Origin: Camelus dromedarius | Lineage: Eukaryota | NCBI RefSeq assembly: GCF_036321535.1 | Contig: NC_087462.1 | Coordinates: forward strand, 6,138,001-6,202,000 | Reading direction: 5' to 3' | DNA length: 64,000 nucleotides | Shown: one piece after another, positions 1-64,000 of the stretch | How the letters are laid out: every line of letters starts with the position of its first letter | How positions within the stretch are numbered: position 1 is the stretch's first letter | Translations under genes and position numbers: made by a program | Notes under the pieces: model-generated | The model's input: the letters and a program-made list of their open reading frames with translations, nothing else | Databases searched by the model: none | Told to the model about the DNA's origin: nothing

Positions 1-140
1 GTTGCCTCTACCTCTCAGCTATCATGAATAAAGCTGCTGTGAATACAACTGTGCAAATCTCTCTTTGAGTCCCTGCTTTCTTTGTGTATACATGAAGAAG
101 TGCAATTGCTGGATTATATGGTGATTCTTTTTGAGGAACC
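1..140 (-). mobile_element. L1 ORF2 3'-region fragment
   Basis: TGAATAAAGCTGCTGTGAA...TGCAATTGCTGGATTATATGG matches the antisense L1 3' region. Confidence 0.65.
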
Positions 141-1104
141 ACTAACCGATAAGCATGTTTTGATCTCAGAAATGAGTTGGATATCAGGGGCCCGGAAGTG
201 GAGTGGAGACTTGTCCTCAAAACCATTTTGTGCCTTTTTGATTTGGAACCACATGACTGAATGACTTATTTAAAAATAAATCATCAAAAAAAACATTAAA
301 AAGAAAAGAATGGTGGGATAAGGTTGTTTCTTAGAGCCACTGAAACCGCAAAATTGGAAATCACGTGATTGTCCAGCCATGGAAGATAAGACAAAGAAAT
401 TCTAGCCTATTAATGTGTACAATGCTGCACAATAGAGTAGTGAAAACAAGTGGAGTGACTCACATCCGTAGAGATGAAATTCATAAACACGTGCTCGTTT
501 GTGAATTGGAAATTCATAAACACAAGCACAGATAAAGTAAGCAAGTCATAGGGGCCAGCAGATGGATAGGAATTACAAGTTCAAGGACAGCCTTCCCCTC
601 CGAGACTTAACCTGGCTGTTCCCCCTGACTGGTCCATCTTTCCCCTGACATCCATGTGGCTCCACCTCGGCTCCCACAAGGTCAGATAGGTGGTCCCAGG
701 CCACGCGATCTCCAATGACATCAGCTCCCTGCTTTGCTTCTTCTATATCGTGTCACCATCTGCTACACCATGTATTTGTCCTTGTTTATCCTTGGTCTTG
801 GCTGTCTTCCCATCTAGACTGTCACACCATAAGTGCAGGGAATTTTATCTGTTCTCTTCCCTCCTGTGTCTCCCTGGTGGGTGGGGGTGGGGGCCTAGAA
901 CAGGGCCGAGCACACAGTAGGTGCTCAAGAGATGTGTATCCTCATTGCTGTAGGGGCTGAAAGGGACAACAGCCACTTTCCTCTGAGGATGAAAATGAGG
1001 AGTGGAACTCTGAGATTCTCCACGGTATTTATTTTTATTTAAAAAAATTTTTTTCACAATTCTTTTTGCACTTTGTTTGTTTTGGGCGGGGGGAGCAAAT
1101 TAGA

Positions 1105-1203
1105 TTTGTTTGTTTCTTTATTTTTAATGGAAGTCCTGGGGACTGAACCCAGGATCTCGTGCACGCTAAGCACACGCTCTACCACTGAGCCATACCCATC
1201 CCT
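1105..1203 (-). mobile_element. tRNA-Ala-derived SINE (Vic-1-like)
   Basis: Reverse complement gives TATGGCTCAGTGGTAGAGCGTGTGCTTAGCGTGCACGAGATCCTGGGTTCAGTCCCCAG plus an A-rich tail (A and B boxes). Confidence 0.85.
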
Positions 1204-1271
1204 CTCTCTGGTATTTATGCTGTTTATTTTTCTACCTGAGTGGACGGCACACAGACAATTTCTTTTTTTTT

Positions 1272-2100
1272 AGATTTTTAAAAAACTGAGAAATAACTGA
1301 CATATAGCAATATATTAGTTTCAGGTACAACATACCAATTTGCTAGTTGCGTACATCGTGAAATGATCACCACCTTAAGTCCAGTTAACATCCATCACCC
1401 TCCAGAGTTACAGACTTTTTTTTTCTCGTTATGAGAACTTTTAAGATCTCTCGTTTTAGCAACTTTCAAACATACAATACGGTATTGTTAGTCACCATGC
1501 TATCCACCTCATCCCTGGGACTTATTTATTTTATAACTGGAAGTTTGTACCTTCTGACCACCTTCATCCATTTCACCAGCCTCTCTTCCCCCTGATTTTT
1601 CAAAAATTATGGTAAAATATAGATAAGGTAAAATGTCACATTTTAACCTTTTTTTTTAAAGAGTAAAAGCAGATTTATTCGGGGAGATACACACTCCTAG
1701 ACAGAGCGTAGGCCGTCTCAGACGGCAAGAGAGCCCATTTTAACAATTTCTAAATTTAAAGTTTATAGGATTAAGTACATTCACATTGTTCTGCGATCAT
1801 CACACCACCCATCTCCAGAACTTCTCATCTTCCTAAACAGAAACTCTGTCCCTGTTCAACACCAGCTCCCCATTCCCCCTCCCCCAGCCCCTGGCACTCA
1901 CCATTCCACTTTCTGTCTCCAAGAATTTGACTCCTCTAGGGACCACCTATAAAGTGAAATCATAAAATATTTGTCTTGTGTCTGGCTTCTTGCACTCAAC
2001 AAAATGTTTTCTAGGTACATTTTGTTTGTTCATTCACCAACTTGAGTTGTTTCCCATGACTACTTATGAGAATTTTTTAAGGGCCATGTGTTCACACACA
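1272..2100 (-). mobile_element. Two adjacent L1 3'-end fragments (L1MA/L1MB-like)
   Basis: Typical antisense L1 3'UTR text (AATGATCACCAC, TTATAACTGGAAGTTTGTACC, CATCTCCAGAACTT, GTGAAATCATAAAATATTTGTC). Subfamily not verified. Confidence 0.75.
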
Positions 2101-3295
2101 AGGGTGTGGAACTTCCTTGGAAGGATTCCCAGCGGACCTCATGGCTGCTTTGGGGAAGGGGCTGACAGTTCCCTGAACTCTCCTATTCAAAAGGACACAA
2201 AAAGATTTTGTTTTTTTTAATTTTTCAGCCCTTGGCTTTTCCCTGGTCTGGTGGGAGCTCTAGGGAGGCTGGTCCCTGCAGGCCTCTCAGAGACTGGGGA
2301 TTTCCCCAATTCTCACTTCCTCCTGATAACCCACTAGGGCAGGATGGCCTGTTGTTCCAATTTGCCCAGGACTATTCCAATTTTAACCTGGAAAGTCCCT
2401 TGTCTGGGAACCCCCACTCAGTCCTAGGCAAACCCCTATGGTTGGTGGGGTAACCTGGAGCCATCCTGCTGGGACTGGACCCCATCTGTGATGTAGGCAT
2501 TCGGGGTGGAGGCCTCAGGCCTGAGAGGAGACACATGAGACTTCCCAGTGGCCTCTGTGGCCTCTTCTTTCTTCAGCTGTCAAGTTGGGTGCTGGTCCCA
2601 CTCTAAAAGAGCCTGACAGGGCTCAGAGAATTCTGAGCACCCAGCTCTGCGCCCAGCCAGCATCCAGGCTGGGAAAATGACAGCTATTATTAGAATTTAT
2701 TATGATGACTGGGTTTATTACCACTATTGTTGTTATTAATCACCCCACCTGACATTTCCTATTGGTCCCTCCTGGGTCACAGGCCCACCCCGCCCCCGGT
2801 GGTCCAGCCTCCAGGCCCAGCAGAGGCCACCCCACCTCACCCAGGCTGGCTGTTGAAGAATCCGACACACTTGGTTTCCTGCTGCTACAGATCTAGTGGC
2901 AAAGAGGAAGCTGAGGCCGGAAGACTGTGGCCAGCCCTTCTGCAGCGGGGCAGGACAGTAGCCCAGGCCCAGACGTCTCCCCAGATCATTCCCTCCATTC
3001 TTGGCACCAGTTCCAGGCACTGGAGACACAGTGGAGAACCAGACAGACCCTGCCCTTGAGGAGCTGACATTCTAGAATAGATGTCAAACATTAAAATCAG
3101 TGCTCAAAGAAACTTCCAGGAAAATGTCAGATGATCACAATGGCTGTTAAGAAAAATACAGCGGGCAAAGGGGACAGAGAGAGGGATTTGCTGATTCAGA
3201 GCAAGGAGTTTCTGGGGAGTGGTGAGGCTTTTTTTCTTGGCCTGGGTATTTTGTTTCTTTTATTGTTGTTCTTTCTTTAAAACTGGGCCCACAGG

Positions 3296-3385
3296 GCAGG
3301 GTAATAGCTCAGTGGTGGAGTGCATGATTAGCATGCACGAGGTCCTGGGTTCAATCCCAGTAACTCCACTAAAAAAAGAAAAGAA
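3296..3385 (+). mobile_element. Vic-1-like SINE with perfect 17-bp target-site duplication
   Basis: A/B boxes and A tail; AAAACTGGGCCCACAGG at 3279-3295 and 3386-3402. Confidence 0.92.
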
Positions 3386-3448
3386 AAAACTGGGCCCACA
3401 GGTAAAGCTTGTGAAAGTTTTCTTTAAGGTATGGTAAACCTCAACACT

Positions 3449-4339
3449 TGTGACATTCAATGAATGAGTTTTCCACACCAAGCAATTCTCTCTTTTTCAG
3501 TGGACACCAACTGGGAATCTTATGGTTCAGTTCAGTTTTGACACTACCTGGAGGTGGCACAAGACCCCACAGGTTAAGGGCTCAGTCCCACAAGACTGCC
3601 TCCCACTTCAGGCATCAATCTTCACCTGTACTTCAGATCAAATAACTGTAATAAGGGGATTCCCAATACCCCCTTCTCAGGTTCAATAATTTGCCATAAA
3701 GGCTCATAAAACCTAGAGAAAACTTTACTTTGGTTTACTGGTTTTTTATAAAGGAGACAGATGAACAGCCAGATGAAGAGGTACATAGGGCGAGGTCTGA
3801 AGGATCTGAGTGCAGGAGTTCTGACCCCGTGAAATGGGAGTGCGCCACCCTCCCAGCACAGAGATGTATTTACCAATTCAAAAGCTCTCCAAGTCGCGTT
3901 GTCTGGGGATTCTAAGCAGGCACAGTGGCACAATTGATTAAATCATTAACCACTGGTGACTGAACTCAATCTCTTGCCCATCTCCCCTCCCCAGATATCA
4001 GGGATGGAGGCTGAAATATTTAACCAACCACCCTAATCACATGGTTGGTTCCTCGGACAACCAGCTTCCAGCTTTCAACAGTCACCTCATGTGCCTAAAC
4101 TCAGGCACGGTTGAACAGGCTTATGATGGAAAACCAAAGATGTTCCTTTCACCTTCATTACTGTGGAAATTCTAGGGGTTTTAGGAGTTCTGAGCCAGGA
4201 ACTGGGGGCTAATGACAAATACTGTAACATGCCAACATCATCTCTTTCATGCAGGAAGTTTCAGGAGTTTTCAAAGCTCTGTGCCAGCAATTGGGGGTGA
4301 AGATCAAATCTCTATTTCTTGTTGTAGCACAATGTCGCA
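3449..4339. mobile_element. Solo ERV LTR, MER21-like
   Basis: TG...CA ends, about 890 bp, with GGACACCAACTGGG, TTAAGGGCTCAGTCCCACAAGACTGCC and CAACCAGC motifs typical of MER21. Family assigned from memory. Confidence 0.7.
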
Positions 4340-5275
4340 CATGGGAGTATTCAGGAGTATTTAGACAAGAGTATTTATGGGTTCAAAATTCTCAGGCTCG
4401 TCTGTGTCTGCTCAATATCCCCATTCCAAACTTCAGGGACCCACTCTTCCCCCTATCAGTGCCCTTATAACATAAGAGACCCTTAGGACTGTGCATTTAA
4501 ATGCTTTTTATAATTCTATAACCCATACAATCAGGCTCCGGGTCTGAACACTAACATCTATAAAAGAGAAGAGATTGTGTTCAGATGTTCACAGATGTCC
4601 TCTGGGTGATGCAGGGAAGACAGATAGCGGGGTGGGGGTGGGCGCAGGCAAGGACAGGAGCCTCGGACCAGGATAAAAGCAACTTGCACTGGTTCCAGCA
4701 AGTGATGATGAGGGCTTGTCCAGGAGGCTGAGAAGCAGTTATGCTTCATGAACCAGAGGTGGGTGTGAGAAGAAACGGGGGTATCAAGATTTCTTTCCTG
4801 AGATTTTCTGAAATTTCTTTCCCTTGAGCTAACCAATATTTCCATATTTCTCTTGAGTCCTTCCATAGGTGGGCTGAGCAGGCACAAGGAAATATAATAC
4901 ATTCTTTTAATTCCTCTCTCTTATGAAATATAGAGATACTCTGAAGATGTCTTCATAGCAGTACAGAGCCTCTCTCTCTTTTTTCCCCCCAGTTGCAAAT
5001 TATTCCCTTGTCAGGATGAATCACCATTCATTCCCCAATCCCCAAGCTCCCAGCACTCACTACCCTTTAGGTGCCAAGCTAAATCTCAATCTACAAATTT
5101 AAGCTGAATCTCCACAGCTGTCCTGTGAATAAGAGTCTGGTTTTCCCCACATTTTCTCAGACTCAGAGATGAATAGCCACCGTGCCCTTGACCCTGGCAG
5201 TTATAGCTCCAACTCCAGAAATAGACTTGGCTCTGCCCTTTTGTGTTTTGTGACCTGGGAAAGTTACTCAACGTC

Positions 5276-5690
5276 TGTTAAAGAAAAAAAAATTATTCTG
5301 GCACTTGTCAAAACGGTATGGAAGACTTTATGCAGGACTATTGCAGTAAGGGTGCTTGTAAAAGGGGAGAGAGTTGGGCTCAACCCTGAATACAACAAAG
5401 ACAGCTGGGGATAGCTGGCCAAATCACAAGAGTCAGGGGGTCCATGGAGATATATCAAGGGGAGGGAGAGCCTTGCTAAACTGACTTAACAGGATTCTTG
5501 CTAAAGAGAGGCCAAGGATTTATATATTAATGTTATCCATCAGATAACAAGAGTTGGGGGATGACTCAGGATTCTTTGCTCAGACTGGACTGTGCAGACC
5601 AAAGACAGGACTGGGGCGGGGGTTAAGGGGTAGTTGAGAATAGGGCTCAGAGGACTAAAGTTTGGTTAAGGAGAGTCTTTGTCATCTCTC
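5276..5690. mobile_element. ERV1 LTR fragment, MER31-like
   Basis: TGTTAAAGAAAAAA...TTGGGCTCAAC...GCTAAACTGACTTAACAGGATTCTTGCTAAA. Family assigned from memory. Confidence 0.6.
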
Positions 5691-5737
5691 TGTACTTCAG
5701 TTTCTTTCTCTGGGAATTGAGAATAGGAGCCCCGGCG

Positions 5738-5860
5738 GGTGGGGTTGGGAACAGTTCAGTGACAGAGTGAATGGTTAGCATGCACGAGGTCCTGGGTTCA
5801 ATCTCCAGTACCCCCATTAAAAAACAAACAAACAAACAAACAAACAAAAACCAAACAAAA
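5738..5860 (+). mobile_element. Vic-1-like SINE with (CAAA)n tail
   Basis: TTAGCATGCACGAGGTCCTGGGTTCAATCTCCAG followed by CAAA repeats. Confidence 0.85.
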
Positions 5861-6179
5861 AACCAAGAGAACTATTGCTGGAATCAAATGAGATAATTCC
5901 TGCAATACGCTCAGCGCATAGCCTTCTCAGTAAATCGCAGCGACTTGCTGTGTAGGGATCAGAACTCGGATCAGGTAGGACGTCCAAGCTGCTACCTTGA
6001 GAGCAAGGGGGCCTGATAGGACAGGGCTACAGGTGATCAGGAGAGGGATGTGAGCAAGTGGGCTGGAAATGCCTCCCGGAGGAAAGCGGGGTCTCAACCA
6101 AGGAAGCAGGGCTGGCCAGGCAGACAGGGAAGACAGGCAGGAAGGAATGTAGAGCCATATAGCAGGAGGGTTGGAGGAC

Positions 6180-6661
6180 TGAATGACGGCCGGCTGCAGC
6201 CTTGATCGCCGAGATGAGTACCCTGGGCTTGCACGAGAGTCAGGTCCGGAAACCTGACTTGGGTCCTCCGACCGCATGGGTTATTGAAGTCGCTGCGCGG
6301 CAGGAAGACCACACTCTCCCGCCCCTGGGCTGAGCGAAAACTGAAGCTGGAACCAATAGGAGAGCCGCCGCTGCAGCGAAAGGGCGGAGCAGGACAGCAG
6401 CCAATGAGTGTGCTCTTTTCAGGCGGCCAATAGGAGACGGTGTCCCAGCGGCGATCAGGCGGCGGCAGCCGCAGGGTGGTGGGGCGGGGTCCCGGGTTCC
6501 AGCCAGAGTTCCTGCGAAAGGGTGAGTCTGGAGGGGATCGCGAGGGGCCGCGCCTGGAAGGTCGCCAGGGAGGATGCGGCCGGCGGGAGGCTCGGGACAG
6601 GCTGCCGGTAGCAGGAGGTGGGTAGAAGCGCCCACATTGCCTTGGGACTAGTTGATGCCCG
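6180..6661 (+). promoter_or_regulatory. TYK2: TYK2 CpG-island promoter and non-coding exon 1
   Basis: CpG-dense. CCAAT boxes at 6353, 6401 and 6427; GC box GGGCGGAG at 6382. Candidate donors AAGG|GTGAGT (GT at 6522) and CCCG|GTGGGT (GT at 6662). Resembles the recalled human TYK2 exon 1. TSS position is approximate. Confidence 0.8.
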
Positions 6662-7301
6662 GTGGGTGCACGTCGCGGTTCCTTCCCCTGCCAGAGGGGC
6701 TTGCAAGAGGGGTTTGGAGGTTTCAGTGTGTGTGGGATGCGGACCTCACCCAGACCCCATCTTCCAAGCTGGGTCTGGACCCAGGGGGAACTAGGAAGAA
6801 GGAGATGGGCACCCCAAAAGCCCCATCCCCACGATCTTATCTAGAGCGTTAGTAAGATAATAATAGTGATTTTAGCTTATTGCATGCCAGGGCCGGGCCC
6901 TTTCCCTGCCTCATCTCATTGAATCCTCCCAGCAACCCTTTGAGATAGTGACTATTACGTGCCCATTTTCCAAATGAGGAAACAGGCTGAGAGAAGTTGC
7001 TTCCTGACGAATCCGACATTGCGCTATTAAAACATTCTCTTTTCTGCGTCACTGTTTTAAATCAGTAATATCCGTGGAATCGTTGACAGACCCTCCCGGG
7101 AGATACTGGGGACCTCAGGAAGCCTGGCCCTTTGAAAGAGAAAAATCATTGTGATGATAAAGCCAATAATAAGGACTTCATTCTTGCTCTTCTCCGATGT
7201 TATTTTTTCATGCCTATTATCAAGGTGCTGACCGTATAACATGCAAAACTGTGTTGAACCATCACAACCTAATTCATTCTAGTTTAAAAAAAAGAATGTA
7301 G

Positions 7302-7391
7302 GGAGAGGGAAATGGTTGGGTGGGTGGTAGAGTTTATGCTTAGCATGTACAAGGTCCTAGTTCAATCCCAAAGAACCTCTGTTAAAAAAAA
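7302..7391 (+). mobile_element. Vic-1-like SINE (diverged) with TSD
   Basis: AAAAGAATGTAG at 7290-7301 and 7392-7403. Confidence 0.85.
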
Positions 7392-7563
7392 AAAAGAATG
7401 TAGAAAAAAATTCATAACTACAATAATCTGTTTTAGTTACACGATATAAAAAACATGTAAATTATAATAACAGCAGTAATCAAAATTTGAGGTGGAGGAA
7501 AATTAAAAAGTGTAAAGTTTCCAAATTCTTTTGAAGTGAAGCTGTTATCAGCTTAAAATAGGG

Positions 7564-7631
7564 TGTTATAAGTGTAAGGTATTTTATGAGAATTTATGTA
7601 ATTTCTCATAAAATACCTTACACTTATAACA
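7564..7631. repeat. Perfect 29-bp inverted repeat with 10-nt spacer
   Basis: TGTTATAAGTGTAAGGTATTTTATGAGAA (7564-7592) is the exact reverse complement of 7603-7631. Confidence 0.97.
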
Positions 7632-7839
7632 TTAAACTTAGGGTAACCACGAGGGGAAAATCCTGTAGTAATTACATCAAAACACAAAGACAGACAGCAG
7701 AATAGGAAACGAGGAACAACGGATCTGCAAAACAACCAGAAAACAACAAAATGGCAATGGTAAGTCCTTACCTGTCTGCAATATGGTAACAGTGGTGCAT
7801 AATTCACTCACAGCTTTAGTTTAAAAGTTAAAAAAAGGT

Positions 7840-7937
7840 GGAGGAGGGAGGGGAGGGTATAGCTCAGTGATAGAGCATGCACTTAGCATGCGGGAGGTCC
7901 TTGGTTCAATTCCTAATACCTCCATTTAAAAAAAAAA
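7840..7937 (+). mobile_element. Vic-1-like SINE
   Basis: GGGTATAGCTCAGTGATAGAGCATGCACTTAGCATG...GGTTCAATTCC; AAAAAAAGGT on both flanks. Confidence 0.85.
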
Positions 7938-8407
7938 GGTAGAAACTTCACAATCATCTCTTCAGGGCAACACTCTCAGCATCTCCATATCTCCATTTTC
8001 CAGATGGGGAAACTGAGGCCCAGCATGGCTAAATGACTTGCCTGAGTTGACACAGGATTCACCTTCCAGGTCTGTCTGACCACACCTGTCTGCCTGGTTA
8101 TTTTGGAAAGGTGGGTTCAGAGCAGATTTTTGTATCGGTGAATTTGTCCAGGAAAGAGGTTTGGGAGTATTATTGTTCATGACAGCTCTAATAGGTGGGG
8201 ACACACCCCATCTCCAACAAGCAGATGTGGAAACTGAGGCTCAGGGAGGGGAATTGGGTGCCTAAGTTTGCACAGCAAAGAGGGTCCAGAATCTTCGGGC
8301 CTCAAGTCTGGATGGTTGCAAGGTTGAGATGCTAAAAGAGGGGCCTCCAGGCTGAGACCTAGGGGCTGATAGAATGTTTCTTCCCAGCCCAGCCAGCTGT
8401 CAAGAGC

Positions 8408-24639
<16,232 letters not shown>

Positions 24640-24808
24640 AGCCCACCAGCAGCTCTGCTTGGGGGAGATTGGAGCAGGCAGGACCCACAGAGAGGGCCTC
24701 CCGCTCACTCCCTGCCCCAAGGAGAGCTCACAAGTGGGAGGTCAGCTTCACCGACTTCCTGTGCTGTGCTCCTGTCCGGAGAACACATCTCTGTGAACTG
24801 ACTTCCCT

Positions 24809-25159
24809 TGCCTTAGTCTCTTTGGGCTGCTAGAACGAGATACCACAGACTGTGTGGCTTATAAATGACAAAAATGTATTTCTCACAGTTCCAGAGTCTG
24901 GGAAGTCCAAGATCAAGGCATCAGCCTAGTCAGGTCTTGGCGAAGGCCCTCTTCCTGGTTCATAGCCTGTGCCTTCTCACTATGTCCTCCCAAGGTGGAA
25001 GAGGACAAAGGATCTTTCTGGAGCCTCTTTTATAAGGGCACTAATTGCTTTAGTGAGGGCCCCATCCTCATGACCTATGCAGCTCCTAATACCATCACAT
25101 TGGGCATTAGGATTCCAACATATGACTCTTGAGGGGACACAGACATTCAAACCATAAAA
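24809..25159. mobile_element. MaLR solo LTR (MLT1/MST-like) in the TYK2 3'UTR region
   Basis: Same diagnostic motifs as the 16171 copy, 170 nt after the TYK2 stop. Confidence 0.85.
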
Positions 25160-25879
25160 CCTTCCAAGGTAATGAGCCTGACCCAGGCTCCTGAGGGACC
25201 CAGGACAACAGGGAGCTAACCAGGCCCTTGAATCTGATCTTTCTGCCGTCCTCCAGCACCCGCCCTTGGAGCCCACTATCTCCCCTAGCTAGTAATAGAC
25301 TCATATTTCCTCTGCTAGAGGCATGGTCCCTGGGCTCCTCTTCAGCAGAGTCTGCTCTCCTGGGGACTGCAGCTAGGGCAAGACACTCACTGCAGAAGCC
25401 AGATTCAGCTATTCAACCTTTGCTCACCTATGAATCACCAGCCAGCAATTAAACCAGTGCCTGGAACACAGAAGGCCCTCAATCTGTATGTTAAATATGT
25501 CAGCAAAGGTCCCCTAAGGGGGACCACATGCCACGTAGATAAGATTGCCAGTTTCACCCTTTTCTCACTGTGTGACCTCAGGCAAGTGGCTTCCCTTCTC
25601 TGGGCCTTAGCTCTCAACTATGAACTGGGGATGGGCGTGCTTGCTACCTTGTAGGACTAATGTAAAGAGCTAATGAGGTCATGTTTGTCAAATGCTTATC
25701 AGAAAGATATACAAACAAGTGCTTAATAAACATTTGATAGTATTGTTAATCTAGTGTTTGCCAACATGTTTCTATGGAACAGGTTAATTTGAGACGGGTC
25801 AGCCACGTTGTGAAAGACATTTAAATTTCTTCCCCATTTCTCAAGACCTTGTGCGTCTCAGCTCTCTTGACTGGACAGT

Positions 25880-28490
25880 TGCACACTCTTCTAGTGATAT
25901 TTGCTTTTTATAGCAGTTTTCAAAATTAAATATTCATTATAGCTATAAATCTTTTCAGTTTTGGATAGGTAATATTGACATAGACATTGAAATGTTTCCC
26001 TCCTGTGTCCCTCAGCCACCACTCGTCCCCTCCCTGGGAGACACCCAGTGTCGTCTGGTTTCCTGTTTTGACTTCCAGAGACATTTTTATCCAGATACAA
26101 GGAAATCTATACACATATTATATTTTCTCATTTTCCCCTTATTTTTCTTTATATATATTTTATACTTTCCCATCTTTGTTTTCTATTTTTTTCTTTTTTG
26201 TGTATTTTTAATTTTGAATTCTATTTTCTATTTTCCCATCTTTTGCAAAAATAATAGTCTGGGCTACTATAGAGAGCTCTAGACTATATCCTTGCTATTT
26301 TTTTTTTTCCCATGTAATAGGTCTTTGGGGTGGTCCCATATAGCCAGGCCAACTGTGTTTCCTCTTCTTATGGTCATGTTTTAGCCCATTATTCAGATGT
26401 CATCAGTGTTTGCTCCCTGCTGGGGTTCATGCAGTCATTGCTCATCCTTTGCCAAGCCCATGCTGCTGCCGCCGTGAATAACCGTATGTGCACGTCATTT
26501 CACCCATGTTCAAGGGCATCAGTAGGACAGATACCCAATGGGAATAGCTGCTTGCACCATCTAACCTGGTAATTTAAGAAAGTCCTTGCCACTAGAATAT
26601 ATTTTGATAGTTGATAGGGCAGGTCTTTCCTTATTCTTTTTGCAAAATTATCTTGGCTTGTTCTTGGGCAACCACTTTTGAAAAACCTTTATTATGGACA
26701 ATTTCAAACATATTCAAAACTAGGGAGAATAACGTAATGAACCTACACTGAACCAACAGTCAGCATCAACAGTTTCCAGCACCCATGGCCAACCTCGTTT
26801 CAACTTGACCCCCACCACAGGATCACTTTGAAGCAAATCCCAGACAGCATAGCATTTCGTCTGTAAAAACTTTGATAGATATCTTGAAAGATACCACCAC
26901 AAACAATAACTACAATGTCATGATCACAACTAAAAAGTTTAACAATAATTCTTCAATATCGTTGTATAGCTTGTGTTTAGAAATTTCTCCGATGGTCTCT
27001 TCTAGATTTGGTGTTTGTTTGTTTACAGTTTCTTCAAATAAAAATCTAAGCAAGATGCATGCACTGCCTTTGGTTGGAGACAGGCTCCTTTAAGTTCTGG
27101 GTTCCTCTTCTCCTTTTTCCCCTTTGCAACATATTTGTTGAAGAATCTAGGCTGTGTGTCCTGCTGACTTGACCAGTCTGATGCCATCCTTGTGGTGAAG
27201 TTTAACCCATTCCTCTGTCCTCAAGTTGGCCAATCTAGGGTCAGAGTCCATGTCCAGTTTTTGGCAAGTCTATTTCACAAAAGGCATTGGGTCCTCTCAG
27301 CAGGAGGCACTCAGGGTCTGCTTATCCCTCCTTTGGTGGCACAAGCCACCACCCAGATCCATCAAGGATGCACTTTACATTTTCTAAATTTTTATTCCAA
27401 AAAAATTGCAAACAGAAAAGTTGTAGGAAGAGTACAGTGTATAGATTCCACAATCACCATGTTGCTAAATTTATTTATCATACTGTATCTCCCCATCTAT
27501 CTATCCATTCCTCCGCCTATCCATTAATCCATCTCACGTTTTGGATACAAATCAAAATAGGTGGGTGTCACTTTATTTTATTATGGTGAAATATACATAA
27601 AATAAATTTTTACCATTTTAACCCTTTTAAAATGGTTTAAGTATACAATTCAGTGGCTTTAAATACATTCACAATATCCTATAATCAACATCATTATCTA
27701 TTTACAGAACTTTTTCATCTTCCCAAAAAAGAAACTGTCCCCATTAAATATTAACTCCCCATTCCCCACTCCCCCTAGCCTCTGGTCCCCATCCTTCTAC
27801 TTCCTCTATGAATTTGCCTTTCTAGGGACCTCACGTAAGTGGAATATTTGTCCTTTTGTGTCTGGCTTATTTCACTTAACATAATGTTTTCAAGATTCAG
27901 GGCTGCATAATTTTCCATTATATGGCTACACCACATTTTGTTTATCCAATCTTCTGTTGATGGACAGAATTTGGCTGGCTTCCACCTTTCNNNNNNNNNN
28001 NNNNNNNNNNNNNNNNNNNNNNNNNNNNNNNNNNNNNNNNNNNNNNNNNNNNNNNNNNNNNNNNNNNNNNNNNNNNNNNNNNNNNNNNNNNNNNNNNNNN
28101 NNNNNNNNNNNNNNNNNNNNNNNNNNNNNNNNNNNNNNNNNNNNNNNNNNNNNNNNNNNNNNNNNNNNNNNNNNNNNNNNNNNNGGTTCCGTTTCTCCAC
28201 ATTCTCGCCAGCACTTGCTACCTTCTGTTTTGTTTTGTGTTTTTGTTAGCAGCCATCCTAACAGGTGTGAAGCGCTATCTCATTGTGGTGTTGATTTGCA
28301 TTTCCCTAATGGCCTGTGATGTTGAACATCTTCTCGTGAGTTTATTGGCCATTTGTACAGCTTCTTTGGCAAAATATTTACTAGAGTCCTTTGCCTATTT
28401 TTGAATTGGGCTTGTTGTTGTTGAGTTGTAGGAGTTTTTTATAATCTGGACATTAATTTCTTGTCAGATATACTATTTATAAATAATTTT
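25880..28490 (-). mobile_element. Nested cluster of old L1 fragments (L1ME/L1MC/L1MB-like) between TYK2 and ICAM3
   Basis: AT-rich antisense L1 3' text (TTTATTATGGACAATTTCAAACA; GTATACAATTCAGTGGC; TTGATTTGCATTTCCC). Contains gap 27991-28184. Confidence 0.75.
27991..28184. other. Assembly gap (194 N)
   Basis: N run inside an L1 fragment. Confidence 1.
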
Positions 28491-29439
28491 GATTTGGGTC
28501 TTAGTTGCTCTCTCTTGGCATCGCATGGGAAATGGATTTTTGGGGGGGCAGGGCAGGCGAGGAGAGATGTGATTGGAGAGAGGGTGCTCCAGGTGATAAA
28601 GGAGAGACGTGGCCTCGGGGATGGGGAGAGTGGATGAATGCTGGGTGCCTCAACAAGGTCCCTCTCTGGAGCTCAGGTCAGAGGCACAGGAAGCTGAGAA
28701 ATGGAGCTGATGGAGGTGGGAGTGCCCACCTGACTCCCTAGTCCTTTCTCCTGGGATGAAGAGACTAGTTACATGGAGGGGAGGGCAAGGGGGATGGGGG
28801 TGGGGGTAAGGGCCAGTTACAAGTAGCATCCTTGGCAGACAGTAGCTCACAATTTTGCTGTCCCCTAAACACCCCACCTCAGCCCTGCACACAGGCAATG
28901 TGTAGAACTCACAAGGTCTTCAAAGATGAGGGGCCCTGTAGGAGCCACCCTAGCAGCCAACACAGAGCCTGCCACAGTCCTCAATAAATGCAGGCTCTGT
29001 CATTTTCCCGGCTTCACTCATCTTAGGGTAGGGGGTCCCTCATGATCACCCCCAAATCTCTTACATGCCCCCAAGGCACGTTGAGATCTCATTTTAATCC
29101 CTTGAGGCCCTGCCTAGAAGTCCGCCCACCGTTGTTTCCTTGCAAAGTTGCCTTGAAATCCCACCCTATCTCTTCAAGGACAGCGTCTGGATGTCCCCCA
29201 TTAACTTCCTCTCTGAGAACAAAATGCCCCGCCTTCACCGAAGTTCAACAGGAAGGAGGTGTCTCACCACCTCCACCCACTTTACCCCTAACCCCGCCAG
29301 ACTTTTCAGTGCTGCGAACAAAGGAAGGTCTGTTAGCACTTCCTGTTTCTGGGCCAGGGGTTGGCCCTCGGAAAGTCCTCAGAGACTCGCCAGCACCCCC
29401 CACCTCCCTAGGCCCCACCTGGGCCCCCCAGTTCTGGAC

Positions 29440-29603
29440 TCCTGGGACTACAGAGTATCCCCCTGCCCCTTCAGGCCTAGGTAAGGTGTGGCCACTTCTG
29501 CATTCTTAACTGCGGTGGTTGGGCTTCCTTCCTCTCCGTGACCTGCCTGCTCCTTGGTGCCCAGCATCTCTTTAAGGCAACTTCCTCCTGCATCCTGGCC
29601 ACC
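29440..29603 (+). promoter_or_regulatory. ICAM3: ICAM3 proximal promoter (TATA-less; RUNX and ETS motifs)
   Basis: RUNX-type TGCGGT at 29511-29516 and ETS core CTTCCT at 29524-29529 just upstream of the ATG. RUNX/ETS control of human ICAM3 is recalled from the literature. Confidence 0.5.
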
Positions 29604-32600
29604 ATGGTGCTCTCTGGGTTACTGTCCAGGGCCTGCTGGACTTCGCTCAACTACCTGCTTCTGATCGGCTGTCTGCTGCCCCCAGGTGAGGCCTGTCAAG
29701 CTTGGGAGGGCTGGAGTTGGCAGACGGATGGGTGGGGAGGCAGCCTCACACCCTGCTGCCCTTCCTGGCTGTGCAACACTTCTTACAATCAGATCTGCCA
29801 GAGCGCCCACCAGTGTCCTCAGGAGAAAGTTGTGGCTCCTTAACTCAGCCTTCAGGACTCCCTGAGGCCCAGCCACTGCATTTGATCTGTTCCTGTCCCC
29901 ACCCCTCCAACATACACACACAAACACACACTCTCTCTCTCTCTTTCTCTCTCTCTCCCTCTGCTCCATCTGGATCCTTGATCTCTGCCCATGATCCTCC
30001 ATCTGCCAGATCATCACCCTTCCTTTTTACTTGGATAACTCCTACTTAATCCTTTAAGACTGGCCATAGTGGTCCCCTCTTCCAGGAAGGCTTCCCTGAC
30101 TCACTAGAGGCTGCATCAGGGCCTCCTCTGGCTTCCCCTGCCAGCTCTCCTTGATTTCTGATCCATCCCCTGTCTTCCTTACTATGAAGGCAGGGACGAT
30201 CTAGATCTTGGCAAAAAGAGGTGTCAAATGGTGGTATCTGCAGATGAGTGGGTTGCGGGGCACTGGAACAACCAGCAGAGCCTCCCTTTGTTCCCATAGG
30301 TACCCAGGGGCAGGAGTTCCTGATGCGAGTGGAGCCGAAGGACCCAGTGTTGCCTGCTGGAGTATCCTTCTCAGTAAATTGCAGTGTAGATTGCCCCCAC
30401 CCTGAACGCATCTCCCTGGAGACGAACCTACTCAAGGAGACGGTGGGCCGTGGCTTGGGCTGGGCAGCCTTCCATCTCAGCAATGTGACTGGTGATACCA
30501 CGGTCCTCTGCTCTGGCTTCTGCAATGGCTCCCAGATAGCAGGATCCTCTAGAGTCACAGTGTACCGTGAGTGGCTGTGCCTGGAGGTGGGACTGGCCTT
30601 CGGCAGTGGTAGGGGTAGATGACCAATGGTGCAGGGGAGCGGGGAGCCCTGAGTTTGCAGGAATGGACCAGGGCTCTGACCCAGAACTTGGACCTGGATA
30701 TGTGTGTGTGTGTGTGTGTGTGTGTATGTGACAGAGACAGACAGAGAGACAGAGAGATACATCTCAACCATATGCCAGGGCAACAGCTATGAAATCTATT
30801 TATTTGGGTCCCAACAAGCATTTTTATTTATTTTTACTTAATTTTATTTTTTTCAACAGGCATTTTATTTAAATAGCTCATGTCTTTTTACTTACTACTT
30901 TTATTTTTATGGCAGATAACAGATTCATGTGGTTCCAAAATCAAAAAGTATAAAAAGGTGCAAATGTCAAATCTCCATTTACCTAGTGTTGGCTGAGAGT
31001 GGCTGCTGTTTGAAGTGTTGACACGTGGGTGCTCATTCAAAAGCCCTGGGATGGGGAGGTGTGCTTATGAGCCTCACTGCACACACAAGGAAACTGAGGC
31101 TCAGTGGGGTAAAGTCAGGGTCCACAGCTAGTGAGCAGAGAAGCCGGGAGTCCAGCTCCCAAGTCCCTGTTCTTAACAAGCTACGTCCTCCTCCCCAGAT
31201 CCTAAGTCCACTGCCCCTTTACCAGATCGAGTCTCTCCATGTTTAAAATTTGAAAATTTAAAGTAACACAATAGAGGGGAGGGTATAGCTCAGTGGTAGA
31301 GTGCATACTTAATATGCACAAGGGCCTGGGTTCAATCCCCAGTACCTCCATTAAAAAAAGTTAAAATAAATAAACCTAATTCCCTCCCCCCCCAAAAAAA
31401 ATAAAATAGCACAATAGACTAGAAAATAGCAGAGTACATCACTCATGGTACCTACTGCTTTGTGAAGCCTTCATAGAGGTGTCATATATGTGAGTAACTG
31501 AGTGTATGCTCCTCCTGTGTGTGCACCAGTATCTATATTTGTCTGTGTACCTATGTGTGTGTCTATGAGCATATGTATGTGTGTCCTTATCTCTGTGACT
31601 GTGTGCGTGTACCTGCGTGTCTGTGCATGCGTCTGTGTGTCTGTGTGTGCCTGTGTGTGCACATGTGTATCTCCATGAGTGAATGTCTGTAAATATCTGT
31701 GTGTCAGGATCTGTGCCTGTGTGCGTATCTGTGTGAGGGTGGATGGCTGTGTGTGAGCATACGTGGATGTCTGTATCAGTACATGTCCCTCTGTGTCCCT
31801 GTGTGAATTTCTGTGTAACATGTACATCTGCATATGTGTGTCTGTTTGCCTATGTGTGTATCTGGGTGTCCCTGTCAGTATGACTGCCAGATGCGTCTGT
31901 CTAGCATCGTGCAGGAGCCTGTGGGTCCTGGCTCATAAGAGCCCATGGTACTCATGTCTTCCCAACTCTATGTGTCACATGGAGTAGCTTGAAATCAGCC
32001 AAAGTGGGAGTATTTACACCAGAGAAACTGGCAAATGCTCCGTGTCGGGGCTCCCCGACCCAACTCCACCCCACCCCGAGAGCCCAAGCATTATTAGCAT
32101 TTGCCAGCATACCACTAGCCCTTAACCAGGGGTTAGATGGGGGCCTCCTTGTTAAATATTCTAAAAGATGTTAAATATTTCCATAGCAGCCAGTCTGCAG
32201 GCCCTGGTATGACAGCTTAAGATCCAGCCTTGAGAGGTGCTCCCCAGAGTCCCAGGGCTTGGTATGTGTGCCTGCAGGGGGTGCTGCAGCTGCAGCTGGG
32301 AGAAGACCCAGCCTAGGGCTGCTGAGTCCCCCCAGACAATGCAGAGCGCCCTGAGAGGCTGCCCCAGGCAGGTGTACCGCGAGAGCCTTGGGCACCTGGG
32401 ACTGATTGGGGCAGGCTGGACCAAGCTGTGGGAGAGGCCAAGACCAGAATCCAGGCCAGAAACTGCGAGGGGTCAGGGGAGTTCCTAGTCCTGAGATCAA
32501 GGAGACAAGTGGACACATAGGTCTGGAGTTTGGGAAACCCACCGTCTAATCCCTGCTCTACCCTTCCCTGGCTGTGTGTTCTTGGGCAGATCACCTCCCC

Positions 32601-35133
32601 CTCACATCTTTGGGCCTCAGTTTCTCTAGCCATAAAAGGTAAGAATCGTAGAAGAGATTTCACTGGGTTGCTGTGTGAATGGAGGTGGATGACATCTGGA
32701 AAGTCTAAGGAAAACTCAAACAGGAAATGTTATGATTTCTATTAACATCATAAGTGGCCATAAACTTTAGTCCCCTTCCTTCCTTTTTTTTCCCCCCTTA
32801 ACTGTGAGGTCCTTGGGAACAATGACTTTTATTTCAATGCCTGGCAAGGTGTCCGACAAAACAGGAAATAATAATCATGATGCTAATGACAATAGCAAAC
32901 ATTTATACTAGCACACGTCTAAGCCCTGTAGGTTTATTAACTCAAAGTTCACAGTTCTGCACTGGGCCACCCTGGGCTCCTCTCCACTCCCTCGGGTGGG
33001 GTTTATGGGGCTGGCTGGTAAGTTCTTCTCTCCCTTTCACACCCCCCAACCCAGGGTTCCCTGAGCGCGTGGAGCTGGCCCCCCTCCCCCGCTGGCAATC
33101 GGTGGGCAGGCACCTCAACCTGAGCTGCCTGGTGTCCGGAGGGGTGCCCCGGTCCCACCTAGAGGTGGTGCTGCTCCACGGGGAGGAGGAGCTGGGCCGG
33201 CAAACAGTAGCAAACGAGGAGCCCGTCGAGGTCATGGTCACAGTGCTGGCAAGCAGAGACGACCACGGCGCCAATTTTTCTTGCCGCACGGAACTGGACC
33301 TGCGGTCCCAAGGGCTGGGACTGTTCCAGAACCATTCGGCCCCCAGGAAGCTCCGAACCTTCGGTGAGGGAAGGGACTGCAGACGGTGGGTGATGAGCTG
33401 TGCCAGAGTAATGGTGCCCTGGTCGCGGGATTCCTGAGAATGGGGTGGCCTGGACCTCAGGAGCTTCTAGGAAAAGATGCCCTTGGCTATTGGGAGGGGT
33501 AGCCTCAGATGGGAGGCTCGAGGCCGTAGGAACTTTTGAGAAGGCTGTGAGTGTGTGTCCTGGGAAGGGGGCGATGCGGGATGCAGAGTCTTGGGAAAGA
33601 TGAACTCCTGTTTGGGGGATGAGTGTCATGGGAAAAAGGGCGTCCAAGGCTGTGACACCGCGTCCTGCTCACTCCTACCCTTCTTTCAAGCCATGCCCAT
33701 GATCCCCCCGCGCCTCGCTGTCCCCCGATTCTCGGAGGTGGAAACGTCGTGGCCAGTGAACTGCACTTTGGATGGGTTGTTTCCAGTCTCGGAGGCCCAG
33801 GTCCAACTGGCGCTGGGGGACCAGATGCTGAATACCACAGTCATGAGCCACGGGGACACGCTCACGGCCACAGCGACAGCAAAAGCAGAGCAGGAGGGCG
33901 TCCAGGAGATTGTCTGTAAAGTGACCTTGGGGGACGAGAGCCGGGAGACCAGAGAGAACGTGACCGTCTATAGTAAGAGGAGGCGGAGCCAAAACGGCTC
34001 CAAGGCGAGGGGCGGGGCTTCTGTAGCCTGAGCGGGCGTGGCATAGGGCGCAGACTAAGCGAGAGAGGGGCGGGGCCTAAGTAACACGTGATGTAGAGCC
34101 TGAGCGATCCAAATTGGGCGGGGGCTGCACAGTAGCCTAAATATCCCGAGGGGAAGGAGGCGGGAGGCGGCGGGGCTTGACTCAAGAGGTGTGTGGTCAG
34201 TCAACTCCAGGGCAATGCCCCGCCTTTAGACTTACAGGGGCCCATCCTGACCCTGAGCGAGCCTAACGCCACTGAGGGGACCACAATGACCGTGACTTGC
34301 AAGGCTGGACCCAGAGTCCAGGTCACGCTGGACGGAATTCCAGCCGCAGCACCGGGACAGCCCTCCCAGCTTCAGCTAAACGTCACAGAGAGGGACGACA
34401 GGCGCACCTTCTTCTGCTATGCCACCCTCAAGGTGCATGGGGAGACCTTGCACAGTAACAGGAGTGTCCAGTTGCGTGTCCTGTGTGAGTAGGTCACTCT
34501 GATCTTTAGTAGCGTGCTTCCTTGATTTGGGAAGACGACTCGCCCTTGCCCCACTGTACCTCGGGTGTGTTGGGTATGTCTGATCATTTGGCGATCCCAC
34601 AGACGGCCCCAAGATTGACCGAGCTCAATGTCCCCAGCGCTTGACGTGGAAAGATAAGACTATGCATATCCTGCAGTGCCCGGTCCGGGGCAACCCGAAC
34701 CCCCAGCTACAGTGTTTGCAGGAAGGCTCCAAGTTCAAGGTGCCCATCGGGATCCCATTCCTCGTCAGGTTAAACTATAGTGGTACCTACTACTGCCAGG
34801 CGGTCAGCTCACAGGGCACAGACAGTCTGACAGTGATGATGTACGTTCAAGGTAAGCCTAGGCGGGGCTTATTTATTCCAGTCGGGCAAACTCAGGAGGG
34901 GCCGAGACGCGCGTAATTTATCCTTGCTTTTTTACACAGATCAGAACCCCATCGCCGTTACCATCACCTTGGGGGTGTTAACTATCCTGGGCCTTGTGAT
35001 TGCCACCGCGGCCTTATTGTACGTCTTCCGGGTGCAGAAGCGGAGTGACATCTACCATTTGAAGAAAAAGAGCTCCTGGCTGCCCCTCACGTCTAAACAG
35101 CCCGACGAGGCTGTGGCAGAGGAGTCATCCTGA
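29604..35133 (+). CDS. ICAM3: Intercellular adhesion molecule 3 (signal peptide, 5 Ig domains, TM, short tail), 545 aa
   Basis: Exons 29604-29685, 30300-30566, 33055-33363, 33691-33972, 34230-34484, 34603-34851, 34940-35133. Total 1638 nt, all phase-1 junctions. Kozak gccaccATGg. D1 begins QEFLMRVEP and keeps the integrin-binding LET glutamate and SQI glutamine. Position between TYK2 and RAVER1 matches synteny. Confidence 0.97.
29909..29960. repeat. Compound (CA)n(CT)n microsatellite, ICAM3 intron 1
   Basis: Read directly. Confidence 0.9.
30701..30760. repeat. (TG)n microsatellite followed by GACA/GA repeats, ICAM3 intron 2
   Basis: Read directly. Confidence 0.9.
31276..31409 (+). mobile_element. 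Vic-1-like SINE, long-tail form, in ICAM3 intron 2
   Basis: Full A/B boxes; CACAATAGA at 31267-31275 and 31410-31418. Confidence 0.9.
31480..31900. repeat. TG-rich low-complexity tract (similar tracts at 15330-15900 and 16540-16960; CA-rich at 56380-56770)
   Basis: Degenerate TG/CA dinucleotide runs. Confidence 0.75.
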
Positions 35134-35200
35134 GGCCTCGGGCTGCCGTGATACTGGGCAAAAACGACGGGAGTTTGGCTGTGTCCCCGAATTCCGCACT

Positions 35201-35206
35201 AATAAA
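35201..35206 (+). terminator. ICAM3: ICAM3 polyadenylation signal AATAAA
   Basis: First AATAAA, 68 nt after the stop codon, with GT-rich sequence downstream. Confidence 0.85.
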
Positions 35207-35279
35207 GACTTTAAAACCCATACTCTGTGGCCTGACTCCATCTGCACTGAAGGGCTCTCCCACTGCCTTGCGTATCTAT

Positions 35280-35407
35280 TGAGTGACAGCTCGATGGCGG
35301 AAAGGGGCGGAGCCTGTAGCGCCCAGACGCGGCTTGAACTCTGAGAGGCGGGCTGGGCCTTACCCAATAGGCTGAGGAAATCGAGAAGGAGGCGGGGTTT
35401 CTCTCGG
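35280..35407 (+). promoter_or_regulatory. RAVER1: RAVER1 CpG-island promoter
   Basis: GC boxes (GGGGCGGAGC near 35304, GAGGCGGG) and CCAAT near 35364 directly before the gap that holds the start of exon 1. Confidence 0.7.
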
Positions 35408-35547
35408 NNNNNNNNNNNNNNNNNNNNNNNNNNNNNNNNNNNNNNNNNNNNNNNNNNNNNNNNNNNNNNNNNNNNNNNNNNNNNNNNNNNNNNNNNNNNN
35501 NNNNNNNNNNNNNNNNNNNNNNNNNNNNNNNNNNNNNNNNNNNNNNN
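35408..35547. other. Assembly gap (140 N) covering the RAVER1 start
   Basis: N run. Confidence 1.
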
Positions 35548-38500
35548 GAGGTTGAAGCTGACGTTGCCGCGGAGCGCCGGGCGCCTGAAGAAGAACTGCC
35601 GCCGCTAGATCCAGAGGAGATCCGGAAACGCCTGGAACACACCGAGCGCCAGTTCCGTAACCGCCGCAAGATACTGATCCGGGGCCTCCCGGGGGACGTG
35701 ACCAACCAGGTATTGGGGGGGGGGGCCCGTGTGGGAGCGTGGCGGGAAATACCACCGTGCGCGTGCGCGGGGGTACCGGGCGACACCAACGCTGGCCTGC
35801 GGCGGGGGGCGTCGGTGGGTGAGTCCAAGCGCGGGATCCACGCGGGGTCGGGAGAGACCAAGGAGAGGGATGTGGGAGGTCGGAGATGGTGGGAGAAACC
35901 AACTTTGACCTGAGGGAAGACGTTGCTAGGGGCGACCACAGGCTTGGACGAAACCAAGTGATTGAAGGGGGCGGGGAATGGAAGGGGGCGGACAGCTTTG
36001 GCCATGTTGGGGGATTGTGAATGGGCAGCCAGATTGGAGCTGTGGGAACAGGGTCGCTATTTGCTCCCTTCTCTACCATGAGGTGGTGGGACTTCATATC
36101 CATAAGTTTCAGGATTGACTATAGAGTATGCCTTTCCATAGCAAGCATTTATTAACTCCTTCTAGAGGTAGATCCGGAAGTTGTAGCAGCTCCTGGGGTC
36201 TTTTTTCCCCAAAGCCCCAGGCTTAATTTGGAAAAATGGGATCTCTTGTTCCCATGCAGAAAAGGGGAAGGGCATTGTTCCATGGAGCCCCCCTTGGCTG
36301 ATCTGGCCAGGGGTTCCCTTCTCTTGGGGCCACATGGGCAGGGCTTCCCAGTGCTCTTTGGACCCAGGAAGATGGCATCTAATCTGCCCTGCCCTTCAGC
36401 AGTAGAATGGGTTCTTTCTCCCTGCTGCTGAGAATCTCTGCTCTCTGGCCCACCAGCACACCTGCCGCTGGTTCTCCCTGTCCTTGGGTGGTGGGCACAT
36501 GGTTGGTGGGGCACTAAGAGTGTGGGGAGGTGTGTGACTTGGGGACAGACCTGGGGCAGGCAACACTAAGCATGATCTGATTTGTTCCTAGAGCCAGCCA
36601 TCCTAGGGCCCACCATCTCTCAGCTGGGAACACGCTGTCTCTCCTGCAGGGTGCACAGTGTGTCTGGCACAAACAGGCCCCAGAGCCTCGCCCCCACAGC
36701 TGGCTTGCAAGAAGGCAGCCCTGTCAGTAGGAGGGAATTGGGAATCACGTGAAGCCACACAATGTGGGCTTATTAAGTACACAGGGTCTCCAGTCAGGTA
36801 CCCGCGGGTGGCATTCTCATTGCTTCCCTGACCAACTACATGACCTTTGACAGTTTCCTTCACCTCTCTGAGCCTCAGTTTCCTCATCTACAAAATGGGT
36901 TTGTTAATACTTGATTTGCAGGGTTGTTGGAAAGAGTCAGTCTTGCAAACCAAGGTTCTGATGGGTGAAACAACTTCACTGTGGGCGTACAGCAGAACCA
37001 AGACTTGAACTCAGTCCCACCTGACTCTCTAATAAGAGTATATTGTGTTGCTTAAAAGCATGGGATCTGCTGCTAAGCTCTAAATCACAGCTCTGCCAGG
37101 TGTGGCCTCAATGGCCTTGGGCAAGTAACTGCTGAGTTTGTAAAATGGGAATGGTAATTGACCTGGCTTCATAACTGGTCCGTGTGAAAATAGCACTGGG
37201 TTGCTCCCTTCAGCCCTTAGTGATTCCCTGTCCCTTGGCTTCTGTCTCCACAGGAAGTGCATGATCTGCTCAGCGACTATGAGCTCAAATACTGCTTTGT
37301 GGACAAATACAAAGGGACAGGTTTGTGGGACCATGGGGTGGGCTAGCGGCAGGGGATGACAGTCCTTGAAGCTGGGAGAGTCCTGGCCCAGTGTCTCCTG
37401 AACTTCAGGCCCAACATTCATCAGAGATGAAGGGGGCACGGACCAGATGGAAGCCAAGGGGTTGAAGGGGCACCGGTTGTTCTGGAGGACTTGTAGGAGA
37501 AGACCAGACAGGCCTGGGTGACTGGCCAGCTAGGGGGATGTCTTGTAAAAGGATGCCTAGTGCCCAGGTATCTACGGGGTAATCTGGAAGAGGAGCATCA
37601 AGGATGCCCCATGACGGGCACCCAAGATGAGGGACAAACTGGGGCAATAGTCTGTCCTGCACTGGGCCTAGGGGACATCTCTGCTGAAATGGCAGCTTCC
37701 CTCCAGCCTCTCTGCCTCCATGATTTCACTCCCCAGACTGCCTTCCCCTAGGCAACCAGCTTCGATCTGACTGCAAATCTGATCAATGCTGGTCCTAACC
37801 CTGATGATTCTTCTCTCTCCTCAAAACCTGTCTGAGGCTCCTCCTGATACTACCTTGGAAGGATGTGCCATCTCCTCAGGGGCCATAAGATTCCAGGCTA
37901 TTCCCTCTGCAACCATTCTTAGCTATGTCCTCTTCCATCCAGGTGGCATCAGGCAGCTCTTCACAGTGCCCTGAGTGCACCCCTCACCTCATAGCACTGA
38001 CCACCCTAGGCTATCACCGTGGGCTCAGTCACCCGCCTCCTGCACAGGGTGGTCAGCTCCACGAGAACCGGGACAGCACTCATCAGCCTCGGCCCCCCAC
38101 ATGGGAGGCTCGGGTAGTGGTTAAGATCTTGGGCCCTGGAGGCAAATGGACCTGGGTTTTTGTCGTGGTCTGTGCTCTTTGTGGCCATAGGCAGTGATTT
38201 CCCCTCCTGAGCTTTAGTTTTTTACACCAGCAAATTGGACATGGCCTGCTTCAGTTGACCATTTAGTAAATATGGGAAGAGCAGCAAGTCAGAGCTCCTT
38301 CCTGAGCACCAAGTATGTATATGTGCCAGGCACTGAGGATCCAGGGTTTAAGTGATACTTTTGTTCATATACAAATATTTATCATTCAAAAACAAATGTT
38401 TGTTGAGCACTTACTGTGTGCTGGGCACTGGGAACAGAGCTGTGAACCAAATGGAGATGTCTAGTCTGAGGAGGAGGTTATTCCAACAGCTGCAAACATG

Positions 38501-41500
38501 AAGGTGAGATGGCCATGAGACTAGAAGCTACAGGGCACTGTGGGAGCACAGAGCTGGGATCTGCAACAGAGCAGTTAGGGTAGGCTTTGTGGGGGAAGTG
38601 ATGTTTGCGGTCAGATTGGAGAGTGGGTTAGGATTAACCAAGTGAAGAGGTGGGAGTCAGTATTCCACATTCAGGGAAAAGCAGGTGCAAAGGCCCCAGG
38701 CCAAGTGTGTCTTCATAGTCCAGTAAGTGGCAAGAGATGAGAGAGGAGGTCAGCAAACCCACGAGGCCAGGCCACAGAGTTGCCACACTAGATGGGGGCG
38801 TGGCACCATATGGGCTGAGGCAAGGGATTGGATATGAGAGGTGTTGGTGGCCTGGAAAGGCGGTGGTGGGGAGCTTCAGAGCAGGGTTCTGGGCCCATTT
38901 CCTTGCTGGAAAAATAGTGGAGTAAGTTATTGTGAGGAGTAAGTTATTCCCATTTGACAGATGAGGAAACAGACCTCAAAGCCACTCGGGCTGGAGTTGA
39001 AACCCAGGCTCCAGTGGCGACATGCTTCACCACTACTCTGTGTGTCATCTGAAGTACGCATGTAGTTCTTAGGACAGGGCAAGGTGCACAGTAGGGGAGT
39101 GTTGTAGTGGGTTGCAAGGAGCAAGCCCCACGGAGGCAGGAGGCACTGGCTCTTGTCGCTCTAGGCTGGCAGCTGTTCCAGCTGGCTGCTGCCTGAGATG
39201 TCCCTGTTCGGTGTTGTGAGGTCACATGTGGTTTAGAGAGGGGTGGGAGCAGGCGGCCGTGGGGTGGGAGGGCCGGCCCTCAGGACCCCAGCTGACCGCC
39301 CGCTCTGCCCCGCCGCAGCCTTCGTGACCCTGCTGAATGGGGAGCAGGCCGAGGCCGCCATCAGCGCCTTCCACCAGAGCCGCCTGCGGGAGCGCGAGCT
39401 GTCGGTGCAGCTGCAGCCCACGGACGCCCTGCTGTGTGTGGCCAACCTGCCCCCTAGCCTCACACAGCAGCAGTTCGAGGAGCTGGTGCGGCCCTTCGGC
39501 AGCCTGGAGCGCTGCTTCCTGGTCTACAGCGAGCGCACTGGCCACTCCAAGGGCTACGGCTTTGCTGAGTACATGAAGAAGGACTCGGCCGCCCGTGCGA
39601 AGTCGGACCTGCTGGGCAAGCCACTGGGCCCGCGCACCCTCTACGTGCACTGGACAGACGCCGGGCAGCTGACGCCCGCCCTGCTCCACTCACGCTGCCT
39701 CTGTGTGGACCGCCTGCCGCCCGGCTTCAGCGATGTGGACGCCCTGCGCCGAGCGCTGTCGACCGTCCACACGCCCACCTTCTGCCAGGTGAGCCCTGTG
39801 CCCGGTGCAGAGACCTGGGGGAGCAGATACGAAGCCCAGAGCACCTCAGAGGGGCCCATTAGCTTCACCTGCCCTCTCTAATCTCCTGGGTCCCCTTTCA
39901 GGAAAGCAGCCACGGTGCCACTTTGAATGGGATTCTTGTTAGAAAGGCCACATAGTGCGGTGGGTGACAGCCCAGCCAGGAGCCAGATGGCTGGGTTTCA
40001 GATCCCTGCACTCCCTCTAGCGACTTGCTTAGCCTCACTGGCCTTAGTCTCCCCCCTGTAAAATGCAGGCGAAGCTGCCTTTGTGAAAAATGGCTGTGAG
40101 GCTCGCTCACCCCATTTGCATCCACCCAGGCGCTCATCAGGTATTTGTTGAGCCCCTCCTGGGCCCCAGGCCCCAGGCCTGGCATCAAGGAGGCTACTCC
40201 AGAGGAGCCCACAGTCCATTTAAGCCGTGAGGTGAGGAAGTTGGACTTGGCTGGATCCCAGCCCTGCTTTGTGGCCCCGGGCCAGACACTCACTCTCTGA
40301 GTCTTGGGTTCCCTCCTCTGGAAGAAGGGATTCCATACTCGTGCATTAGTTTGGCAAAACGATCCCTGGTTCATTCCAGTCGCGCTTTTCAGATGCTTCT
40401 GTGTGTGTACCTAGCCCGGTGACGGGCACAGTGGGGTGAGAATGGGCCAGGTCAGCTCTCAGGGAGCTCCCATGTGGTCTTGCCCCCAGACCCCAGGTGG
40501 ACAATTCCTTCAGGACTCACTGGGCTTACCTGCAGTCCAGCCATCGTGTAACGGCCTGGAGAGGCAGGTTTCAGCCCTGTTTTCAGGTGGAGACACTGAG
40601 GCACGGAGAGGTCAGTTGACATGGCCTGGGACATACAGCCAGGGTGTGACAGAGCCAGCACTGAAACACCGCAGCCTGGCCCCAGAGCCTGGAGGAGGCC
40701 GGTACCTGGGCTCAGACCCCAGCTCTGCGGCCTCTGTGGGTGTTGGTGCTGGTGAGTTGGACATCAGTAGGAATCCATCTCCTTGCTCACTACTGCCTCC
40801 ACTGCACGCCTACTGTGTGCCGGACACCGGGCGGGGCTCAGGAAACAGATGAGGTGGCTCCACAGCTTTATCCTCTTGAGTGGAGCTGGAGGACTGCGGG
40901 GCCACGGCCAGCACCAAGGTCCCTCTCTGCGCCTCGGTTGCCCCATCTCAGCATGGGTCTGGCAATGCTTTGTGATCATGTTCTGGAGAACAGCTGCTCA
41001 CTTATTCCTCCACTTAACATATTCTTCAGACATCTGTTGAGCACCTGTGGAGTCCCAGGCATTGAGGTGACCTCCTCCAAGGAGCCCAGTCACGCTGGGC
41101 ATCCTGGTTGAATGGAGGCAGGGCTCAGCAGTCAGGTGGGTAGAAGTTTGAGCCTTGGTCCCCATATTTGGGAGCCGCGTGGCCTTGGTTGCCCTTTGAC
41201 CCCTTTCTCTGTTCATCTGGAGGATGAGCATGGTTGTGAGAAGTACATCCAGACTTGGCATGGGGCCAGAGGTGAAGGTGAGGTGCTTGCTAGAGGTGGG
41301 CTGACGGCCTGAGCTGACCCACCGGGGCGCTCAGAGCAGGTGCTGGGCCGGGCCCATGGCCTCCCTCACTACTGCACCGGGAGCACGAGCCTCCCTGCCC
41401 CTGTTGAGCTCACTGTTGAATCCCCACAACCTCCCTGCCAGGGGCTCCCGTTGCTAGTCCCATCTTATAGATGAGGAAACTGAGGGCCACGGTGGGCACG

Positions 41501-44500
41501 TGCAGTGACCTGCTCAGGCCAGCCAGCCCATAACAACCTAGTCTGGTTCACTTTGCCATTTATTCACAGGCCAGTTTACATATATTAAGTGCTTCGTTTT
41601 ATTGCAGAGTTACTTTAAAATATTTGAATGCTACAGACATGTCTAAAGCAGATGACCCACGATGTGAGGTGTTATAAAAAGCTTTTTCAACTTTATTCAT
41701 TTTTATGAATGGGCAGTCCAGGCCTGTTTCGAAATTTAGCATGTCCACAAGGGTCAGCAGTGAAGGCTTCCTCCCAGCTCTGTGGTGCCTCTTTCAGTTT
41801 GTGTGTGTCCTTCCAGCGAAATTTTATCACCCATTTCGAACAAACATGTATATAAGTTCCCGCGTTCCTCTTTCCTTGACCCAAATGTGGCCATGCCTGT
41901 GTTGGTTTGGTTTTTCCATTTTACTTTGTCTTGGGCATCTTTCTGTGTTCAGAAATGAGAGCTTCTCATTCCTTTTGCGGCTGCGCCATATTCTATTTTA
42001 TGGACTCTATGTTACACCCTGCTGGCGGCATTGCATTGGTCTACCCCACACTGCAGCCGTCCATGTGACACTCAGGACCCAGGAGGAACAGCATTGGTTC
42101 TCAGGACAGCCATTGTCACCCTGAGGTGGACAGCCCTGTTCAGCTCCAGCTCTGTGGCCTTGGCAAGGGACTACCCCTCTCTGAGTCTCAGTTTCCTCAT
42201 CTGGAAAGTGGGTGTGCTGACGCCTGCCTCCAAGATTCAGTGAAACAGCGCCTGTGGCGACCCGGCCTGGGGGCATACAGGACCCAGCGGGTGATCTCAC
42301 CGTATCTGCTCACCCTGGGACAGCCCCTGCTGACCATTCCAGCACTTGCAGACACCCTGCAAACTAAGGTTTGTTCCCTGAGTTGGTGGCAGGCTTACTT
42401 GGCAGCAGAGCCTGAGCTGAACTGATGTGAGGTCATCTGTGGCCTTTGTCTTTGCATCTGGCTGCAGAGCTATTCATGTGCTTGACTTACAGGGAGCCCC
42501 GATCCCACTGGGGATGACTGATACGTAATGAATGTGCGGCATCCTCCCTTTCTCATCTCCACACAGTCCCAATCCTGGACTACATCCAGCCCCGGGGTCT
42601 GGATAAGGGGCTGTAAGGTCTGAAGTACCAAATTTGACTCCTAACAAGGAGGGGTGAAGTGGCTTCCTTGGCCTGCCTGTGACTACACCTCTGTTCCTGC
42701 CACTCACTGGCTCTGTGACCCCGCCCTCCAGCCCAGCACCACCAGCCTCGAACCCAAGCTCAGTGGCCACTTGCTGCACCACCAGGCTGTGTGCCCTTCC
42801 CAGTCCCGGCTGTGGCATCCTCGGCCCAAGGTTGGCAGCCAGGCCGAACTCCAGAGCCACCTGCTGCTTCTCCCGCCAACCCCTCCTCTTTGAGCCCTGC
42901 AGCCTGTGCTTGGGAATCCCAGGCAAAGTCCCAAAGTGGCGTTGGCATGAGGCCTGGGGAAGCTGACCCGTGTGAAGCAGGTCCCAGCTCTGCCCTCCCA
43001 CCGACAGTGTACCCTTGGGCATGCTGACCTTTCTGAGTCTCAGTTGCCCCCTCTTGAAATTGGGATGCAGCCTCCCAGGGCCATTCAGAAGATTAGATGA
43101 GCTAACACAGGAACCAGGCTTGGGACAGTGCAGAGCCCAGAATCTGTCCTCTCTAGGGGGACGCTTACATGATTGGGATCCTCATCTGGTCACAGCTGTT
43201 ACTTCCTGTGATGGTGGTCACTGTCCCCCAGGTGCTCATGACTGCCTCTCCCCCTGCCCCACAGTTGGCATACGGCCAGGATGGGCAGCTGAAGGGCTTC
43301 GCTGTACTGGAGTATGAGACGGCAGAGATGGCAGAGGAGGCGCAGCAGCGGGCAGACGGCCTGGCCCTGGGAGGCAGCCACCTGCGCGTCTCCTTCTGTG
43401 CGCCGGGGCCCCCTGGCCGCAGCATGCTGGCTGCACTCATTGCTGCCCAGGCCACGGTGAGTGTGCTGGAGGGAGGGGGCCCCAGCCGGTGGAGATGGGC
43501 CCTCCTCCCTGGAGAAATTGGGGCCCCCGTCTGGCACCCTCTGTGGCTAGGCCAGGTGCTAAGCTGCCCCTCTGTTCCTCTCCTCAGGCCCTGAATCGGG
43601 GCAAAGGGCTGCTGCCTGAGCCCAACATCCTGCAGCTGCTCAACAACCTGGGGCCTTCCGCCTCCCTCCAGCTGCTTCTCAACCCCCTGCTCCACGGCAG
43701 CGCTGGTGGCAAGCAGGGTAAGGCGAGCCGGGGCCAAGTGCTCTCTGAACAGGGCACCTCCCGGGACTTCCCATCTGGGTGATGAGTCAAGAACAAGGGC
43801 TGGAATGAGAGTGGTGCTCCTGGAGGAAGCTGGTGCCCTGAGCCCCTGGCATGGGGAGCAGAGCTGCCTGCAGTGAGGCAGGGTGGTGGCAGGAGGGACC
43901 GCCCCTCCCCAGAGGCTCATCTTCCATCTCCTGAGCCCTTTCTTTGGATACATCAGTTGCCCGCTCCGAGCTTCAATTTCCTGTTCTCAGCAGGCCTGGG
44001 GCTATATTTAATGGGTGTGGGGTGTCTCCATCCAGGGACCACCTCCCATCTTCTGGGTCTTCCCCTAGGCCTGCTGGGTGCCCCCCCGACCATGCCGCTG
44101 CTCAATGGGCCCGCTCTGTCCACGGCGCTGCTGCAGCTCGCCCTGCAGACCCAGAGTCAGAAGGTAACTGCAGGCCCAGAGGCCCCCGGCTCCCTCCCCA
44201 CTCACACATGTCCCACAGCCCCTCTGTTTCCTTTCTTGAACCTGCAGTGGGTGGCTGACCATTAGCAGGCTTGTGGGGCTTCGGGCTGGATCCCTGGGCC
44301 TGGCCTGTGGCAGGTGCTCAGGACTCAGGAAGTGAATCAGTCAAAGTCCAGGCTCCACAGTGGAGTAGAGTGGCCTCTTGCCCCCACCCCCGAGACACAC
44401 ACCGAGATACACACACACAGTTCGTTATACCACACACAGACCCACGCAGACACACACACTACCCCATCTGGTTTGATTCACTGGGGCCAGGTCAGTGGTG

Positions 44501-47500
44501 TGGATGTGACTGACAGTAACTGACAGAAGGTGAGGTTGTGGGCTTGGGCCCTTGTGTGGCTGAGAGTGATTCAGCCCACGTGTGGTGTTACTCACTGGGT
44601 GTCTGCAATCAACACGGTGTTGTGAGGGTTAGACACTGTGCTTCTTTGATAACAAGGGGGCTTGGGGTGGGGTGGTGGGTGCCGAAGAAGGACTGTCACT
44701 GTGTGTCTTCTGACAATGTGGGGTGACATGCTCCAACACTCTGTGCATTCATAATCTGTGTTCCCTGGGTCTCCCCAGCACCTCAAGCAGGCCCTGGGGT
44801 GTAGGAGGCCCTTCGTCACCACTGGCCAGGTGGGTGATGGCCGGTGTGTTGCAGACGTTGACACCTTTCATGTCTGCCTGTGGTTGGTTGTGGGCTGGAG
44901 TCTGGGTGTGCTGGGCATTGTGACCCACTGCCCTCATCTCCAGCTGATTGGGCTCTGTCCCTAGAAACCCGGGATCCTGGGAGACTCTCCTCTGGGCACC
45001 CTCCAGCCTGGGGCCCAGCCGGCCAACCCCCTCCTTGGGGAACTGTCTGCAGGTAATGCCTACCCCACTCTTCCCCCACCTCTGGGCCCTGTCCCACTTC
45101 CCTTTCCTGAGCCCCTTTCCTCACTAGGTGTGGTAAACTCCCAGCTGTGCAGCCTTGGGCAGGTGACCTAATCTCTCTGAGTCTCAGCGTCCTCACTTGT
45201 CCGTTGAGTGCCTAGGTGCCCACCTCCCGGAGAAGCCATGAGCATCCTGGGAGCTGATGCACTTAGAGGGCTCTCCTCTGTGTTCAGCATGTACTTGCCC
45301 TTTAGCTGCTGGACCTGGTCCACGTGGAGGCTCTAGGGCCCTGGGAGGATGTTCCTGTGTGGCTGGGCCACTGACACCTTCCCTCTCTCTGTAGGAGGGG
45401 GCCTGCCCCCAGAGCTGCCGCCCCGGCGAGGGAAGCCACCACCCCTGCTGCCGCCACTACTTGGCCCCTCTGGGGGTGACCGGGAAACCATGGGCCTAGG
45501 TCCCCCAGCACCCCAGCTCACTCCACCCCCTGCCCCTATGGGGCTTCGAGGTACTGGCCTCAGAGGCCTCCAGAAGGACAGTGGGCCGCTGCCAACGCCC
45601 CCTGGGGTAAGGCCCTACACTGCACCCAGCACCATTCCAGTCTTCTGCCCTGCGAGGTACCCCCTACCTGGGGCCCTCGTGAGTCTGGCCCTCTCACCAC
45701 AGGTCTCACTGCTGGGGGAACCCCCCAAGGACTNNNNNNNNNNNNNNNNNNNNNNNNNNNNNNNNNNNNNNNNNNNNNNNNNNNNNNNNNNNNNNNNNNN
45801 NNNNNNNNNNNNNNNNNNNNNNNNNNNNNNNNNNNNNNNNNNNNNNNNNNNNNNNNNNNNNNNNNCCCCAGCCCCCGGAAGTGGTGGCAGCAGCAAAGCC
45901 TTCCCGCTCAAGTCCCGCCTGCTCAGCCCCCTCACCAGCACCCGCCTGCCACCTGAACCAGGGCTGCCCGACAGTTATGGCTTTGACTACCCCTCGGTGA
46001 GTAACTGGCCGCCCTGTGGGGAGCCCTCCCAGGGACTAGCTGCTGTGGCCCTTTGTCCCCTGGGAGCAAGTCGTTGTCCAGACCGATATTTCTCTAGTAC
46101 TGGCTGCCAGGCAGGGCGCTAGGGAGACAGCGGGGAACGTGTCAGACACGGTTGCTGCCCTTAAGTCTCTGTCTGTCTCTCTGCATCAGACCCTGCTTCC
46201 TGTCAGTTGTCTTTCTCTCCTGAGAGGCCTTAGGCCACACTTCTGCTTCCCCTTAGAGACAGGGTTCAGCCTCCTTTCTGTCTCTCTGTCTTCCTCCCTG
46301 CTCTCCCCTCTGCGATTCCTGTCCCTGTCCCTGCAGAGCTGCTCCTTCTGTGATTCCAGCTTCCTCTAGGTCAGAGATTGCAGCCTCGCCACCTGTATTA
46401 CGTTTGGCCCAAACTAGATTAAGGAAAAAAAAAACGAATAGAAGCCAGTGCCAACATACAGAACCTGCAAGAGTTTGCACAACCTAGATGCCCAGCTTGC
46501 CTCGAAAACTCCAAACCCTTGGCCCCATCGGGGCCACACACCTTCACAGCAGTCATCTCTGGGGCTGAGGTGCAGCCACCCCCTGGGATGGGGCACCTAT
46601 TCTGTCTCATTGCCCGACCCTGCAGGCTGAGTGGGCTCTTATGCACTGTGTCTATTGGAGGGGGCTGACTTCCCTGATGACAACTGTGCTGTGGAATTGA
46701 GTCAGGGGTGAAGTTGGTTACCGACCCCAACCCAACATGCTGCTTCTCCCACTTTCATTCAGGATGTGGGACCTCGACGGCTCTTCTCCCACCCACGGGA
46801 GCCAACCCTAGGGCCTCACGGACCCAGCCGACACAAAGTAATTGCTGCCCTGTCCATCCCACCACCTGAGTGTTAGCTTTTGCTGCATAACAAGCAGTCC
46901 CATTACTTCATGGCTTGGAACAGCAAACATTTGATTGTTTCTCATCATTCTGTGGGGTGGTGGGTGGGTGGTTGTCTGCAGTCACCTGGCAGTTCAGCTG
47001 CAGCTCAGTGGTCCATGGTGGCTTCTTTCATTTGTCTGGTGGTCAGTAGGCTGGTGAAGGGGCCTCGGCTGCAAGGACTTACCTGCTCCATATGGGGCTT
47101 ATCCTCCAGCAGGCCAACCTGTGCTCCTGCATGTGGTGGTGGTTCCAGAGGTCCCTGGAGGAGGAAGGGAGGGTGGACCCCTCTGCTGGCATTGTCATAC
47201 TCCTATCCCATTGGTCAAAGCCTGGAATTGTTTGGGGATCTATGAAAGGAGATAGTACTGCAGCGATCCATCTTACTCAGCCAGCTCTCTCTCTGCAGAT
47301 GTCCCCCCCACCCAGTGGCTTTGGCGAACGGGGTGGCGGAGGTGGCGGCGGGCCGCTCTCCCACTTCTATTCGGGCTCACCCACCTCCTACTTCACTAGC
47401 GGCCTGCAGGCTGGCCTCAAGCAGAGCCACCTTAACAAGGTGAGGAGCCTCCCCAGCCCACTGCAGGTCCTCAGGGACAGCCAAGATGCAGGGGGCCCCT

Positions 47501-48149
47501 GTGACCCTTAATGCCTAGGTCAAGGCTGGGGTGGTGGCAGGGGTCAGTCTGCTCAGGGCTGGGCTGAAACTAGCCATCTTCCCCTCCCCAAGCCTGTGTG
47601 TCTCACACCGTGTATTGCCCAGCCTTCCTGGCCTCTTACATCCTCCCACAACAGCCCTGGGTGTGGATGGAATTAGCCCAGTCCACAGATGAAGAAACTG
47701 AGGCCCAGAGAGATGAATTAATATCATAGCTAGTAAGAGGCAGAGGCAAGGTTTGAACCTGAAACCCTTGCCTCTGCTCTGGGGACTGCTTCCTCTCCCA
47801 TCCCATGTCTCTCCCATTTCTCCCAGGTGGTCGGCTCCTCCCCTCTGAGCTCTGGAGAAGGGCTCCTGGGCCTTGGCCCTGGGCCCAATGGCCACAGCCA
47901 CTTGCTGAAGGTATGGGCAGGGGGTGGGGACATGCAACGCTGGGGAGCCATGGCCCCTGGGTGGCCCCTGACCCATTGCCACTCCTTCCCCTTTGTCTCC
48001 AGACCCCGCTGGGTGGCCAGAAACGCAGCTTCGCCCACCTGTTGCCCTCACCTGAGCCAAGCCCAGAAGGCAGCTACGTGGGTCAGCACTCCCAGGGCCT
48101 TGGCGGCCACTACGCAGATTCCTACCTGAAGCGCAAGAGGATTTTCTAA
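35548..48149 (+). CDS. RAVER1: Ribonucleoprotein PTB-binding 1 (3 RRMs, four PRI motifs, C-terminal NLS); 5'-partial because the ATG lies in gap 35408-35547
   Basis: Exons <35548-35709, 37254-37320, 39319-39788, 43265-43456, 43588-43717, 44069-44163, 44965-45052, 45395-45606, 45703-45996 (contains gap), 46763-46837, 47299-47439, 47827-47910, 48003-48149. PRI motifs [21 protein letters not shown] and GLLGLGP are all present. Ends YLKRKRIF*. Confidence 0.97.
38380..38900 (-). mobile_element. L2 3' fragment in RAVER1 intron 2
   Basis: TGTTGAGCACTTACTGTGTGCTGGGCACTG...GCAAAGGCCCCAGG. Confidence 0.55.
45734..45865. other. Assembly gap (132 N) inside RAVER1 exon 9
   Basis: N run; reading frame is preserved across it. 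Confidence 1.
46871..47230. mobile_element. Old MaLR LTR (MLT1F/H-like) in RAVER1 intron 10
   Basis: TGTTAGCTTTTGCTGCATAACAA...TTTCTCATCATTCTGTGGG...CCATTGGTCAAAGC. Confidence 0.55.
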
Positions 48150-49351
48150 GGGGCCAGTGCCAGAGATGCTCAAGGGCCTGAACCAAATCGCTTTTGGGTT
48201 TTCTGGTGTTTTGTTTTGTGTTTTTTTTTTCCTTTCGGTAATAGAAAAATCTCTGAAAGACTTTGCTGACCAACCAGCAGGAGCCCAAGGAATGTGGGGG
48301 AGTCCAGGGGCCACTCTGCACCTCTGGCGTGCACCTCTGGCGTGCTCCTGGCGTGGAAACCCTGCAGCCTTAAGAGGGAGGGGCCCAGCCCCCTCTCTCT
48401 CTCCCCACCCCTGTGTCCGCCTGTGTCCACCTGTGTCTGTCTCTCTGGGAGTCCTCTCCTGCCTCATTGCTCCTGTATCTTGGCCTCTTGAGTGCCTTGG
48501 AGGTTTCCCTCACCTCCCGTGAGGATCAGAGACTGTCCCCTTTTTTAACTTTGACAATTGACTTTGGTTTCCTTTTCTAATTTTTATTATTTTTTAAAAC
48601 AATCCAGATGGCCCCCAGCTCTGATTCCTTTAAGGCCCAGCATGTCTGGGCCTCCATTCCACACTTTCAGTTTGAAATGGCTCACTCTTTTTTCTTTCTC
48701 CCATATCTGCTGCAGGCTTGGCTCTCTCCTGCCCCTGCCTGCCCTTTCTGGCCTGTACTCCAGCTCCGGGTCCCCTACACCCTACCACAGTCCCCTCACC
48801 TTCTGATGCCTTAAAGCCAGGCCCCAGGCCCCACTGGCCAGAGCCTCTCAGATGCTGAGCTCCAGAAGCTTGACTCAGGACCAAATGGCTCTGGCCTGGG
48901 GATTGGGCTCCTCTACGCCGGGTCCCCCATCGTGGGGACAGTAGAAGGCCAAAGCCTTGGTCTTGGCAAACCAGTCCCACCAGCCCTCCTGCCCAGGCCT
49001 AGATGCAGAGTTGGACTTTCTCTGCCAGCTTAAACCTCTTCTGTCCGTCTGTGGGGCATTGTGCATCTCACTGGCCTCTGCTGTCTCCATGTTGAAGATG
49101 AGCTCCGCCTCTTCGTCCCAGGCCAGATCACCCGGAGCTGGCCTCCCTTTGGCCCAGTGCTGGAAAATCCAACAACGTGCATATAAGCTCTGCCCCTGCC
49201 CACCAGCAGGACCTGTCAGTCTGAGGTGACCCTGGGCCCTGACCCTGGCCGGCTGGGCCACCAGCTTCCCTCCCCTGACTCTGGGGGGTTCACATCCACT
49301 CCAGGGGAGGGGGTGTCCTCTCCCCAATCTTCTCACACAGACCTTTGCTGA

Positions 49352-49357
49352 ATTAAA
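49352..49357 (+). terminator. RAVER1: Probable RAVER1 polyadenylation signal ATTAAA
   Basis: ATTAAA followed by a GT/T-rich stretch about 1.2 kb after the stop and just before the FDX2 CpG island. Confidence 0.65.
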
Positions 49358-49519
49358 GTTTGTTAAGTAAATGGTTTTAAAGAAAGCAGAGCTGGCTGGT
49401 TCTTGGGACAGTGGGCCTGGGTGGGAGGTCTGGGATAGCGCTACCGGTTTTGGTGCTCCCAAGCCTGTCCAGTGCCCTCCCACTCTGGCAGTTTCCCCTG
49501 GAGGCCCCTCCCTCGCAGG

Positions 49520-49612
49520 CCCCCAAGCAAAAGCCGACGCTTATATTCGGATAATTATGGGCCCTTTGCTCGTGTGTCTGTTACTGCGCATGCCTAGTCT
49601 GCGGGTCACGTG
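49520..49612 (+). promoter_or_regulatory. FDX2: FDX2 promoter (NRF1-like site and E-box)
   Basis: TGCGCATGC at 49585-49593 and GTCACGTGA at 49605-49613 within a CpG island. Confidence 0.6.
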
Positions 49613-53017
<3,405 letters not shown>

Positions 53018-53270
53018 TACAGACAGCTGGATCGTCCTAGACACTCACGGCCCCAGCGCCGGGACTGGAGAAATAGCCAAGTTGCCAGCCCAGCCCAGAG
53101 CAGGGACAGGCCTGAGAGAGAGATGTCGGAAGCGGCCAGAAGGCTAAAACCCCTGCATCAGAGAGAGCCCATGTCCAGGCTGTGGTGGGGACAGCGCCCC
53201 TACTGGGGCAGCCTCCCTCAAGCCCCCTGAGAAAGGGGATGTGGATGGGGTGGAATCTAATTGGAGCAAC

Positions 53271-53276
53271 AATAAA
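53271..53276 (+). terminator. FDX2: FDX2 polyadenylation signal AATAAA
   Basis: First AATAAA, about 250 nt after the stop. Confidence 0.8.
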
Positions 53277-53779
53277 ACTGTCTCACAGACCTCCAGCATC
53301 TTGAATGTCCTTATGAGGAAGGTGGGGACAGAGGGGCGGGCCCTGGGGTCTACAACTGCATCTCCCATACCCCCAGCCTTCCTCTTCCACAACGGTTTTG
53401 GGCCAGCAGGAAACAGGCAGAGGCCTGAAGGTGAAGGCCCGAGAGCCTGAAGATCAGCGTGGCAAGACTCCGCCCCGCAGCGCGGAGGGATTTGGAGGGC
53501 TCCAGGCCGCCCTTGGCCACAAGGGGTGTGCAAGCCCCCTGAGCAGAGTCAGGGGAGGGGGAAAGGGACAGAGGCTGGCCCGAGAGTGGGGGGTTGGAAG
53601 CCGGTGCCCAACATCGTCCACCAGAGGCGCCCGATCCCACAGGCGCCGCCCCACTCAGGTGGTGCTCCTTGCACCCTCCGCCAAAAGCGCCCCCGCCCCA
53701 CGCAGGTGAAGCTCATCCGGTGGGACTGGCGTGGGCGGGGCAGGGCGAGATTTGGGAAGGGGGCCTGGGCTGGGGTGCA

Positions 53780-55987
53780 ATGGAGGCTGAGCCAGTCCCG
53801 GACTTCATGCTGCGAGAGCTGCTGGCGCCACGCTGTCTAGACCCCGAGCTGCCCCCGGAACCCCGGGCCCAGCGGGCACCGAGGACTCCTGGATGCCTCA
53901 GACCCAGTGGCAGGTACGTTAAGGAGCGGCCCTTCCCCCAACCTGGTCCAGTGGTCAAGGGATCATGACCTCTGGCTCCTGGGGTTATCCAGGGGTCAAA
54001 ATGTTAGTTACTGGTACTGACAAGGAAGAGGGCCTCGTCCCCAGGGATACTTGGGGTCATATGGGGGTCAGAGGCTATGCCATTCTCCTTGCCTTGTTCC
54101 GTATCTCTGAGACCCAAGTAGGTGCTGCTCGGGGAAGGGGCTGACCACACTGCCCCTTGTCTCCAGGTCCTTCTGGCCTGCACACCAGGATTCAGTCACT
54201 GCACTGCGCTTCCTCCAAGAGACAGCAGAGGGGCTGGCCCAGCCTCCCACGTGGGACACCCAGGCCCTGGGGCCCTGCTGGGAGCTGAAGGCCCTGGGGA
54301 CCCTGGGACCCCCTCCTCTGGCCAGGGATGCCAAGAACATGCTGACCCCAATCAGCCAGCAGTGCCACAGCCCAGGGACTCCCCCGGCCTCTTCAGCTCA
54401 GCCACAGAGGAGGCCCCGGAAGCAGTTGAACCCCCAGAGGGGCTCAGAGAAAGTGGACCCCCAGTTCGAAGGGGTGACCCTGAAGTTTCAGATAAAGCCG
54501 GATGCCAGCCTCCAGATCATACCCAGCTACAGGTAGGGGCCAGCCTGGGCAAGGGCACCCTTTATGCAAGTAATGATAAAAGCACAGAGGCCTGGGAACA
54601 GGTGCTCCCAGCATCTGCTCAAGGACTCCTATGCCAGCCCTGCATTACAGACAGCCCCGACTCTAAGCAAGACATCAGGCTGGTGCCAGTCCCTGTCCCT
54701 GCTGCTGGAGACCAGTCACATCCAGGTCCAAGTGCAGGTCTCCTCCTAATGAAATAGTCTGACAGTACCCAGGGCTGCTGCTGTGGTAGATTTTTCCAGT
54801 AATGATAATAGCAACCATTTGTCAGACAGGACAACAACCATACGAGATATCGGAGCACTTGACGTCTATGGGCTCTCTGAAGCCTGGGGAAGCCCACTTT
54901 ACAGGTGCAGAAACTGAGGTGTAGAGGGTGCGATCACTTGTCCAGGGTCACAAAGTGAGGACTTGGGAGAACTGAGCTTTCAACCTGGCAGGTTGGCTCC
55001 AGACTTATTACCTCTTCACATGATTATGATTGTGATTACCAATGAGGGGCCAGGCCTTTCAGACGTCAGATGCCTCCTCGGGGACTGCCCAATACCCTGG
55101 CAGGACATACTCATTTGCGGGCTGTCTGGGGCAGGGTACAGACGTCCTGATGCTAACGCCTGTCTACTCCCCCAGCCTGGCTTGCAGCAGCCGCTCTCAG
55201 GGTGCCCCGACTGGCCCTGCCGGGGGCCCAGAGGCCAACCTGCGAGGCAGCGAGGCCCTGGGTAAGTCCTGGAGACTTGAGAGCTATAAATATTTGGGGG
55301 AGGGTATGGTTTCCTTTCCTCCTTATCTTTCTTCCCAACCTGCTTCCCTATTTAGACCCATCCAGGAGGAGTCACAGCGCCCCCCTCCACTCAGGCTGAG
55401 TCACCCCCACCCCCAGCTTCCTCCTCTGCCGAGCTTTGCCATCTGTCTCCCTTCCTGGCTTTCCCTATGTCTTAGATCTGGCCTAGGGCTGGGTGGGGCC
55501 TTTACAGAGGACCCCCCCCCCGAAAATGCCCACCCTACCCGACACAGGCCTCCTGAGCTTGGACTCTTGGCCTCTGACCCCTGCCCTTTGGCTTATGCCC
55601 TTTCAGGGCCCCGACGCTGTGCTTCCTGTAGGACCCAAAGGACCCCACTCTGGAGAGATGCTGAAGATGGGACCCCTCTCTGCAATGCCTGTGGAATCAG
55701 GTCCTCAAAAGAGAGGAGGGAATTGGGGTGGGGTGACATCAGTCCCTGCTTAGCCAGTGAGGAGTAGTGGGAAGAGAAAACACCCACCTCTTGGGGAAAG
55801 TGGCTCCCTGGTGGTGATTTCCAGGCTGAATGTGGGTTTCTTGCACCCCCACCCCAGGTACAAGAAATACGGCACTCGGTGCTCTAGCTGCTGGCTGGTG
55901 CCCCGGAAAAGTGTCCAGCCCAAGAGGCTATGTGGCCGATGTGGAGTGTCGCTGGGCCCCCACCCAGTCCCAACTCAGGAAGGGTAA
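53780..55987 (+). CDS. ZGLP1: GATA-type zinc finger protein 1 (GLP-1), 269 aa
   Basis: Exons 53780-53913, 54167-54532, 55176-55261, 55607-55700, 55858-55987; 810 nt, open frame. Contains RRPRKQLNP, the GATA finger CASCRTQRTPLWRDAEDGTPLCNACGIRYKKYG and a second CSSC..CGRC cluster. The first exon resembles recalled mouse Zglp1 (MEA...ELLAPxCLD). Confidence 0.93.
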
Positions 55988-56273
55988 GCCCTTCCTCACC
56001 CAGCCGAGCCTGTCCTGCCTCAGTTTCTCCCTGGGGAGAACGGGCAGAAGCCCTCCGAGGGGAAAGAGCTTGGGTCTTGAGGGATCCAGTCGGCCTCCTC
56101 TCTGCCCCCTCCCCTTTCAGAGACGCCAGTGGAGGATGCAGGCCCCAGACCTTTTGGCTCAGGGGGTCACTGGCCCCCTCCTTGGTCCCTGCTCCAATCA
56201 GGCTTGGCTGAGCTCCCCCCACCCCCCCAGAAATGCTGTCAACAGCGATACTCATATTGTTAATAGCAGTAAC

Positions 56274-56279
56274 AATAAA
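56274..56279 (+). terminator. ZGLP1: ZGLP1 polyadenylation signal AATAAA
   Basis: First AATAAA after the stop at 55987. Confidence 0.75.
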
Positions 56280-57599
56280 GAATAGAAACACTCCTAGAAG
56301 AGGCAGCATGACCTGGATCCCACCTTGCTTGATCTCCCTCCCCCGCCTCTCCCCAGGCCCAGGAATGCGGGGAAGGGGTCTTCTCATTGGGGTTCAAGGG
56401 ACACACACAGTCACAGATACTGGTACCAGCTCCCCCAAGGGAATTAGCCACATTCATGACAACAGCCCATACAGGGCAACAGCCACCGAGTGTGGAGACA
56501 GACAATGCGTTCAGAAAGACAGACACGTCCACATGGACACGCACACTGACAGACACATCGAGACACACATGCGAGACAGATCAACAGATGCAAATGTGCT
56601 GACACTCATGAGACATGTACACCCAGAGACAGACCACACACAAAATAGAAGGACACACATATTGACAGACACACACCTACCTATAGACACGTGTTGATAG
56701 ACACACACAGGATGCATATACACACACAAAACGGACACAGAGTTGGCGCATAGTGGTACACACACAGGTAGGTCCATTGTCAGCTCCACCCCTGCCCTCA
56801 GGATGTCACCTTCCTGCAAATTTAAGTGCACCAGTCCTTGCTCTGTGTCCCTCCCTCCATTTCAAGATCTTCCTGGCCCCACCAAAGAGTGTCCCCAACC
56901 TGAAGCCAGGAGCCACATGCAAGACGCTGGGTCCTACCCTTGTTGGCAGGACACACAGGCCACCAGTCCTCCCTGGGAGGGAGGGAGGAGGGAGCATCAG
57001 GGATGGGTGCGATTCAGCAAAGGCAGAGGTGGTCCCTGCTGTGGGGGGTGAGTGAGGCCTGCCTGGCTGCATGCCCTGGGGAGGCAAGCCCCTGCGAAAC
57101 CCACTCTGTGTCTCCTGAGTGAGCCTGCGGGGAAGGCCTGGGCCCGGATCCCTCGGCCCTGAGATCCCTGGCTCATTCAGCGCCACCCTTCCTCCGCTCA
57201 GAACACCCTCACCCACATCCCCCATCGCTCCTGCCTTCTCATCACCTGGGGTGGGGCTCTCAGCCCCAACACTACATCTTCAGAGAAGCCGTCCTTGACC
57301 ACCCAGCCTAAAATGGCTCCCCCACTCCCACCCCATGTCAGGCTCTAGGGCAGCAGCTGGCTCATCTCCCTTTTAGAACCTACCAGAAGTTTCAAGCTCT
57401 CTGCTGGTCCAGGGTTATTTCATTCACATTCATCTCCCCTGCTAGACCGTGACTTCAGAGGTCCAAGGTCATCACATCTGGGTTTCTGACCATGATAGCC
57501 CACCCCCGTCCAGTGCCCAACATGGAGAAGCTCTCCGGGGATAGACTCTGAATACACGAGGGTCTCAAGACAGTGTATCTGCAAACCCCTGGCTGTTGT

Positions 57600-57960
57600 T
57601 AGCCACTTATTCAATATTTACTGAGCAACTACTGTGTGCCCAGGACCCCATGGGGACACTCATCGGTGAATCAAACACAGACCCCTGCTCTAGCAAAGCC
57701 AATATTCTAGAGTGACAGTTATCTGCTAGAATGTCAAGTAGTGATTGTGCTACAGAGAAAATAAAGTCCGTGGGGAGGTGAGGAGTTGGGCTGCTACCTT
57801 AGCCATGTTCTCAGGGAAGGCCTCTCTGAGCAGGTGACATCTGTGTAGAGACCTGAAGATAAGGAACTAACTATGGGGCCATCTAAGGTGAGGAAATGGC
57901 AAAAGCAAAGGCCCTGTGGCAGGCAGAACTTTGTGGGGTTCCAGGAACCTCGAAGGTGCG
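57600..57960 (-). mobile_element. L2 3' fragment
   Basis: TATTTACTGAGCAACTACTGTGTGCCCAG...GGAAGGCCTCTCTGAGCAGGTGACAT. Confidence 0.55.
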
Positions 57961-58223
57961 GGTGGGCGTGGAGAGGTGATTAAGGGAGGGCGGGACAGCA
58001 GTGGCACCTCATTTGTGCCCTTCCCTCTTCTGTGCCTGGCACCCAGCTGTGGCTCGGCCTCTAGTGCCTCAGTTTCCTGCTCTCACCTTGGCTCCTGAAA
58101 TGTGTGCACAGAAATGCTGGTGGAGCTGGAACTGTCCAGGCCTGCTTCCTTCTGGCAGCTCTGTGTTCCTGCTTTTGAGGGAGGAGGAAACTAGGGGTGG
58201 GGGGAGGGGAGGCCCAGCTGTTC

Positions 58224-58252
58224 TCTCCTGCTGTGTGTGTGTGTGTGTGTGT
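58224..58252. repeat. (TG)n microsatellite
   Basis: Read directly. Confidence 0.85.
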
Positions 58253-58873
58253 GTTGGGGGAGTGCGGCTGATATCCTGTGTGTCTCTCCTGAATCACAAC
58301 GGGCCAGGTCGAAAGGCAGGTGGTGAGTAGACTGAGGCAGAGTGGATGGACATAGAATGGAGGAGGCTGGGGCAGGGGGCAGGGGCACACCTTGTAATAG
58401 CAGGGACATTCCAAGAGCTGATAATCAGAGGATGCAGCATCCTGTGCCCATCCCTGCAAGGCCTCAGGGCAGGGGCTGGGCCAGACCCCTGGGAAAGGGG
58501 CTCCACCCATCCAGGGAAGGCAGTGTCAGTTCTGCCGGGAACGCAGCCAGGCCTGGGGGAAGCACTAGCTCCCACCCTCAACCATTAGCCAGATTAGGTG
58601 GCAGCGTTGGGCACAAGAGATAAGCGGCAGAAAGGGGGAAGCGCGGTCCCCGCCCCAGCCTAAGGGTCCAGTGAGAGCAGGAAACCCTGGGTAGGGAGAG
58701 CACTGGCTCCAGGCCACATCGTGAAAAGGCAGCTTGGACTGTGCTTGACACATGGTAAGCCCTTAAAAACAAACAGGGTTTTGAGTAAATAACCCGTAGG
58801 GTTGGGATTGGAACCCTGGGTTGCTTCCACTTCGCAGGCTGAAGCAGATGGAGCCGGAGTCCTTTATAAAAAC

Positions 58874-58879
58874 TTTATT
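58874..58879 (-). terminator. ICAM5: ICAM5 polyadenylation signal (AATAAA on - strand)
   Basis: TTTATT on the + strand about 140 nt past the ICAM5 stop. Confidence 0.8.
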
Positions 58880-59016
58880 GGAGGTGGGGGTAGAAAATGG
58901 GGGTGACGCCCCTGGAAGCGAATAAATAAATAAATGAATAAATAAATAGAACAATAAGTAAGCCCCCGCGTGCGTCTGGGGGGCGTCCCCCGGCCGGCGG
59001 GGAGAGGGGAGCTGGC

Positions 59017-62000
59017 TCATGCTGACGTCAGCTGGATGGCGAAGACCTCGCCGCCCGCCGGCGCCTCCGCAGTGCCCGCAGCCTCTGTTCCACCTTCCGC
59101 GCCCGTGCCCGCGCTGGCGCCGCCGCCAGCGCCGTTGAGACACACGGCCTCCCCGGAGCTCTCCGCCTCCTGCACGTTATACTCGCCCTTCTTGCAGGCG
59201 GTGGACTGCACGTAGAAGGCCAGCCCGGCCCCCGCGGCCAAGAGCGCCGCGCCCCCCGCCGCGCCGCCCACAGCGACCCACAGCCACGGACCTGCGGGAT
59301 GGAGATGCTCAAAGAGGGGGGACGAGCTAGGGGCTCGCCCCACCCGTCGGCATGCCAGGCTGGGCCACTCCTGTCCCCTCCCCGAAGGCACAAGTTCAGT
59401 CCTCACGGGCCTGGCAGGGAGCCCCAGGGAACTCAGCCTTGGAGGAAAGGAGAGACCCCAGTAAGACCACTCATAACACCGCTGTGACCCTGACCCATTT
59501 GACCAGCTACCCCATCACGGAGGGGGAGGGGGCAGATATAAACCCCTAGCCATGGAGATACCTACAAGTAAACCAACTCATCCTCAAATGGATCAGGGTG
59601 GAGGGGACCCGCTGATTCCTCCACCCTAGAAAGTCCCCAGCCCCAGAGATACACGAAATGGGAGAGGGGATATTGTTGGGGTCCCCCGCCCCCATCCTCT
59701 GCCCTTGGTCCCTCTCCAACACCCCTTCTCTGCAGCAACACAGTGGAGGGTGAATTGGATCAAGTCTCCACCAAGCAGAACCCACCAAAAGTTAATGAAG
59801 TCCCTCCCCATAGCAGTCACAGCCCCGGAGGATCCCTTTCCTTGGGCTCTGGTCACTCCCTCTCCATCCGCTTCCCACCCCCAACCAGCCCTCAAAGCCC
59901 CACCGTCTGGGAGCCCCTAACTTCTACTCTGGCTCACTTCAGTCTCATCTGTGGGAACGGAGAGCGAGGTAGGGACGGGGTCAAGAATTCCAAGGCGCAG
60001 GTCACACCTCCCTGGAGATCCCTCGCCTCACCCCCACACCCAGCCGCCACTTACCAGCCACGCGCACGGTGATGCGCCGTGTGTGGCGCCCATGCGCGTT
60101 GGTGGCTGCGCACTCGTACTCGCCGCCGTGGCTGCCCATGGCGCCCGCCACGCTCAACGTGCTGTTGTTGCTGGACAGGCCGATGTTGAGTGCCCCCGGG
60201 GGCGCGCGCCAGCTGATCTGGGCCGGGGGCCATGCCTCAGCCCTGCAGGTCAATGTGAAGTTCCCGCCCGGCCGCACGCCTCCAGGAGGTGAAGCAGCCA
60301 GCTCGGCCACCACCGGGCGGTCTGTAGGGGACAGGAGGTTGAGGGGGTCTCACCGCTGACCAAGTGCCCCCTTCTGCCCAACACAATCTGAGACCACCCC
60401 TTCTGAGATGGGCAGGCAAGGGTCCTGCCTCTTATCAGAGCCCCCTCCCCCTACAAGTGGGACTATTGTCAGGACTAAAATCCTTAGACCTGCTTCACTG
60501 AGTGGAAGGAGATGGGGAACCAAGCCAATGCACTTCAGACCCAGAATTTGAAGGTGCCATGATCTTGTTCCGCAGAGTTTTCATTACTCTGAGGTTTAGG
60601 CCGGGATTCCTTGTCCCCAGAAATGTGACTCAGGGAGATGCCCTTGAACTCCTCTGGGCCATCCTACCTCTTCTAGTGACTGTTCTGGAGAATGAATGTG
60701 CTCTATCTGGTGCTTCCCCCACTCACATTCCACGCCCACGGTGACAATCCGGGCATCCGTGCCGTGCGGGTTGGTGGCCAAGCAGCGGTAGCTGCCTGCA
60801 TCCTCTCGGGACACGCGCAGCCGCTGTGGCCGGGGCGCGCCCTCCCTGGAGCAGCGCACTTGTGGCGAGGGGCGACCCCGGGCAGAGCAGGCCAGCGCAG
60901 CAGCCTCAGCCCCTTCCAACCACGTCTGGTGACTTGGGCAGGTAGATTCATCCATTTCCGGTGGTGCTGCAAAATAGCCATGGCAGGAGAGGGGGTGGTC
61001 AGGAGGGGCTCGGATCCAGGACACCCCCTATTCCCCGCCCGCCCACTTGGGCCTGGCTCACATTCCGCGCTCACGGAGACGGTCTTGACCATGGATCCGT
61101 GCTGGTTGGTGGCATTACAGATGTAGGTACCAGGTGCCAGTTCACTAGGGATTCGGGGGGCTCTGGCACTAGGGCCTGGGGGTGCCAGTGGCAGCAGCAC
61201 CCCCTCACTGGTGCCGCCAGAGCCAATGCACTCCACACTTGGCTCTGGCTTCCCATCAACCTCACAGGAAAATAGTCGCCCAGAACCTTCCACCCATGTC
61301 CAATTGCTGGGGCAGCTCAGCTCCTCAAAACTGGGGCCATCTGAGGAGAAGAGGTCGTACAGGGACTGGAGGTCAGAAGAGGGTTATTCTGACATCCCTC
61401 ATCTTGCCCCATGTTGTCCCCACTCACATTCCACAGTGACAGCCACATTTTTGGCTGCAGAGCCTCGAGCATTGGTGGCTTCGCAGCGGTAGGTGCCCGC
61501 GTGCTCCCGGGCCACATGCAGCAGGCCCTCGATGATGATCCCAGCCTCCCCAGAGCGCATGCAGCTCACGTTGGGAGGTGGGACCCCATGGGCCACACAG
61601 CTCAGGGAGGCCTCTGTTCCTTCCAGCCAGGTAATGCGTTCAGGGCAGCCCACACTGTCCAGCGCTGGTGCATCTAGAGGGGAGTGTTGTTGATTTGGGG
61701 GGTTTAGGGAACAGTGTAATGTCTCTAGACCCCTTTTCCCATCCCAGGAGAGCCAGGAAGCATTGGACAGGCTATGCTCCACAGAGGGACACCGAACCAA
61801 AGGAGTTTTGCACCAGTCGAGTCATGCACTGTTTTGGGGCTTCCTGAGCCCTAAGGTGTGCTTTTATCTGATTCCTACAAAGTGCCCACAGGACCCTCCC
61901 ACCGTCTTTGGCCTAAAAATTGTTAGCCCGTTTGAAACACCCACCTTTCCAAGGCAGCCCAAACGCTGTGCGCCAGACGCCCGTGGACACGCCGACCCCT

Positions 62001-63949
62001 TCCCCTAGGTCCTTCTCCGAGGTCTTTCCCTTATCCCGCTCACCAGCCTCTTCCCTTTCCCAAAATCCCGCCCAAAGGCTGCGCACCCCCACTCACACTC
62101 CACCGTCAGAGTCACGTCTTTGACTGCCTCGCCCTGGGCATTGGTCGCGGTGCAGCGGTAAGTGCCGGCGAGCGCGCGAGTTACCGGACCGAGCAGGCCC
62201 AGTGCCAGCACCGACCCCCCGTCGGGCCGCGCGCAGTGCACCGAGGGCTCTGGGTTTCCACGGGCCTCGCAGCGCAGCGTCTGCTCTGGGCCCTCCGGCC
62301 ACGTCCAGCTCCTGGGACAGTCCGAATCGTCCAGCCGGGGAGCGTCTGCGGGCAGAGACATGGGATGCTGAGAGGCTAGACGCGGACCGTGAGGTAAGCC
62401 TCCACTTCCTTCACTACAGCGCCAGGGACTGGAACCGGGCAAGCCCTTTGAGCTCAAGATGAGGGAGGCGAGAGGTTAAAGGCCAACTCACATAGGACGC
62501 GCAACTCGGCGCTCTCGTTCTTACTCAGGGTCTCCCCGTCCACCTCGAGGGTGGCGTCGCAGAAGAAGCCACGCCTGTCGTCGTTCTCGGTGGCGTTTAG
62601 CTGGAGCTGGGCGGGCTGTCCCGGGACCGCGGCTGGAATTCCGTCTAGTGTGACCAGGGCTCGGGGCCCAGCTGTGCAGGTTACTGTCACCGTTTTCCCC
62701 TCGGGGGCGTTGGGCTCGCTCAGGGTCAGGAGGGGCTCCGGGAAGCCTGGGGGAGGGGCATTGGTCGGGAGTCCACTGACCACGTCCCTCCTGCGGTTCA
62801 AGGCTGCCCCTTATCAGCCCGAACCTTCCCCGCTGCAGCCTAACCTAGGATACTGTGCCTTTCCTCTTGAGATGTTCAGGCTCCGCCCTTTCTCGCCCCG
62901 CCCCCTTGAGGTGGTCAGGCCCTATCTCTACGGATCCTCCTGGGGTCTGCAACCTTCCCCTTTGGGGGCGCTCAGACTCCGCCTCTCAAGCTACTATTCA
63001 GTCTGTCTTCCACCTGCCCCGCCCCTTCGGGACTCTCGGGCCACGCCTATTCCGATACCAAGCCCCACCCACTATTGGCCCCGCCTTCACGTTCCTCTGG
63101 CTCCACCCCCGAGCTGCGGAAGTACCGCTTCACTAGCTCTTACTGTAGACTGTCACGTTCTCCCGGCTCTCACGGCTTTCGCCCCCCAGGGTCACGTTGC
63201 AGACCAGCTGCCTGGCGCCCTCCTGCTCTGCGCTAGCTGTGGTTGTGGCAGTGGCCATGAAAGCGTCCCCCTCGAGGGTGATATCGGGACTCAGCCTCTG
63301 ATCCCCCAGCGCCAGGTAGACCCCAGCCTCCGAGGCTGGAAACAGCCCATCCATGGCGCAGCTCACAGGTCTTTCTGAGTCCACTTCCAAGAGCCGAGGG
63401 GCAGCGAGGCGCGGGGAGTCCAGAGGCAGGGCTGGGAGTAGAAGAACAGAGCTTGAACTTATGTATTGAACGCTCAATATGTTCTAAGCGCTTTACATGC
63501 TCAAAGAGGAAAATAACTTTCAGCTGGTGAGTGTCGGAGTAAGAATTAGAATTCAGGTTTCTCTGCCTCCAAACTTCTTAAATACCCGCCCGACCCCTTA
63601 TGATCCCCTTCTCCTCACACCCACTCACCGAAGGTTCGGAGCTCTCTGGGGGCCGAGCTGTTTTCAAACAGCCCCAGGCCGTGAGGCCGCAGGTCCAGCT
63701 CCGCACGGCACGAGAAATTGGCCCCATGGTCCTCCCTCCGCGCCAGTACCGTGGCTGTGAGCACCGCGCCCCGCGCTCGGGGTGGCTCCCCGAAGAAGCT
63801 GCGACGGATCAGCTCTTGGGCGCCCCGCAGCAGGGTCAATGTGAGACTCCCACGAGGCCCAGCGCCGGGGACCCTACAGCTCAGGGTGAAGTTCTCGCCC
63901 ACTGGCTGCCAGGCAGGCAGCGGCACCAGCTCTACACGATCTGGCCGTT
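59017..63949 (-). CDS. ICAM5: Intercellular adhesion molecule 5 (telencephalin); 5'-partial, Ig domains 2-9, TM and tail
   Basis: Minus-strand exons 63949-63629, 63431-63144, 62746-62492, 62345-62097, 61673-61428, 61340-61062, 60966-60727, 60321-60055, 59291-59017, all phase 1 and [34 protein letters not shown], tail [13 protein letters not shown]...[11 protein letters not shown]. Exons 1-2 lie beyond the window. Confidence 0.97.
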
Positions 63950-64000
63950 CTACAAGGGGACAGATCACAGCTGTTGGAAACGCCAGGGCTCAGCAGGACG

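Follow-up and report, generated by a model that had tools for sequence, protein, structure and literature searches.

Nonconserved cryptic exons repressed by PTBP1 and PTBP2 are a known class (Ling et al. 2016, as cited in PMC7058386). PTBP1 is itself regulated by AS-NMD, and skipping of its exon 11 and the poison cassettes of SR and hnRNP genes are autoregulatory events of this kind. Microexons that depend on SRRM3 or SRRM4 have hallmarks of their own: a UGC before the AG, a long distance between branch point and AG, and a strong 5' splice site. Microexons range from 3 to 27 nt in length, according to one report (10.64898/2026.05.02.722430). A 33-nt candidate cassette in intron 9 of dromedary RAVER1 can be held against each of these systems. 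The preliminary description of this locus had read it as a poison exon with a regulatory role, tying the level of RAVER1 to PTB. We find that reading unsupported: the signals are not conserved and sequence identity is that of an intron. Since other mammals do not have the same splice signals and stop, the cassette is most likely (with a rough probability of 0.7) a lineage-specific chance pseudoexon that lies beside an old CU-rich intronic tract, and no evolved device for setting the level of RAVER1.

The window, by which we mean the whole 64-kb stretch of DNA that was analysed, contains the gene that the preliminary description had named. In a protein search, the RRM-coding exon 3 matched RAVER1 and RAVER2 relatives, and a search from a full-length match yielded over 1300 proteins under the name ribonucleoprotein PTB-binding 1. 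Using tblastn of RAVER1 proteins, we mapped the gene on the + strand as 13 exons running from about 35,500 to 48,149, which confirms the numbering of intron 9. When exons 9-13 were assembled, their C-terminal 190 residues were identical to Camelus dromedarius RAVER1 isoform X4. The upstream part of exon 9 is masked as N (45734-45865); the frame of this exon was fixed by its match to RAVER1 proteins across the junction (...DSYGFDYPS/DVGPRR...), and its end in phase 0 at 45996 is as had been claimed. RAVER1 is flanked upstream by an ICAM gene and downstream by FDX2-like and ZGLP1 sequences.

Table 1. Positions of RAVER1 exons and of candidate splicing features in intron 9, numbered from the first letter of the window (a slash marks an exon-intron boundary).
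Feature	Position	Strand	Remarks
RAVER1 exon 9, 3' part	45866..45996	+	ends in phase 0, ...DSYGFDYPS; donor TCG/GTGAGT
CU-rich intronic tract	46160..46336	+	177 nt, 72% pyrimidine
CT-rich direct repeat, two 29-nt copies within the tract	46169-46197, 46274-46302	+	copies 76% alike
AG-free zone	46270..46334	+	65 nt; last AG before it at 46268-46269, next AG at 46335-46336
Candidate 3' splice site TGCAG	46332..46336	+	C at 46334 is position -3
Candidate cassette	46337..46369	+	33 nt; 10 residues, then TAG (46367-46369), in the exon 9 frame
Candidate 5' splice site GTCAGA	46370..46375	+	T at -3, C at +3
RAVER1 exon 10	46763..46837	+	75 nt
RAVER1 exon 11	47299..47439	+	141 nt
RAVER1 exon 12	47827..47910	+	84 nt; carries GLLGLGP, a PTB-interaction-type motif
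RAVER1 exon 13, last	48003..48149	+	ends ...YLKRKRIF, then stop

The letters of the cassette, its in-frame stop and its donor are as they had been described (Table 1). The distance from the stop to the last exon junction is also correct, since exons 10, 11 and 12 add 75 + 141 + 84 nt and so place the TAG 300 nt upstream of it. This is well beyond the roughly 50-55 nt that mark the stop of a poison exon. GLLGLGP and KRKRIF are both encoded downstream of the stop, and inclusion would remove the C-terminal PTB-interaction motif and the KRKR sequence from the protein, as had been predicted.

We scored the splice sites with a rough weight matrix built on approximate position frequencies from classic compilations, and all scores are approximate. 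By this measure the cassette acceptor is among the best 7 of the 909 AGs in RAVER1. The donor is weak, scoring 1.7 compared to 4.4 for the donor of exon 9, and GTs that score at least as high number 53 of 680 in 12.5 kb, or one per approximately 240 nt. The cassette is the only pair that reaches its own thresholds besides the known exons and known acceptors combined with other donors. Upstream of the acceptor, the stretch said to lack AG for about 65 nt measures exactly that length, which implies that the branch point is far away. Within 68 nt of the acceptor there is a single A (46315), 22 nt ahead of the exon start, and its context as a branch point is poor; better matches to yUnAy are found at least 69 nt upstream.

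The CU-rich sequence, previously put at about 170 nt, was measured at slightly more (Table 1). It also contains the cluster of PTB-type motifs that had been proposed to precede the acceptor: 21 overlapping tetramers (TCTT, CTCT, TTCT or TCTC) make it the densest such stretch in RAVER1. Ranked by pyrimidine content and by PTB-type tetramers, it falls in the top 0.2-0.3% of equivalent stretches within the gene and in the top 0.2-0.4% of all 177-nt stretches on the + strand of the 64-kb window. Searches for tandem and inverted repeats returned no more than a 6-nt CCTGTC run of 2.7 copies and the pair of 29-nt direct repeats. An Rfam scan of 45900-46900 gave no score near any gathering score, and we dropped an intronic snoRNA or miRNA in this interval as a candidate.

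For comparison with other mammals, we collected RAVER1 loci from 10 other placentals: the bat Cnephaeus, arctic fox, red deer, sifaka, pocket mouse, tamandua, tenrec, white rhinoceros, shrew and gibbon. In the majority of these species, intron 9 can be aligned over the greater part of its length. The 208-nt intron 9 of the shrew (Sorex) has no cassette region. In pocket mouse (Perognathus) intron 9 the cassette region has no alignment, and a BLAST search of intron 9 against the tenrec (Echinops) gave no match for it. In isoforms of rabbit and hare, exons 9 and 10 are connected by 34 translated residues, suggesting that intron 9 is very short in lagomorphs.

We then examined the signals themselves in a focused alignment of eight species, comprising the camelid together with Cervus, Vulpes, Propithecus, Hylobates, Tamandua, Cnephaeus and Ceratotherium. 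The acceptor reads CAG in the camelid only. It is GAG in Cervus, Vulpes, Propithecus, Hylobates and Tamandua, and there is no AG at this position in Cnephaeus or Ceratotherium. G is the least used base at position -3 of 3' splice sites, and we infer that the ancestral base at 46334 was G, giving GAG. The stop codon is present in three of the eight species (camelid, Cervus and Vulpes); the same position reads CAG in bat, sifaka and gibbon, CGG in rhinoceros and CAC in Tamandua. Five species have the donor GT (camelid, bat, rhinoceros, sifaka and gibbon), which has been lost in Cervus, Vulpes and Tamandua. Insertions and deletions further alter the length and frame of the cassette between species; the gibbon equivalent, for example, is 35 nt long. 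As a result, CAG acceptor, TAG and GT donor coincide in the camelid alone. Lack of conservation of the splice sites and the stop was the first of two grounds on which the preliminary description itself would have given up its proposal, and the C at -3, the TAG and the GT together are indeed restricted to the camelid.

Overall sequence identity gives the same picture. Between the camelid and eight species, mean identity is 0.67 for the cassette and 0.69 for the cassette with both splice sites, compared to 0.62 for the whole of intron 9, 0.89 for the tail of exon 9 and 0.91 for exon 10. Although the cassette reaches the 90th percentile of intronic windows, its conservation is intron-like and far below that of the exons. 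A conserved poison cassette keeps exon, splice sites and stop codon across species; the camelid cassette does not.

How often such an arrangement arises by chance can be judged from the same introns. Applying the same weight matrix with slightly relaxed thresholds to intron 9 of the 10 other species, we found pseudoexons of similar rough score in five of them, all at non-orthologous positions and, in gibbon, with one set inside an inserted repeat. Every one of these pseudoexons shifts the frame or contains a stop, indicating that being poisonous is the default state of a pseudoexon and carries no signal. By a simple arithmetic estimate, about four fifths of random pseudoexons would yield a premature stop through a frameshift or an in-frame stop codon. 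Behind a long pyrimidine run free of AG, whatever AG comes next will resemble a 3' splice site. The CU-rich tract itself is unusual; given such a tract, the other features are close to expectation.

We also looked for traces of the cassette in annotation and in the literature. Of the 127 RAVER1 proteins that were scored across the exon 9-10 junction, a single one has an insertion from the cassette's part of the intron. This is a GenBank submitter's model from the bat Cnephaeus nilssonii, which carries an open, in-frame insertion of 18 residues (IPVSVPGNCSFYDSNVFQ). The acceptor of this insertion is a GAG located further upstream, and its donor is the same GTCAGA as that of the camelid cassette; the model shows homology of the stretch, not expression. 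No product ending in the cassette is present among the RAVER1 protein models, a comparison confined to protein annotations, and NMD isoforms are seldom annotated as proteins. Exon 9 is joined directly to exon 11 in annotated isoforms of Rhinolophus sinicus and Talpa occidentalis, which account for 2 of approximately 290 proteins. In line with the suggestion that the exon had not been described before, a search of the full-text literature returned no paper on a RAVER1 poison exon or on RAVER1 self-regulation. A paper on RAVER1 and splicing (PMC11039986) contains nothing on self-regulation of RAVER1, and Raver1 does not appear in the accessible portion of the supplements to a mouse neuronal AS-NMD study.

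These comparisons lead us to favor the following history. The CU-rich tract would be old and common by descent to most placental orders. The disfavored ancestral GAG would have become CAG in the lineage of the camelids through a G-to-C substitution at -3 (46334). A weak GTCAGA was probably already present 33 nt downstream, and the codon preceding it would be TAG by chance. We infer that the spliceosome normally ignores the resulting pseudoexon or uses it at noise level, given its small size, the C at +3 of its donor, the poor proximal branch point and the PTB-type motifs over the acceptor. Binding of PTB would restrain it further, and products of inclusion would be cleared by NMD. At most, then, the cassette would be a candidate nonconserved cryptic exon silenced by PTBP1/2. 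Two observations speak against a chance origin. The cassette is a good pseudoexon locally, with one of the seven best acceptors and the sole pair of its kind in RAVER1, and it combines a UGC just before the AG with a long AG-free zone, as regulated neural microexons do. The same G-to-C change at 46334 accounts for both the CAG acceptor and the UGC.

These same features could instead mark a young, camelid-specific AS-NMD cassette, which is the preliminary proposal narrowed to one lineage. PTBP1 and RAVER1 bound to the CU-rich tract would silence it, and a fall in PTBP1 would lead to inclusion and degradation of RAVER1 mRNA. Possibly this would happen in camelid neurons, where PTBP1 falls and SRRM4, acting through the UGC, rises, so that RAVER1 is lowered. 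The strong pyrimidine tract with its CAG acceptor, the placement of the stop relative to the last junction and the fact that PTBP1 itself is under AS-NMD control are all consistent with such a switch, but the acceptor, TAG and donor are not conserved beyond the camelid and identity is no higher than expected of an intron. The donor, with C at +3, is weak where SRRM3/4 microexons are described with strong 5' splice sites, and at 33 nt the cassette exceeds the microexon range cited above. The switch is also without support in annotation or literature, and a regulation of RAVER1 that mattered would be expected to be common to mammals. We therefore consider a young switch improbable, and grant it a small chance on account of the UGC before the AG and the long AG-free zone, both typical of SRRM3/4-dependent microexons. 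A coding origin, in which a rare in-frame exon of some mammals acquired a stop in camelids, is more improbable still and hardly credible. In its favor, the orthologous stretch is open in the bat model and ends at the same donor, and in our reading of the alignment the lemur combines a CAG acceptor lying 3 nt upstream with the same donor and a 36-nt frame that is open. Yet the bat model, with its GAG acceptor, stands alone among the 127 proteins, a frame of 33-54 nt is open by chance about half the time, insertions and deletions such as that in gibbon change the frame between species, and there is no exon-like conservation.

A different possibility is that the tract and not the cassette is functional, serving as a platform on which PTB and RAVER1 would influence the splicing of neighbouring exons, for example whether exon 10 is skipped or how fast intron 9 is removed. 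In bat, fox, deer, rhinoceros, gibbon and tenrec, intron 9 has a comparably placed CU-rich stretch that belongs to the top 0.03-0.65% of windows across the gene, and in the tenrec (Echinops) it persists where BLAST alignment is lost. In addition, the isoforms that join exon 9 to exon 11 show that the 75-nt exon 10 can be skipped in frame in annotated models. Against this, shrew and pocket mouse lack the stretch and it is weak in sifaka (lemur) and Tamandua, more than 420 nt separate the tract from exon 10, and skipping is annotated in just the two proteins. By our estimate, such a tract can be expected to stay rich in pyrimidines even under neutral descent, since a transition replaces one pyrimidine with another, and at a mean identity of 0.63 between the camelid and eight species the tract equals the mean of the intron. 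Its composition thus needs no selection to be retained, and we dropped selection on CU-richness as unproven. A platform role for the tract is accordingly doubtful, and the chance pseudoexon remains our preferred account of the cassette.

Were the cassette real and conserved, RAVER1 would join the cross-regulatory AS-NMD network of the PTB family, and there would be a simple account of a co-repressor whose level tracks PTBP1. The lesson of this locus is a more general one. When a splicing-factor gene has an intron with a pyrimidine tract, an AG and, shortly after it, a weak GT, this is not by itself evidence of autoregulation, and claiming autoregulation for such pseudoexons needs conservation or RNA data.

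Set beside the described systems, the cassette shares some features with each. Like the autoregulatory AS-NMD events, it lies in the gene of a splicing co-regulator, would on inclusion bring in a premature stop over 50 nt ahead of the last junction, and is flanked by candidate motifs for a partner protein. However, those events are conserved, often extremely so, and come with transcript and knockdown evidence, whereas the cassette belongs to one lineage and is conserved like an intron. Similar to SRRM3/4-dependent neural microexons, it is small and has UGC before the AG, a long pyrimidine-rich AG-free zone with the distant branch point that this implies, and PTB-type motifs. It differs from them in its 33-nt length, which lies outside 3-27 nt, in its weak 5' splice site and in containing a stop rather than coding sequence. 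Neural microexons are also the most conserved class of alternative exons, and the vertebrate-wide conservation that marks the SRRM3/4-dependent ones is not seen here.

The cassette would also resemble the cryptic exons repressed by PTBP1 and PTBP2. These are defined by their appearance in RNA after depletion of PTBP1/2, whereas the cassette is a candidate read from the sequence; we know of no such depletion experiment in a camelid. As in those exons, the cassette is intronic, nonconserved and outside the annotated mRNAs (as judged from the protein annotations inspected), CU-rich PTB-type motifs lie at and upstream of its 3' splice site, and its inclusion would create an NMD target.

Only one of the 127 RAVER1 proteins scored over the exon 9-10 junction, that of the bat Cnephaeus nilssonii, contains the intron 9 stretch as an exon. 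This submitter-annotated segment is flanked by a GAG acceptor and by the GTCAGA donor that the camelid candidate cassette also has, and it is probably a gene-prediction artefact. In annotated isoforms from Rhinolophus sinicus and Talpa occidentalis, exon 9 is spliced straight to exon 11, and exon 10 may itself be a genuine alternative cassette. RefSeq isoforms from the lagomorphs Lepus europaeus and Oryctolagus cuniculus (P0272 and P0274) carry 34 additional residues between exons 9 and 10, an insertion that looks like a very short in-frame intron 9 that has been read through.

Intron 9 ranges from 208 nt in the shrew to 2.1 kb in the pocket mouse. The gibbon copy contains an inserted repeat with strong pseudo-acceptors consisting of a T-run followed by AG, a type expected in exonisable repeat insertions. 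Within the dromedary CU-rich tract upstream of the candidate cassette, two direct repeat copies suggest that part of the tract grew through a small local duplication.

Features in and around RAVER1 in the dromedary window and in comparison loci (L numbers)
Feature	Coordinates	Strand	Remarks
CT-rich direct repeat, two 29-nt copies	window 46169-46197 and 46274-46302		105 nt apart, 76% alike, within the tract
Exon 10	window 46763-46837		75 nt, in-frame; absent from P0232 and P0239 (bat and mole isoforms)
Intron 9, Sorex araneus (shrew)	L009:6409-6616		
Intron 9, Perognathus (pocket mouse)	L005:13718-15820		
Intron 9, Hylobates (gibbon)	L010:12445-13856		
In-frame exon from orthologous intron 9 stretch, Cnephaeus nilssonii	L001:12255-12308		18 residues; GCA_030846915.1, protein P0211
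ICAM-family gene, Ig-domain exons	window about 30000-35000	+	upstream of RAVER1
Ferredoxin-2-like first exon	window 49824-50330	+	downstream of RAVER1

Three runs of N are masked in the window. One (27991-28184) is accompanied by a second in RAVER1 exon 1 (35408-35547) and a third within exon 9 (45734-45865); the frame assignment at the end of exon 9 is unaffected by them. The ICAM gene region also contains stretches rich in CA/TG-type dinucleotides (about 30550-30800 and 31470-31830), recognised by THTH runs in minus-strand ORF translations. The gene order ICAM, RAVER1, FDX2, ZGLP1 agrees with the layout of other mammals.

Follow-up and report, generated by a model that had tools for sequence, protein, structure and literature searches.

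Intron 1 of the ZGLP1 orthologue in the window (the whole 64,000-nucleotide stretch of DNA that was analysed) contains a perfect DR5 that lies in a slowly evolving non-coding stretch of the intron and is kept in strict form at the orthologous place in half of the 12 mammals compared. We consider it quite possible, though short of probable, that this stretch is a promoter-proximal nuclear-receptor docking module tuning the transcription of ZGLP1 in germ cells, with RAR/RXR as the best fit to the motifs; if it operates in this way, a receptor, putatively RAR/RXR, would bind the element, and its binding would alter ZGLP1 expression. ZGLP1 is an oogenic fate determinant in mice and a bottleneck for the making of oocytes in vitro, and to our knowledge all that has been established of its upstream regulation, almost solely in mouse, is a response to BMP.

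The exon borders of ZGLP1 were taken from protein-to-genome alignment, and the junction of exons 1 and 2 agrees with the NCBI Vicugna protein P0070 (...LRPSGR/SFWPAHQ...), which, together with the GT..AG borders, bears out the placing of the motif in a 253-nt intron 1 by the preliminary description of this DNA. Between 53600 and 54560, identity between the window and Camelus ferus is 99.9%. The features on which the argument depends are as follows.

53780-53913, + strand: ZGLP1 coding exon 1, with the ATG at 53780, from translation and tblastn of the Vicugna, Camelus, Phacochoerus and Bos ZGLP1 proteins
53914-54166, + strand: ZGLP1 intron 1, 253 nt, GT..AG
53914-54080, no strand assigned: conserved non-coding part of intron 1 (~170 nt), from identity, parsimony and alignment
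53952-53971, no strand assigned: E1, TGGTCA-ag-GGATCA adjoining TGACCT, an imperfect DR2 and an imperfect IR0
53982-53998, + strand: E2, GGGTTA-tccag-GGGTCA, DR5-like, with one variant half-site
54054-54070, + strand: E3, the perfect DR5 GGGTCA-tatgg-GGGTCA, strict at the orthologous place in other mammals
54140-54166, + strand: 3' end of intron 1, with a branch-point-like CTGAC, pyrimidine tract and 3' splice site (0.38 parsimony steps per site; alignment)
54167-54533, + strand: ZGLP1 coding exon 2, from tblastn of ZGLP1 proteins

The sequence GGGTCATATGGGGGTCA at 54054-54070 (+) matches RGKTCA-N5-RGKTCA exactly, with two RGKTCA hexamers in direct orientation separated by a 5-nt spacer (GGGTCAtatggGGGTCA), as the preliminary description had reported. 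Its four additional half-sites fared unevenly: TGACCT (53966) and GGGTCA (53993) fit RGKTCA, while TGGTCA (53952) and GGATCA (53960) carry one mismatch each. The half-sites of the DR5 and their flanks can also be read as an 11-bp tandem repeat, GGGGTCAtatg / GGGGTCAgagg. The putative module corresponds to the conserved non-coding element of ~170 bp in the 5' two-thirds of intron 1, which starts ~135 bp downstream of the start codon, has its DR5 at ~275 bp, and carries three half-site pairs, namely E1, E2 and E3, along with other conserved blocks.

The orthologous intron 1 was compared in Camelus ferus, Vicugna, Phacochoerus, Bos, Panthera, Trichechus, Phocoena, Equus, Molossus, Pongo, Saimiri and Mus. 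A strict DR5 was found at the orthologous place in the first six of these, which include the warthog (Phacochoerus), the zebu (Bos), the lion (Panthera) and an afrotherian, the manatee (Trichechus), and the motif is hence not the camelid-only feature that the preliminary description had allowed for. This distribution suggests that Afrotheria and Laurasiatheria inherited it from their common ancestor, and the DR5 probably predates the placental radiation. In Phocoena (porpoise), Equus, Molossus (bat), Pongo and Saimiri it is degraded, and in mouse it is gone: intron 1 there lacks any strict half-site, and the 9.6-kb locus has no strict pair of the DR1, DR2, DR5 or IR0 type. This brings loss or degradation to five of ~10 independent lineages (Phocoena, Equus, Molossus, the anthropoid primates and Mus). 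Some of this is turnover with maintenance: in Equus E3 is lost but E2 is a perfect DR5 (GGGTCAtcccgGGGTCA), and in Pongo and Saimiri E3 is degraded but E1 is a perfect IR0 (GGGTCATGACCT), 90 bp upstream of the place of the DR5. The hexamers and spacing of E2 are retained in five of six laurasiatherians. Across ~99 kb of ZGLP1 loci from the 12 species, strict DR1, DR2, DR5 and IR0 pairs fall nearly all within the intron 1 element, the others being one DR2 (Saimiri) and one DR1 (Pongo) elsewhere in the locus; in the DR5-bearing species, the DR5 is the sole such pair per 7-9 kb locus. Probably present in the placental ancestor, the module would since have decayed in porpoise and bat and disappeared from mouse; in horse and primates it would have been reshaped. 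A scan of metagenome contigs with a 33-nt degenerate pattern for 53982-54014, which lies upstream of the DR5 and takes in E2 and the conserved block, gave no match.

As a raw motif, the DR5 is not above chance for a 64-kb window: two were counted against 0.26-0.33 expected, at least one occurred in 71 of 300 shuffled windows (24%), and a cluster of at least four half-sites within 105 nt appeared in 88 of 300. It becomes rare only in a search confined from the outset to the 253-nt intron (24 of 20,000 shuffles), a choice made post hoc, and the human genome holds ~5,800 consensus DR5s (PMC1785376). These frequencies, the loss of the DR5 in half of the lineages, the 11-bp tandem repeat and the good alignment of the whole locus across Laurasiatheria (on average ~0.78 of species identical per site) are what one would expect if the DR5 had no function and were a chance match, or the remnant of an old 11-bp duplication, in a compact, gene-dense and well-conserved locus of slow lineages. 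We regard this as quite unlikely: Trichechus, Panthera, Bos, Phacochoerus and the camelids have every one of the 12 half-site positions with the spacing intact, a retention that far exceeds that of non-coding sequence in the locus, and the element evolves at ~60-65% of the rate of flanking non-coding DNA. On the alignments, it is conservation rather than motif counting that raises the DR5 above chance: by its retention (hexamers and spacing, in three of six laurasiatherians) it ranks among the top 3.2% of the non-coding 17-mers of the locus, and a random draw of four background hexamers was as slow as the strict half-sites of the element in only 52 of 20,000 cases (p ~0.003).

The stretch of intron 1 that surrounds the DR5 is a conserved non-coding element, slower across orders than the neighbouring non-coding DNA. 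Its mean per-site identity to six non-camelid laurasiatherians is 0.84, vs 0.71-0.75 in intron 2 and 0.73-0.74 in intergenic DNA, and it accumulated 0.4-0.8 parsimony steps per site, vs 1.12-1.20 in non-coding DNA nearby; over its first ~170 nt the intron evolves at a pace like that of the coding exons of ZGLP1 (0.66-0.72), and alignment of the element extends to Pongo, Saimiri and Trichechus. Slowest of all within the element are the strict half-sites, at 0.42 steps per site compared with 0.79 for the remainder, and the DR5 spacer, at 0.80, is about twice as fast as the half-sites (small n). Within the element, however, the difference is not significant, with 2,085 of 20,000 random hexamer sets as slow (p ~0.10), and TCAGAG, just 3' of the second half-site, is as invariant as the half-sites, so that the constraint is not cleanly half-site-shaped. 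The conservation of the 3' end of the intron is accounted for by the splice signals at 54140-54166 and needs no receptor site. Beside the half-site pairs, the element contains two other blocks.

53992-54020, no strand assigned: best-conserved block of the intron (GGGGTCAAAATGTTAGTTACTGG...), where the 17-mers from 53992 and 53993 keep their hexamer pairs (12 of 17 positions) and spacing in six of six laurasiatherians
54038-54047, no strand assigned: the TCCCCAGGGA palindrome, conserved in most laurasiatherians, altered in Phacochoerus and primates, and deleted in Trichechus

It is doubtful, yet a serious possibility, that other reasons underlie the conservation of the 5' portion of intron 1 and that the DR5 is an incidental reading of its GGGGTCA repeats, in which case the constraint could come from (i) G-runs serving as splicing enhancers in a short, GC-rich intron and/or (ii) sites for other factors, of which the 53992-54020 block and the TCCCCAGGGA palindrome are candidates. 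G-runs act in short GC-rich introns as splicing enhancers (hnRNP H/F type), and intron 1, with nine runs of at least three G in 253 nt, most of them conserved in the alignment and across orders, has the features of such enhancers, their splicing role here being putative. All four + strand half-sites begin in a G-run, conservation is about equal for G-runs and half-sites, and both the 53992-54020 block and the TCAGAG flank lie beyond what the DR5 explains; nor do the half-sites evolve significantly more slowly than the rest of the element. On the other hand, the TCA of the half-sites is kept as strongly as the G-runs, and the G-run model explains neither this nor the fixed 11-bp register nor the perfect receptor-type pairs regained nearby in horse and primates; the faster spacer likewise counts against a by-product reading. 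As to other factors, we take TCCCNNGGGA in the palindrome to be an EBF-like core, with EBF as a candidate only, and the CATATG E-box inside the DR5 spacer and the AATGTTAGTTACTGG block are presumably further leads.

That the conserved segment is a structured RNA or an alternative coding exon is very improbable. An RNAalifold consensus fold of -24.8 kcal/mol was obtained, but its covariation term is unfavourable (+2.3), a double change occurs in only four of 33 pairs, and there is no Rfam match, which led us to reject a structured RNA; a coding or retained intron was rejected because Vicugna and Molossus have 1-nt indels and the frame of exon 1 runs into a stop codon beyond the exon. Intron 1 presumably bears some resemblance to the head of a MIR or tRNA-type SINE. 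Such a repeat origin is a conjecture that found no support, blastn having detected no paralogous copy of intron 1 in the 64-kb window. Receptor direct repeats can be made by or carried in repeated DNA, as in the Alu-borne DR2 RAREs (Laperriere et al. 2007, PMC1785376), whereas the ZGLP1 element shows no sign of a repeat origin and is older than primates.

If the element is a receptor module, its grammar of DR5, DR2 and IR0 would be best fitted by RAR/RXR as the occupant. Canonical DR5 RAREs are found at RARB, CYP26A1 and HOXA1, and the ZGLP1 motif resembles them in the RGKTCA direct repeat, the 5-nt spacer and the proximity to a promoter; it differs in having GGGTCA for both half-sites and in being a candidate element, and whereas the classical RAREs show a deep conservation that extends to mouse and human, it is missing from mouse and has degraded in primates. 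The grammar of RAR/RXR comprises DR1, DR2 and DR5 of RGKTCA (PMC1785376), IR0 is among the non-canonical RAREs, and regions bound by RAR/RXR in vivo usually contain several RARE-type motifs (PMC4446430), in line with the further half-site pairs near the ZGLP1 DR5. In camel, GGATCA/TGACCT of E1 is one mismatch away from IR0, a palindrome that is also of the thyroid-hormone-receptor type. RGKTCA direct repeats are common to many receptors (PMC1785376), and the same conservation and clustering would be seen at a nuclear-receptor module that does not sense RA, through which COUP-TF/NR2F, TR2/TR4 (NR2C), GCNF (NR6A1) or, at IR0, the thyroid hormone receptor could, for example, repress ZGLP1 outside the germ line or activate it independently of RA. 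The lack of any stated RA dependence of ZGLP1 in reviews and a preprint that cite the mouse work agrees with such receptors. We nonetheless find this version of the module unlikely, given that DR5, DR2 and IR0 make up the classical RAR/RXR spacing set and that the camel element is without DR0, DR1 or an extended monomer site. Whichever receptor were to bind, the element, if functional, is an ordinary RARE or nuclear-receptor element near a promoter and not a new kind of system; the preliminary description, which had spoken of an undescribed regulatory system, overstated what would be one more conventional element.

The published record on ZGLP1 can be set beside the RAR/RXR reading. Reviews describe ZGLP1 as BMP-dependent or BMP-controlled, and a 2026 preprint citing Nagaoka et al. 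places mouse ZGLP1 under BMP rather than RA. Since mouse is without the element, results from mouse are no test of it and lend it no support. ZGLP1 and STRA8 come on together in "RA-responsive oogonia" of the fetal ovary in pig and human (PMC13655266; PMC13050328), an association of co-expression only, and we found no report in the literature of RAR/RXR occupancy of the element. The idea of direct control of the same gene by RA receptors has been raised by RAR motifs that were reported, from in silico analysis, in mouse ATAC peaks assigned to Zglp1 (eLife 2025, PMC11893106), but these come from the species in which strict half-sites are missing from intron 1 and strict pairs from the 9.6-kb locus, and the motifs concerned must therefore be other, looser or more distant ones. 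The DR5 losses, the G-run starts of the half-sites, the chance DR5s and the BMP-not-RA literature were all counted against the receptor reading.

An extension of the RAR/RXR reading, which we put forward as improbable, is that ZGLP1 was a direct RA target through the intronic module in the placental ancestor and is so in many non-rodent mammals, with BMP and RA converging on it, and that the two-arm state of mouse (BMP to ZGLP1, RA to STRA8) is derived by loss. If this were true, it would account for ZGLP1 as a marker of RA-responsive oogonia in pig and human. A receptor-type module close to the promoter, ancient in placentals and missing from mouse, would in any case make mouse a poor guide to the control of ZGLP1 in livestock and possibly in primates. 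The 170-bp element offers a concrete target in germ-cell models of pig or cattle; should it prove inert, it would caution that a DR5, even when perfect and fairly well conserved, says little about control by RA.

The preliminary description had further proposed that exon 1 and intron 1, with a Smad element ~210 bp from the DR5, form a BMP+RA integrator of roughly 250 bp. The distance was borne out, the motif being 212 bp upstream of the DR5.

53824-53842, + strand: Smad/BRE-type composite GGCGCC-N5-GTCT, inside exon 1, present in nine of 13 sequences, mouse included

The integrator draws no support from co-retention, the two motifs being kept and lost independently across the 12 species. The Smad-type motif is absent in Bos, Phacochoerus, Molossus and Saimiri, the first two of which have the DR5 and the last two neither motif; it occurs without the DR5 in Phocoena, Equus, Pongo and Mus, and both motifs are present in Camelus, Vicugna, Panthera and Trichechus.

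In intron 1 of ZGLP1, the preliminary description had placed a perfect retinoic-acid-type DR5 (two RGKTCA half-sites in direct orientation with a 5-nt spacer), and both motif and setting were confirmed: the sequence fits RGKTCA-N5-RGKTCA exactly, the intron has the 253 nt claimed for it, and the DR5 follows the Smad-type motif of exon 1 (GGCGCC-N5-GTCT, 53824-53842) after 212 bp, close to the ~210 bp proposed. The four additional half-sites described there fared unevenly, as TGACCT (53966) and GGGTCA (53993) fit RGKTCA, but TGGTCA (53952) and GGATCA (53960) are each one base off. The surrounding gene is the ZGLP1 orthologue, whose exon 2 peptide matched only mammalian "GATA-type zinc finger protein 1" in a protein search, and protein-to-genome alignment of the annotated Vicugna protein P0070 set the exon 1/exon 2 junction at ...LRPSGR/SFWPAHQ.... 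Camelus ferus matches the window at 99.9% identity over 53600-54560. Since FDX2 ends just upstream, only ~490 bp is left as ZGLP1 promoter region.

Features around the DR5 (ZGLP1 exons and intron from P0070 mapping; E1 to E3, receptor-type half-site pairs)
52871-53017, last coding part of FDX2, just upstream of ZGLP1
53271, FDX2 AATAAA signal
53780-53913, forward strand, ZGLP1 exon 1
53914-54166, forward strand, ZGLP1 intron 1, 253 nt, GT..AG
53952-53971, E1, TGGTCA-ag-GGATCA directly followed by TGACCT
53982-53998, E2, GGGTTA-tccag-GGGTCA
54054-54070, forward strand, E3, perfect DR5 GGGTCA-tatgg-GGGTCA
54167-54533, forward strand, ZGLP1 exon 2

By motif count alone, the DR5 is not above chance. 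The 179 half-sites of the window match expectation, and two DR5s were observed against 0.26-0.33 expected, with at least one DR5 in 71 of 300 dinucleotide shuffles and a cluster of at least four half-sites within 105 nt in 88 of 300. A DR5 arose in a preset 253-nt intron in only 24 of 20,000 shuffles, a rarity that holds only with the intron fixed in advance, which is a post hoc choice. The human genome contains 5,786 consensus DR5s (PMC1785376). The only other strict DR5 of the window lies at 26738-26754 on the reverse strand (GGTTCAgtgtaGGTTCA).

Intron 1 was aligned across the 12 species for which ZGLP1 loci including introns were retrieved. Rather than being camelid-only, the strict DR5 also occurs in Phacochoerus, Bos indicus, Panthera leo and Trichechus, and the most economical reading is that the ancestor shared by Afrotheria and Laurasiatheria had it and that it degraded several times afterwards. 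Equus, which lacks E3, carries a perfect DR5 (GGGTCAtcccgGGGTCA) at neighbouring E2, and Pongo and Saimiri, in which E3 is degraded, carry a perfect IR0 (inverted repeat without spacer; GGGTCATGACCT) at neighbouring E1. Across ~99 kb of ZGLP1 loci, strict DR1, DR2, DR5 and IR0 pairs are almost confined to the 5' ~170 nt of intron 1 (53914-54080; hereafter the element). In Phocoena, the same G-to-A change occurred in parallel in both half-sites of E3, which with their flanks form the two copies of an 11-bp repeat.

State of E3, and other strict pairs in the element
Camelus ferus: strict DR5; no other
Vicugna: strict DR5, spacer tgtgg; no other
Phacochoerus: strict DR5; no other
Bos indicus: strict DR5; no other
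Panthera leo: strict DR5; no other
Trichechus (Afrotheria): strict DR5, spacer tgtgg; no other
Phocoena: both halves GAGTCA; no other
Equus: first half GGGTCT; perfect DR5 at E2 (window 53982-53998)
Molossus: 1-nt deletion, second half TGGTCA; no other
Pongo: second half GGATCA; perfect IR0 at E1 (window 53960-53971)
Saimiri: second half GGATCA, spacer 6; perfect IR0 at E1
Mus: intron 1 of 562 nt, alignable only at the 3' splice region, with no strict half-sites; no other

Judged from these alignments, the intronic element that contains the DR5 is under genuine constraint. Its ~170 nt match the ZGLP1 exons in conservation: the mean per-site fraction of six non-camelid laurasiatherians identical is 0.84 in the element, 0.82-0.85 in exons, 0.71-0.75 in intron 2 and 0.73-0.74 in intergenic DNA. 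Against random hexamers drawn from the background, the half-sites evolve more slowly (52 of 20,000 as slow), but against those drawn inside the element the difference is not significant (2,085 of 20,000 as slow).

Parsimony steps per site on a seven-species tree
Strict half-sites: 0.42
DR5 spacer: 0.80
Rest of element: 0.79
Middle of intron 1: 1.32
Intron 2: 1.20
FDX2 3'UTR and intergenic DNA: 1.12
ZGLP1 coding exons: 0.66-0.72

That the DR5 has no function is, in our estimate, quite improbable; both hexamers and their spacing are kept in three of six species, which ranks in the top 3.2% among non-coding 17-mers at this locus. The best-kept block of the intron is 53992-54020 (GGGGTCAAAATGTTAGTT...), not the DR5. 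In this block (GGGGTCAAAATGTTAGTTACTGG...), largely kept in manatee and rewritten in primates, the 17-mers from 53992 and 53993 keep hexamers and spacing in all six laurasiatherians. TCAGAG, right after the second half-site of the DR5, does not vary among the 12 sequences, and the 3' end of the intron is conserved because it holds the branch point, pyrimidine tract and splice site. Most laurasiatherians keep a palindrome at 54038-54047 (TCCCCAGGGA) with an EBF-like core; warthog and primates have an altered version, and in manatee it is deleted. Structured RNA was rejected (no Rfam match, unfavourable RNAalifold covariation term), as was a coding intron, ruled out by interspecies 1-nt indels and an in-frame stop; as to repeat origin, the intron has no paralogue within the 64-kb window.

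The best explanation, which we hold tentatively, is that the element may serve as a nuclear-receptor module close to the promoter, for which RAR/RXR is the candidate occupant that fits best. Regions bound by RAR/RXR usually hold several RARE-type motifs (RARE, retinoic-acid response element), with which the E1-E3 architecture agrees, and IR0 counts among the accepted non-canonical RAREs (PMC4446430). Because many receptors share RGKTCA repeats, the occupant is not nameable from sequence; this commonness favours a receptor other than the RA type, a reading that we consider improbable. It is somewhat doubtful that the stretch is instead conserved for splicing or other factors, with receptor motifs as a by-product, although the splicing-enhancer version is a serious one: the intron has nine G-runs, conserved in the alignment, and each forward-strand half-site begins in one. 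G-runs, however, leave unexplained (i) the equally conserved TCA, (ii) the 11-bp register and (iii) the perfect pairs regained in horse and primates. The receptor module, if functional, would be a RARE, a well-known kind of element and not the undescribed regulatory system that had been suggested.

The accompanying idea of a BMP+RA "integrator" gains no support from the species pattern, in which the Smad-type motif and the DR5 come and go separately: both occur in Camelus, Vicugna, Panthera and Trichechus, the DR5 alone in Bos and Phacochoerus, the Smad motif alone in Phocoena, Equus, Pongo and Mus, and neither in Molossus and Saimiri. According to a 2026 preprint that cites Nagaoka et al., mouse ZGLP1 is under BMP rather than RA; reviews describe ZGLP1 as BMP-dependent or BMP-controlled (PMC9604137; PMC11555627), and Zglp1 drops in germ-cell Bmpr1a knockouts (PMC11829761). 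A mouse multiome study found RA-receptor motifs in silico in Zglp1-linked peaks (PMC11893106), which cannot be the camel intron element because mouse lacks it. ZGLP1 and STRA8 come on together in the "RA-responsive oogonia" of fetal ovaries in pig and human, which is co-expression, not induction, and the ZGLP1 expression window is longer in pig than in mouse or human (PMC13655266; PMC13050328). Our literature search found no paper on a RARE in ZGLP1 intron 1. The main interest lies in the species contrast: the putative module dates far back among placentals, mouse lacks it and primates have a remodelled form, so that the hypothesis of a simplified ZGLP1 control specific to rodents can be tested.

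Annotated products of other species include FDX2-ZGLP1 read-throughs or fusions: Ictidomys P0009 is named a ferredoxin-2 variant, yet aligns to ZGLP1, and Antechinus P0159 joins Fer2 and GATA domains in one protein. Bos indicus P0024 has 12 additional residues at the exon 1/2 junction, pointing to an alternative 3' splice site ~38 nt upstream, within intron 1 (window ~54129). The deposited Camelus ferus gene model P0121 ("hypothetical protein CB1_000418011") tracks ZGLP1 exons 1-3 and then runs out of frame without the GATA finger; its 3' exon seems mis-modelled rather than part of a genuine isoform. At the Camelus ferus locus (L003), a gene of the ICAM family (with ICAM_N and Ig domains; 5667-7507, reverse strand) lies directly downstream of ZGLP1, tail-to-tail, in agreement with the human gene order, FDX2-ZGLP1-ICAM. 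The window contains three N runs (27991-28184, 35408-35547 and 45734-45865; 466 bases in total).
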